A stretch of DNA of 64,000 nucleotides from Callorhinchus milii. Taxonomy: Eukaryota. A program made the position numbers and the translations under genes. The stretch spans positions 133,364,001-133,428,000 of the forward strand of contig NW_024704742.1 in the NCBI RefSeq assembly GCF_018977255.1, read 5' to 3'. The notes under the pieces are model-generated. The model had not been told where the DNA came from, did not search any database, and was given only the letters and a program-made list of their open reading frames with translations. Of this stretch, positions 1 to 64,000 are shown piece by piece. The stretch's first letter is position 1; every line of letters begins with the position of its first letter.

Positions 1-1179
1 CTATCAAGTGCAGGGAATATTATTATTATAAGTTGCAAAGCGATTCTTACAAGATGCAGTCTAGAGAGCAGTGACTGCAATAGAGATATTGGCTGGGATG
101 CGAAATGTAAATTCGGTCGTTGTGACTGAAAAGGTCAGTGAAGCACATCAAAACATCTTGCGGGGGAGAAAAAGTGTCATCTTATCAGCACTCAGGGCAG
201 TCTCCCTCCCCACACCCCCTCCCGGGGAAGAGAGCCTCCGTTGATCAGAACATGACTAAGGCACGGGAGTGTCTAATTTCACACAGTTAGTCCCCCACAG
301 TGTACTTTCTGCCTTGTGGAAGTTGGTGCTTAATGGGGAGAAAAAGGCAAGACAGGGAAGGTAAGAGAGAGATAGAGAAAAAGCAAGACAGTTCTAGATA
401 TACTGTAATCCCGTACTGAACCACCATGTGCAGAAGTTTTTAGGAAACTTTACATAGGAAGCATTCCCCCCGCTGAGTCTCTCCCAAACACATTATCACC
501 AACAAGAATTTTTCTTGTGTGTTTTTTATTTTAAAAAATCTGATTCCTCTGAGCTGAGCTACTACTAATATTCTCAGCGTGGTTGCCTCAAATTGAGAAC
601 ATCTGGGATCGGACTTGGTTGGGAAAAGGGTTGGGGGGGGAGCAGAGAGAGATAGAGAGATGGGGAGAGAGAAAGAGAGCAGGGGGGAGGGGGAGGGAGA
701 AGAGAAGAAGAGATGCAAATAATTAATAAAAATAATAATCCTGGCTGATCGAGAGCATCGATTATGGAAATGCAGTGGATGTTGGCTATATGGATTTTGG
801 AAGGGAATTTAATACAATGATACATTGGAGACTCAGCGACCAAATAAAGGCACCTGATATAAGCAGAAATTAGCTTTCGTCTGCAAATAGTCGCCAGAGT
901 TTACAATAAATCCTGTGGAATGCTTTGAGCCGTTACAACAATATAAGCAGCTAAACAATCAAATTTAGGATGATTAGCATTATTAATAACAATACATGGA
1001 AGGAGTATAAATGGTTTGCAATATTTTTGGTATGATCTTTTGATGGAACAATGCAGATCTAATAAATTAATCAATTACATTTGATCCAATGCATTTCACA
1101 TTGGGAGGACACCTCAAATCGCTCCGTAGACTTAAAGTGTAATGCAGTGGCATAAATCAAGAACATTTATTTTGTTGGC

Positions 1180-1535
1180 CAACAACAAAGGTCATTCACC
1201 GCTGGTTCAGGCTGATAATTCAGTACAATACTGGGGGAGACAGTGCTGTCCTTTGAATGAGGCATTAAACCGAAGTCCTGTTTCCCTTCTCTGGTCGACA
1301 AAAAATCCTGTAGCACTATTTGAAAGGAAAAGGGAGTTCCTTCCAGTGTCCTGACCAATAATCTCCCAGATTAAAACATTGATAGTTCACTTATTCGTTT
1401 GTGGGACGTCACTGTGTGCAAATTACCCTACAAACAGAGCCAATACACTTTAAAGGATAAACCTGCAAAATGCTTTGAGACAGACGCGATAAGGCACTTT
1501 ATCAAATGCAAGCATTATTAATTATTATTAATAAT
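1180..1535 (+). mobile_element. Deu-domain SINE (family B), decayed
   Basis: Deu-like core (gtcctttgaatgaggcattaaaccgaagtcctg...gcactatttgaaag) and a tail ending aaatgcaagcattatt. Confidence 0.75.
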
Positions 1536-1618
1536 TATTATAATAAGTCTCCTGACCTCAGTTCTATCAGTCTTAGTTCTGACTTTTAGGCTATGGCTTG
1601 TACTAACACTCATTTGTG

Positions 1619-1937
1619 TTGTCCTGTAGCTCAGTGGTTAGAGCACTCGCTTTGAAGCGAGAGACCTGAGTTCAATTCCAGACAGGGCGAAACCTTGGGC
1701 AAGTTTCCTTACTCCACACGCCTAATAATAATCCCTCCAAAACCAAAAAAAATAATAATAAATTGGTCATTTTCAATCTACGACTGTTTGTAGGACGTTG
1801 CTGTGCGCAATTGGCTGCCGCGTTCGCCCACAAATATACAGTCAATTCACTTTTCAGTGTGTTCTGTGAAGCGTTTTGGGATGTCCTCCCGACGTGAAAA
1901 GCACTATATCAAATACAAGGATTATTGTTATTATTAT
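1619..1937 (+). mobile_element. tRNA-derived SINE family A, short subfamily
   Basis: A-box tagctcagtggttagagc, B-box agttcaattcc, gcaagtttccttactccacac, L2-like tail and (ATT)n. Confidence 0.9.
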
Positions 1938-2225
1938 TTGATACAGCGCCTTATCACAACATTGAGATGCCTCAAAGCGCTTCACAGAATATACTGTGTA
2001 TTTTGAGGGCGAAACACAGCAGCCAATTGCGCACAGCAGTGTCCCACAAACAGTCATGGATTGAGTGACCAAATTTTAAAAACATTTTTGAGGTGATTAT
2101 TACCTTTGGAAAGCGGTTTGCCAATCAACTAACAACCAGGTTCCTACTTACTCCTAGGTAAACAGAGGTGTGTTGAGTGAGGAGACTTGCCTAAAAGTTC
2201 GCCCCACCTGGGAATCGAACCCAAG
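1938..2225 (-). mobile_element. SINE family A, long form, tail-to-tail with the preceding copy
   Basis: Reverse complement of the family A body, including ggttcctacttac and gggaatcgaaccc. Confidence 0.88.
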
Positions 2226-2934
2226 TCATGGGCCTTTCTAAATAAAGGGAAGAGTCGTTAATTATCTAACCTGTCAGTCCCATTCATTGTTTTAAATACT
2301 TTGATTGAAATCATTCCACAAAGCGAACTCTTCTCCCTCGCCACAAATGTCAATACCAACCCTTTGAACACCCAGTCGGTTACTTCACCCTCCTAGTATT
2401 TGCTGCTGGCATACTTGGCCCTTCACGTCATCTCTGACCTTCACTGGCAAACAAGAACCTTGAATAGCAGCGGAGACATTTTCTTGATCAAAGTTAGTCG
2501 AAATCTCATATGACGTTGCAAACGCACCAGCCTGCCAAAGAATCCATGCGATATTACATGAGTAAGCCTGGTGCATGGTTACAATCTAAAGCTGGCAACG
2601 AATAACACAAGGGAAATAAATTCAGATACCGTCTTTTGCCAAGGATTCAGTCTGTTCCTAACTAAACCCCCTAAACTAAACAGCTTCAGGTAACAGTGCA
2701 CAATCCAAATAGTCCACACCAGTGTTTAAACTCCACATGAACCTCCACCAAGTCAAATAACTCACCTCTCTCGCCTCTCCCCAAGCCCTCTATTCCCTTT
2801 TCTGTCTCATACATGCATGACAAAAGGGATGGCTAAAAGAGAGAGAGCGACAGTCCTGGATACATGAGGGAGAAGGGAATAAAGAGGTAATGGACAAGGA
2901 TTAAGAGGAATGGAGGCTTGTGTAATTTTGCGAC

Positions 2935-3340
2935 AGCCTGGTTGAGTTGATAGCATTCTCACCGCAGGAAAAACAAGGTTGTGGACTAAAGCCTCAAAGT
3001 CGGAGCTTTGAGCTCATGATCTAAGGCTGACACGATAGTGGAGTGCTGGTGGGAGCACTGCGTCACTAGCAGTGCCGTCCTTCGGATGAGTCGTTGGAAT
3101 CCAGGTCCCATCTGCTTGTTAAAGTTGACGTCAAAGATCCCACGGCACTATTCGAAAAGGGAAGGGATTTTTTCCTCGGTGTCCTGGCCAACAATCCCTC
3201 AGATAAAATATTAATCATTCGCTTCGCAGCTGTTTGTGGGCCATTGCTGCGCGCAAATCGTGTTCACCTACAAATCACACAATCGTTACGCTTCACAGTT
3301 AGCGCTTTGAGACGGTTTGGGGGCCATATTAAATACAAGT
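2935..3340 (+). mobile_element. Deu-domain SINE (family B)
   Basis: gtgccgtccttcggatgag...ggtcccatctgc...aaagatcccacggcactattcgaaaag...gtcctggccaac. Confidence 0.85.
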
Positions 3341-4119
3341 ATCAAAGCACAGACACACAAACACACACACACACACACAAACACACATGCATCTTCCTTG
3401 TATTATAACTCAGTGAATGGAATGGCATTGTGATGATAATTAAACATCATAAATTACTACGGACTGAAGGGCCCACGCATGCCTTGGTTTCCTCTTTGAC
3501 TCAGTGATAATTCCATTTCTTTTATATGGGGGGCCCGTTTGATTCCTCAAGGGAAGAGGTCAGAGACTGGGCCACATCCCGTCTGCGCTGTGTCGCTAGC
3601 GCAAGCAACTGCAAGCAGACTCTCTAGAGAGAACACGAACTAGGTCTTAAATAAGCACTAATGTCTCACGTTACAGAAATGCTCTGCGCTTTTGTTTCAG
3701 TCTGCATGACAGTCCGACACAACATCGGCCGAACTTGAGTCTTTCCTCTCCCGTAAACTCGTGATTTTCCAAACAAAGAAACAATTTTTAAAAAGCTTGA
3801 AATGCATTTGCATTCCTAGGTCTCTTTCACAATAGCTTACCCCTTGCAAAGCACGCCAGATGAATAAAGTCATAAAAGACTCGAGGCAAGAGCTTGGATG
3901 CGACCATGAAATGCTACAACGTCAACCCAGCCAAGAAAATTTAAGCTTTCTGAACACTTTATCTTCTTGGCAGCATTCGAGACTTAAGAACACAGTATCC
4001 TGCTCGAGTTAAAGGGGAGTTAAGTCCACGGGTCTACCTCAGATTGAACTGCCTATGAGCAGTAAGGCAGACCCACTGTAGATTGGCTCACCAACCTACA
4101 TCTTGAGGGTCTCCAAATT

Positions 4120-4450
4120 ACACAGAGTTACAAAGAGGGCCAATATGGCACAGTCACAGGCCATTTGGCCCAAGTATTCTATGCCAGTGTTTGTACTCCA
4201 CATGGCTGCCACCCCTCCTATTTCACCTCTCTATTTCACCTCCCTCATGTACGCACCAAGTTTCCTCAAATACATTCATGCTTCATCCAAAGTTTCTTGG
4301 CAATGAGTTGCCTGTACTCACCGTGAGAAGAAGTTCCTCCTAAACTCCCCATTAGATCTATGATTGGCTGTCCTATATTGATGCCCTTTGGTTTTGAACT
4401 CAGCACCAAGTCGACACAGCCTGTCAACTTCCAGCTTATCGAATCCTTTC
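4120..4450 (-). mobile_element. CR1 LINE 3' fragment, old
   Basis: aagaagttcctcctaaactcccc...atgccctttggtttt...cttatcgaatcctttcacaat resembles the reverse complement of a CR1 3' end. Confidence 0.5.
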
Positions 4451-5354
4451 ACAATCAATGCCAACTCTCATCAAAGGAGACCTGGAGATGTCGACGGTCC
4501 TCAACCCAAAAGCCAAAGACATGACTTGGTAGGGACATTGTGACCACACAAGCACAGCACTTCGAAACTTGCCTTTTACTAATACTGTTTGCCTACAAGT
4601 ACGATCACTACAGTATTGAGAGTAAATCCTGTGAAGCGCAGGATTATATTATTATTGCAAAAATATGAACATTTTGTTCTGCATTAAAGCCACAACACTG
4701 ATTTGTAAGGACATCCTAGTACCGGTCATTTAAACACAGCCACAAACAACAATATATGGGAGTGTCAGCCTAGACTGTGAGTTCAGAGTCCCTTAGTGGG
4801 GCTTGAACTCCCAACCGACAAATTCAAGAGAGGAGAGAGAGTGCAATCAACTCAGCCAAGCTGATACATCCATGTCCAAGTTATCCAAAAAGTACTCAAA
4901 ATGCATTTAAAAGCCTGAACATTATAGAGGCTCCAATGCTTACCCGTAATCTCTCGTGTTCAAACAGAACTGTAACAAGAACTACCTTTTTTGAGGGAAT
5001 AGCTGGACTTTCTCATGAAATTCAAATACCAATATCTGGAATTCTGCCAAGTAACATATGGTAACTTTTTTTTNAGAAAAAGCAATCTGCCTGTACTGTA
5101 TCAGCACAGGATTACTGAGCTCAGAAGGTCACAGCATAGTCATAAAAGAAAAGTTTAGAATGAGAGATCAAAAACTTAACGTGTTTTTTTCAAGCTGAGA
5201 GAAAATGTGAGAATGTGAAAAGAACTGCCCCAGATACAGAAGGTCGACTGGGATGCTTAAAAGGGAGATAGTCAGACGGATACTTGGGAAGTCAGAGTAT
5301 TAAGGGATCTGCTAGATATGAGTCTTAAGAGATCTGCCCCTCTATCAGTTGAAT

Positions 5355-5640
5355 GGATTTTTTNCCTGCTTAGCCAGGTGTTAGCCACATGCGGAAACCC
5401 ATCTACATGCTTAATAAGAGTCTCCAAACCAAACTGCGTATTCAAGGTAATCCCACCAACACATGGAAACCCCAGAGATAGATTGTTGGAACGGAATGCA
5501 CACTCTCTCTCTAGAGGGATGTATCCCGCTTACATAATTCCAGAAAGTATTAGGCGCAAGTCCGCAGGGGCCAAAGCTTGAGGACCCCAGAGTGTGTGTT
5601 GGGGTAACTGCTGGGAGTCTAATCAGCTACAACCACTAAA
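5355..5640. repeat. Unclassified ~280-nt interspersed repeat (family C)
   Basis: Shares gcggaaaccc...tccaaaccaa...ggaatgcacactctctc...taattccagaaagtattaggcgca...ggggtaactgctgg with six other loci in the window. Confidence 0.85.
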
Positions 5641-5914
5641 TGAATGTTATAACCATCTAAAACGACTAAATGGATGTTCCTTGTTCTTAATAACAAATAC
5701 TAATGATAATGCCTGCCAATAACGTTGAAAAAGCAACCGTCTCTGACTTAAACCTTTAAAAATTACACAATCACTACACCTCACAGTATATCCTGTAAAG
5801 CACTTTGAGGAATACAAAGATTTTTATTTATCACAGCAGATCTTTTAAAACCCATATCATTGTCTTTTTCCCCCCCTGCCCCACAGATCCCTTAATACCT
5901 TTCATATCCGATAA

Positions 5915-6266
5915 AGTGCTTCAGAGTTCCTGCAAAGTGCAGTTACTGTTTATTTGTTGGCTATCGTGGCCGCCAATTTGTGCGCAGCACCGTCTCACAA
6001 ACAGCCTAATGTGAAGGACAATTGTATCTGAGGGGGGATTTATTGGCCAGGACCCTGGGAGAAACTCCCTTCTCTTTTCAAATTGTGCCACAGGATCTTT
6101 AACATCCAGCTGAACAGGCAGACAGGACCTCAGTTTAATAGCCCACGTGAAAGATACTCACTGCAGCACTGTATTGGAGTATCAGCCTAGACTGTGAGCT
6201 CTTGACTTGATCCGTTAACCCTCTGACCCACAGTTGGAAATGCTACCAACTGAGCCAGGCTGACAC
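5915..6266 (-). mobile_element. Deu-domain SINE (family B)
   Basis: ggatctttaacatccagctgaacaggcagacaggacctc...tgctaccaactgagccaggctgacac. Confidence 0.85.
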
Positions 6267-7787
6267 ATTGCCAACTCTTACCATAGGACATTGCACCAAG
6301 TAGGTGTTAATGGTTGTACAACACATGTAGCATCTGTATCAACACCTTATCTGAGCAGCAGCCAAGTATCTCTCTCCTCCTCCTCCCATCTTTTGCCAGA
6401 GCGACAGATTGAAGGTCTATTTAATAAGCTTCTGCTGGTGAACACAGAAGTGTAGTTTCAGAGCACAAGTAGGAAATATTTACAAAGGGTGAATTATTCA
6501 CCCACCTGCAAGAAGTCAGGTTGATCACAAAATCTGATGAGTTAGACAAAAGCAGAGGTGCTATTTTATCGGTATTTCCACAAATAGCAGCTGTGCTTTT
6601 TAGTCGCCACACCCCAAAACTATGGATCACTTTGCCTCAATCCCACCGCATTGCATCATCCTTGCCCATTACAGATTGCACCTGCAGACCTTCCTCTTCG
6701 ACCATGGCTATCGTCATTCCCACCTCCCCCGGCTCGGCATCAAGCTCCACAGGTTTTAAACGCTCCAAAAACACAAGTTGGGTTTTGTGTAGTGGAGTGC
6801 AGGGTGCCCAGTGGGAGAATTAGGATGGAAGTTCCCAAGAGAGAAGCTGAAGCAAACTAAATAATATTCTTACCATTTAATATAGCGAATTGGCAGATCC
6901 AAACTTCTCAGCACTTCAGTCTGTGTATTTATAGGCGAACACAGCAGCCAGTTTGTACACAGAAATGTCCCACAAATAGCCATGAAGTGAGTAACTGACA
7001 TATATTTTTATCCGGAGACCTGTTGACCTAGACACTGGGAGACACTCCCTTCTGTTTTTCGTGTAGTCTCACAGTATCGACCGACTGAACAGGAAGTCGG
7101 GACCTGGCTCGCCGCTGAAAGCCAGCGGACACTTCAACCAGACCCTCTGTGAGAAATGTCCACACCGAGGTGCGGAGGCTATCAAAGGAAGGTGCCAAAC
7201 ACCAGATTACATTGAGTGAAGACAGTCGTTGGTGACCTCCTGAACCCCTGGACCACCACAACCCACACAAACCACCACCAACAACAACTTGCATTTATAT
7301 AGCACCCCTCTTGCAGGGTAGTAGTGTCCCAGAGTGTTTGATGATAATAATCCTTGCATTTGATATGGCGCCTTATCATGTCATTGAGACGTCTTAAAGC
7401 GCTTCACAGAATATACTGTAAAGTGAATTGATTGTACATTTTGTGGGCGAAACGCAGCAGCCAACTGCGCAGATACACCCAATACTATACCCAATGTCAC
7501 CGTTCCTATCCTACTGATGGATCTGATTACTCACGTACCCACAGGCACAACCTGTATGCCCCATCCCACATGCCACTTATCCCCCCTCTGTAGTTTGGTG
7601 GTGATTGACGAAAGCCGACACAGTCACATTGGAGCCTGATCCTGGACTTTCCCAGTCTACACGGCTCAGCTTTCACACCAGGCAGCAGCTGTAGCAACGG
7701 ATGAGTCAAGCAAGCTGAGGTCCACAGAAAATAAATGAACCTGCTCAAGGTCTCAACCGCTTCGATAATCTATCCCTTTGACAACAT

Positions 7788-8152
7788 GGAGGCCTGTAGC
7801 ACATTGGTTAGTGCACTCGCCTCGCAAGCGAGAGGACCCGAGTTTGACTGGGGCAAAACCTTACGCAAATTTCCTTACCCTACACTCCTCTGTTTACCGA
7901 GCAAGTAAGTAGGAGCCCAGTTGTTAGTCAATTGGCAGATCGCTTTCTGGAGATAATAATCCTTCCAAATTTTTTTAAAAATTAATAATTTGGTTACTTA
8001 ATCCACAATTGTTTGTGGGACACTGCTGTGCGCAATTGGCTGCCATGTTTTGCCCAGAAAATAGTCAATCCACTTTACAATATATCTTGTGAAGTGCTTT
8101 GAGACGTCTCAACGAAAAGATAAGGTCCAATATAAAATGCAAGGATTATTAT
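7788..8152 (+). mobile_element. SINE family A, full-length long form
   Basis: tRNA-Ala-like head ctcgcctcgcaagcgag, body, and tail aaatgcaaggattatt. Confidence 0.9.
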
Positions 8153-8743
8153 CCTAACAATGACAACCACCGTCACCCCTTGCATTTGATGCCATGACAC
8201 TAACATCAGGATGATGTCTCAAAGCGCTTCAACAGGATATACTGTAAGGTGACTGTCATTTTGTAAACTTTACGTTGTACGCTAATCTGCTGGTGCTCTG
8301 ACATTACCCCAACAAGCAATTAATTATGCAAACTGCTAAGGCACTGTGACCCTTCCTTATTTCTCATTCATCTGTTCCTCCACCACCATCTACTCTCCCC
8401 TCCTCTATGATTTACAAGTCTGGCGCGCTGCTTAAGAAAGACACAAAGGCGCTATATCAATGTCAAAGTGATCTGGCCAAAGCACAGATGAAATGTGTAC
8501 CGGGGAAGGAGGGGAGGAAAGGAAGAGAGAGAGGATTTTTTTTAAAAAAAGGCTTAAATGTTCTTTTGTATTACATCAAAGACTGACACAAGAACAAGGG
8601 AGCTCTCAATAACAGATGAGCTGCATTTAAAGCTGATCCAAAAAAGTTTGCTGTAACATGAATACCAACCTGGTATTTTTGTCTCTTTTTTAAAAAAGTA
8701 GCTATTTCCTGGATAACATGCCAGAATAAAGCAATGCTAATAC

Positions 8744-9108
8744 AATAATAATAATCCTTGCATTTGATATAGCGCCTTATCATGTCTTCGAGCGTATCAA
8801 AGCGCTTCATTAAATATACTGTAAATTGAATTGACTCTATATCTTGTGGGCGAAACGCAGCAACCAATTGCACACGGCAGCGTCCCCACAAACAGTCGTG
8901 GATTGAGTGACCAAATTTTTTTGAAGGATTTATTACTCCCGGAAAAGCGATCTGCCAATCGACTAACAACCGGATTCCTACTTTCTGCTAGGTAAGCAGA
9001 AGTGTGTGGAGTAAGGAAATGTGCCTAACATTTCGCCCTGCCCAGGAATCAAACCCAGGTCTCTCGCTTGCGAGGCGAGTGCTCTAACCACTGAGCTACA
9101 GGACTCCA
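8744..9108 (-). mobile_element. SINE family A, full-length long form
   Basis: Reverse complement begins tggagtcctgtagctcagtggttagagcactcgcctcgcaagcgagagacc. Confidence 0.92.
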
Positions 9109-9519
9109 CTAATGCTACTCTAATACCTATGTCCGTGCATTTATCTTTGTCATTTTTTTTATTGAGGTTTCATGTAACGCTGCGAGATTCCAGCCAGTCT
9201 CTGGAGGGAAACATCCACTAAAAGAACAGCGATGAGTAATAGCTGAGACGCCAGCCGAGACAGGGGTGGGGGCGTGGGGGAGGCAGGCGAGGTCATCAAT
9301 GCTGGTTTTCAGCATCTTGTTTCAAGGAGATTTTTTGAACCAAAAAAAGAGACTAGCATTTTTACATTAATTGAAACTGAAACAATAAACATGCATTGCA
9401 AAAACCCAAACAATATCAGCGTACAGTAAATGGAAAGAGCTCATGTGGAGTGTGGAGGGAAAGATAGAGGCAAGAACTTAAGACAATCCAAACAAGGATA
9501 AGAATAAATAAACAAAAAA

Positions 9520-9850
9520 TCTTTGCATTTGATATAGCGCCTCATCACGTCGTCGAGGCGTCTCAGAAAGTGCTTCACAGGATATACTGTGAAGTGACTG
9601 TGCATTTTGTGGGCGAAAAGCGGCAGCCAATTTGTACCCGGCAGTGTCACATAAACAGCCATGAAGTAAGTGACAATTTTATTTGGGGGATTGTTAGTCA
9701 GGCATCAGAAAGGGAAACTCCCTTCTCTTTTCCAATAGTGCTATGGGATCTCTAACATCCACCTAAACAGATAAGCGAGACCTCGGTTTAATGTCTCATC
9801 TTAAGGAGAGCACATCTGACAACGTTACACACCCCAGCACTGCATAAAAG
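9520..9850 (-). mobile_element. Deu-domain SINE (family B), 5'-truncated
   Basis: Tail plus aactcccttctcttttccaatagtgctatgggatc...gacctcggtttaatgtctcatc. Confidence 0.82.
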
Positions 9851-10759
9851 TGCTCTAAGAATTGATCTAACTCTAAGAGTGCATAAGGGTTGATCTAATC
9901 TTTCAAACACAGATTAGATAGTTTTCTTTTAGGAAATAACATTATGGGATATAGCACATAGATAGTTTGGGACATATGTGCATGCAACCGCCAGGAAGGT
10001 GGAAGGCGAATTAGTGTCGCTATAATGTCACTCCCATCTCTTAAGGGCAGTTAAGTCTCTTTTCTTTTCTTTTCCCACCAGACCCCCAAAGCTGGTCTCT
10101 GCTACTGCCTGAGTCAGGCTGAATAAATAGAAAAACATCACATTCAGGGATTACTTTGAACTGCAAAGAAATTAGTCACAAGTCAAGACACCATACTTGT
10201 GGGAAGTCTACAGTTTGACATGGTCCAAACCAACTTTATACACTTCACCAAGCATCTCTCATTGCAATAAAAGTGAGTCTGATCACTGTTTCCGGTCTCA
10301 CTAAATCCCTGGCATCTGGACACATTGTGCAAGTTAAACAATTGCCAGGATCATCTATCCTCACCTCTGGGGGCATTGCCACACCATTACCACCAAAGCC
10401 TGTCCCAGATCTTCATCACGTCTAACAGTATATTTTTCCAATGCCCTTCTCGCTTTTCACGCTTCCACAATCTATACATTGCTAAACTTCCTCATCTCTG
10501 AGCAAATCGATTTCAAGATCCTTGCTCTCGATTCCTCTGCCATGGTGTAATCTTCTCCAGCTCTAAAGCCCTGCCCAATCCACACTTTTCTGACTCTTGT
10601 TAACATTTAAGTAAATAAGATGATAATAATAATAACAACTGCCTTGAGACATCCTCCGCACAACATATATGAATGTACTGTATTTGTAATAACAATCCTT
10701 GTGTTTGTTTACAGTTTGTTTCAGTCCAACTCACATACTCCCTCTCCCTATTGTGTCCC

Positions 10760-11135
10760 TATAATAATAATAATAATCCTTGCATTTCATGTGGCTCTTT
10801 ATCACACCTTCGAGATGTCTGAAAAGGCTTCACAGAATATACAATACAAAATTATATTTGTATAGCACCTTTCACATCGGGAGGACGTCCCAAGGCGCTG
10901 GATATTGTAGGGACAGTATATTTTGTGGACAAAACACAGCAGCCAATTGCGCACAGCAGTGTCCCACAAACAGTCATGGATTGATTGACCAAATTATTAT
11001 TATTTTTTGAAGTGATGATTACCCTTGGAAAAGTGATCCGCCAATCGGCTAACAACTGGGTTCCTACTTACTGCTAGTTAAACAGAGGTGTGTGGAGTAA
11101 GGGAACTTGCCTAAGGTTTGGCCCCGTCCGGGAAT
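10760..11135 (-). mobile_element. SINE family A interrupted by a short L2 tail fragment (~10845-10900)
   Basis: Family A tail and body are split by tatagcacctttcacatcgggaggacgtcccaaggcgctgg. Confidence 0.8.
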
Positions 11136-12852
11136 CAAACAGAACCCTTCCAAAAAACATATTTCACTTCCAATTCTGAAAAGACTCTCTCTTTGACCTC
11201 TCCAATAGCTACCTTTAACCTCCTCCCTTTCCTTGCTCAATATCCACCACTCCCGTGGGTTAAACGCTCCCTTGATACGATACCATTAAAATCATTCCCG
11301 GTTGTAACCTCTTGTGACTCTTTGAAGCACAAAGTGAAGCTGCTTTCTGCATTACTCCCCCAGTATAAAGGTCTTGTATCGTCAGCACACTCCCGATGGT
11401 GATTCAGACAATGACCTGACCACCCCAGCAGACAGACGATGTTTTAAAAAAAAACCACGAAATGAGACAAGGATGGGGTAAAACAGAGTTTATGATGAAA
11501 CCACAGCTGTGCATTCATAGGCAATTGCTCAAAAGCAGCAATATTAACTCTACAAATAGCTGTAACATATGTTCTGAGGAAGTCACAAACCACAAAGCGC
11601 TTTTTTTTGGAGTCATCAGACTTGCAATTGTTCAGCAACTTGTATCTTGGTCCAGTACAACTGCTGCGTTATGCATAACACACAGAGCATATTATTATAA
11701 TATTCATAATAATAATAATAATCCTTGCACTTGATTTAGAGCTTGATCACATCGTTGAGGAGTCTCAAAGAGCTTCACAGGATATACTGTAAAGTGGATT
11801 CATGGTGTTTTTCGTGGGCAAAACATGGCACAGTTTGCTCACGGTAACCACCTCTCCCCCCACCCCTCTCTCTCCCCCCAAAAACAGTCACGGAGTCAAT
11901 GACGATTTAATTTGGTGGCCAAGGACAGGGGTGTAAATGCAACATGCGATAATTATCAAATTACATTTACACCTGTAAACTTCCAAAACACAAAATTGCA
12001 CCTTCCAATAACAACAAGCAAACTACAATTATATAGCGCCATGTCGAAAGGATTGGAGGGAAGTGGGAATGTGGCCGAAGGCACTTCGAAGTGCTCCATG
12101 CGAATGGCATGGGATGCCGAGCAAGGTGAAAGAAGGAGGGATGGTTAGAGGGAAGGCACAGGCAACTCCTGGAGATTCCAAAGAGAGCAGAACAAGAACT
12201 CGTCTGTGCAAACAGAGGCAATCCAGACGCTTAATCCCTACCACCCTACAAGATGTTTTGCGATAAGGTGCTACAAAAGACTGCACTCTCTTGCTTTCCA
12301 ATTACTTCATGCCCTGCCACCCTCCTACCTTTCTGACCTCTTTTCTCCCTACTCCACTACCTCTCTGCCCCCCAATCCCTCCGCCTTTCCCCCTCCTTCC
12401 CCTCTTTTAGATCATGACCAAAGAACTTCTTTTTCGACCGTGCTTACAGTCACCTCCTCCCTCCCGCCGGCTCGACGTCAGCTCCGCCATTGTCAAGCTC
12501 TCCAAGACGCAGCCCTACACGAATGGCGCTATATAAACTCAAGTTGTTTTACTGTGACGTTAAGGTGAAATTGTAATTCCTGCACGAAGATAATTGAGGA
12601 AGGCAGAGACGCACTTAAAAAACCTAAAAGTTGCAGAACAAGGCAATGAAACTCCAGCAAAAACAACTGGGCGTTAAAACCACAGAGAGAAAATGCCAGG
12701 TAACCTGAAACTCTCTTCTGCCATAATCTTCCGAAATTCTGACGCTGCTCATTAACCTGTCACTTCGTCAAAAGTCTACAGCGATAAGAGTCAAGAGTCA
12801 ACAAGGTTTAATCAACCAGCCAGAGTCATGCCAACCGGCGTCTCGTACTTAC

Positions 12853-12888
12853 ATCACTCTTCCTGAACTTTGCTTTCAGGCTCTTCAT
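12853..12888 (-). CDS. RAI14: RAI14 (ankycorbin) first coding segment, MKSLKAKFRKSD; the gene continues leftward beyond the window
   Basis: Reverse complement reads ATG AAG AGC CTG AAA GCA AAG TTC AGG AAG AGT GAT followed by a GTAAGT donor (phase 0). The peptide matches the vertebrate RAI14 N-terminus MKSLKAKFRKSD(TNEW...) as I recall it. Start context aaaATGa has A at -3. Confidence 0.93.
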
Positions 12889-12902
12889 TTTCACTCAATT
12901 CC

Positions 12903-12923
12903 TTACGACAGAGCGGCAGACAT
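12903..12923 (-). other. Upstream ORF (MSAALS*) in the RAI14 5'UTR
   Basis: ATG TCT GCC GCT CTG TCG TAA lies inside exon 2 and ends 14 nt before the main ATG. Confidence 0.7.
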
Positions 12924-13473
12924 CAAGAATAAACACCTACAAACAGGCAAAAGAAATTACTAAATCTTAATCCCCTCCAAAAAAAAAAAACTTGCTCGAT
13001 ATTTGATGGTGAAAAGATATTTGGTACATGAAAAAAAAGATATTACTTCAATCATCAGTGACTTGACCCACAAACAATTTACATTAATGCTTCCGAGAGA
13101 ACAACGCACTGAAATTATGGGTGTAAAGTGCTTTTTCCCCTCTCTCCCTCTCTTCAGACACCAGTTCAATGATTGAACTTCGATCCAGGCAGCAAGTTAA
13201 ACTGCAACTGCATTTCAACCTCAGGAACCTCAATATCTTTCTTAAAAATGGTTGTTTTAAAGCTTTTTGGGGGTTAACGTCGATTTTTATTCAAAGAATC
13301 GAGTACGTTCAAAGGGGTTTTCTTTTCCTAAAGGAGTTTTTTTTTCAACGAAACCAAAAATGCAAAACTTTTATTTGAAACTTTCAAAACTTTTTTCGTT
13401 TAAATAGATGGCTTTTCGACAACCGAAAATCTGTGTTTAAGTTTCTTTTAAAATATATATACATATATATATT

Positions 13474-13500
13474 GCACACACACACACACACACACACACA
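13474..13500. repeat. (CA)n microsatellite
   Basis: Uninterrupted CA run. Confidence 0.9.
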
Positions 13501-13639
13501 ATTAATAGTGAAGAAAAGTATAACTTTCTACAAGACAAAAGTTGGTACAGTATAATAACAAACACAACACACAAGGACAAGGCTCTCTGTCTGAGTATCT
13601 GTCACAGGGATCCCTCAGGGGGTGGGACAGTAACCTGAG

Positions 13640-15502
13640 GCTCTCTCCCTCCTTCTTGGCTTCTTGTCCTAACCTTTTCCCCCCTTTCTCTCTCTCTCTC
13701 TCCCCCTTTTCCTTCTTGGCTTCTTGTCCTAACCTTTCCCCCCCCCTCCCACCCCCCATTCGTTCCCTGCCCCCCCTTCCCATCCCCCTCCTCCTCCCCA
13801 TTCCCCTTTCTCTCTCACCATCCCTTCCTCCTCCCCATCCCCCTTTCTCTCACCCCCCCTCCCCATCCCCCCTTTCTCTCACCCCCCCTTCCCATCCCCC
13901 CCTCCTCCATCCCATTCCCCTTTTCTCTCTCCCCCCTTTTCTCTCTCCCCATTGTCCCCCCTTTTTTTTTCCTTCCCCCCTCCTCTCTGTCTTCCCTCTT
14001 ACTATTTCGTTCTTTCTCTCCCTCTCTCCCGCAATTCTCTCTCTCTCTCTCTCTCCTTCGCTTTCTTTCCTTCCCTCACTCTCACTCTCTCTTTCTCTAC
14101 GTCTCTTTCGCTCTATCTTTCCCTTTCTTCCCACCTCTCCCCCCACCCCTCTCTCTCTCCCCCCCACCCCTCTCTCTCTCCCCCCACCCTCTCTCTCTCC
14201 CCCCACCCCTCTCTCTCCTCACCCCTCTCTCTCTCCCCCCCACCCCCTCTCTCCCCCACCCCTCTCTCTCTCCCCCCACCCCTCTCTCTCTCCCCCCACC
14301 CCTCTCTCTCTCCCCCCACCCCTCTCTCTCCCCCCACCCCTCTCTCCCCCCACCCCTCTCTCTCTCCCCACCCTCTCTTTCCCCCCACCTCTCTCTCTCT
14401 CTTTCCCCCACCTCTCTCTTTCTTTCCTCCCCACCTCTCTCTCTTTCCCCCCCCCACCTCTCCTCTCTTCCCCCCTCACCTCTCTCTCTCTCTTCCCCCC
14501 CCCCCCCCACCTCTCCTCTCTTTCCCCCCCACCTCTCTCTCTCTTTCCCCCCACCTCTCTCTCTCTTCCTCCCCACCTCTCTCTCTTGCCCCCCCCCCAA
14601 CCTCTCTCTCTCTTCCCCCCTCACCTCTCCCTCTCTTCCCCCCCCCACCTCTCTCTCTTTCCCCCCCACCTCTCTCCCCCTCCCTACCTCTTCCCCCCAC
14701 CTCTTTCCCTTTCTCTCCCCCCACTACCTTACCTCTCTCCCCCTCTCTTTCCCCCCTCTCTCTTCTACTCTCTTCCTTTACCTCTTTCCCCTCTTTCTCT
14801 ACCTCTCTCTCTTCCCCTACCTTCACCCCCCACTTCCTCCTCTACCTCTTTCCCCCTCTTTCTCCTCTACCTCTCCCCCCTTCCTCATCTACCTCTCTTT
14901 CCCCCTCTTTCTCCTCTACCTCTCCCCCCCTTTCTCCTCTACCTCTTTCTTCCTTCTTTCTCTCTCTCCACTACCTCTCCTTCCCCCTCTTTCTCCTCTA
15001 CCTCTTTCTTCCTTCTTTCTCTCTCTCCACTACCTCTACCCCCTTCCTCATCTACCTCTCTTTCCCCCTCTTTCTCCTCTACCTCTCCCCCCTCTACCTC
15101 TCCCCCCTTCCTCCTCTACCTCTCTTTCCCCCTCTTTCTCCTCTACCTCTCTTTCCCCCTCTTTCTCCTCTACCTCTCCCCTCTCTACCTCTCCCCACTT
15201 CCTCCTCTACCTCTCTTTCCCCCACTTCCTCCTCTACCTCTTTCCCCCTCTTCCTCCTCTACCTCTCTTTCCCCCCCTTCCTCCTCTACCTCTCTTTCCC
15301 CCTCTTTCTCCTCTACCTCTCTTTCCCCCCCTTCCTCCTCTACCTCTCTTTCCCCCTCTTCCTCCTCTACCTCTCTTTCCCCCCCTTTCTCCTCTACCTC
15401 TCTTTCTTCCTCTTTCTCTCTATCCCTCCACTACCTCTCCTTCCCCCCCAACCCCCTCTCTCTCTCTCTCTCTCTCTACCTCTCTTTTCTCCCCCCCTCT
15501 TC
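13640..15502. repeat. ~1.85-kb polypyrimidine/polypurine tract in RAI14 intron 1
   Basis: The + strand is C/T-dominated with very few G. Sub-arrays of ~20-nt cccccacccctctctctctc and ~27-nt ttcctcctctacctctctttccccc units. Confidence 0.97.
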
Positions 15503-15873
15503 CAACGTGATACCCCTCACTCAGCACCAACAGATCGGGTAAGTTTCCCCTCTGTGACAAACAATAAACCCATTCATTCACTCTCTCAGACACTTCCAGT
15601 CCCCACGTTCATCCCAAACCGCAAACTCCATTGGTTTCGATGCCAAAAAAAAAAGAGAGAAACAAAACTTTGGTCCTTTTTTTTTCTCTCTCTCTCTCTC
15701 CCCCTTTTTCTTTGAAAAAAAAGTGTCTCACGTTAAAAAAAAACCAATTAAACTCCTTCCCCGACTCTCTCATCTCTCTCTCTCTCTCTCTCTCTCTTTC
15801 CGGCTCTCTTTCGTTGTCTACACATCGCAAAATGATTGCACAGAAAGTTTCGTTCGAGGCAGTGGGGACTCAC

Positions 15874-15955
15874 CCGCAGAGCAGAGCAGAGCCGAGAGTG
15901 TGTGTGCGTTTTGCTGAGTGAGTGCGTGAGTGAGTGGAGTGAGTGACTGAGAGCG
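15874..15955 (-). other. RAI14: Probable non-coding exon 1 of RAI14 (5' end approximate)
   Basis: Consensus donor ctgcgg|GTGAGT (15873-15868) in CpG-rich unique sequence. Tandem Inr-like TCAGTC/TCACTC motifs at ~15953-15913. Lies 2.9 kb upstream of exon 2 on the same strand. Confidence 0.65.
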
Positions 15956-16035
15956 GAGTCCGCACCTCTCACACCGCTATTGTCACTGGAGCGCACTCTC
16001 GTCATCCGCAAACCGCGCACACCCCCAGTCCCTGA
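15913..16035 (-). promoter_or_regulatory. Putative TATA-less, CpG-rich RAI14 core promoter with a CRE half-site (TGACG, 16004-16000) and Inr-like repeats
   Basis: Local CpG enrichment (gtgcgcggtttgcggatgacgagagtgcgc) directly upstream of the donor-bearing exon. Confidence 0.55.
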
Positions 16036-16036
16036 T

Positions 16037-19000
16037 CTGTGTAACAGCCCCTGTGTACTGCCCTGTGTACTGCCCTGTGTAATGCCCCGTGTAACAGCCC
16101 TGTGTAATGCCCGTGTAACAGCCCCTGTGTACTGCCCTGTGTAATGCCCCGTGTAACAGCCCTGTGTAACAGCCCCTGTGTACTGCCCTGTGTAATGCCC
16201 TGTGTAACAGCCCTGTGTAACAGCCCCTGTGTAACAGCCCTGTGTAACAGCCCTGTGTAATGCTCTGTGTAACAGCCCCGTGTAATGCCCTGTGTAACAG
16301 CCCCGTGTAATGCCCTGTGTAACAGCCCCGTGTAATGCCCTGTGTAACAGCCCCGTGTAATGCCCTGTGTAACAGCCCCGTGTAATGCCCTGTGTAACAG
16401 CCCCGTGTAATGCACTGTGTAATGCTCTGTGTAACAGCCCCTGTGTAACAGCCCTGTGTAATGCCCCGTGTAACAGCCCCGTGTAATGCCCCGTGTAACA
16501 GCCCCGTGTAATGCCCCGTGTAACAGCCCTGTGTAATGCCCCGTGTAACAGCCCCGTGTAATACCCCGTGTAACAGCCCCTGTGTACTGCCCTGTGTAAT
16601 GCTCTGTGTAACAGCCCTGTGTAACAGCCCTGTGTAACAGCCCTGTGTAACAGCCCTGTGTAACAGCCCTGTGTAATGCCCCGTGTAACAGCCCTGTGTA
16701 ATGCCCTGTGTAACAGCCCTGTGTAATGCCCTGTGTAACAGCCCTGTGTAATGCTCTGTGTAACAGCCCCGTGTAATGCTCTGTGTAACAGCCCTGTGTA
16801 ATGCCCTGTGTAACAGCCCCGTGTAATGCTCTGTGTAACAGCCCGGTGTAATGTCCTGTGTAACAGCCCTGTGTAATGCCCTGTGTAACAGCCGTGTGTA
16901 ATGCCCCGTGTAACAGCCCTGTGTAATGCCCCGTGTACAGCCCTGTGTAATGCCCTGTGTAACAGCCCTGTGTAATGCCCTGTGTAACAGCCCTGTGTAA
17001 TGATCTGTATAACAGCCCTGTGTAATGCTCTGTGAAATGCTCTGTGTAACAGCCCTGTGTAATGCCCCGTGTAACAGCCCTGTGTAATGCCCTGTGTAAC
17101 AGCCCTGTGTAAAAGCCCTGTGTAATGCCCTGTGTAACAGCCCTGTGTAATGCCCTGTGTAATGCCCCATGTAACAGCCCTGTGTAACAGCCCTGTGTAA
17201 TGCCCCGTGTAACAGCCCTGTGTAATGCCCCGTGTAACAGCCCTGTGTAATGCCCCGTGAAATGCTCTGTGTAACAGCCCTGTGTAATGCTCTGTGTAAT
17301 GCTCTGTGTAACAGCCCTGTGTAATGCCCTGTGTAACAGCCCTGTGTAATGCTCTGTGTAACAGCCCCGTGTAATGCTCTGTGTAACAGCCCTGTGTAAT
17401 GCCCTGTGTAACAGCCCTGTGTAATGCTCTGTGTAACAGCCCGGTGTAATGTCCTGTGTAACAGCCCTGTGTCATGCTCTGTGTAACAGCCCTGTGTAAT
17501 GTCCTGTGTAACAGCCCTGTGTAATGCCCTGTGTAACAGCCCCTGTGTAATGCCCCGTGTAACACCCCCGTGTAATGCCCCGTGTAACAGCCCCGTGTAA
17601 TGCCCCGTGTAACAGCCCCTGTGTAATGCCCCGTGTAACAGCCCTGTGTAATGCCCCGTGTAACAGCCCTGTGTAATGTCCCGGGTAACAGCCCTGTGTA
17701 ATGCCCCGTGTAACAGCCCTGTGTAATGCCCTGTGCAACAGCCTGTGTAACAGCCCTGTGTAATGCCCTGTGTAACAGCCCTGTGTAATGCCCTGTGTAA
17801 CAGCCCTGTGTAACAGCCCTGTGTAATGCCCCGTGTAACAGCCCTGTGTAATGCCCCGTGTAACAGCCCTGTGTAATGCCCCATGTAACAGCCCTGTGTA
17901 ATGCCCTGTGTAACAGCCCCGTCTAATACCCCATGTAACAGCTCTGTGTAATGCCCTGTGTAATACACTGTGTATTGCCCTGTGTAACAGCCCGTCTAAT
18001 ACTCTGTGTAACAGCCCTGTGTAACAGTGCCATGTTTAACAGCTCTGTCTGGTACCCTGTGTAATACTCTGTGTAACAGCCCTGTGTAATGCCCCGTGTA
18101 CAGCCCTGTGTAATGCCCTGTGTAACAGCCCTGTGTAATGCTCTGTGTAATGCTCTGTGTAACAGCCCTGTGCAATGATCTATGTAACAGCCCTGTGTAA
18201 TGCCCCGTGTAACAGCCCTGTGTAATGCCCCGTGTAACAGCCCTGTGTAATGCCCCGTGTAACAGCCCCGTGTAATGCCCCGTGTAACAGCCCCGTGTAA
18301 TGCCCCGTGTAACAGCCCTGTGTAATGCCCCGTGTAACAGCTCTGTGTAATGCCCTGTGCAAAAGCCTGTGTAACAGCCCTGTGTAATGCCCTGTGTAAC
18401 AGTCCTGTGTAATGCCCTGTGTAACAGCCCTGTCTAATACCCCATGTAACAGCTCTGTGTAATACTCTGTGTAACAGCCCTGTGTAATACCCTGTGTAAC
18501 AGCCCTGTGTAATAGCCCGTCTAATACTCTGTGTAACAGCCCTGTGTAACAGTGCCATGTTTAACAGCTCTGTCTGGTACCCTGTGTAATACTCTGTGTA
18601 ACAGCCCTGTGTAATGCCCTGTGTAACAGCCCTGTGTAACAGCCCTGTGTAATGCCTCGTGTAACAGCCCTGTGTAATACCCCATGTAACAGCCCTGTGT
18701 AATGCCCCATGTAACAGCCCTGTGTAAAGCCCCGTGTAAGAGCCCTGTGTAATGCCCTGTGTAACAGCCCTGTGTAACAGCCCTGTGTAACAGCCTTGTG
18801 TAATGATCTGTGTAACAGCCCTGTGTAATGCTCTGTGTAATGCTCTGTGTAACAACCCTGTGTAATGCCCTGTGTAACAGCCCTGTGTAATGCCCTGTGT
18901 AATGATCTGTGTAACAGCCCTGTGTAATGCTCTGTGAAATGCTCTGTGTAACAGCCCTGTGTAATGCTCTGTGTAATGCTCTGTGTAACAGCCCTGTGCA

Positions 19001-19930
19001 ATGATCTATGTAACAGCCCTGTGTAATGCTCTGTGTAACAGCCCTGTGTAATGCCCCGTGTAACAGCCCTGTGTAATGCCCCGTGTAACAGCCCTGTGTA
19101 ATGCCCCGTGTAACAGCCCCGTGTAATGCCCTGTGTAACAGCCCCGTGTAATGCCCCGGGTAACAGCCCCGTGTAATGCCCCGTGTAACAGCCCTGTGTA
19201 ATGCCCCGTGTAACAGCCCCTGTGTAATGCCCCGTGTAACAGCTCTGTGTAATGCCCCGTGTAACAGCCCTGTGTATTGCCCTGTGTAACAGCCCGTCTA
19301 ATACTCTGTGTGACAGCCCTGTGTAACAGTGCCATGTTTAACAGCTCTGTCTGGTACCCTGTGTAATACTCTGTGTAACACTCCTGTGTAATAGTGCCAT
19401 GTGTAACACCCATGTGTAATGCCCTGTGTAACAGCCCTGTGTAATACTCTGTGTAACAGCCCTGACTAATACCCCGTGTAACAGCCCTGTGTAATACCCT
19501 GTGTAACAGCCCTGTCTAACACCCTGTGTAACAGCCCTGTCTAATACTCTGTGTAACAGCCCTGTCTAATGCCCCGTGTAACAGCCCTGTGTAATACTCT
19601 GTGTAACAGCCCTGTGTCTAATACCCTGTGTAACAGTACCATGTGTAATAGACCTGTCTAATACTCTGTGTAACAGCCCTGACTAATACCCCGTGTAACA
19701 GCCCTGTGTAATACCCTGTGTAACAGCCCTGTGTAATAGTGCCATGTGTAACATCCCTGTCTAATACCCTGTGTAACAGCCCTGTGTAACAGTGCCTTAT
19801 GTAACAGTGCCCTGTGTAACAGTGCCCTGTGTAACAGTGCCCTGTGTAACAGTGCCCTGTGTTTAATACCCTGTGTAACAGCCCTGTCTCTAATATCCTG
19901 GGCAACAGCCCTGTTTAACACCTCTGTATC
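16037..19930. repeat. ~3.9-kb minisatellite of interspersed 13-nt CTGTGTAACAGCC and 12-nt CTGTGTAATGCC units
   Basis: Hundreds of tandem units, often alternating as a 25-nt dimer; degenerates toward ~19900. Confidence 0.98.
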
Positions 19931-20804
19931 CAAATATCCCTGTCTGTAAATACCTCTGCCTGCAATTAACCCTTGCCTGCAAATACCCATCTCAAATACC
20001 CCTGTGCGTCCCAAAATTCTGGAACATTCTCCCTCAATCCTTTTCCGTCTTGCACCCCTCCTTCCCCATCTTCGGCTCGCGCCTGGAGACCTTCCTCCAC
20101 GACCGCACCTACATTCACCTCCCGCCTCCCCCAGGCTCACTGTGGTGCTCCGCCACTGTCTCTGGCACTCTGCGTGATGGGAGCTATATCAATGCAATAT
20201 CGCTGTTGCCTGCAAATCCCCTGTGTAACACCCCTGTCGGCAAATATATATGCTGTCAGTATGCTGTAGTGCTGTATACCACCTCTTATAGTGCCATAAC
20301 TACTCAGGAGTGACCTGCGTTGTCATGATAAGATGTTATATTATATCTAAGAATATTGCTGTGATACAATATTAGATTATTTAACAAAGCAGCACCACTT
20401 GTCCTAATTCAAGGCCAGTCTAACCTGGAGGTATAGACATATCCCCTAGCCCAAAGCCCTATAAGTTAGAGTGTTCCTAGCTGGGCAATGTACCACGTTG
20501 TACATTTATTATTTTTGTTTAACTCTTCTCCCAAACCCCCACTCTAAAAAAAAAATGACCACCAGCGAATTCTTGAAGTGTACGCCGGGCGGAAATCTGG
20601 ATTCAGTAAACATTTGGTTGGAGTCGTGGATATACAGTGCATATTTTTGCACAATCACAAAATCTGCTAATTTTGGTCAATTACCCGAGGTGGAGCCTGT
20701 TTAGTTTGGAGCTGAGCTGATCTGCTGAGACTGAGGCGTCTCACCAAGACCGGAATCTCCTGCAAATTAAACGTCTTCCAAAAATCTTACCATCTGCAAT
20801 GTTT

Positions 20805-21255
20805 CTTTTTATTGGCTTTTCGTGTTTTTTGTTCTCTTTGGTCAACTGGATGTATGACACACAAACCTGCAGAAACCTGTCACCGTGCTTCAGAGTATCC
20901 AACAACAACAAAATTACATTTGTATAGCGCCTTTCACATCGGGAGGACGTCTCAAAGCTCTTCACAGGGTTGACTAGAAAGTGTGGTGACTGTATTTTGT
21001 TGGCAAACCTGCACACGCCAATGTCCCAAAGACAGCCATGAAGTGAATCCAAAGGATGGTACCCCAATAATGTAGCCCTCAATCCAAACCAGATGCATGC
21101 CACCTACTCATGGTAATTTCCTCATGTCTAGAATGGAATGTGCACTCTCTCTCCCCGGAACGACGCACCCTGCTTACCTAATTCCGGAGAGGACTAGGTA
21201 TAGGTAGGCGAGTGCCAAGACTGTGGAACCACTTGTGCGTTGGGGGTAACTGTTG
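20805..21255. repeat. Family C repeat interrupted by an internally deleted SINE-B fragment (~20900-21082)
   Basis: The family C sequence breaks at tccaa and resumes at tccaaaccag. Confidence 0.75.
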
Positions 21256-21329
21256 TATTTCACCCAATGTTCACATTTCAGGAATGTTCAAAGATTTTGA
21301 CTCGGGAAGAAGGCAACCATTCACTCTAT

Positions 21330-21632
21330 CGTGAGTAGTGATTAGTGCGTTTGCCTCGCAAGCTATTTCCGGACAGGACAAAAACCATAGACAAGTTTCC
21401 TTACTCCACACACCTCTGTTTACCAAGCAGTAAGTAGGAACCCAGTTGATAGTCGATTGGCCGATCGCTTTCCAGGGGTAATAATTCCTCTCCCCAAAAA
21501 GTAGCCGCTGTGTTTTGCCCACAAAATACAGGTTAATCCACTTTACTCTGTTTACTCATATTCTGTGAAGCACTTTGGGATGTCTCAATGAAATTATAAG
21601 GTGCTATATCAAATGGAAGGATTATTATTATT
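21330..21632 (+). mobile_element. SINE family A, decayed
   Basis: caagtttccttactccacacacctctgtttaccaagcagtaagtaggaaccc and the family tail. Confidence 0.8.
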
Positions 21633-22139
21633 GTTTATCAACAAGATATATAGTCGCTACACTTTACAGTAAATTCTGTGAAGTGACCTCCTCCCGATAT
21701 GAAAGGTATTGCAACAAATGCAAAGATTATTATTGCAGTATTTTTTAAAACACACCTAAGAACCCATCTCTTTGACTGCACCTTCGGTCATCTCCCTCCT
21801 ACCCTGTATCTCTCACCCTGTTGAGCTCTTATTCCATCTCTAAAATACAACAAGATCTTTAACTATGTGAAAGGCTCTGTATGAGTGCAAAACTCTTCTT
21901 GTTGTTGTTGTGTACTGTCAACTTGGGGCTCATTGCAACTTTGCGGTCACAGACTCAGCAGTGGGTAAGAATGTTTACACAAAAAAAATTGGAGGAAAAC
22001 AATGTTAAAGCTGGAAGAGCAGAGGAAACAGGAACAGATTTGCACAAGCTCAGACACGATGGGCTGACTGGTCTCCTGTGTTCTGTAACTTTTCTATGAT
22101 TAATAGAATGGTTCATATAATTCCATAATTAATGAAGAT

Positions 22140-22480
22140 GATCCCCAGTGTTAGAGCTGCGAGCAATGATTAGACAAGCTAGGGCTCTTCAATCTTGAAA
22201 TAAGATGTCTCAGAGAGGATTTTATAGGTGTGTATAAAACTTTAAAAGAAATTGCAAAGGAAAACCCACAGAAATAATCTTGGCTGCACCAAGACACTAG
22301 AGCAAGAGGATACAGGTTTAGAATTGCAAAGGGCAAATTTAAAAAAGACACGAGTAATTTATGATGTGACTCATTTAAAAAGCAGTTTGACGCTGCGATG
22401 GGAGAAAACGATAGAGCGGGTATTCTGGTAGGATGAGATCAGTTGATTCGAAGGGCCTTCTGATTCAAAGGATATTTTGT
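22140..22480 (+). mobile_element. CR1 LINE 3' fragment
   Basis: agacaagctagggctcttcaatcttgaaa...agaggattttataggtgtgtataaa encodes an LDKLGLFNLE..R.D.IGVYK-like CR1 ORF2 C-terminus. Confidence 0.7.
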
Positions 22481-23167
22481 GATACCAAGTGAAATTCATG
22501 TACAATATTCCAAATGGTTCAAAGACTCACCAACACTCACTTTCAGGAGGAAAACAAACTGGAATTAAAAACAGGAGAAAATTGATTTTCATTCTATTTT
22601 CTCAAATTGATTTGATTTTACCAGATTTGCTTCATGAAGAACAATCTATCTTTGGCGAGATACATGAAAGGTTGTCACTTGAGAAATTCATCAGATTACA
22701 GAATTGTTCAGCACATAAGGAGGCCATTCGGCACATTGGGCCCACACAGGCTCTCCGAAAGAGCTTTCCGTTTAGTCCCACTGCCCTGTCCTGTCTTTTC
22801 CCCTGTTCCCCACGACCTTTTACATTTTCCTTTTCAAACATCCGCACGCAAATTCCCTTTTAGAATCTATCGTAGATTCTGCTTTGAACCATTATTTTTT
22901 GGCAGGGCATTCCGTGTCCTCTGTATGTGCACATGTGCAAAATTCTCTTAATCTTTCCTGTATGTTCTTGTTTGGTTATGAACGTAATTACACTCCGTCG
23001 TGAGTCATCACCTTCAGGAACGGAGGGAAGAATACTGGCAAAGAAATGGTGGGATGTTTATGACAAATTGATGAGGTTTCAACTGACTCCACTTCGAGTC
23101 TCTGGCTTAGATACTTCCTGAGTGTTCATATTTTGTGACCGTACAAGAACACATTCTCGTAAGAGGC

Positions 23168-23990
23168 ATCAGCTTTGCTCAGTTGGTAAGACTCTCGCCT
23201 CTAAAAGTTGTGAGTTCAAGCCCCACATCAGGACGTTGAGCTTGTAGTCTGCTTTCCAGTGCAGTGTTGGGAGAGCACTGCATGGTTGGAGATGCCAACC
23301 TTCTGATGAGATATTAAAACCAAGGTCTTGAATGTGTCTGTTCAGGTGGACATTAAAGATCCCATGGCACAATTCGAAAAGGGCGTTTCTCCTGGAATCC
23401 TGGACAACATTTCCCCAGACAGAATTGATCACTTCACTTTACTTCATTGATGAGATATTGCTCTGAGCAGATTGGCTATAGAGTTCACCCACAAAATATA
23501 ATAATAATTGTTGCATTTGATATAGTGTCTTATCACATTATCAAGATATCTCAAAGTGCTTCACACGATATATTGTAAAGCGTAGTAACCGTGTGTATTT
23601 TGTGAGTGAATGCAGCAGCCAATTTGCAGACAGCAATGTCCCATGGAGTGAGTGACTGATTTTATTTGGAGAATTGTTGGCCAGCACACTGGGAGAAACT
23701 CCCTTCTCTTGTCCAATAGTGTCATGGGATCGTTAATATCCACCAAGACAAGGAAACAGGACCTCAGTTTAATGTCTGATCTGAAGGAATGCACCTCCTA
23801 CAATGCTGGACTCCCCAACAGTGGAGTATCAGCCTAGACTATATGGGTTCCAAGTACTGACATGGGACTTGAATCCATATAGTCTCAGCTGACACTGCAC
23901 TGCTGGGGAGCCTGGCATTGAACCCACACTCAACCCAACCTTCTCACTCAGATGCGAGAGTGGTACCAACTGAGCCAGGCTGACACTAGA
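23168..23990. mobile_element. Convergent pair of Deu-domain SINEs (+ 23168-23500, - 23500-23990)
   Basis: Two family B copies in opposite orientation meet at their tails. Confidence 0.82.
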
Positions 23991-24737
23991 ATACACACAG
24001 TCACTACACTTTACAGTAAGCGCTGAAGCACTTCAAAACATCCACCCGATGTGAAAGGCACCATATCAAGTGAAAGAATTATCATTGTTGTTATTTGGAT
24101 TATGTTGTCTGTTTAATTTCACTTGTTGGCACTCTTTTTGAGCCCAGACCGATAACGTGAAATAGAAAAACCAGAGTGATTCTTCAATTGTGGTTACGTT
24201 TACTGACCTTGGGTGCTGGTTGCTTACAAAACAACCTTCCCATTTATAAGTATTGCATTCTCAAGGTCAAGATATTTTCCAGGGAATGGAGAATGAGCCA
24301 TGTTTGCTGATCAAGGTCAGTGAATTTAAACAATCAAAAAATCGATCCCAATATTCCTGAACCAATGTTCAATTGGCTGTCACATTTTGTACATGAAATA
24401 TAGTCAATTCTCTTTACAATATATTCTGTGAAGCACTTTGAGACTCTCGACAACACCTCTACTTATTCCTATATTATTATATAACTTCATCCAAAAGTTC
24501 CTCTGCAGGAATCCCCCAAATAAAAATGACCTTTCACTTCATGGTTTATGGGACATTGCTGTGCAAATTGATTGTCATGTTTCATCTATAAAATAATCGC
24601 TGCACTTTACAGGATATTCTGAGATGTCCTCCCAACATGAAAGGCCCCTGTATGAAATGTAAGGATTATTATTATTATAGTATCATGGGACTCACTCGTA
24701 CAACAGGGCTTGGTTTAATATCTCATCTGACAAAGCA

Positions 24738-25000
24738 CTATATGGTTTTAGCGGTTAACTCCAGCAGTTACCCCAACTCACACTCTAGGGTTGCCAAGCC
24801 TTGTCTCTCACCAACCTGCTCCTGGTACTCTCTGGGATTGGATAAGCAGAGTGCATCCCTTTGGGAGAGAGTGCATATTCCATTCCGGACATGGACATTT
24901 CCATGCATAGGTAGCATGCGTGGAACTCTCAGTCTGGTTTGGATATTCATAAGCATGGCGATGGGCTTCCACAGGTATCAAACACACCAAAACACAAAGT
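24738..25000. repeat. Family C repeat (opposite orientation to 5355) nested in a SINE-B
   Basis: ctatatggttttagcggttaactccagcagttacccc...cattccattcc...ggtttggata, with SINE-B sequence on both flanks. Confidence 0.8.
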
Positions 25001-25809
25001 GCTTGACAGAGGTGTCAGCCTAGATTGTGAGATCAAGTCCCAATAGGTGTCTTAAACCTACAATGTCTGAGCTGAGGCAAGAGTGCTACCATCGATCCAC
25101 GACTGTTTGTGGGACACTGCTGTGTACAATTGGTTGCCGTTTCGCCCACAAAATATACAATCAATTCACTTCACAGTATATTGTGTGAAGCACTTTAAGA
25201 CATCTCGAAGACGTGATAAGGTGCTATATCAAATGCACATATTATTATTATCATTTATTATTATTGTCAAGCTCACACCAGGCAGTGAATGCCATTAGGC
25301 ATGAATATATATATATATATAAAACAGCTGGCAAATAAGTCAAATGTAAGAAAGAAACATGCTCAAAATACTAAAGTCTTTTCAAAGCATGTGGAAGCAC
25401 TCATTTGTTAAAATTCAAACAGTGCCCCCTCTAGGATATTTCTAACCATCATATAATTCCTGCTGAAAACTCCCTCCTGTTAAATGATGTACATTTATTA
25501 TTATTTGATAAATCTGTGTATTTTATATCGTGCCTCATCATGTTGTAGAGACGTCTCAAAGTGCTTCACAGGATTTTATTTTTGAAGAATAGTATTCGAT
25601 TCAACATTCCTGGAATTGCACCTTGGAACCAGGTCGAACCAAAGACCCTCCTTACCTCACTCAGTGGCTAGCAGGTACCAAGCGTCAGCACTCCAATGCT
25701 GAGCAGCACAGCTGACTCAAAGTCAAGAGTGCTACAGATTTAGCCAGGTTGACACCTACGAGCATAAGAGACACTGATTTTAAAAAGGTATTAGGCAAAC
25801 ATTCTCGTC

Positions 25810-26235
25810 TCTGACTCAGGTGGTTGTGAGTTCAAGCCCCATGTCAGGATTTGGAATCACGCAGTCTCGGCTGATGCTCCAATTGCAGTGCTGGGGGATT
25901 ATTGCAATGCCAGAGGTGCCATCCTTCGGCAATGAGACATTAAACCGATGTCCCATCTGCCTGTTCAGGTGGATGTTAAAGATCCCATGACACAATTCGA
26001 AAAGAGAAGGGGGTTTCTCCCGGTATCCTGGCCACATTCCTCCAAATAAAAAAAATGATCATTTACTCCATGATGTTTGGGGGACTCTGCTGTGCACAAC
26101 TGGCTACCGCTTTTCACCCATAGAATATACAGTCAAACCAATTTACAGTATATCCTGTAAAGCACTTTGAGATGTCTCGATGACTTGATAAGGCATTATA
26201 TCAAATGCAAGGTTATGATCATTATTATTGTTATT
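25810..26235 (+). mobile_element. Deu-domain SINE (family B), near full-length
   Basis: gaggtgccatccttcggcaatgagacattaaaccgatgtcccatctgcctgttcaggtggatgttaaagatccc. Confidence 0.88.
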
Positions 26236-26935
26236 ATTGGAAAAGGAAAAACGTAACAGGGTAAGGAGGGGGAGTGAAAATAACTTTCAGAGAGCTAACA
26301 TGATGGGCTGAATGGCCTACTTCTGAGCTGTAAAAGCATAGAATCAGAAAAAATGGAAAAGGACTGTGTTGAAGATCAGTGAGAGGGTAAGAAACAGGGT
26401 TGAGAGGGTGAGCGAACAGAGGTAAAATGAAAAGCAGGAAGGATAGAAATCCGAAGTCAGAGTGAAGCACAATAATAGACAAAGAATTAGAAAGAGTGAG
26501 AGAGAGATCAGCAAAGAGATACTAAGGACAAATGACAATGAGAGATTAGGCAGTGAGACACAGAGAGAAAGGAAGGCAGAGTGAGGAAGAATGTAATTGA
26601 GACCTGCATTCAATGAACCCCATAAGTCTTGCTTTTATATGTTATGTTTTACAATTTATATTGAGGCCACATGTCTGGAAGGCTGAAAGTGGTTTCTTTG
26701 CAGTTGTTTATGTTTCGGGTTGGACGGCTTCTGAACGATTGTGTCTCTGAACTGCACACAGCCCTGAGTTCCGTTCCTGAAAGGCAGGCACTGCTGTGAC
26801 CATGAATGAACTCCAGCTCACACAGACCACTGCAAAAGCTCTCAGTGAAAGGGAGCTCCTGCCCAATTAAAGGGTGAATCCTCCAAAGCACTGGACCATT
26901 CAATGTACCATCACTGTGCTATTACTGTACCATTG

Positions 26936-27290
26936 TAGAGTCCCATAGTGCAGTGTTTAGCGTGCTCATCTCGTAAGCGAGAGACCTAGGTTCAATTCCC
27001 GGATGGGCAAAATCTTATTCCTTAATCCACGTGCCTCTGTTTACCCAGTGGTAAGTAGGAACACGGTTGGTAGGTGATTGTCAGATCTCTTTGCCTGGGG
27101 TAATAATTCCTCAAAAAGATATTGGTCACTCAATGTGCAACTGTTTGTGGGACACTGCTGTGCACAATTGGCTGCTGCACAAAATCCACAGTCAATCCAT
27201 TTTATAATATACTCTATAAAGCATTTGAGACGTCTCAACAACATGCCAAGGCTTCATATTAAATGCAGATAACTATTGGTAATATTATTC
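26936..27290 (+). mobile_element. SINE family A
   Basis: tRNA-like head, body and tail are all present. Confidence 0.82.
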
Positions 27291-27845
27291 ACTGTACCAT
27301 CACTGTGCTAAGCAGAAGAGCACAGAATAGACCAGGGCACATCACATTGCTGCTTACAGCACAAAATTCCACCTTGTCTTAGGCTGTAAGCCCATTTTGT
27401 CTTTAAATTTAAGACCGCACAAAATTAATTTTGTAATCGTTGGATTTGATATAGGCGTCAGGAGGATATCTCAAAGCTCATCATAGAATTGACTAGAAAG
27501 AGTAGTGACTGTATTTGGTAAGCAATCTGCACACAACAGTTTCCCAAAGACAGCCATGAAGTGAATCCAAAGGATGGTACCTTCAATAATGTAGCCCTCC
27601 TTCAGTACTGTACTGGTGTGTCAGTCTGGATTATATATGTTCAAAGTCCTGACATGGGACTTGATCCCACAATAATAATAATAATAATAATAATCCTTGC
27701 ATTTGATATAGCGCTTTTCACGTCGGGAGGACGTCCCAAAGCGCTTCACAGAACACACTGTAAAGTGAATTGACTGTATATTTGTGGGCGAACGCGGCAG
27801 CCAATTGCGCACAGCAATGTCCCACAAACAGTCGTAGACCTTCTG

Positions 27846-28749
27846 GACGAGAGACAACTTTCTTCAGCTCAACGTGCGTAAAACTGAGGCCCACCTAATT
27901 AGCTCACGTCAGCGCCTCCGCACCTCAGGCGCTGACAGCATCAGCATCCAAGGCTGCACTCTCCACCTCTCAAAGCCGTCAGGAACCTCGGGGTTCTGTT
28001 CGACCCTGAGCTGTCCTTTCTCCCTCATATCAGCGCCACAACTGGCAGCGCCTTCCATCGCCTCCGGAACATCGCCAGACTACGGCACTACCTCACCCCT
28101 CACGCTGCTGAAACACTGGTCCACACCTTTTTCACCTCAAGGCTGGACTATGGGAACTCTCTCCTCGCCGGCCTTCCCGGCACCTCCCTCCACACTGCAG
28201 AACATTCAGAACTCTGCAGCTGGTGTACTGTCCCGCACCAGACTTCGGGACCACATCACTCCCACCCTCGCTCATCTCCACCGGCTCCCCATCCCCCAGA
28301 GGATCAAATTCAAGATCCTCATCCTCACCTACAAGGCCATTCACGGCCTTGCTCCCTCCTACCTCTCTGACCTACTATCCCCCTACTTACCTTCCCATAC
28401 CCTCCGTTCCTCTGGCTCCGGTCTGCTCCACATACCCCGCCCCAACCGCCCTACCATCGGTGGCCGGGCCTTCAGCCTCTCAGCCCCTAGTCTCTGGAAC
28501 TCCATCCCCCAGTGCCTTCGCCTTGCTTCCTCCCTTTCCTCTTTCAAGGCCGGTCTCAAGACCTTTCTCTTTGACTGTGCCTTCAGCTCCCCTTTCGACT
28601 CTCTACCCCCTCCTCGCTCCCTCCCTTCCCTCCCCTCACCCTGACCATTTCCCCTGCTCAGGTCCCGACCCAACTGTCCAGCGCCTTGGGACGTCCTCCC
28701 GACGTGAAAGGCGCTCTATAAATGGAATCTTGTTGTTGTTGTTGGTGTT
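27846..28749 (+). mobile_element. L2 LINE, 5'-truncated (RT C-terminus, 3'UTR and (TTG)n tail)
   Basis: NFLQLNV.KTE, HITPTLAHLHRLPIPQRIKFKILILTYKAIHGLAPSYLSDLL and GGRAFSLSAPSLWNSIP..FKAGLKTFLF are L2 ORF2 motifs; frameshifted. Confidence 0.93.
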
Positions 28750-29439
28750 ATGACTCAAAGGCAAGAGTGCTACTGAGTCAGGCTGAGACCTATGCAAAAA
28801 TTATGCAAAAGTCTTGATTTGGAAGTTAGTTTGCAGCTGTTCCTTTGGTGTCAGCTTGGCTCCAATTGGTTGAGTTTAGAAGATTTGTGGATTTGTCCAC
28901 TTGAACAAGCAGACGGGATCTCGGTTTATCATCTTATCCAAAGGATGGCATCTCCAACAATGTAGGACTCCCCCAGCATTGCGCTTGAGTGTTAGCTTTA
29001 CGTAGTTAACTATGTGAGATCAGAGTCCTGACTCAGGACAAAGCACTATAATCAATGCAAAGTGTTCCCGGTGTCTGTCTTAATGTTACCATTCGCAAAG
29101 GTTTCTCAATTTCAAAGGTACTTTTATTTTTGCTTCCACTTTCTGTTTGTTTATATAGTACTGAAGATAAGTGCTGCTATATTTCACAGAACTTATAGAA
29201 ATCCATGTTATTTATGTCTTGTACTTAATATTTATTTTAAAGTGAAGTTAACTACATATGACTGTTATCCAATTTGAAATACAAGCCTTTTTTATTTACT
29301 TCCAAAAAGCTTGTGTGGTTCTTTGACTAAACACTCTCCTTAGATTGATAGAAAGGTTACAGCACAGTTCAGAGGCAATTTGGAACATTGTGTTTGTTCT
29401 GGACTGAGCTAAATCAGGGATATTGTCCTAACTCGCTTT

Positions 29440-29625
29440 GGGTTAATCCTGTGAATGGCGTTGAGATGATTGAGAGGAGCGGACCTGACAGAGTTGTCTA
29501 AGATTATGAAAGGATTCGATAAGATGGATGTTGACTGGCTGTTTCCATTTATTGGTGCATCCAAAACTAGAGGGTGTAAAAGTCTAAGATAGTCAATGCT
29601 AGACCTGATAGGAAGTTTATGAGGA
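29440..29625 (+). mobile_element. CR1 LINE 3' fragment
   Basis: agatgattgagaggagcggacctgacagagttgtctaagattatgaaaggattcgataagatggat (R.DL.E..KIMKGFDK-like). Confidence 0.65.
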
Positions 29626-29627
29626 AC

Positions 29628-29830
29628 TTTTTTTTTGGTCAGCTGAGTATCTGACACTTGCAGAAACCCGTTACCTTGTTTAAAAGTCTCCAAACCAAGC
29701 TGAGAATTCCAGGCATCCCACCTACACATGAAATTCCCAGAGATAGATTGTTGGAATGGAATGCGCACTCTCTCCCTGGAGGGACACATCCTGTTTACCT
29801 AATTCCCGAAAGTATTAGGCGCAGGTTGAT
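29628..29830. repeat. Family C repeat, partial
   Basis: ttttttggtcagctg...gcagaaaccc...ggaatgcgcactctctccc...gtattaggcgcagg. Confidence 0.85.
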
Positions 29831-30559
29831 TAGATTAGCAGGCGTCGCAAAACCTTAGGCAAGTTTCCTTACTCCACATGTCTCGGTTTAACTTGCAGTA
29901 AGTGGGAGCCCGGTCGTTAGTCGATTGGCAGATCAATTTACAATATATTCTGTGAAGTGCTTTGAGGTGTCTCAACGACATGATAAGGCACTATATCAAA
30001 TGTAAGGATTATTATTTTTATTATGTTATTCCCACAGTGTTTCCTCTTGCCTGCTCAGCCACTTAAAGAGGGTGCCGTTGGCAGGAGTCCCAGAGATGTT
30101 AGTGACCTGGGCCATGCTGTGCTGACCAAGGAGGCGAGCGTTGACACGGGCCATCAACTCAGAGGAAAAAATAACACATAGAACATTACACCAATAAAAA
30201 AAGTTTCAAATAGATTAAACTCGCCTCAGAAAACCATCATTCAGCTCAAAGGGCTCATTATCATTGGTATATCTTGTGTCAATTTGACATGGTTTTGCGC
30301 ATTTTACTGCTGGTAAAGTCTAGGTTGCGTCAGATGCTCCCAAAGCTGCCCTTATGTTCTTATTGTTATAGGCATGGACAAATGTTGTCCATTTGTCATT
30401 TGACTAAGTTGTCACTGCATGCATTCAGATGCCAGTGAGCAGAACTATACTCATGCGTTTAAATGCATTGTGTGCTTGTCTGTGGTTGTGCACGGAGCGA
30501 TGGATCAATTAACTCAATGTTATCAGCCTATTCTCCTATCGGGTACTTGTGTTCAGCCA

Positions 30560-31165
30560 GTTCACAAGATTTATTGTAATGCTTAGCGACTATGTACTTT
30601 GTAGGCAAACACGGCAGCCAATGTGCACACATCAATGTCCGACAAACAGCAATGAAGCGAATGAGAAATCTTATTTTGGGGTGGTGGGGTTTCTTGGCCA
30701 GGACATCAGGAGAAACTCCCTTCTCTCTCCTGGTACCCTCAACGTCCACCTGAACAGGCAGAGGGCACCTTGGTCTAACTTCTCATCGTAAGGACAGCAC
30801 CTCCAATGCAGCTCACTTATTACTTACTTATCAGCCTGGCTCAATCAATAGCTCTCTCACCTCGGAGTCAGAAAGTTGTGGGTTCAAGTAGCCGTGTTGG
30901 GACTTTGGATTCACAGACTAGGCTGACACTCCAGTGCAGTGCTAGAGTGAGCTGTATTGTTGGAGGTGCCGCCCTTCGAATGAGAAGTTAAACCGAGGTG
31001 CCATCTGCCCATTCAGGTGGACATTGAAGGTACCAGAAAAGAGAAGCAAGTTTCTCCTGGTGTCCTGGCCAACAATCCCCCAAAATAAAATTTGTCATTC
31101 ACTTCATTGCTGTTTGTCGGACATGGCTGTGTGCACATTTTCTGCAAAGTACACAGTCATTACAC
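30560..31165. mobile_element. Divergent inverted pair of Deu-domain SINEs (- 30560-30817, + 30830-31165)
   Basis: The arms are reverse complements and share private variants. Confidence 0.85.
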
Positions 31166-31385
31166 GCTATGCGGTTTTAACTGGTTAGACTCCAGCAGTT
31201 ACCCCAAGCAGATTCTGGGGTCCCCAAGCCTTAGCTCTTGCTTAAAACTCTCTGGAATTAGGTGAGCATGTGCGTTCCTTCAGGGAGAGAAGTCACAGGG
31301 AGATTTTCGTTACGTGTGTGGAATTCTCCATCTGGGTTTGGGTCCACTTAAGCATAATGATGTGCCAGAACCTGGCTGCCCAAAA
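31166..31385. repeat. Family C repeat, internally deleted
   Basis: gctatgcggttttaactggttagactccagcagttacccc...ctctggaattagg. Confidence 0.75.
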
Positions 31386-31661
31386 TAATGAAGTTGGAAT
31401 TCGGATCACAAGACTTCAGTGGTGTGAAGTGAAATGTCTGGAAGCAATAAAGGCATATTTCCAGGAGTTCAGTCCATTATTTTCCTCTGATTGGGCTGTT
31501 AAACAGCACATATCTTCAGTTGGTTCTCTCAACTAGCTTCCAAAAACCTCTACACAAAGTGCTTGGGTGTTCCGTATTTTAATTGGAATGTAAACTGTTC
31601 AAAGGATTTTAAGTTCAATGGCACTTCAATACCACGTTAAATGGTGCACTTGCTGTTTTTT

Positions 31662-32200
31662 GGTGTCAGCCTGGCTCAGTTTGTAGCACTCTTACCTAGG
31701 AATAAGATTGGTTGCGGGTTCAAGTCCCACATTGGGAATTGGAACTCGTATAGTGTAGATTGACACTCCAGTGCAGTACTGGGGTGGTGCTGCGTTGTTG
31801 GAGGTGTATCTTTCGAATGAGATAAGGTTTCGTCCACAAACACACAGTCAATCCGCTTTACAATATATTTTGTGAAGCACTTTGAGATGTTTCGACGACG
31901 TAATAAGGTGCTATGTGAAATGCAAGGATTATTATTATTATAAGGTTCCTCTTTAGGTGGATGGATGTTAAAGGTCCATGGCACTGTTTGCAAAGGGAAG
32001 GCAGTTTCTCCAGGTGTCATGGCCAACAATCCCCCAGATAAAATCGATCATTCACTTCATGGCTGTCTGTGGGACGTTGCTGTGCACAAGTTGCCTGCTA
32101 CTTCAACTTACAAAATACACATCAACTATACTTTACAGTATGACCTGTGAAGTGCTTTGAGATGTCCTACCTTCATATGTAATGTAATTATTATTATTTG
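31662..32200 (+). mobile_element. Deu-domain SINE with a nested SINE-A tail (~31828-31940)
   Basis: Head ggtgtcagcctggctcagtt; the insert is flanked by ataaggtt on both sides. Confidence 0.82.
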
Positions 32201-32441
32201 CTACTATTACAGGTATTAATTAAATCATCTATGCCATACTCAGATATAATTAAACCATTTGCAAAAATGCTCTTGAAAGGATGAAACTAAGATGAGTTTT
32301 TACTTTGTCACTGTTGTCTCCTCCCAAACTCTCCCCCTGCCCACCACCAAGCCTCAACAAACCAAAACCATGTAAATCGTCGGTGTTCAATGCAGATCAG
32401 AGTCCCCTGAAACACCCACATGCTTCACAATTAATAGACTT

Positions 32442-32728
32442 AATAATAATCCTTGCATTTGATATAGCACCTTATCATGTCGATGAGACGTCTCAAGCAT
32501 TTCACAGAATATACTATAAAGTATACTTGGTCGGCGAAATGTGGCAACCAATTGACACAGCAGTGTCCCATAAACAGTTGTGGATAGAGTGATCGAATTA
32601 CTATTATTTATTTGCTTTAGGGGATTATTACGCCCAGAAAGTGATCTGCTAATCAACTAACAACAGGGTTCCTACTTACTGCTAGGTAAACAGAGGCGAG
32701 TGGAGTAAGGAAACTTGCCTGAGGTTTG
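32442..32728 (-). mobile_element. SINE family A, body and tail
   Basis: Reverse complement of the family A tail and body up to aaacttgcctgaggttt. Confidence 0.85.
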
Positions 32729-32936
32729 AAACAAAAACAGAGAGAGCTGGGAAAACTCAGAAGGTCAGGCAGCATCTATGAAGAAAGGAAAGTGAGTCAA
32801 CATTTTGGATCCACGACCCTTCGTCAGTTGCACCTGCACTTTCCTTTCTCCATAGATGCTGCCTGACCTGCTGAGTTTTCCCAGCTCTCTCTGTTTTTGT
32901 TTCAGATTTCCAGCATCTGCCGTATTTTGTGTTTTG
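32729..32936. mobile_element. Penelope-like element remnant: inverted pseudo-LTR pair with a 14-bp TSD
   Basis: ttgcctgaggtttg is duplicated at 32715-32728 and 32937-32950. The arms (~32727-32790 and ~32840-32904) contain gatgctgcctgacctgctgag, typical of shark Penelope termini. Confidence 0.8.
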
Positions 32937-33924
32937 TTGCCTGAGGTTTGGTTAGCTCTCCTCTTTACTGTTGGTGAGATTTTCCACAAAAAGATTGAGG
33001 AAGCACTAATCAGGTTTGCCTTATGTGTCGTTGGTTCTATTATCTTAATGTCTCACCTGAGGGACTGTCTGGCTCGCAGAGACTAATGCCCTCACTGGGA
33101 AGGATAAAAGCTTTCCTTTCGCCTGAAAAACACATGTTGGCAACATATGCAGTAAAGTGATATTTTACCCAAGGGATTCCCAGACACCAGTCTTGTGTCA
33201 TTGTTACAGCCCTTTCAAGATGGATTGAGATGAGTGCAATTTAACTGCGTCCCCAGCATATTATTTAGTCAATTCACTTCACAGTATATCCCGTGAAGCA
33301 CTTTGAGACGTCTCGAAGATGTGATAAGGAACTATATCAAATGCAAGGATTATTATTAATATTATTATTATATTGGGAGTCAGCTTGCAACAGAATGCGT
33401 TCAAGAATAAAGATGAAACATAAATTTACAAGAATATTTAGATTCACAAACCAGAACAATACGAATTTACATTGATACATCTACGATGTCCCAAACCGCT
33501 TCACACGATTTACTGTGAAGTGAGTTGACTGTGCATTTTGTAGGCAAATGCAGCAGCCAAATTGCACACATTACCAGCTGTAACAGTGGAGTGAGCTCTC
33601 CAAGAAAGATTAGAAAGCTTGTAGCTTTCCTCCAAAGGAGGCAAGATGATTGAGAGAGGGACCTTTTAGAAGTGTTCAAGGATTCGCTAAGGTGGACACA
33701 GACAGGCTGTTTCCATTTGTTTCTCCTCTGCCTCAGGGTGGTGAAATTATTTTAGTGAAGTCGTGACCAAATTAAGACCAGATTTAAGTATTTTCCAAAA
33801 TTCTGCACCATCTTAAATCTTGAAGCACAACAGACTCACTGGCTGCGATCAGGAGAAATCCCGAGTATTGGATTCACTGAGTCACATCCTGATAGGCACT
33901 TGGTTCAAGCAAGACTTATCTTAA

Positions 33925-34362
33925 TAATCATAATCCTTGCATTTGATATGGAGCCTTATCACATCGTTGAGACGTCTCAAAGCGCTTCACAGGATAGTGT
34001 AGTGTGGATTGACTGTGTATTTTGCAGGCAAATGTGGCAGCCAGTTGCGCACAGAAGTGTCCCACAAACAGCCATGGAGTGGGTGACCAATTTTATTTGG
34101 GGAATTGTTGGCCAGGACACCGGGAGAAACTCCTTTCTCTTTTTGAATAGTGCCATGGGATCTTTAACATCCACCTGAACAGGCAGTTGAGACCTTGGGT
34201 TAACTTCTCATCTGAAGGATGGCACCTGCTAGAGTGTAACACCTCTCCAGCACTGCATTGGAGGGTCAGCTTTGACATGTGATTCAAGTCTGAACGTGGA
34301 GCTTGAACCTGCAACCTTCTGATCTAGAGGTGAGAGTTCTGCCACTGCACCAGGCTGACACA
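33925..34362 (-). mobile_element. Deu-domain SINE (family B), full-length
   Basis: Complete from tail to head (caccaggctgacac). Confidence 0.9.
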
Positions 34363-35924
34363 CAAAGCTTGCAACCTCCTGGGGTGTGATGATCACACGT
34401 GACATCTAACCATCTGCTCAAACCTTGGTGAAAATGCACTGAGATCTATTTGATGGCCGCTCCTGTGGAGACAGAGCAGGAGCTGCTCTTCAACCCTTTA
34501 TTATAATAAACCTTGCATTAAATATAGCGCCTTATGTCATTGAGATCTCAAAGCGCATCACAGGATTTTACTGTGAAGGGTAGTGACTGCATATTTGTGG
34601 GTAAATACGACAGCCAATTTGCGCACAGCAATGTCCCACATACCGTCGTGAAGTGAATGACCAATTTTATTGTTGGGTTGGAGGGGGTGCAGGTTCTTGA
34701 ATGCACGGACAAGGATTTTGAATTCAAAACCACTAGAGGAATGGAAGAGCTAATGGAGCTAAGCGAGGCTGGTTGGAGCGGGTTAAAGTCTTGCAGAGCC
34801 TGGTAAAAGCAATACAGCGTTGAAGCAGTTAAATGGATGAGCAAGCATATACTACTGTAGCTTTATAAACAACACTCACACAAGAATGTTTAATGCATTG
34901 CAAGTGTGCTTTTTAAGAGATCCTGTTTTGCTCAGCGGGGAAGTTTTCCTTTACCAAGGAGACTCGACAGACATTTAGAAATGAGAGAATAGAAATGAGA
35001 GGGGGCTGCAAGGAGGAGAGGAGAAAGAGCTTTATGTAAGAATCAATCAATTTTCAACCACCCACCCCCGAGAATTATATTGTAAAATCTGCTAAAGTTC
35101 ATTAAGTATAAACATCAGCAAAGGTACATTAGACCCTTGGACTGTTCTGTATCTACAAGACTTTCCTCCGCCTCAAGAGAGTTGCCTAAGGCAAGCTGGT
35201 ACATTTCGCCAGAAGTATCACATAACAAGTCCATAGAAAACTGAAACACAATCTGGTTCCAATTTCCCCAGCAACCTGAGTACAAAGTACTGCAGATGCA
35301 CAGATTAATAGTGGTTTCATTCATTTTGCCAATCACTGAGCTTACCTCTCTGTTTATCTAGCAGTAAGTAGGAACCCAGTTGTCAGTCGATTGCCGATGC
35401 TTTCCCGGGTAATAATCCATCCAAAAAAATAAAATAATAATAATAATTTGGTCACTCAATCCACGACTGTTTGTAAAGCGCTGATAGTCGCAATTGACTG
35501 CCACGTTTTGCCCATAAAATACACAGTCAATTCACTTAACAGTATATTCTGTGAAGCACTTGGGAACGTCTCAGCGACGTGATAAATCGCTATACCAAAA
35601 GCAAGAATTATTAAAATTTTATTATCACCTCTTAATCCTCATTCGGCTCCACTGGCTCCACTTTTCCCCCAGTGGCTTCAATTCAAGATCCTGGTTCTTG
35701 TGTTCAAACCCTTCCTCAGCCTCGCCCACACCCCAACCTCTGTTGCTTTTCATCACGGACCGCTCCCACTGCTCAGTGAATGCCGGCCTGCTTCATATCC
35801 TCTGCCGTGTTCAACCCACCATCAATGTGTGAGCTTTCAGCTATTCTACACCCGCAGGTCAGCTCTAGACATTTCTGACGTGGATTAGTTCAGCCTGTTT
35901 CTATGCCATATTATTCTATGTAAT

Positions 35925-36613
35925 AATAGTAAGCTTTGTATTTGAATAGTGCCTTATCGGGTTGTTGAGACATCTCAAAGTGCTTCACAGAATATACTGT
36001 AAAGTGAATTGACTGTATATTTTGTGGGCGAAACTTGATAGCCAATTGCGCACAGCAGTGTCCCACAAACAGTGACCAAATTATCATTATTCACTTTTTT
36101 GAAGGGATTATTATCCCAGAAAGTGATCTGCCAATTGACTAACAACCGGGTTCCTACTTACTGCTCGGTAAATAATAATAATAATAATCCTTGCATTTGA
36201 TATAGCGCTTTTCACGTCGGGAGGACGTCCCAAAGCGCTTCACAGAACACACTGTAAAGTGAATTGACTGTATATTTGTGGGCGAACGCAGCAGCCAATT
36301 GCGCACAGCAATGTCCCACAAACAGTCGTAGATTGAAAATGACCAATTTATTATTGTTTTTGGTTTTGGAGGGATTATTATTAGACTCTGTGTGGAGTAA
36401 GGAAACTTGCCCAAGGTTTCGCCCTGACCTGCCTGGAATTGAACTCAGGTCTCTCGCTTGCAAAGCGAGTGCTCTAACCACTGAGCTACAGGACTCCTCA
36501 TAGAGGTATGTGGAGTAAGGAAACACTGTCTCACTTTTCACCCCGCCCGGGAATCAAACTCGGGTCCTCTCGCTTACGTGGCGAGTTCTCTAACCAATAA
36601 GCTACAGGACTCC
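35925..36613 (-). mobile_element. Long SINE-A with a nested short-subfamily SINE-A (36171-36497)
   Basis: The host breaks at ctgctcggtaa and resumes at tagaggtatgtggagtaagg; the insert is a complete short copy. Confidence 0.9.
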
Positions 36614-37350
36614 AAAGTGAGTTACATACTATGTAACTGTGAAACAGCTGGATACCTGCAGGATTTGGTGCATTTCTTTGCCTTTTATCCCTTCCCCCCG
36701 CCATCTTACATATTCCGCAGATTTCTTGTCCAACAACTATGAATCTAAAGTTCCCTCTGGAGTTTGCTGACACAATCTGCTTTCAGCATGGTCCTTCCTT
36801 GCCTTTATATAATGCCCCTCATGCAGGGTAGTGTCCCAGAGCACTTGACCATGCCACAGGCCACAGTTCCTGTGTAAAATGATTATCTAAGCTTTTCATC
36901 CACTTGGACAGTTGGACAATGCTGCATTATGCCATCAGAAGGGGTGGAAAAGGAGGGTGGGGAGGGGGGGAGGTGTATGTTGGCCCCTCACAGTCTCGGA
37001 GGCGATCAACAACAAGTTACATTTGTATAGCGCCCTTCACATCGGAAAGACGTCCCAGGGTGCTAGACAATCAGGCATTTTGAACCCGAGCTGGGAACTG
37101 GGGTCAGAAGGGGAAGAAGGCATGGGTGGGTGGGGGTGGGAGGGTGGCTGAAGGCGAAGAGGAAGGTCTTCCAGAGTGTGGGGGCAGAGATGCTAAATGC
37201 CCGACTGGTGGGGCGGGAATTTTGGGGTACCTGAAGCAGGCCGGTGTCCACTGAATGGAGGGAGCAGACAGGCTGATATTGGGTTATGAGGTCGGAGAGT
37301 TAGGGGGGAGCAAGACTGTGGAGAGGCTTGAAGGTAACAGCAAGGATTTT

Positions 37351-37456
37351 ATAACAAAGACAGAAGTCGCTGGGAACACTCAGCAGGTCAGGCAGCATCT
37401 ATGGAGGAAGGAAAGTGAGTCAACGTTTCGGGTTCACGACCCTTCGTCAGAACTGA
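37351..37456 (-). mobile_element. Penelope-like pseudo-LTR fragment
   Basis: Homologous to the 32729 element. Flanked by caaggatttt (37341-37350) and caagggtttt (37457-37466), a 9/10 TSD. Confidence 0.8.
37418..37454 (-). ncRNA. Minimal type I hammerhead ribozyme motif
   Basis: RNA reads AGUU CUGACGA A GGGU CGUGA ACCC GAAA CG UU GACU. Core boxes CUGANGA and GAAA, helix II GGGU/ACCC, helix I AGUU/GACU, and palindromic AACGUU in place of helix III. Confidence 0.7.
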
Positions 37457-38202
37457 CAAGGGTTTTGTACTTGATTCTTTGAGGAATAGGGAGCTAGTGA
37501 AGCCCAGCAAGAAAAAAGGTGATAGGTTCCTGGAGCCTGGTGCGGGAGAGGACACGGGCTGTTGAGTTTCGAATAATCTGCAGTTTGTGGAGGGAAGAGT
37601 TGGAAAGTCCAGTGAGCAGGCAGTTGGTGAAGTCAAGCCGGGACATAATGAAAACATGGATCAGGCCTGTGGTGAGAGGCAGTAGAGGAGGCGGGCAATG
37701 TTGCGGAGTTGTGGAAAGATGGAACGGGTCACGGTGCACATGTGGGGTTTGAAGGATAGCTGAGGGTCGAAAAGGACACTGAGGTTTCAGATTGGCTCTG
37801 TGAGGTGAAGAGTGGGGTCGAGGGTTCTTATAATTCTGTGGCTGAAAGCTTCTTTTGACTCTCCATTCTCCCAACTTTTATTGTTATCGATCCACCGGCC
37901 AGCAGGAATGATCCAAGGCATTGTTCGAAACAATTATCACATGAGCCATTTGCTCCCTTGTGTACATAGTTAGTGGTTTTACATTTTTGACATTCCTGAT
38001 GCCTTTGTTTTCATACTCTGGCCTCCCTCGCTCTCTTTAATCCTATAAATGGGCTTCTTCAGCTCAATTGTTCCAATTCTGATCTGTTGTACATTCCAAC
38101 ATTCACATCCCTTGCCAACTTTCTTCCCTTCCTCTCCCGCAGGCATTTGACTCCTCTTTATCCTTTATGTTGCTAACCTAGGTTCTGTGGTATTGTTCAA
38201 TT

Positions 38203-38525
38203 TGGAGTCCTGTAGTTCAGTGGTTACAGCACTCGAGAGGACCTGTGTTTGATTCACCGGCAGGGCGAAACGTTAGACAAGTTTCCTCACTACACATTCC
38301 TCTGTTTACCTAACAGTAAGTAGGAACCCGGTTGTTAGTTGATTGGTGGATCACTTTTCCGGGGGGTAATAATCCCTTCAAAAACGAATTAAATAAATAA
38401 TAATAATTTGGTCATTCAATCCACAACTGTTAGTGGGAACTACTGTATGCAATTGATTACTGCATTGTGGACGCAAAATATATAGTCAATTCACTTTACA
38501 GTATATTATGTGAAGCTCTTTGGGA
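38203..38525 (+). mobile_element. SINE family A, long form
   Basis: ggagtcctgtagttcagtggtt...aacagtaagtaggaacccggttgttag. Confidence 0.85.
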
Positions 38526-38663
38526 TGGCTTATGAATTAGAACATAAGAATTAGGAGCAGGAGTAGGCCATTTGGCCCCTCAAGCCTGCCACGCATGAAG
38601 ACGGCATAAGGCACTCTATCAAATGCAAGGAATATTATTATTAGGGTTATTATTAACCTCTGG

Positions 38664-39250
38664 TATCTCACCGGCCTTCCCGGCACCTCCCTCCACAAGC
38701 TGCAGGTCATTCAGAACTCTGCAGCTCGTGTACTGTCCCGCACCAGGCTTCGCGCCCACATCACTCCCACCCTCGCTCGCCTCCACTGGCTCCCCATCCC
38801 CCAGAGGATCGAATTCAAGATCCTCATCCTCACCTACAAGGCCATTCACGGCCTTTCTCCCTCCTACCTCTCTGACCTACCATTGCCCCTACCTACCTGC
38901 CCGTACCCTCCGTTCTTCTGGCTCCGATCTGCTCCACATCCCCCGCCCCAACCGCCCTACCATCGGTGGCCGGGCCTTCAGCCTCTCAGCCCCTAGGCTC
39001 TGGAACTCCATCCCCCAGTGCCTTCACCTTGCCTCCTCCCTTTCCTCCTTCAAGTCCGGTCTCAAGATCTTTCTCTTCAACCGTGCCTTCAGCTCCTCTT
39101 TCGACTCTCTACCCCCTCATCACTCCCTCCCTTTCCTCTCCTCACCCTGATCATTTCTCCCCTGCTCGGGTCCTGACCCAACTATCCAGCGCCTTGGGAC
39201 GCCCTCCCGATCTGAAAGGCACTCTATAAATAAAATCTTGTTGTTGTTGT
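38664..39250 (+). mobile_element. L2 LINE 3' fragment, same subfamily as 27846
   Basis: Close match to 28168-28745 (GGRAFSLSAPRLWNSIP..FKSGLKIFLF) with a (TTG)n tail. Confidence 0.93.
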
Positions 39251-39674
39251 CCAAGTGCCTATTGTTAGTCACTCGTGTACCATTTTGTGGATGTTTTTAA
39301 CCTGCTGCATCAAATCTTTGCTTACTTGATCTGAAACTTGTAAAACACCAATCAAATGCAAGAAATGGCTATACGCTGATGAGCAACTGCTTCATTTATA
39401 TGCAGGCTATGCAAACTTCTGTCTGGTCCCACATCGGGAATTGAACTCACATAGTCTAAGGTGACCCTCCAATGCAGTGCTGGGGTAGTGTTGCATTATG
39501 AAAGGTGCCATCCTTCAGATGAATGTTAAATCGAGGTCCAATCTGCCTGTTCATGTGGAAGGTTGAAAATCCCATGGTAATATTCGAAAAAGGAGTTTCT
39601 CCCGGTATCCTGGCCAATAAATCCCCTAAATTGAATTAGTCACTCACTTCATGGTTGTTTGTTTTGCACTTTCA

Positions 39675-42540
39675 ACAACCACAACAACAACAACTTGGAT
39701 TTATGTTGCGCCCTCCACGCTGGACGGCGTCTCAGAGCGCTTCGCAGTGATGGATCCTGGGGCTGAGCCAGGGGGAGGGGGAGGAAGATGACCAAAGGCA
39801 CGGTCAAAAAGAAAGGTCTTCAGCAGAGACCTGAAAATAGGAAGAGAGAGGACGAGGCAAAGGGAGTGAGGAAGGCAGTTCCAGAGCCTCAGGGCATAGT
39901 GGCTGAAAGCACGGCCACCGAGGGTGGAGCGGAGGACTCGGGGGACAAGGAGGAGGCCAGACCCGGTGGAACAAAGGCAAAGGGTACTATTTTGAGGAGA
40001 GAGGTGGTCAGAGAAGTGGGGGTTGCAGAGGAGTGTAGGGACTTGAATACAAGGATGAGGATCCTCTCTGGGACAGGCAGTCAGTGCAGTCTGGCAAGGA
40101 CTGGGGTAATCGGGGAGCGGAGTTTGGTGCGGGTGAGATTGTGGGCGGCAGAGTTTTGAATCTGGATCTTATGGTTGGTAGTGGAGGGGAGGCTGGCAAG
40201 GAGGGCATTAGAGTAGCCAGCCGAGAGGTGACAAAGGCATGGAGCAGGGTTTCAGCGGCTTTTGGAGTGAGGTATTGGCAGAGACAGGCGATGCGTCGGA
40301 GGTGGAAGAAAGCGGTGCTGGTGAGGGAGCAGATGTGAGGGAGGAAGGATAATTGGGGGTTGAACCTTAGGTTACATATAGGTTTGGAGAGTTTTAGGGG
40401 GAGGTCGGGTAGGTGAAGGAGGTGAGAATCTTGAGATTTTAGACATTGACGAGAGCCGAAGAGTATGGCTTCCGTCTTGTCAACGTTCAGCTGAAGGAAA
40501 TTTGCGCTCATCCAGCCCTTGAGGTCTGACAGGCATACTGACAGAACATCAGGGGACTGGGGATCGCAAAGAGAGGTGGAAAAATAGAGTTGAATGTCGT
40601 CCGCATACATGTGGAAATGTACCCCATGTCTGGGGTTGACATCCCCAAGAGGGAGCATGTAGATCAGAAAGAGGAGTGGGCCAAGGATGGATCCTTGGGG
40701 TACCCCGCAGGTAACCGGTTGAGAGCGGGAGGAGAAGCCGTTTGTGCAGATGTACTGCTGGCGGTTTGTGAGGTAGGACTCGAACCAGGCGAGTGCGGTC
40801 CCACTGAGGTGGATGACGGAGGAAAGGCGGTAGAGGAGGATGGCGTGAATGACAGTGTTGAACGCGGCGGAGAGGTCCAGGAGGAGAGGAGGCAGAGGGA
40901 GCCCTGGTCACAGATAGAGAGGATTTTGTTTGTGACTTTCACAAGCAGTCTCTGTGCTGTGGGCAGGGCGGAAACCAGACTGGAGGGGATCGAAGAGGAA
41001 ATGGGAGGAGAGGTGTGCGCAAAGTTGATTGGCAACAATGTGTCCTAGGACGTCTGCGAGGAAGGGCAGGTTAGAAATAGGGCAATCGTGGCTTGGGTTT
41101 TGCGGGATCTAGGGAAGGTTTTTAAGGAGGGGTGTGATTACAACAGTTTTGAGGGGGACAGGGACTGATCCGGAGGAGAGGGACTGGTTGATCATATCAG
41201 CCAGTAGTGGGCAGAGGAGGGGGAGCTGGGTGAGCAGCAAGTTGGTGGGGAGGAGGTAAAGGCAGCAGGTGGTGGGTTTCATGGAGGTGATGGTGGATGA
41301 GAGGGAGGAGGGAGAGATGGGAAGGAAAGAATGTAGGACGGGGGTGGTGGTAGGAGCAGATGATGGAGAGGGTGAGGGGGACAGAGAGGGAGTGGTGGTG
41401 GGTGACAAGGGGCAGGTGGATGAGGCTGCCTGGCGGATGTTATGTATTTTAGAAGAGAAGAAGTCCATGACCTCCTTGTACTTGACATTTGATATGAAGA
41501 TTGAGGAGGCCTGAGGGGCGCACGGAGGAGGTAGTGGGTGGTGGAAAAAAGGATTTTAGGGTTGTGTTTAGCCTCCAAGATGATGTTGAAGTAAAAGGCC
41601 ACTTTTGCGCATGTCAAAGAATGAAGGTAGTTGTGGAGATGCTCGAGCCACAGTTGGCGGTGAACTGTCAGGCCAGTTTTCCGCCATTTGTGTTCGAGTA
41701 GACAGGTTTGGGTTTTTTGGCGGCAGAGTTGGTTGTTGTACCGGGGGAATGGGTGGGTTTGGAGATGGTCCTGGATTTTAGGGGGACGGGGAAGTTGAAG
41801 GTGGAGGAGAGGCGATCATGGAGCAGCTGGATGGCTGCTTCAGGATCTCCGTGGGTGGAAGGCCAGAGGGATAGGATGTTTGATGATGTGAGGGTCTCAG
41901 GGGGTAGCCTTTTCCAAGGGCCGTAGAGGATGGTTGAGGGCTTGGTGGGGGAGAGAGGGATGTGAGAGGAGAAGAAGATGAGGAAGTGGTCCGAGATGCC
42001 TTGTCCACTATGCTGAGGTCGGAAATGTCAAGGCCATGGGTGATAATGAGGTCAAGTGCATCGCCACGGTTGTGGGTAGGTGAATTTATATGAAGGGTGA
42101 GGTTTAGGAAGGAGGAGAGGGCAGTGAAATCGGCAGAAATGGTGCAAGGGGAGTTTAGGTGGAGGTTGAAATCACCCATTATGAGCAGAGGGACAGGGAA
42201 GAGAGGAGAGTAGAGATGTCTGTGTGGAAGGAGCCGGGGGGCTTAAGGGGGAGGACGATAGACAAGGAGGATTTTCAATGGGAGAGAGGGGTGGAAGAGG
42301 GTGAGGTGCTCAAAGGAGGGGAAGCAGCCAGATGAGTAGGGGGTAAGACCAAGGGAGGCTTTGGAAACCCCGCTGCCATGTTGGTTTGGACGGGGAGGGG
42401 GGTGGGGGCTGGTGGAAGGTGTAGCCTGGAGGGGAGGCTTCCACTAGGAGGACGGGGTCATTGGGGGAGAGCCAGGTTTCGGTGAGCCCAAGATGTCAAG
42501 GTGCTCATCCAGGATGAGGTCGTGGATGGGGAGGGCTTTG
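39675..42540 (-). mobile_element. L2 LINE with nearly complete but disrupted ORF2 (APE endonuclease plus reverse transcriptase)
   Basis: APE motifs DLILDEHLDI.GLTETW, MGDFNLHLN and PTHNRGDALDLIIT; RT motifs HMYADDIQLY and WMSANFLQLNVDKTE; many frameshifts; (TTG)n tail at ~39675-39695. Confidence 0.95.
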
Positions 42541-42669
42541 TTTCACTGACAAATACATAGTCACTCCACTTCTTGTGAAGCGCTTTGAGACGTTTTAGCA
42601 ACCTGATAAAGTGGTATATCAAATGCAGTAATTATATTATCAGTCTTATCCTTGTAAAGAATTTGTGCA

Positions 42670-43030
42670 ACTCTCAGTCTTGAGAGAAGACTAAGTCAGA
42701 GGGGACTTCTTAGAGGTTTATAAAAGTTTAAATGGGATTGTAAAAGTAAACCCAGAATAATTCTTTAGGATGCACCTAAGTACAGTACAGTACAGTAGAA
42801 CAAGAGGACACAGGGTTTAGAATTGTAAAGGGCAATTTCAGGACAGATACCAGTATGTTTTTCTTTATGTAGAGGACAATTAATGACCAGAACAAGTTGG
42901 CAGGTTGAGGCCTAGACATTGGGACTCATTTAAAAAGCAGTTTGATGCTGTGATTGGGAGAGGCGGTAAGGTGGGTGTTCTGAAGGAATAAGATCAGATG
43001 AGCAGAAGGGCCTTTAATCAATCTTGTGAT
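42670..43030 (+). mobile_element. CR1 LINE 3' fragment
   Basis: ctcagtcttgagagaagactaagtcagaggggacttcttagaggtttataaa...agaacaagaggacac. Confidence 0.7.
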
Positions 43031-43565
43031 CTTGTCTTGTGAACTCACTGCCGGAAGCTATGAATACAAATAGCGTCACTGTTTTTAAGATAACTCTTGA
43101 TGAGTATATGAGGAAGAAGGGATTGGGAATAGGAGCCGAGGAGGCCCATGAGGAATATTAACACAACACAGATTAATGGGACTGAATGACGTGATTCTGT
43201 GCCGTATTACTCTGTGTTACTCTATGTAACTGCTTTGTCTTCAATCTATGATTTTGCAGAATTGTGGATATCAAATGCCAGGATTAATCTTTCAATTCAG
43301 TCTTGATTTTGAAGACTGTTCTTTTCGAGAACAGCTTGCGGAAAGACAGCTTCCAGGTAAAAAGGCTGAATTTAAGGAATTTAAGAGAATTAAGAAATTT
43401 AAGAAACAATTCTGTATGATTTTAAAACTTAAGACAAAAGTTTACTAAAAATTCATATTGATTGAAACTTCACAGCATGGATCTCCACGCAAATCTGTTA
43501 AGAGCAGTGAATGCATTTATACACTGAAGGGTGCTATATAAACGCAAGCTGTTGTTCATTTAATT

Positions 43566-43905
43566 CAACAACAACAGCTTAATTTTATGTAGCATCCTTC
43601 AATGCGGGGTAGAATCCTAGAGTGCTTAACAGTGGTGGAGCTTGATGCCAAGCCAGGGAGAAACGGGAGATGACTGTAGGGATAGTCTGAAGAAAGGTCT
43701 TCAGTTGTCATCTGAAGATGGGTAAGGAGGGGGCAAGGCAGAGGGATTGAGGCAGAGAGTTCAAGAGTCTCAGAGTATACTGGCTGAAAGCATGGCCACT
43801 ATGGTGGAATGGAGGGGAGCAATCCCATGCAGAAGGCCGGACCCAGCTGAGCGAAGGGACCAGGTAGAGGAGTGGGATGTAATCAGGTCAGTGAGGTAGA
43901 GAGGT
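43566..43905 (-). mobile_element. L2 3' fragment, old
   Basis: (CAA)n tail and aaaggtcttcag...agagttcaagagtc...ggctgaaagcatggccact. Confidence 0.7.
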
Positions 43906-45197
43906 GCTGCAGAATCCTCAGGTGAACAGTGAAACATGTCAGAAATAGAGAATCTCCCTCATTTTTTTCAACTGTCACGGGATCTTTAACATCCACCTGA
44001 GCAGGGAGTTCAGTCTAATGTTTTGAAGGATGGCACCAGTAACAACCCAGCACTCTCTCCAATTCCCCCATTCCATTTCCCTGGCATTGCACTCGAGTGT
44101 TAGCCTAGACTGCAAGCTCAAAGTCCTGAAGTGTGGCTTTAACCAGGGGTAGGTGAGGAATGCTCTATAAATTGGAAGCCGATGGTAGGTTTTGGGATTC
44201 CTGAGAAGTCCAGATGGAAATGAGTTTGCAGATTACAAGCTTGCAACTGTCCTAGTTGTGGTTAATCACACAAAGGAATTAAAGATGATAAGGTGGGAGG
44301 GGGGGGGGGGGCAGAAGAGAACTATGTTAAACAGAGAGTGGTTGGTATGTGGAATTCTATGCCACGAACCACAGCAAAGCGGTGTCCCTTTTATGTTTTA
44401 TATATATAACTGTGTAATAATTGGCTTAATGCTTGAATATTAAAATGCCTTTAAGACAGTTTAACATTCTATTCAACTTCAAGAAGTATCCTTAATATGT
44501 GCATTTGGGACTATCTACCATCTGCAGCCCTGTTTATGTTTGTATGTGCTGTAGAGGCACTCCAGCCCATTTGTAAGTGCAGGAACAGGAGTGTTTATAC
44601 TTCTCCTAGCAGTGCAGTAGATCTGGTTGCAGATAGACTAGTGTCAGATAGTGCTCTTATCACTCTTTCCATTGCCAGTCAAACACACAGACCTGTGGTA
44701 GGGTGTAAATACTGGACTGATTCTGGGTGCTTTGAATACCTTTGAATTCTCACTGACTTTTCCGAATTTATCCAGCATGAAAGGCACAGCCACAGAGCCA
44801 GGAAGGGACTCACGCATACACCCCACACGACTATTATATCCCTCATTATTGTCATTATTTACTCTGAAGGTTTTCATCCCAGACTTAACTTGACTCTGTT
44901 TTTATCAGCACACTCCATGTTGTAGAAATTCTTTAATTAAACGTCTCACAGGAAGAAATACCACAAATTAGACCAAAATTACTTCAAAGGAAACCCACGT
45001 GACCGGGATGAAATTCCACCCATTTCTAGGTTCATGCAATGTTTTATGTAGCGGGTTAAAACAGTCTAGAATCAAGCAAGTTGCTGAATTCAGCTTAACT
45101 TAGTCTGAACTAGGTTTTCTGCAGATCTTGAAACACGTCTTCAAAATGAAAGCTGTGATTGCGAATTTGCCAAATTCTGGACACTCTGAAATGCTAA

Positions 45198-45235
45198 ATA
45201 ATAATAACAACAATAATAATAATAATAATAATATA
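45198..45235. repeat. (AAT/AAC)n microsatellite
   Basis: Directly visible. Confidence 0.85.
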
Positions 45236-45379
45236 TTATTTAAGTTGTCTCACCTTCTGAAGGAAGAATGGTCACGAAAGGAGATCGAAACAAAAGGATA
45301 TTGGATCATCTGATCTCTTGAGTTGGTCTCATTGGCAGCTCAAACTGTAATGAAGGAGCCCAGCAAAGTGCATCTTTTC

Positions 45380-45880
45380 TTCTTTCCAGCATCTCTGCAC
45401 AGGCTGCAGACCATACAGAACTCTGCCATGTCCTCTCCCACACCAGGCTCTGTGAGCCTATCACCCCTATCCTTGTTTGTCATCCCCATTCCGTTAGCGG
45501 ATCAAGTCCAATTATCCTCTTTCTCCCATTTAAATCCCTCCGTGGTTTCTTCCCTACTCTACATTTGCATCCTCCTCAAGCAACCAAGTGAGCACTGACC
45601 TGCTTCATGTCACCCACCCTAACTGCCCCATCATTGGTGGATGAGCTTTCAGCCATTCTTGCCTCCGTCCTCTAGGTCTCCATCGTTGGATACCTCTGAC
45701 TCGTTCTGGAACTCACCTTGTTCAGGGTCTCGAGATCTTGACGTCTTTGGCTGCGCTTTTGGTCATCTTTCCCCTCCCCATCCACATCAGCTCCCATCCA
45801 TCAGTTCTGGTGCCCAGCCAGCAGTATCAAACGCTTTGGGATGTCCTTGCCAACGTGAAGGTACTGTACAACTGTGAATT
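45380..45880 (+). mobile_element. L2 3' fragment, old
   Basis: SLHRLQTIQNSA motif, ggtggatgagctttcagc, and tail cgctttgggatgtccttgccaacgtgaagg. Confidence 0.7.
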
Positions 45881-47640
45881 GTATTGTACTGACTCTTTTA
45901 AGCACTATTGTCTTTCCATTAGAACATCCAGCTGTATCATAAGCTTGCCATTGCGAATCCTCAACACAGTGAAGATTACAGAAGACATAATAATAATCCT
46001 CGCATTTGATATAGCGCCTCATCACATTGTTGTGACGTCTCAAAGCGCTTCTCAGAATGTTAAGTGAATTGACTGTGCGTTACCTGAGCGAAACGCCTGT
46101 AAAACATGTAAAGAGAGAACACGGGACATCACACTTGGCATGTGAAAGGTGACTCCAGTAAAGCCAGCAAGTTCCTTAATAACAGAATCGTGTATATTTG
46201 GCAGCACTGGTTTTAATAGCTACCATATGGAGAAATCTTACTGTGTTACTGTATTTAATGCTGTGCATTAATAAAAATAAAATCAGATCAGTGTGGGTGA
46301 TTCCCAACAGAGTTATTTCCACTTATTTTGTTGGCTTTGATCCAGTGGTGTTGGTTTTTATAAGGTACTGGCAGTGCTTAGCTCTCCCTCTCAGCAGGGG
46401 AAAGGAATGAATTTAATGAATAACTCACGGTACTCTGAGCAAGTCAGATAGCCATTGTGGAGCTATTTTAAGATTGTGATAGGGATTATACTAAGATCAC
46501 AAGATCGTTTCAGATGATGTTGAAAGCCCTTTGGTTCATTTGATCTCATCCTTCCAGAATGCTCGCCCTCCTGTCTTTCCATTGGAGCATCAAGTTGTTT
46601 TATTTAATGAGTCCTGGCTGTGACCACCCTTTCCCGTAACGGCTCAAAGCGCTTCACAGGAATTGCCGTCAAATCCAGTGACTGAGTATTTGTAGGCAAA
46701 TGCGGAAGCTAATTAATAATAATCCTTCCATTTGATTCAGTGCCTTTCGTGTCAGGGAGGATTTCTCAAGGAACTTTACAGTTTTGCCCACAAAATACAC
46801 CATCAATCCACTTTATAGTAATTAGTAATTAACGTAATTATAGTATGTTCTCTAAAGCACTTTGAGTCATCTCAACGACATGATAAAGCGCTGTATCAAG
46901 TGCCATGGTTATTATTATTACAGGATATACTATAAAGTGTAGTGACTGTTTCTATCTGACCACCCCCACCCCTAATGCTGATGAATTTTCAATGTTTCGG
47001 ACACCCGGCTGACCCCACACGAAAAAAGAATTCTTACAAAATGCAGGACCTAAGGATGTGTTTAATTCCAACCGCACCAAATTATTTTGGGTAAAATAAT
47101 CTTTCGTTGTGCTGACTATGGCATGGCATTAAAGTGTCAGGTAGCCGGATTTTCAAACGCAGGGATTATTATTTTTACCAGATGAAAATGTCAGAGAAAT
47201 TCCAGTTGAATTCCGAACGGATCTGTGAGCTGGACAGTATAAGTGGGAAGAAGTTGTTAATAGGCCCTGTTCTCTCTTTACAGTTCGATGGTGGTTTATG
47301 TTTGAGTCTCTTTTTTAGCAATTACTCCAGACTTTATGTATGTCTCTGTTGAAGTGTTATTAAGGGAAGCAATGTAGCTCAGTTCAGATGTGGGAGCATA
47401 TTGTTGTTTCCCTCTGAACAACTACTTGCGACTATTATTTGTTAATATTGCATCTTTTAGTAATTAACGACTGGATGGGGATCACTAGATTTACTTGGTT
47501 TCAGCCTGGCTCTGTTTCGGCCACAAAATACACAGTCAATCCACTTTTCAATATATTCTGTGAAGTGCTTTGAAACATCTCAACGATGTAATAAAACGTT
47601 ATAGCAAATGCAAGGATTATTATTATTATTAAGTTATTAT

Positions 47641-47952
47641 TGGAGTCATGTAGCTCAGTAGTTAGAGCACTCGCCTTGCAAGCAAGACACCTGGGTTCAA
47701 TTCCAGGCAGGACGAAATCTTGGGCAAGTTTCCTTACTCCACACGCCTAATAATAATCCCTCCAAAACAAAACAATAATAAATTGGTCAGTTTCAATCCA
47801 CGGCTTGTGGGACACTGCTGTGCGCAATTGGCTGCCGCGTTTCGCCCACAAAATATACACGGTCAATTTACTTTACAGTCTATTCTGTGAAGCGCTTTGA
47901 GATGTCGAGAAGAGGTGAAAAGCGCTATATCAAATGCAAGGATTATTATGTT
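47641..47952 (+). mobile_element. SINE family A, short subfamily
   Basis: tRNA head with a TGC anticodon-like loop and the ccacacgcctaataataatccc deletion junction. Confidence 0.9.
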
Positions 47953-47999
47953 ATTAATAGTTTCGCCTTTTAATCAGAAGGTTAAGGAATCATCTCTCT

Positions 48000-48322
48000 G
48001 CACAGAATTTACTGTGAAGTGTAGTCACTGTATTTTGTAGACAAAAATAGCAATTACACACAAACAGCCATGAAATTAATGATCAATTTTATTTGAGATA
48101 TTGGTGGCCAGGACACCAGGGGAAACTCCCTTCTCTTTTGAATAGTACTGTGGAATATTTGATGTTACCTGAACAAGCAGATAGGACCTCAACTGACATG
48201 ATGCTAGTATTGCACTGAGGTGTCAGGCGAGACAATGTGAGCTCAAAGTACTGACGTGGAGCTTAAACCCACAACTTTCTGACTCAGAGGCAAGAGTGCT
48301 ATCAACTGAGTCAGGCTGACAT
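48000..48322 (-). mobile_element. Deu-domain SINE (family B)
   Basis: ggccaggacaccaggggaaactccc...gagtgctatcaactgagtcaggctgacat. Confidence 0.82.
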
Positions 48323-49624
48323 TGCACTTTCCAATTAAGAAATCCATTAAGAAGTATCGCAAATTGACACTGAGGTCTTGTCAACCACTAACAATATATG
48401 TATGGTCATCCAGTGATAAATATGATGCAATAAGATGGGAATTAATATTGTTCAATTGTCACAAAGTGTTGCTCTTTCTTGCAATCAGTTTATGGCAGAC
48501 CTCACTCTAAATTCCTGGATTAGATTTGATCAGGTTTCAAATGAAATAGCCTAATAGTAGTTTGTCATAGCCTCAGAGAACATATTATTCCCATGATTTT
48601 TTACCATGAAGCAAACTGTCCTTTGTAATGTTGTTCTTACTTGTTCCAAAACCTAAAGGAGGTGCATAAAACGTCTCATAAAGATTTTGCTCAGAAGACG
48701 ACATAGAACTAGTGATAAGGATTTTAACTGATCTAAAACATAACATTTTAAATGGGATTGTGAAAGTAAACCCCAAACAATAATTTCGGTTTACTAGCAA
48801 ATTAAGGAATAAGCTATAGGGATATTGTACGGGCAAATGGAACCAAAAGGATTGATCTTAAAGGAGCCAGTACAAACATGATGGGCCGAAAAACCACCTT
48901 CTATGCTGTAAATTTCTACGCTTCCGAAATGTCTATATTTCTATGACATTCACTGCTGAAAATGTGAGGACTGCATACAGGAAGTAAGAACAGAAAGCAC
49001 ATATACCTTCCATCGTTTGGAACTCCATATCACAGTTCCATCACCTTGTCCCCCTCCCTTGCCTCCTTCAAGGTTCATCAAAAGACCCTCCTCTTCAACC
49101 TCGCCTTTGGTCACCTTCCTACTCCCACCCTCCCTGCCCTTTCTCCTGATCCCAATCCCCAGCTCTGGTCCAAATCCCTGATGGTCCAGAGCCTTGGGAT
49201 GTCATTCCAACATGAAAGGCTCTACACAAGTGTATTTTGTTGATGTTGGTGTACACTTATGGATGGACAGAACTTACCAAGGGATCTCAGAGTGTTAGTT
49301 TACTCATCCAAAGGCACTAAGGTATTTTAACTCCTTACCTCAAGTCTTTCCCCACTCACCAATGGGACTCAGCTCATTCAGATCCAATCAACACAGTCAT
49401 CAATCCTAAGAGGTCCCATAGTGAGTGACTCTTATTACCTAACCCTGGACTGGTAACCTAGGACATGAACAAAGTGAAAACAGATGTTGATCAGATCATC
49501 ACTCAACAAACTTTCAAATGTTGATCTTGGAAACTCAGCCAGCAAGGGCTTAAAGACAAAATGTTCGTAGAAACTTGTGTGCTTGTGCTGAACACAAGGA
49601 ACAAACTCAAATTAATCCTTGCAA

Positions 49625-51400
49625 ACAGCAACAACAAAATTACATTTGTATAGCACTTTTCACATTGGGAGGACATCCCAAGGCGCTGGACAATCAGTGT
49701 TTCAAACCCGAGCTGCGAGTCGGGATTGGGGAGGGCGGGGGGGGAAGGACGGTGAGTGAAGGCAAAATTGAAGAGGAGGATCTTGAGAAGAGTCTTGAAG
49801 GAGGCAAGGGAGGGGGCGAGGCAGAGGAACTGCAGGATGGATTTACAGAGGGTGGGCGCAAATTGGCTGAAGGCCCACCCGCCAATGGTGGGGCGGGTGA
49901 TGTCGGAGATGTGAAACAGGTTGGAACCTGCTGAGCAGAGGGAGTAGGTAGGTTGATAGGGGGTTAGGAAGTCACAGAGGTAGGGGAAAGTGAGGCTATG
50001 GAGGGTTTTGAAGGTGAGGACCAGGATTTTGAACTGTATCCTCTGTGTGATGGGAAGCCAGTGGAGTCAGGCGAGGATGGGAGTAATAGGGTCATGGAGC
50101 CTGGTGCGGGAGAGGATACAGGCTGCAGAGTTCTGGATGATCTTCAACCTATGGAGGGTGGAGTTGAGAGGTTGATTAGCAGAGAGTTTCCATAGTCAAA
50201 TCTGGATGTTATAAAAGCCTGTATGAGGATTTTGGTGGCCTGCGGTGTGAGACAGTGCGGAGCCGGGTGATGTGCGAAGGTGGGGGAAGGCAGAGTGGAT
50301 CATGGCATGGATGTGAGGTAGAAAGGATAGTTGAGAGTCCCAAAATGCCAAGGTTCTGGACTGGCTTAGTAAGGTGGAATGTGCACCCTTGGATGCTGTC
50401 AGCTCCTGAGGTGAGGAAGTGCTGACAGGAGTTGATCAGGAGGGCCTTGATCTTGTTGACGTTCAACTGAAGAAAGTTAGCTCTCATCCAGGACTTGATG
50501 TCTGACAGACATTCTGTCAGGACAGCAGTGGTCCTGGAGTCAAGGGTAGAGGCAGAGAGGTAGAGTTGGGTGTCATCCACATACATGTGGAAGTTGACCC
50601 TGCGTCTGCAGATGATGTCATCAAGAGGGTGCATATAGATATTGAAGAGGAGGGGACCAAGGACAAGGGTGATGGCTAGAGGAGAAACCGTCTATGGAGA
50701 TGAAATGGAGACAGTGTGAGTGGTAGAATCTGAACCATTCAAGGACAGAACCATGAAGGTTGAAGTGAGAGGAGAGGAGAGGCGGTGGAGGAGGATAGAG
50801 TGGTCAATGGTATCGAAGGCAGCAGAAGGGTCAAGGAGGATGAGGAGGCAGAGGGAGCCCTTGTTGCAGATGGACAAAATGTCTTTTGTCACTTTGACCA
50901 AAGCTGTTTCTGTGCTGTGGGCTGCACGGAAACCCGTTTGGAGGGGTTTCGTGAAGTGAGTGGCGGGAGAGGAAGTAGCGAAGCTGGAAAGCAACGACTT
51001 GCTCCAGGACCTTGGAAATGAAAGGGAGGCTGGAGATGGGGCGGTAGTTTAAGAGTAGAGATGGGTCCAGGGAGAGTTTTGTAAGGATGGAAGTAATGTT
51101 GGCTATTTTTAAAGGGGTGGGAACAGTATCAGTGGACAGGGAGAGGTTTATGAGGTCTGTGAGTAGAGGGGCAAGGAGGTGGAGCTGGGAGGTAAGGAAA
51201 GGGGTAGGGATGAAGTCGAGGGAGCAGGTGGTCGGTTTTGTGCGGGTTATAGTGATGTGAGAGAGGAGTGGGAGCAGGTTCGAAGGTGTAGGAGAAAGAG
51301 GGATGGGTAGGGGCCGGGGTATGAAGAATAGATGGGGAGTGGGCAGTAGACAGAAGGACAGAGGCAGCTGAGCTGATCCCTTCGACTTTGGGGGATTAGG
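49625..51400 (-). mobile_element. L2 LINE, 5'-truncated, disrupted RT
   Basis: [47 protein letters not shown] and WMRANFLQLN motifs; tail at ~49625. Confidence 0.93.
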
Positions 51401-51499
51401 ATACTGAGAATTTTTTCTTCAGCACATAGGTGGTTGTCTCTGGATCTTTGCCCATTGATTGAACTGATGCACTGAGGTGCACCCTGGAGCAATATTGAC

Positions 51500-51860
51500 C
51501 TACAAGATCACAAGAGAGGTATGGCTAAAGTAATCCTTTCACCTCAATGATCTCATTCTTCCACAATACCAGCCCAAACATCCTCCTATTACAAAACAAG
51601 ATGTTACTTAAATAATTTGAACAGCCTAACCTCAACCACCATTTGCCGGCATCCCCAAATACTTCTTGGTGTCTGTTCTGAAATTCCATTCAAATTGCTG
51701 AACCTGTGTCCTCTTTTTCTGCTGCCCTGGCATATTTGAAAGTATTGATTTCTCTGTCCCATTTAGCACATTATCTACTTCTCTAAGGTCCTCTCTGAGA
51801 CATCGCTTTTCAAGGGTGCAGTCCCAGCTTAGCTAACCAATCCTCATAGCTCATTCCTTT
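51500..51860 (-). mobile_element. CR1 LINE 3' fragment
   Basis: Reverse-complement similarity to the 22140 and 42670 CR1 fragments (caagatcacaaga 3' end). Confidence 0.6.
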
Positions 51861-52807
51861 AACATTGTTTCGCCCACAAAGTATACAATCAATTCACTTA
51901 AGGTATATCCTGTGAAGTGCTTTGAGACGTCTCGAAGTCGTGATAAGGCGCTGTATCAAATGCAAGAATTATTATTTTTATTAACACTGAAGATCATTCT
52001 TGTCACTCGCCCCTGCAGTGCCTGTGCAGCTCCCCCCTGTGGTGGCATCAGATATTGTACATAGTACTTCAGGTACATCCTGACCAGAACGTGGTAAAGC
52101 TAGAAAGTATATGAGGGTCAAGACACTAGGTCTGATTTTAAGAAGTAGCTTGATGCTGTGATGGGAGGACGGTAGTGTGGGTTCTGGAAGGATCAGATCA
52201 GCCAAAGGACCTTCTTCATTGGAACAATTCTTGTGCCTTCAGCCAGGGCAGCAGTTGAGGTGCTACAATTGGACTCAGGATTCTAAGATAATCAGCCAAA
52301 GTTCCTGTTCCTAATTGCTACTGCTGCCCTCCTCCTCTCCAACCTTTTCCCCCGACCCTGCAATGAAAGTGGCACACAAATGCTCGTACCCGGGTCAACA
52401 ATCCTCCAGATAAAATTAGGTCACTCACGACATGGCTGTTTGTGGTTGGCTGATGCATTTGCCTGCAAATAAACAATCACTGTTGACTCAATATGCTGGA
52501 TGTTAAACCCAAGGATTATTATTATAAATTGAGACTTTTGAAGTTTGATTCATTGAATTTGCTTCTTCTCTGCAGCTTGCCAGTAGAGGGAAGCATTGGA
52601 TAACTAGATGTCTGTATTTCACCTCTTAAAATGTTCCATGCTCATCTCTAGTTATTAGAGTGTAGCTCTGAAATATTCGACTTGTTATTCTCAATCCATC
52701 TGTTCAACCACATTGGTTCCTCCCTGGACTATGCAGAGGTGAAGGAGTGCAGCTTACAAAGAGGTGGATGAAACACACAACATTAGAGTGAGGATATCTA
52801 GTTATGT

Positions 52808-53110
52808 GGAACCCTATAGAGTAGTGGTTGGAGAGCTTGCCTTGCGAGCGAAAGGACCTGGATTTGGTTCCTGACCAGGGCAAAACCTTAGGCAAGATTC
52901 CTTACTCCACAGAAACGCCTCTGTTTACCTCGCAATAATAATACAGTCACTCAATCCACGACTATGTGTGGGACACTGCCATGTGCAATTGACTGCCACG
53001 TTTTGCCCACAAAACACACAGTCACTACACTTTACAGTGTAGTCTGTGAAGCACTTTGAAACGTCTCAAAGATATAATAAAGAGCTATATCAAATGCAAG
53101 GATTATTATG
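52808..53110 (+). mobile_element. SINE family A
   Basis: Head, aaaccttaggcaagattccttactccac and tail. Confidence 0.82.
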
Positions 53111-53454
53111 ACTATATATTGTAATAATCCTTGCTTTTGAAATAGCACCTTATCACGTCATCAAGACACTTCAAAGTGCTTCACAGGATATAACATAAAG
53201 TGAAGTGACTGTGTATTGTGTGGGCTAACTTGGAACATACCCATATTAATTTTAACAAATTATATTTTTTGTTTATTCTGAGTCATGTTTATCTATTTCA
53301 ACTATTAATTCTATTAAGTCTTCATCTCATTAGAAACTGAATAGTCTGATTATACATGATTATATAACTAACTGACTGACTAACTAACTAAACTAACCAA
53401 TGAGCTACATGTTGTGTAAATAAATATATTGGTGAGCATCACACTTCTTGCTCT

Positions 53455-53720
53455 CCTCTCCACTGCCTCTAGAGCCTGGGCAGCCACCTTTGGTCACAGC
53501 GACCAGAACTATAGGCAGTACTCCAGATGGTGCGCGACCAGAGCATTATAGTATGACATCTGGAGCTATGATCTCAACTGACTTGGCAATGTAGCGCAGC
53601 ATCCTGTTTGCCTTGATCAATGCTGCTCGTACAGTTTTGACATGGTAAGCAATGAGTCAATGAACATCTCCTCAATCTCCTTCAATTTCCCCCTGGCAAA
53701 TTCATCCCCATCCAAGGAGT
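53455..53720 (-). mobile_element. CR1 RT fragment
   Basis: Reverse strand encodes a YNALV..HLEYCL.FWS-like motif (frameshifted) and KANRMLRYIAKS. Confidence 0.7.
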
Positions 53721-55054
53721 TCATTTTCTTACATCATTAGTGAATTAATTCAGCCTTGCTCCATTGCACAAATGGAGGAATAAATAAAACTGTACCTTGG
53801 CACTCGTTCCAGTGCCAAAGAGGGAAAAAAACTCTTTGAATATCAAATTTATTATTTTGTTAACTGTATTATGTTAGCATGATAGTGACAAAGTGAATAT
53901 CCTTTGTCCATAGAGTCAATTAATCTGAAGTAAGCACATTGGAAAATCACAGTGCTTTATACTGTACATAAATACAACATAGAGCAAAGGGAGTAAGTCA
54001 CATGTAAGGAGAAAGTAATTAACTAAAGTTGTCACAATACTCTCAGACGAACTATGCTTTATAGCTCTTGGGAAATGCATTCAATTATCAAATGCTGGTG
54101 ATTTAGTTGCATTGAATTCTACATGGTACATGAACTTTAATGAGGTTTGCATCCAATTCTGATTCTGAATAGGAAAGGCAATTTGTGATAAGAATTTCTG
54201 CTTTTCCATTCTCTCCGTTTGATATTTGCTCAGCTGCCAGCACCAGACAGGTGTCAGCCTGGCTCATGCATCTGAATCCGAAGGTTGGGGATTCAAACCC
54301 GGGGCTTGATGCTCCAATACAGTGCTGGGTGTTCAAGGAAATCTCCTCATCGAATACTCAGCTTTCGAACAGTGTTATTGCATCTGTAACATTCAACTGA
54401 ACAGGCATAGATAAGGCATAGATAAGACCTTGGTTTAATGTTTCATTCGAAAAAACCACATTCGACAATACAGCAACCAACCCCCCCCCGGGACTGCATT
54501 CTCAACCTACACTATGAACGTCAAATGCTGGTGATTTATTTGTAGGGTGTCAATACACACCTGACCCAATGGGCCACCAGGCGAACCAGGCTGAACCTCA
54601 AGTTTTAAGCCAATTTTGTTAAGATTAAAACCATTCGAGATTTTGGGCATCACATTTTTGATCCCTGTCCTTCCCTTCATTTCTTCCAATTCATGTTGAT
54701 GATTAAAACTTTTAGTTGATTGTTAATAAGTCTCAAAGAATGGTTTTGCTCTATTTTGATGATGCTTTGGCTCTTTAACCGACCTGGGCTGAAACTCTCT
54801 GAGCTTAGGTGAGTGTCTCCAGGGAGAGAGTAGAATCCCAGTGCAAGAGAAATGAAAATCTCCTCAAACACGTGGAACTATCGATAATGTGGTTTGGAGG
54901 CTGTGAAATATGATGATCGATTCAATCTTAACTTTCTGTACCTCTTGAAACAATGTGATAAGATGTCAGCCGAGCTCACTTGAGTGCTACCAACTGAGCT
55001 AGGCTGACACCTTATCAATTTCTTTCAAGAGCTACAGAAAATTAGCTTCAAAGT

Positions 55055-55497
55055 TAACAACAACAACAACAAGGTTCCATTTATAGAGCGCCTTTCACAT
55101 CGGGAGGAAGTCCCAAGGCGCTGTACAGTTGGGTCGGGACGCGAGCAGGGGGGAAATGGTCAGGGTGAGGGGAGGGAAGGGAAGGAGCGAGGAAGGGGTA
55201 GAGAGTCGAGAGGGGAGCTGAAGGCACGGTCAAAGAGAAAGGTCTTGAGACCGGCCTTGAAGGAGGAAAGGGAGGAGGCGGCGAAGGCACTGGGGGATGG
55301 AGTTCCAGAGCCTCGGGGCTGAGAGGCTGAAGGCCCGACCACCGATGGTAGGGCGGTTGGGGTGGGGAATGTGGAGCAGACCGGAGCCAGAGGAACGGAG
55401 GTTATGGGCAGGTAGGTAGGGGGATAGTAAGTCGGAGAGGTAGGAGGGAGCAAGGCCGTGAATGGCCTTGTAGGTGAGGATGAGGATCTTGAATTCG
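55055..55497 (-). mobile_element. L2 3' fragment, same subfamily as 27846 and 38664
   Basis: Close reverse-complement match to 28305-28745, with a (CAA)n tail. Confidence 0.92.
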
Positions 55498-56039
55498 AGT
55501 TAAGACCAAATGCATCACCATATTTTATTATGTTGCACTTTTTGCATCTTTAAACCACATTTCGGAGAATTACACATATTTGTGGAGATTTCCGATGTGG
55601 GTGTAAACGGATCTTGAGCTCACTTAATCCATGCTGGAGATGCCATCCTTCAGATGAGACATTGAACTGAGGTCCTGTTGAGGTGGGTGTTAAAAATCCA
55701 ATGGCATTATTTAAAAGGGAGTTTCTTCCCCCAGAAATAATTGATCATTCTCTACATGCCTATTGCTGTGCACAAATTGGCTGCCACATTTGCTTACAAA
55801 TACAGAGTTATTACATTTTACAGTAATTCCTGTGAAGCACTTTGAGATGTCATGATGACTTGGTAAGGTGCAATATCAAATGTAATATTATTCATTTTAT
55901 TACTGTTATGATTATCGCTGATTGTCTTGTGAAATCAATGCAAGGTAGCGGTTTTTGAAACGTCATATTTCAATTGAACGAAAATAACAAAATGAGAAGC
56001 CAAAATATATTAAATTAATAATCCTTGCAAATAATATAA

Positions 56040-56362
56040 TAAATAATAATAATCCTTGCATTTAATATAGCACCTTATCACATCTTCGAGACGTCTCAAA
56101 GCGCTTCACAGAATATACTGTAAAGTGAATTTTGTGGGTGAAACGTGGCAGCCAATTGTGCACAGCAGTGTGTCCCACAAACAATCGTGGATTGAAGTGA
56201 GCAATTTTGTTTTTTAAGGAATTATTACCGCCAGAAAAAAGATCTGCCAATCGACTAACAACCGGGTTCCTACTTATTGTTAGGCAAACAGGAGAGTGTG
56301 GAGTAAGGAAACTTCTCTAAGGTTTTACCCTGTCCAGGAATTGAATCCAGATCTTCTCTCTT
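56040..56362 (-). mobile_element. SINE family A
   Basis: Tail and body through aggaattgaatccag. Confidence 0.85.
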
Positions 56363-57716
56363 GCCAGTGCTGTCCAGTACCTTGGGACGTCCTCCCAACA
56401 CGAATGGTGCTATATAAATGCAAATTTATTGTTGTCCTTGAAGAGCATTATGAACAACCCCCTGATGTGAAAGGCGAGGTATCAAACCATTGCCAGGACG
56501 AATAATATAATTTAAGGCAACCGCCTACATCAGAGAGAACTGAATTCATGCAGAGTGTGTGGGTGTTGAGCAACATTTGGGATTACAATACAATTTACAT
56601 TGATATAATGCCTTTCATGTGAGATAGACGTCTCCAAGTATCTCAAATGAATTCAATGAAAAGGCATGGGGTATGGGACTGGTTTGTTTCTGCTATTATT
56701 CATTTGATGACTAGTTTGTTTTGCTGTGATCGTGCATAAAAATGCTAGTTAAATTCCAAAAGTGACTTCCAACTGTTTTTGTCTCTGGTTGCCACCTAAC
56801 CACCATCATCTCTCATGATAACCAATATTTTTCAAACTCTACTGTATAATAAAATTGTACTTCTGAACAAAACTGTACTTCGGAACAAGGTATACTTTAT
56901 CATTCAAAAATATATGGGTAAATAATGTCACAGATCTCCTCGCTGGGAAGATAACTAAGAGGTTGCAGTAGAGCATTTAAACTGATATGGCAGAGGTTGG
57001 GGTGGGGTGGGTGGGGGGTAAACAGAATGCAACACTGAGGTAGAGTGGGGGGATACAGACATGCAGAACATCAAATAACTTTAATTGGCATAGTCGAGAA
57101 GAGAGGAGATGAACAGAATTTAAATACTCAGGCGTATGAGCAAAAATGAACAATAGAAAGTATTGCTTTAACGTCTCATCCAAAGGACGGCACCTCTAAC
57201 AATGCAGTGCTCCACCAGGCTTAGTACTGGAGTATCAGCTTAGACTGGTTTGGTTCAAAGTCCCAACATGGTTTTGAGCCCACAACCTTCAGACTCAGAG
57301 GTGAGAGTGCTCCCAGCTGAGCCAGGCCAATTGACACCTACATCCTACAGACATGTCAAATAGCATAACAAGACAGCGACATATGATAGATGCACGGGTA
57401 TATCTTGCTCATCTTTTGAATTATTTTCACAAGAAAAACAATTAATTTAAGGATTGATAGAATCCTCCTGGATTTTGTGAAATTGCAATTTAATTGTGAA
57501 AAACTCTACGAAAGTGATTATCTTTATGCCGTTTTCAATTAATAACTCAATACCACTTGTGTGAAAGTGTTGATATGCAGACTATATTCTTACATTAGTG
57601 ACTCCAGACAAGTAACTAAACCCACGGCAGGCCTCTCAATATGTTGGGATTGGGTTCAACGACAATGCAAGTAAAAGATTATTACTGAATTTCTAATAAC
57701 TCATTATTTTGCCCTT

Positions 57717-58088
57717 GTGGAGTCCTGTGGCTTAGTGGCTAGAGCTCTCGCTTCGCAACCGAGAGGACCTGGGTTCGATTCCTGACAGGGTGAAACTTTA
57801 GGCAAGTTTCCTTACTCCGCACGCCTCTGTTTACCTCGCAGTAAATAGAAACTCTGTTGTTTGTTGATTAGCAGATCGCTTTTCCGGGGGTAATAATCCC
57901 TTAAAAACAATAATAATAATTTGGTCAGTCATTCCATGACTGTTTGTGGGACACTGCTGTGTGCAATTGGCTGCCCCATTTCAATATATATGGTCAATTC
58001 ACTTTACAGTATATTCTGTGAAGCGCTTTGAGATTCTCGAAGATGTAATAAGGTGCTATATCAAATGCAAGTATGATTATTATTATTA
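57717..58088 (+). mobile_element. SINE family A, full-length long form
   Basis: A-box, B-box gggttcgattcc, body and tail. Confidence 0.9.
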
Positions 58089-58299
58089 AGGTTATGAATA
58101 CCCATTTTAATGCCCACAGTTCACCCTTCATTTCAGCTATTTTCTTGTTGGGACTACCAGCACAACCAAGTATATCGTCAGGGCAGGCAGTAATTCTTCT
58201 CAGCTCCTGTTAACACTGCAAGCCAAAGCCCTAATGGTGAGCTTGGTTGTAGCTAGACAAGCAGCAGGAAAGCTTGCCAGACAGTGCTATCAATTTACA

Positions 58300-58520
58300 G
58301 GCTATGCGGCTTTAGCTGATTAGACTGAGCAGTACCCCAATGCACAGTCTGGGGTGTCCAAGCCTTGGCTCTTGTCAACCTTCCGGAATACTTTCCGGAA
58401 TTAGACAAGCAGGATGCATGCAAAGAGCGCGCATTCCATTCCGACAATCTGTCTGTGGAATTTCCGTGTGTAGGTGGGACGCATGGAATTCACATTTGGG
58501 TTTGGATACTCCTAAGCACT
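58300..58520. repeat. Family C repeat
   Basis: ggctatgcggctttagctgattagact...ccggaattag...gcgcgcattccattcc...ggttttggatac. Confidence 0.8.
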
Positions 58521-58728
58521 GGAGTGTCACCCGAGACTGTGAGTTCAAAGTTCTGACTTGGGGCTTGAACCCGCAAGGTTCTGACTCAGAGGTGAGAGTA
58601 GGGCTGAGCAGGGCTGATACCATCTATAATGGTGTGAATATCTGGGACACTGGCCCCAATATCTAGAAGTTCAATTCACAGCTAGCCCTAACTTGGCTGA
58701 ACTGACAGAGGAGGCAAATAGATCAGGT

Positions 58729-59112
58729 AATAATAATAATAATCCTTTCATTTGATATATCGCCTTATCATGTTCTTGAGATGTCTTAAAGCGCTTCACA
58801 GAATATACTGCAAAGTGAATTGACTGTATATTTTGTGGGTGAAACACTGCAGCCAATCGCGCACAGCAGTGTCCCACAAACAGTTGTGAATTTAGTGACC
58901 AATTTATTATTTTTTAAATTTATTTTTGGAAGGAATTATTACCTCCGGAAAAGCAATCCATCAATCGACTAACAACCGGGTTCCTACTTACTCCTAGATA
59001 AACAGAGGCGTGTGGAGTAAGGAAATTTGCCCAACATTTCACCCTGTCCGGAATCGATCCCAGGTCTCTCGCTTGCGAGGCGAGTGCTCTAACCATTGAG
59101 CTAAAGGACTAC
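58729..59112 (-). mobile_element. SINE family A, full-length long form
   Basis: Complete reverse-complement copy ending gagtgctctaaccattgagctaaaggact. Confidence 0.9.
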
Positions 59113-59296
59113 AGATCTTGGAGAATCAGCAACCAAAGTCCCACTCTATTATTGTGCTCCCACCAGCCAACCTTTCTATTGGTTGTGAGGTGTCTACTCA
59201 CGTGACAGTTGCACCCTACTGTTGTGTCACCATAGAAATAAAAGCCAAAATTAATGAGCCTAGATAGCTTACAACATGAAATTCAAATGTGCTCAT

Positions 59297-59563
59297 ATTT
59301 TTTGGTCAGGCAAAAGTGTCTTAACGCATGCAGAAACCCTTCACCATGCTTAAAAATGTCCAAACCACCAGACTTAGGGTTCCATTCAAGCCACCTACAC
59401 ATGGAAATTCCCCTTGTTTGGAACGAAATGGGCTCTCTTTCTCCCCAGATGGTCGTATCCTGCTTACCCAAAAGCGGAGAGTATTAGGCTCAGGTTGTCA
59501 AGAGCAAAGGCTTGTGGACCGTACTGGTGTACGGTTGCAGTTTAACCAGCTAAAACTGCATAG
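59297..59563. repeat. Family C repeat
   Basis: ttttttggtcagg...gcagaaaccc...gtattaggctcagg...aaccagctaaaactgcatag. Confidence 0.8.
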
Positions 59564-60239
59564 GTTGCCATTCCAAGCATTGCCTGGCAAATGAGCTTGT
59601 AAATTACAGCGTGTTCATTCCCAGAATTTTACTGTCTGTGTCGATTACATCTTCGAGTCATTTGGGAAGCGAAACATATGGATTAAATCAAAAAAGTATC
59701 TGTTATATTGAGATTTGCAATGGTATAAACATTGGATTTGATATAGCGCTTTATCACATCATTGAGATGTGTCAAAGCACTTCACAGGATTTACTGTAAA
59801 ATGTATCGACTGTGTATTTGTGGCAAATGCAGCAGACGATTTGCATACAAGATGTGCACTTCTGGTTTAGCATGCTCACCTTCTTCGTGATGAAATTTTA
59901 AAACAAGGTCCCATCTGCCTGTTCTGGTGGATGTTAAAGATTCCCGTGGCACTATTCAAAAAGTGAAAGCAGTTTCTAGTGGTGTCCTGGCCAACAATCC
60001 TCTTGATAAATATTGATCATTCACTACATAGTTGTTTGTCGGACATCGTTGTGTGTAAATTTGATGCCGTGTTTGCCTACAAAACACACAGTCACTGCAT
60101 TTTACAATAAATCCTGTAAAGCTCTTTGAGATTTCTCGACAATGTGAAAGGTTCTGTATCAAAAGCAAGGATTGTCATTATTATTAAACTGGGTAAAGGC
60201 AGCACCAACAGTGAATTACGTATCAGAATCATTTTTTTT

Positions 60240-61230
60240 TAAATACTTGCTTTTGATACAGCTCCTTATCACATTGTTGTGACATCTCAAAAGGCTTTGC
60301 AAGGTTTACTATGGAACATAGTGACCGTGTATTTGTAGGTGCATATGGCAGCCAAATTGCACACAGCAACGTCTCGCAACAACCAATGAACTGAGTGACT
60401 GATTTTGGGTGGAGATTACACACAGGAAGAAACTCTCTTCCCTTGTCGAACAGCGCCGTGGGATCTTTACTGTCCACCTGCATAGGCGACTAGGACCTTG
60501 GTTTAACATCTCATCCATGCAATCCACTCTCAGCACTGCTTCAAGTCCCGCTCACTTCCTGCCCCACCATCGGAGGTTGGGCATTCAGCATCTCTGCCCC
60601 AACACTCTGGAACTTTATCCCAGAATCTCTCCGCTTCACCCGACCTCTTGCTTCCTTCAAGTCCTGTCTAAATACCTTCTTCTTATACCGTGCATTCAGC
60701 CACCATGCCATTCCCACCCCTCCTGACTCCAAAAATCCCTGACTGTCCAGCACCCTGGGATGTCTTCCCGGTGTGAAAGGTGCTGTACAAGTGTAATTTG
60801 TTGTTGCATTGGAATGTCAGCATAGAATGTGGGTTCAAAGTCCTGACATGGGTCCTGTAGCTCAGTGCTTAGAGCACTCGCTTTGCAAGTGAGAGACCTG
60901 AGTTCAATTCCAGGGCAAAACCTTGGGCAAGTTTCCTTACTCCACACAGAGCCTAATAATAATCCCTTCAAAAACCAAAAACAATAATAAAAATTGGTCA
61001 TTTTCAAACTACGACTGTTTGTGGGACATTGCTGTGCGCAATTGGCTGCCGCGTTCGCTCACAAAATATGCAGTCAATTCACTTTACAGTGTGTTCTGTG
61101 AAGCGCTTTGGGACGTCCTCCCGACGTGAAAAGCGCTATATCAAATGCAAGGATTATTATTATTATTATTATTGAACCCACAACTTTATGAGTCAGAGGC
61201 GAGAGAGAATTATCAACAGAACCAGGCTGA
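60240..61230 (-). mobile_element. Deu-domain SINE host containing an L2 fragment (~60535-60806, +) and a short SINE-A (60850-61173, +)
   Basis: Host pieces 60240-60535, 60806-60850 and 61174-61230 join into one family B copy. Confidence 0.8.
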
Positions 61231-61549
61231 AATTTGGAATTATTTTGCAATCAAAGCCTGAGTTAAAATAGTTGTTTCAGCTGCGGCAGAAGTCAAAGCT
61301 ATAATTGGCTATCATTGGCAGCCTGGGGTCAGGCAGTTCAAGACGTGCAGTGCAAGACGTACAGGGTAAGACGAGCTTGGCTACAGGTGCTTTTTGAAGT
61401 AAATATTAATGAAGCTAATTTAATGGATTTCCTGAGCCTAATTCCTGAGAAGTGATTAAATGCATAGTTTAAAAACCAGTCACAGCCCCAGATTGCATTT
61501 GTACCACTTTCACAGCGCGAGTTGAAAGAAAAAGTATTTTTACAGAAAC

Positions 61550-62095
61550 CTGGAAGAGGACATAGACAGACTGGTAAAATGGGCAGACACATGACAGATG
61601 AAGTTTAATGTGGAGAAATACAAAGTGATGCCTTTCGGGAGGAAGAATGAGGAGAGGCAATATAAGCTGATGGTAGAATCTTAAAGGGGGTGAAGGAACA
61701 GAGAGACCTGGGGTTCATATAAGTAAAAATTTGAAGGTGGCAGGACAGGTAAATAAAGTTGTTAAGAAAGCATATGGGATACTAGGCTTTCTTTATAAAT
61801 AGGGGTATAGAATACAAAAGTCAGGAAGTTATGATGAACATAAGTCTCAGCTGGAGACTGTGTTCAGTTCTGGGGACCACACTTTAGGAAGGATGTCAAG
61901 GCATTGTAGAGGGTGCCAAGGAGATTTACCAGGATGGTACCAGGACTGAGGGACTTCAGTTATCAGGAGAGGCTAGAGAAGCCAGGATTATTCTGCTTGG
62001 AGCAGAGAAGGTTAAGAGGAGACTCAATAGAAGTTTTCAAAATGATGACGGATTCGATAGGGTGAACAAGGAGAAACTTTTTCCACTGGCAGGCG
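61550..62095 (+). mobile_element. CR1 LINE RT C-terminal fragment
   Basis: WADT.QMKFNVEKYKVMPFGRKN, KEQRDLGV, RGIEYKS and RRFTRMVPGLRDFSYQERLEKPGLFCLEQRRLRGDSIEVFKM across frames. Confidence 0.9.
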
Positions 62096-63424
62096 GGTCG
62101 GTTTAATTCTATGATTATATGATTGGCAAGCTACCGCGCATAGTTATGAGGTGAATGGTCAATTCGTCTAGACATTGGAGAAATACGTGTATTTTGAAGT
62201 CATTTAATGTTGGCAACAATAATTTATATACCTATATAGCACCTTTCATGTCAGGAGGATGTCTCAAGGTGCTTCACGCAATAGTCTCACCTGGAGGGAG
62301 GGGGTGGGGGTTAAGGCGGCCGAAAACACAGCAAAGAAATATGTCTTAAATTGGGTTTAAGATGTAGAGGGAAGGGTCAAGGCTGACGGATGGAGCTCCA
62401 GAAAGCTCAGGGGTTAAAATAGTTGAAAGCAATCAAACGATAATGGGCGGATTGTTCATGGGACATGAAGCAGGCTGGTGTTTGCTTTTATATAAACTGC
62501 ACAGGTCAAACCTTCACGAAAGAGCAAGGTTACAATGATAGTCAATTCACTTCACTGTATATTCTGTGAAGCACCTGCAATAATAACAATAATCCTTGCA
62601 TTTGATATAGCATTTGATATCAATGATGTGATAGACTGATGTGATAGTCGATAGAGTTTACAATATATCCTATGAAGTGCTTTGAAACATTTATTTATAG
62701 CACTTGTTTGGGTGCTGAGTTTCGCACACAAAATATATACAGTCAATACAGTAATATACTCTACAGTATATTTGGGTGAAACGTTTTGAGATGTCTCAAC
62801 GATTGTGTCCGCTCTTAAATGTCTCTTTTTTGAAAAAAAGAGCCAAAGCTAGCCATCTATCCTGATAGCAACACAACCACAACAACTTGCATTTATATAG
62901 CACCCCTCACGCAGGGTAGAGTCCCAGAACGATTGACGGAGTGGTGGAGCACAACTCCACTGTCAAGCGCTCTGGGATGTCAGCCCTGGTATCATTCAAG
63001 TAAACCTAGAAAAAGGCTGGTTAGAGCCCAGGCCTGGGGAACATTTCATGGCTCGGGAGAGTCTAAAGCAAATAACTAGGCAGATGGGCAGATTCAGAGG
63101 GACACCTGTGGGGGACATTCAGATCCGAATACCAGGATCAAAACATAATCCCTTTCAATACATATAATGAATAAAAGTTAATTAGAAAAAAAATGTAACA
63201 GTCGGGTTCAATTTAACGTCTGCTATTCTCTATGCTTTTCAACTGAGCAGGTGAAATTGAACTGATTTCTGACAGTGTGTGATCTCTAATAAAATCAAGC
63301 AGAGTGTAAAATTATTGCCTGTGGGATTGTTTAAGTTCCTGTTTGCTATTCGCTGGTATGTATTAACTCCTCTTCTGATAATAGGAGTTGACATAAAAAA
63401 AATAATCCTTGCATTTGAGGTTGA

Positions 63425-64000
63425 GAAGATGACTCAAAACACTTTGTAATAATAATCCTTGCATTTGATGATAGCGCCTTATCATGTCATTGAGATGTCT
63501 CAAGGCGCTTTACAGAATATACTGTATACTGTAGTGGATTGTGGGCGAAACTCGGCAGCGAATAGCATCCCACAAACAATCGTGGATTGAGTGATCACAT
63601 TTTTTTTTGGAGGGATTATTACCCCCGGAAAGCGATCTACCATTCGAATAACAATGGGTTCTTACTTACAACAACAACTTGGATTTATACAGCGCCCTCC
63701 ACACCGGACGATGTCTCAGAGCGCTTCACAATAACGGATCCCGGGGCCGAGCCAGGGGGAGGGGGAAGAAGGTGACCAAAGGCGTGGTCGAAAAGTAAGG
63801 TCTTCAGCCGAGACCTGAAAGTAGGAAGAGAGGGGGCGAGGCGAAGGGAGTGAGGAAGGCAGTTCTAGAGCCTCTGGATGTAATGGCTGAAGGCACGACT
63901 GCCAATGGTGGAGCGGAGGATTCGGGGGACAAGGAGGAGGCCAGACCTACTTACTGCTAGGTGAAGAGAGGCGTGTGGAGTAAGGAAACATGCTTAAGGT
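63425..64000 (-). mobile_element. SINE family A interrupted by an L2 3' fragment (~63670-63946, -) of the 39675 subfamily
   Basis: The host ttacttac/ctacttac motif occurs on both sides of the insert, which matches 39685-39962. Confidence 0.85.

Follow-up and report, generated by a model that had tools for sequence, protein, structure and literature searches.

A truncated Penelope-like repeat fragment with a minimal hammerhead motif upstream of RAI14 in Callorhinchus milii

The window, a stretch of 64,000 nucleotides of Callorhinchus milii DNA that was analysed as a whole, contains two features on its minus strand that are assigned to RAI14.

12853..12936, minus strand: first coding exon of RAI14, with the ATG at 12888, reading MKSLKAKFRKSD and bounded by AG/GT ends
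15874..16000, minus strand: candidate non-coding first exon or promoter of RAI14, CpG-rich, with a donor-like GG/GTGAGT at 15874

The exon reading MKSLKAKFRKSD is taken by us to be the RAI14 N-terminus; no occurrence of this motif was found in literature text. The candidate first exon is immediately preceded, at about 16040-19900, by an extended tandem array of short period, with units such as GCCCTGTGTAAC, and a C/T-rich tract of low complexity, likewise long, follows it downstream at about 13.5-15.5 kb. Farther upstream, the remnant of an old LINE is interrupted by a short insert of Penelope-like element (PLE) type.

37160..37830 (bounds approximate), minus strand: 3' fragment of an old LINE ORF2 hosting the insert, with 64-71% identity to its paralogs in the window
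37351..37456, minus strand: terminal fragment (pseudo-LTR end) of a PLE-type repeat with high copy number, truncated at its 5' side and lacking the tail, recognized by a depth jump, loose ends and the duplication
37341..37350, plus strand: target-site duplication, copy at the 3' side of the element, 10 bp and extendable to 13, equal to the state of the LINE paralogs
37457..37466, plus strand: target-site duplication, copy at the 5' side of the element, with one mismatch at 37462
37439..37463: fold-back palindrome over the 5' junction, with arms of 12 and 11 nt and one gap

The two 10-mers of the duplication are separated by 106 nt and match at 9 of 10 positions, or at 11 of 13 when extended; such a short duplication at an AT-rich site is found in PLE insertions. 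The flanks of the insert rejoin as one LINE ORF2-type frame (PIPQRIKY/KILAVTFK), and three LINE paralogs within the window are uninterrupted at the insertion point. An RVT_1 match is present in a LINE paralog copy at 50.2-50.7 kb. The 106-nt insert with a 9/10 duplication inside a LINE, as proposed in a first-pass annotation of this sequence, is thereby confirmed, and the host LINE is presumably an 'L2'. Both the extra base and the mismatch in the duplication are explained by the junction palindrome, and the derived letters 37456 and 37462 each lengthen it. Another LINE copy, long and broken and with an RVT_1 match, lies at 40008-42242 on the minus strand, with more ORF2-like pieces upstream.

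The insert carries a hammerhead motif, which is composed of the following parts.

37418..37454, minus strand: minimal type I hammerhead motif, found by pattern match, structure descriptor and fold
37454-37451, minus strand: 5' strand of helix I, AGUU
37450-37444, minus strand: core, CUGACGA
37443, minus strand: extra A between the core and helix II
37442-37439, minus strand: helix II, GGGU, followed by the 5-nt loop CGUGA
37434, minus strand: private change of the focal copy; the family base at this position closes a fifth helix II pair
37433-37430, minus strand: helix II, ACCC
37429-37426, minus strand: GAAA, followed by CG
37423, minus strand: U16.1
37422, minus strand: U17
37421-37418, minus strand: 3' strand of helix I, GACU
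between 37422 and 37421, minus strand: predicted cut site

Rereading of the sequence confirmed the minus-strand letters as they had been reported earlier. The CUGANGA, GAAA and NUH parts of the core stand in type I order, an extra base (the A at 37443) lies between positions 9 and 10.1, and helix III is cut down to a palindromic 15.2/16.2 (A-C-G-U, 37426-37423). Helix I consists of 4 bp, namely A-U, G-C, U-A and a core-adjacent U.G wobble as the closing pair, and helix II of this copy has 4 bp and a 5-nt loop, with G10.1-C11.1 represented by G37442-C37430. In place of helix III the first-pass annotation had named an AACGUU palindrome; the palindrome is present, but the helix of the dimer is ACGU/ACGU, and AACGUU includes A14 and U17. 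Both of these bases, which fall within the 6 nt of AACGUU, should remain unpaired in an active hammerhead core. The motif had also been called apparently intact. All catalytic core positions are indeed intact, and five of five CpGs are kept, against two in a relative at 32.8 kb of the window, but the fifth pair of helix II is gone through the change at 37434. Among the variants listed, a different base occupies this position in 97-99% of the family depth in all four contig runs described below, and the relative at 32.8 kb also has the family base. Helix II is thus 4 bp long in the focal copy versus 5 bp in the family, and this weakening change is the sole non-family change inside the motif among those variants.

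A sequence-pattern scan of the 64-kb window returned this motif as its single match, and none of 100 shuffles gave a match. In a check against hammerhead models, as had been suggested earlier, a structure-aware descriptor matched once in the 64-kb window and in 0 of 200 shuffles; the Rfam covariance models gave no hammerhead match at the gathering score, nor at E<=10 on 1 kb around the motif, where 7 weak matches all fell far under the gathering score.

The minimal hammerhead consensus of PLEs published in 2014, NNN CUGANGAH GNNNNN..NNNNNC GAAAN-palindrome-NUH NNN (Cervera and De la Pena 2014, PMC4209133), is fitted by the focal motif. According to the available parts of that article, the PLE motifs share with the focal one the type I order, CUGANGA plus one base, G10.1-C11.1, GAAA, the two-base palindrome, NUH and a 4-bp helix I, and they likewise occur mostly as solitary truncated copies, with thousands per genome. 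Of the 56 motifs aligned in its supplement, 15 have the same C-G-U-U stretch, counted by eye, and GUU is among the active NUH sites listed in PMC3138052. Several differences from the motifs of PMC4209133 can also be seen. The closing pair of helix I is U.G and helix II is short (4 bp; 5 in the family), and the focal family is known here without a parent ORF. No chondrichthyan is among the 56 motifs of that alignment, whereas the focal motif comes from the shark lineage. The 106-base stub is an ordinary example of the known PLE dimer-type hammerhead class.

The repeat family was examined in contig runs, four of the 24 listed being aligned to 37050-37850 at 85% likeness. Three are non-RNA runs (organisms A, B and C), and the fourth (X16) is only guessed to be RNA; all consist of contigs, which cannot show RNA ends. 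At 85% the alignment is swamped by paralogs, and among the listed pieces none spans the focal locus. Family homology covers about 37353-37455 of the insert. In the three non-RNA runs, the highest depth over the insert was 7x10^5, 3.7x10^6 and 6.6x10^6, and the median depth of the listed contigs (8 pieces per run) was 9.5, 26 and 55. The resulting ratios, about 0.8-1.4x10^5 for the tail part and 1-2.5x10^4 for the hammerhead part, are orders of magnitude and no true copy number. Contig depth in the three organisms places the insert in a family of very high copy number, roughly 10^4-10^5, and membership of a high-copy consensus family is another property of PLE minimal hammerheads.

The ends of the copies are also informative. 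On the 3' side, loose ends show copies that extend into the tail in 4/4 runs. On the 5' side, copies pass 37455 with one common upstream sequence in 4/4 runs (45-194 contigs), and other copies stop at 37453-37454, the 5' edge of helix I, with mixed flanks in at least three of the four (109-195 contigs per listed row, with an agreement of about 0.35). Among the joints listed, opposite-strand joints occur in at least two of the four runs. Joints that skip the insert were seen as well and may stem from other LINE copies. A second member of the family is present in the window itself, as a head-to-head composite.

32715..32950, both strands: second family member, a composite of two arms, 86.7% identity over 98 nt
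32730-32827, minus strand: minus arm, with a CpG-decayed hammerhead core
32837-32936, plus strand: plus arm, without the motif, ending in a one-sided tail of ~35 nt
32715-32728 and 32937-32950: 14-bp duplication, perfect at 14/14 positions

An inverted, 5'-truncated arm and a one-sided tail of 30-40 nt are thus seen at the family level, in this composite and in the contig joints and loose ends; the two are hallmarks of PLEs (PMC8557442, PMC3846280, in the parts available), and the tail has been explained by two internal start sites of reverse transcription (PMC11167929). Insertions of endonuclease-positive PLEs, as far as described in the available text of these three articles, show the same strong 5' truncation, together with a partner arm in inverted orientation, a 30-40-nt tail that may be present on one side, an AT-rich target, duplications of 8-14 bp and junction palindromes, the last of which have been interpreted as self-priming (PMC3846280). 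The focal copy differs from such units in being a single arm without a tail, and a Poseidon/Neptune clade call needs the ORF. The PLE-type origin claimed in the first-pass annotation is upheld by the motif, a minimal hammerhead of type I and of the PLE kind, and by the likeness of the insert to a PLE end fragment; membership rests on motif and insertion shapes because the family is not tied to an RT/GIY-YIG frame.

Two positional coincidences were observed near the cut site. The plus arm at 32837 begins 4 nt beyond the cut-site position of the hammerhead, and the opposite-strand joints in other organisms lie 7 nt past it. An arm start and joints 4 and 7 nt past the cut site could be a record of cleaved templates, or mere subfamily divergence.

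Since many copies end at 37453-37454 amid mixed flanks, the short unit might instead form a non-autonomous family in its own right, derived from PLEs in the manner of a retrozyme or SINE, with a defined 5' end at the hammerhead. Non-autonomous PLE derivatives and solo monomers have been described, one chondrichthyan included, in which the retrozymes have a mean consensus of 363 bp (bioRxiv 10.64898/2026.07.22.740005, in the text available). These non-LTR retrozymes and solo monomers resemble the focal insert in being non-coding and PLE-related, with a type I hammerhead and dispersed monomers. Nevertheless, this explanation is very unlikely. In all four runs other copies extend beyond 37455 into a single common upstream sequence, which makes the unit part of something longer. 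An inverted arm, and a tail that may or may not be present, are typical of PLEs, and the unit is not tandem at the focal locus. Active retrozymes consist of tandem units with at least two intact motifs (same preprint), whereas the focal insert is an isolated stub of 106 nt, and the whole 64 kb has one intact motif and no tandem array.

A motif scan of the 64-kb window revealed no PLE RT or GIY-YIG frame, and no parent PLE frame was returned by a protein search with the short frame MLPDLL.... This ATG frame follows, on the minus strand, a stretch at 37419-37399 just 3' of the cut, which by eye is 3' splice site-like (branch-like CUCAC, pyrimidine tract, AG). The frame was found in two shark gene models (the two that scored among six candidates), neither with an RT, and in one of these the repeat frame forms the N-terminus of an RNF14 isoform. 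A chondrichthyan source of the family fits the presence of its frame in shark gene models. The shared family sequence upstream of 37455 is also splice-acceptor-like, being pyrimidine-rich on the minus strand and ending in CAG; in D. virilis Penelope the intron end likewise lies at the 5' end of helix I (PMC4209133, available part). No family copies were found in viral contigs or in a first metagenome scan. A second metagenome scan yielded 19 loci with matches of 18-20 bases only, from which both sides diverge, and these were dropped as chance. Four 21-mers of the sequence had no occurrence in literature text.

In all likelihood, the insert arose dead on arrival, as a retro-copied 3' end (pseudo-LTR) of an abundant PLE family of sharks, and carries its hammerhead as cargo, probably silent. 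The endonuclease of a presumed ORF-bearing parent element would have nicked an AT-rich site in the old LINE with a stagger of 10-13 nt, and target-primed reverse transcription would then have begun internally on the RNA, from the inner one of two start sites, which would explain why the ~35-nt tail is missing. After about 103 nt had been copied, synthesis may have stopped just 5' of the hammerhead, and the 5' end may have been joined via a short fold-back or microhomology. This type of joining is suggested by the derived letters 37456 and 37462, both of which extend the palindrome, a coincidence that chance could also produce. In the parent element, any activity of the hammerhead would depend on tandem dimers or on assistance from the element's protein. 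The solo hammerhead at 37418-37454 most likely neither cuts RNA nor plays a role for RAI14.

Predicted folds agree with a silent copy only when the surroundings are considered. In the isolated 43-nt motif, helix I forms with a probability of 0.66 and helix II with 0.89. In four contexts of 61-401 nt, these values are 0.000 for helix I and about 0.001 for helix II, and the predicted share of the hammerhead fold is about 0.1%; such predictions leave proteins and co-transcriptional folding out of account. The junction hairpin at 37439-37463, with -11.9 kcal/mol as RNA, is predicted to pair the CUGACGA core with the flank, or else the core is predicted to be buried by the tract of the element that lies downstream. 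When the 5' flank was shuffled 200 times, helix II remained rare (mean 0.012, versus 0.001 for the real flank), and in 154 of these cases the core was buried no less than with the real flank. The junction hairpin was thus rejected as the sole silencer of the motif. A homodimer of the motif is predicted to pair via helix II, which is not the catalytic arrangement.

Published experiments on related motifs can be set beside these predictions. The S. mansoni motif tested showed no cleavage as a monomer and weak cleavage as a dimer or trimer (PMC4209133), and metazoan minimal motifs had no monomer activity and low dimer activity (PMC4209133, PMC6765202). The Anolis PLE hammerhead was cleaved only with the protein of the element; it was dispensable for insertion, and no RNA-seq ends were reported at its cleavage site (PMC11167929; all in the parts available). 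No second intact hammerhead that might serve as dimer partner was found in the 64 kb by the structure descriptor, nor any tandem copy, and the nearest relative of the focal copy, at 32.7 kb, is core-decayed. The earlier suggestion that this copy may still self-cleave after GUU therefore finds no support, as it is a lone monomer with a core buried in the predicted fold, of a kind that showed no activity without a partner or a protein in the published cases. We infer that the focal copy is inactive because there is no second motif, the fold is unfavourable, the 37434 change is present, and published monomers are uncut or protein-dependent. It is probably a lone, slightly decayed monomer, inert toward RNA. 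Against inertness stand the intact core, the five intact CpGs, the GUU triplet, which belongs to the active NUH sites, and the isolated 43-mer, which folds helices I and II.

It is unlikely, though conceivable with the same origin, that the copy is latently competent and is cut through ACGU pairing with a family transcript or through refolding by a protein, with no host benefit. The core in 37418..37454 is complete, family-like sequence is abundant in X16, the run guessed to be RNA, and weak cleavage of PLE motifs has been described for dimers or in the presence of protein (PMC4209133, PMC11167929, PMC6765202, as far as available). However, an intermolecular helix of 4 bp is weak, the predicted homodimer through helix II is not catalytic, and the core is predicted to be buried by the junction hairpin or the downstream tract.

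The position relative to RAI14 also needs consideration. The insert hammerhead lies on the strand of the RAI14 exon, and its cut site is about 21.4 kb from the CpG-rich candidate first exon with the donor-like site at 15874, which fits the earlier placement on the RAI14-sense strand ~21 kb upstream of the promoter. Mammalian RAI14 has distant alternative first exons, and a more distal first exon, as a candidate, would make the insert intronic. These facts, together with the intact core and CpGs, might favour an exapted host element, whose hammerhead cuts upstream or read-through RNA of the RAI14 strand, or a distal intron, and so tunes or insulates RAI14. Such a role is extremely improbable. 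With 10^4 or more copies, an intact sense-strand copy near some gene is expected by chance. The only listed non-family change in the motif weakens helix II, and the 64 kb contains no dimer partner for a motif that folds unfavourably. The proposal that the copy cuts an upstream or read-through transcript was accordingly not borne out, with no partner motif in 64 kb and the core buried in the fold. The hammerheads of RECK, CTCL and Clec2 are single-copy, conserved and monomer-active, and they possess a genuine helix III as well as tertiary contacts. The focal motif differs from these domesticated amniote hammerheads as a high-copy minimal motif without helix III or tertiary contacts. What it shares with the amniote intronic and UTR examples is a sense-strand hammerhead near a host gene (PMC6155905, available part).

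A bolder scenario would extend cutting to the whole family. Sharks would possess ~10^4 near-intact minimal hammerheads that are switched on in trans, by family RNA (through ACGU) or by a PLE protein, and that would sever host transcripts carrying a sense copy, the focal copy being one such site in upstream or first-intron RNA of RAI14. Such switching may leave, as a by-product, genomic copies with 5' ends marking the cut site, of which the arm at 32837 would be an example. This scenario is highly improbable. If it were true that any solo copy cuts host RNA, a passive repeat would become a genome-wide RNA cutter under the control of the element.

The hammerhead class is already in print for chondrichthyans, as retrozymes (bioRxiv 10.64898/2026.07.22.740005, in the text available). 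A literature search found no study of a shark Penelope hammerhead ribozyme; the single match uses the word 'shark' only for the shape of the ribozyme. The focal insert is one more copy of the class described in 2014, from a lineage missing in that alignment, and as such it matters little. In the shark families, on the other hand, dated insertion junctions number in the tens of thousands, and pile-ups of 5' ends compared with the cut site could show whether PLE hammerheads cut in vivo.

A further repeat type was encountered in the surroundings of the composite. The composite at 32.7 kb is embedded in sequence that is common to the tRNA-like repeats of the window, among which are eight similar Rfam matches.

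1620-1690, 7790-7846, 9034-9104, 36424-36495, 47644-47715, 57721-57793, 59039-59110 and 60851-60923: tRNA-like Rfam matches

Judged by their sequence, these eight matches are most likely the heads of a tRNA-derived SINE family.
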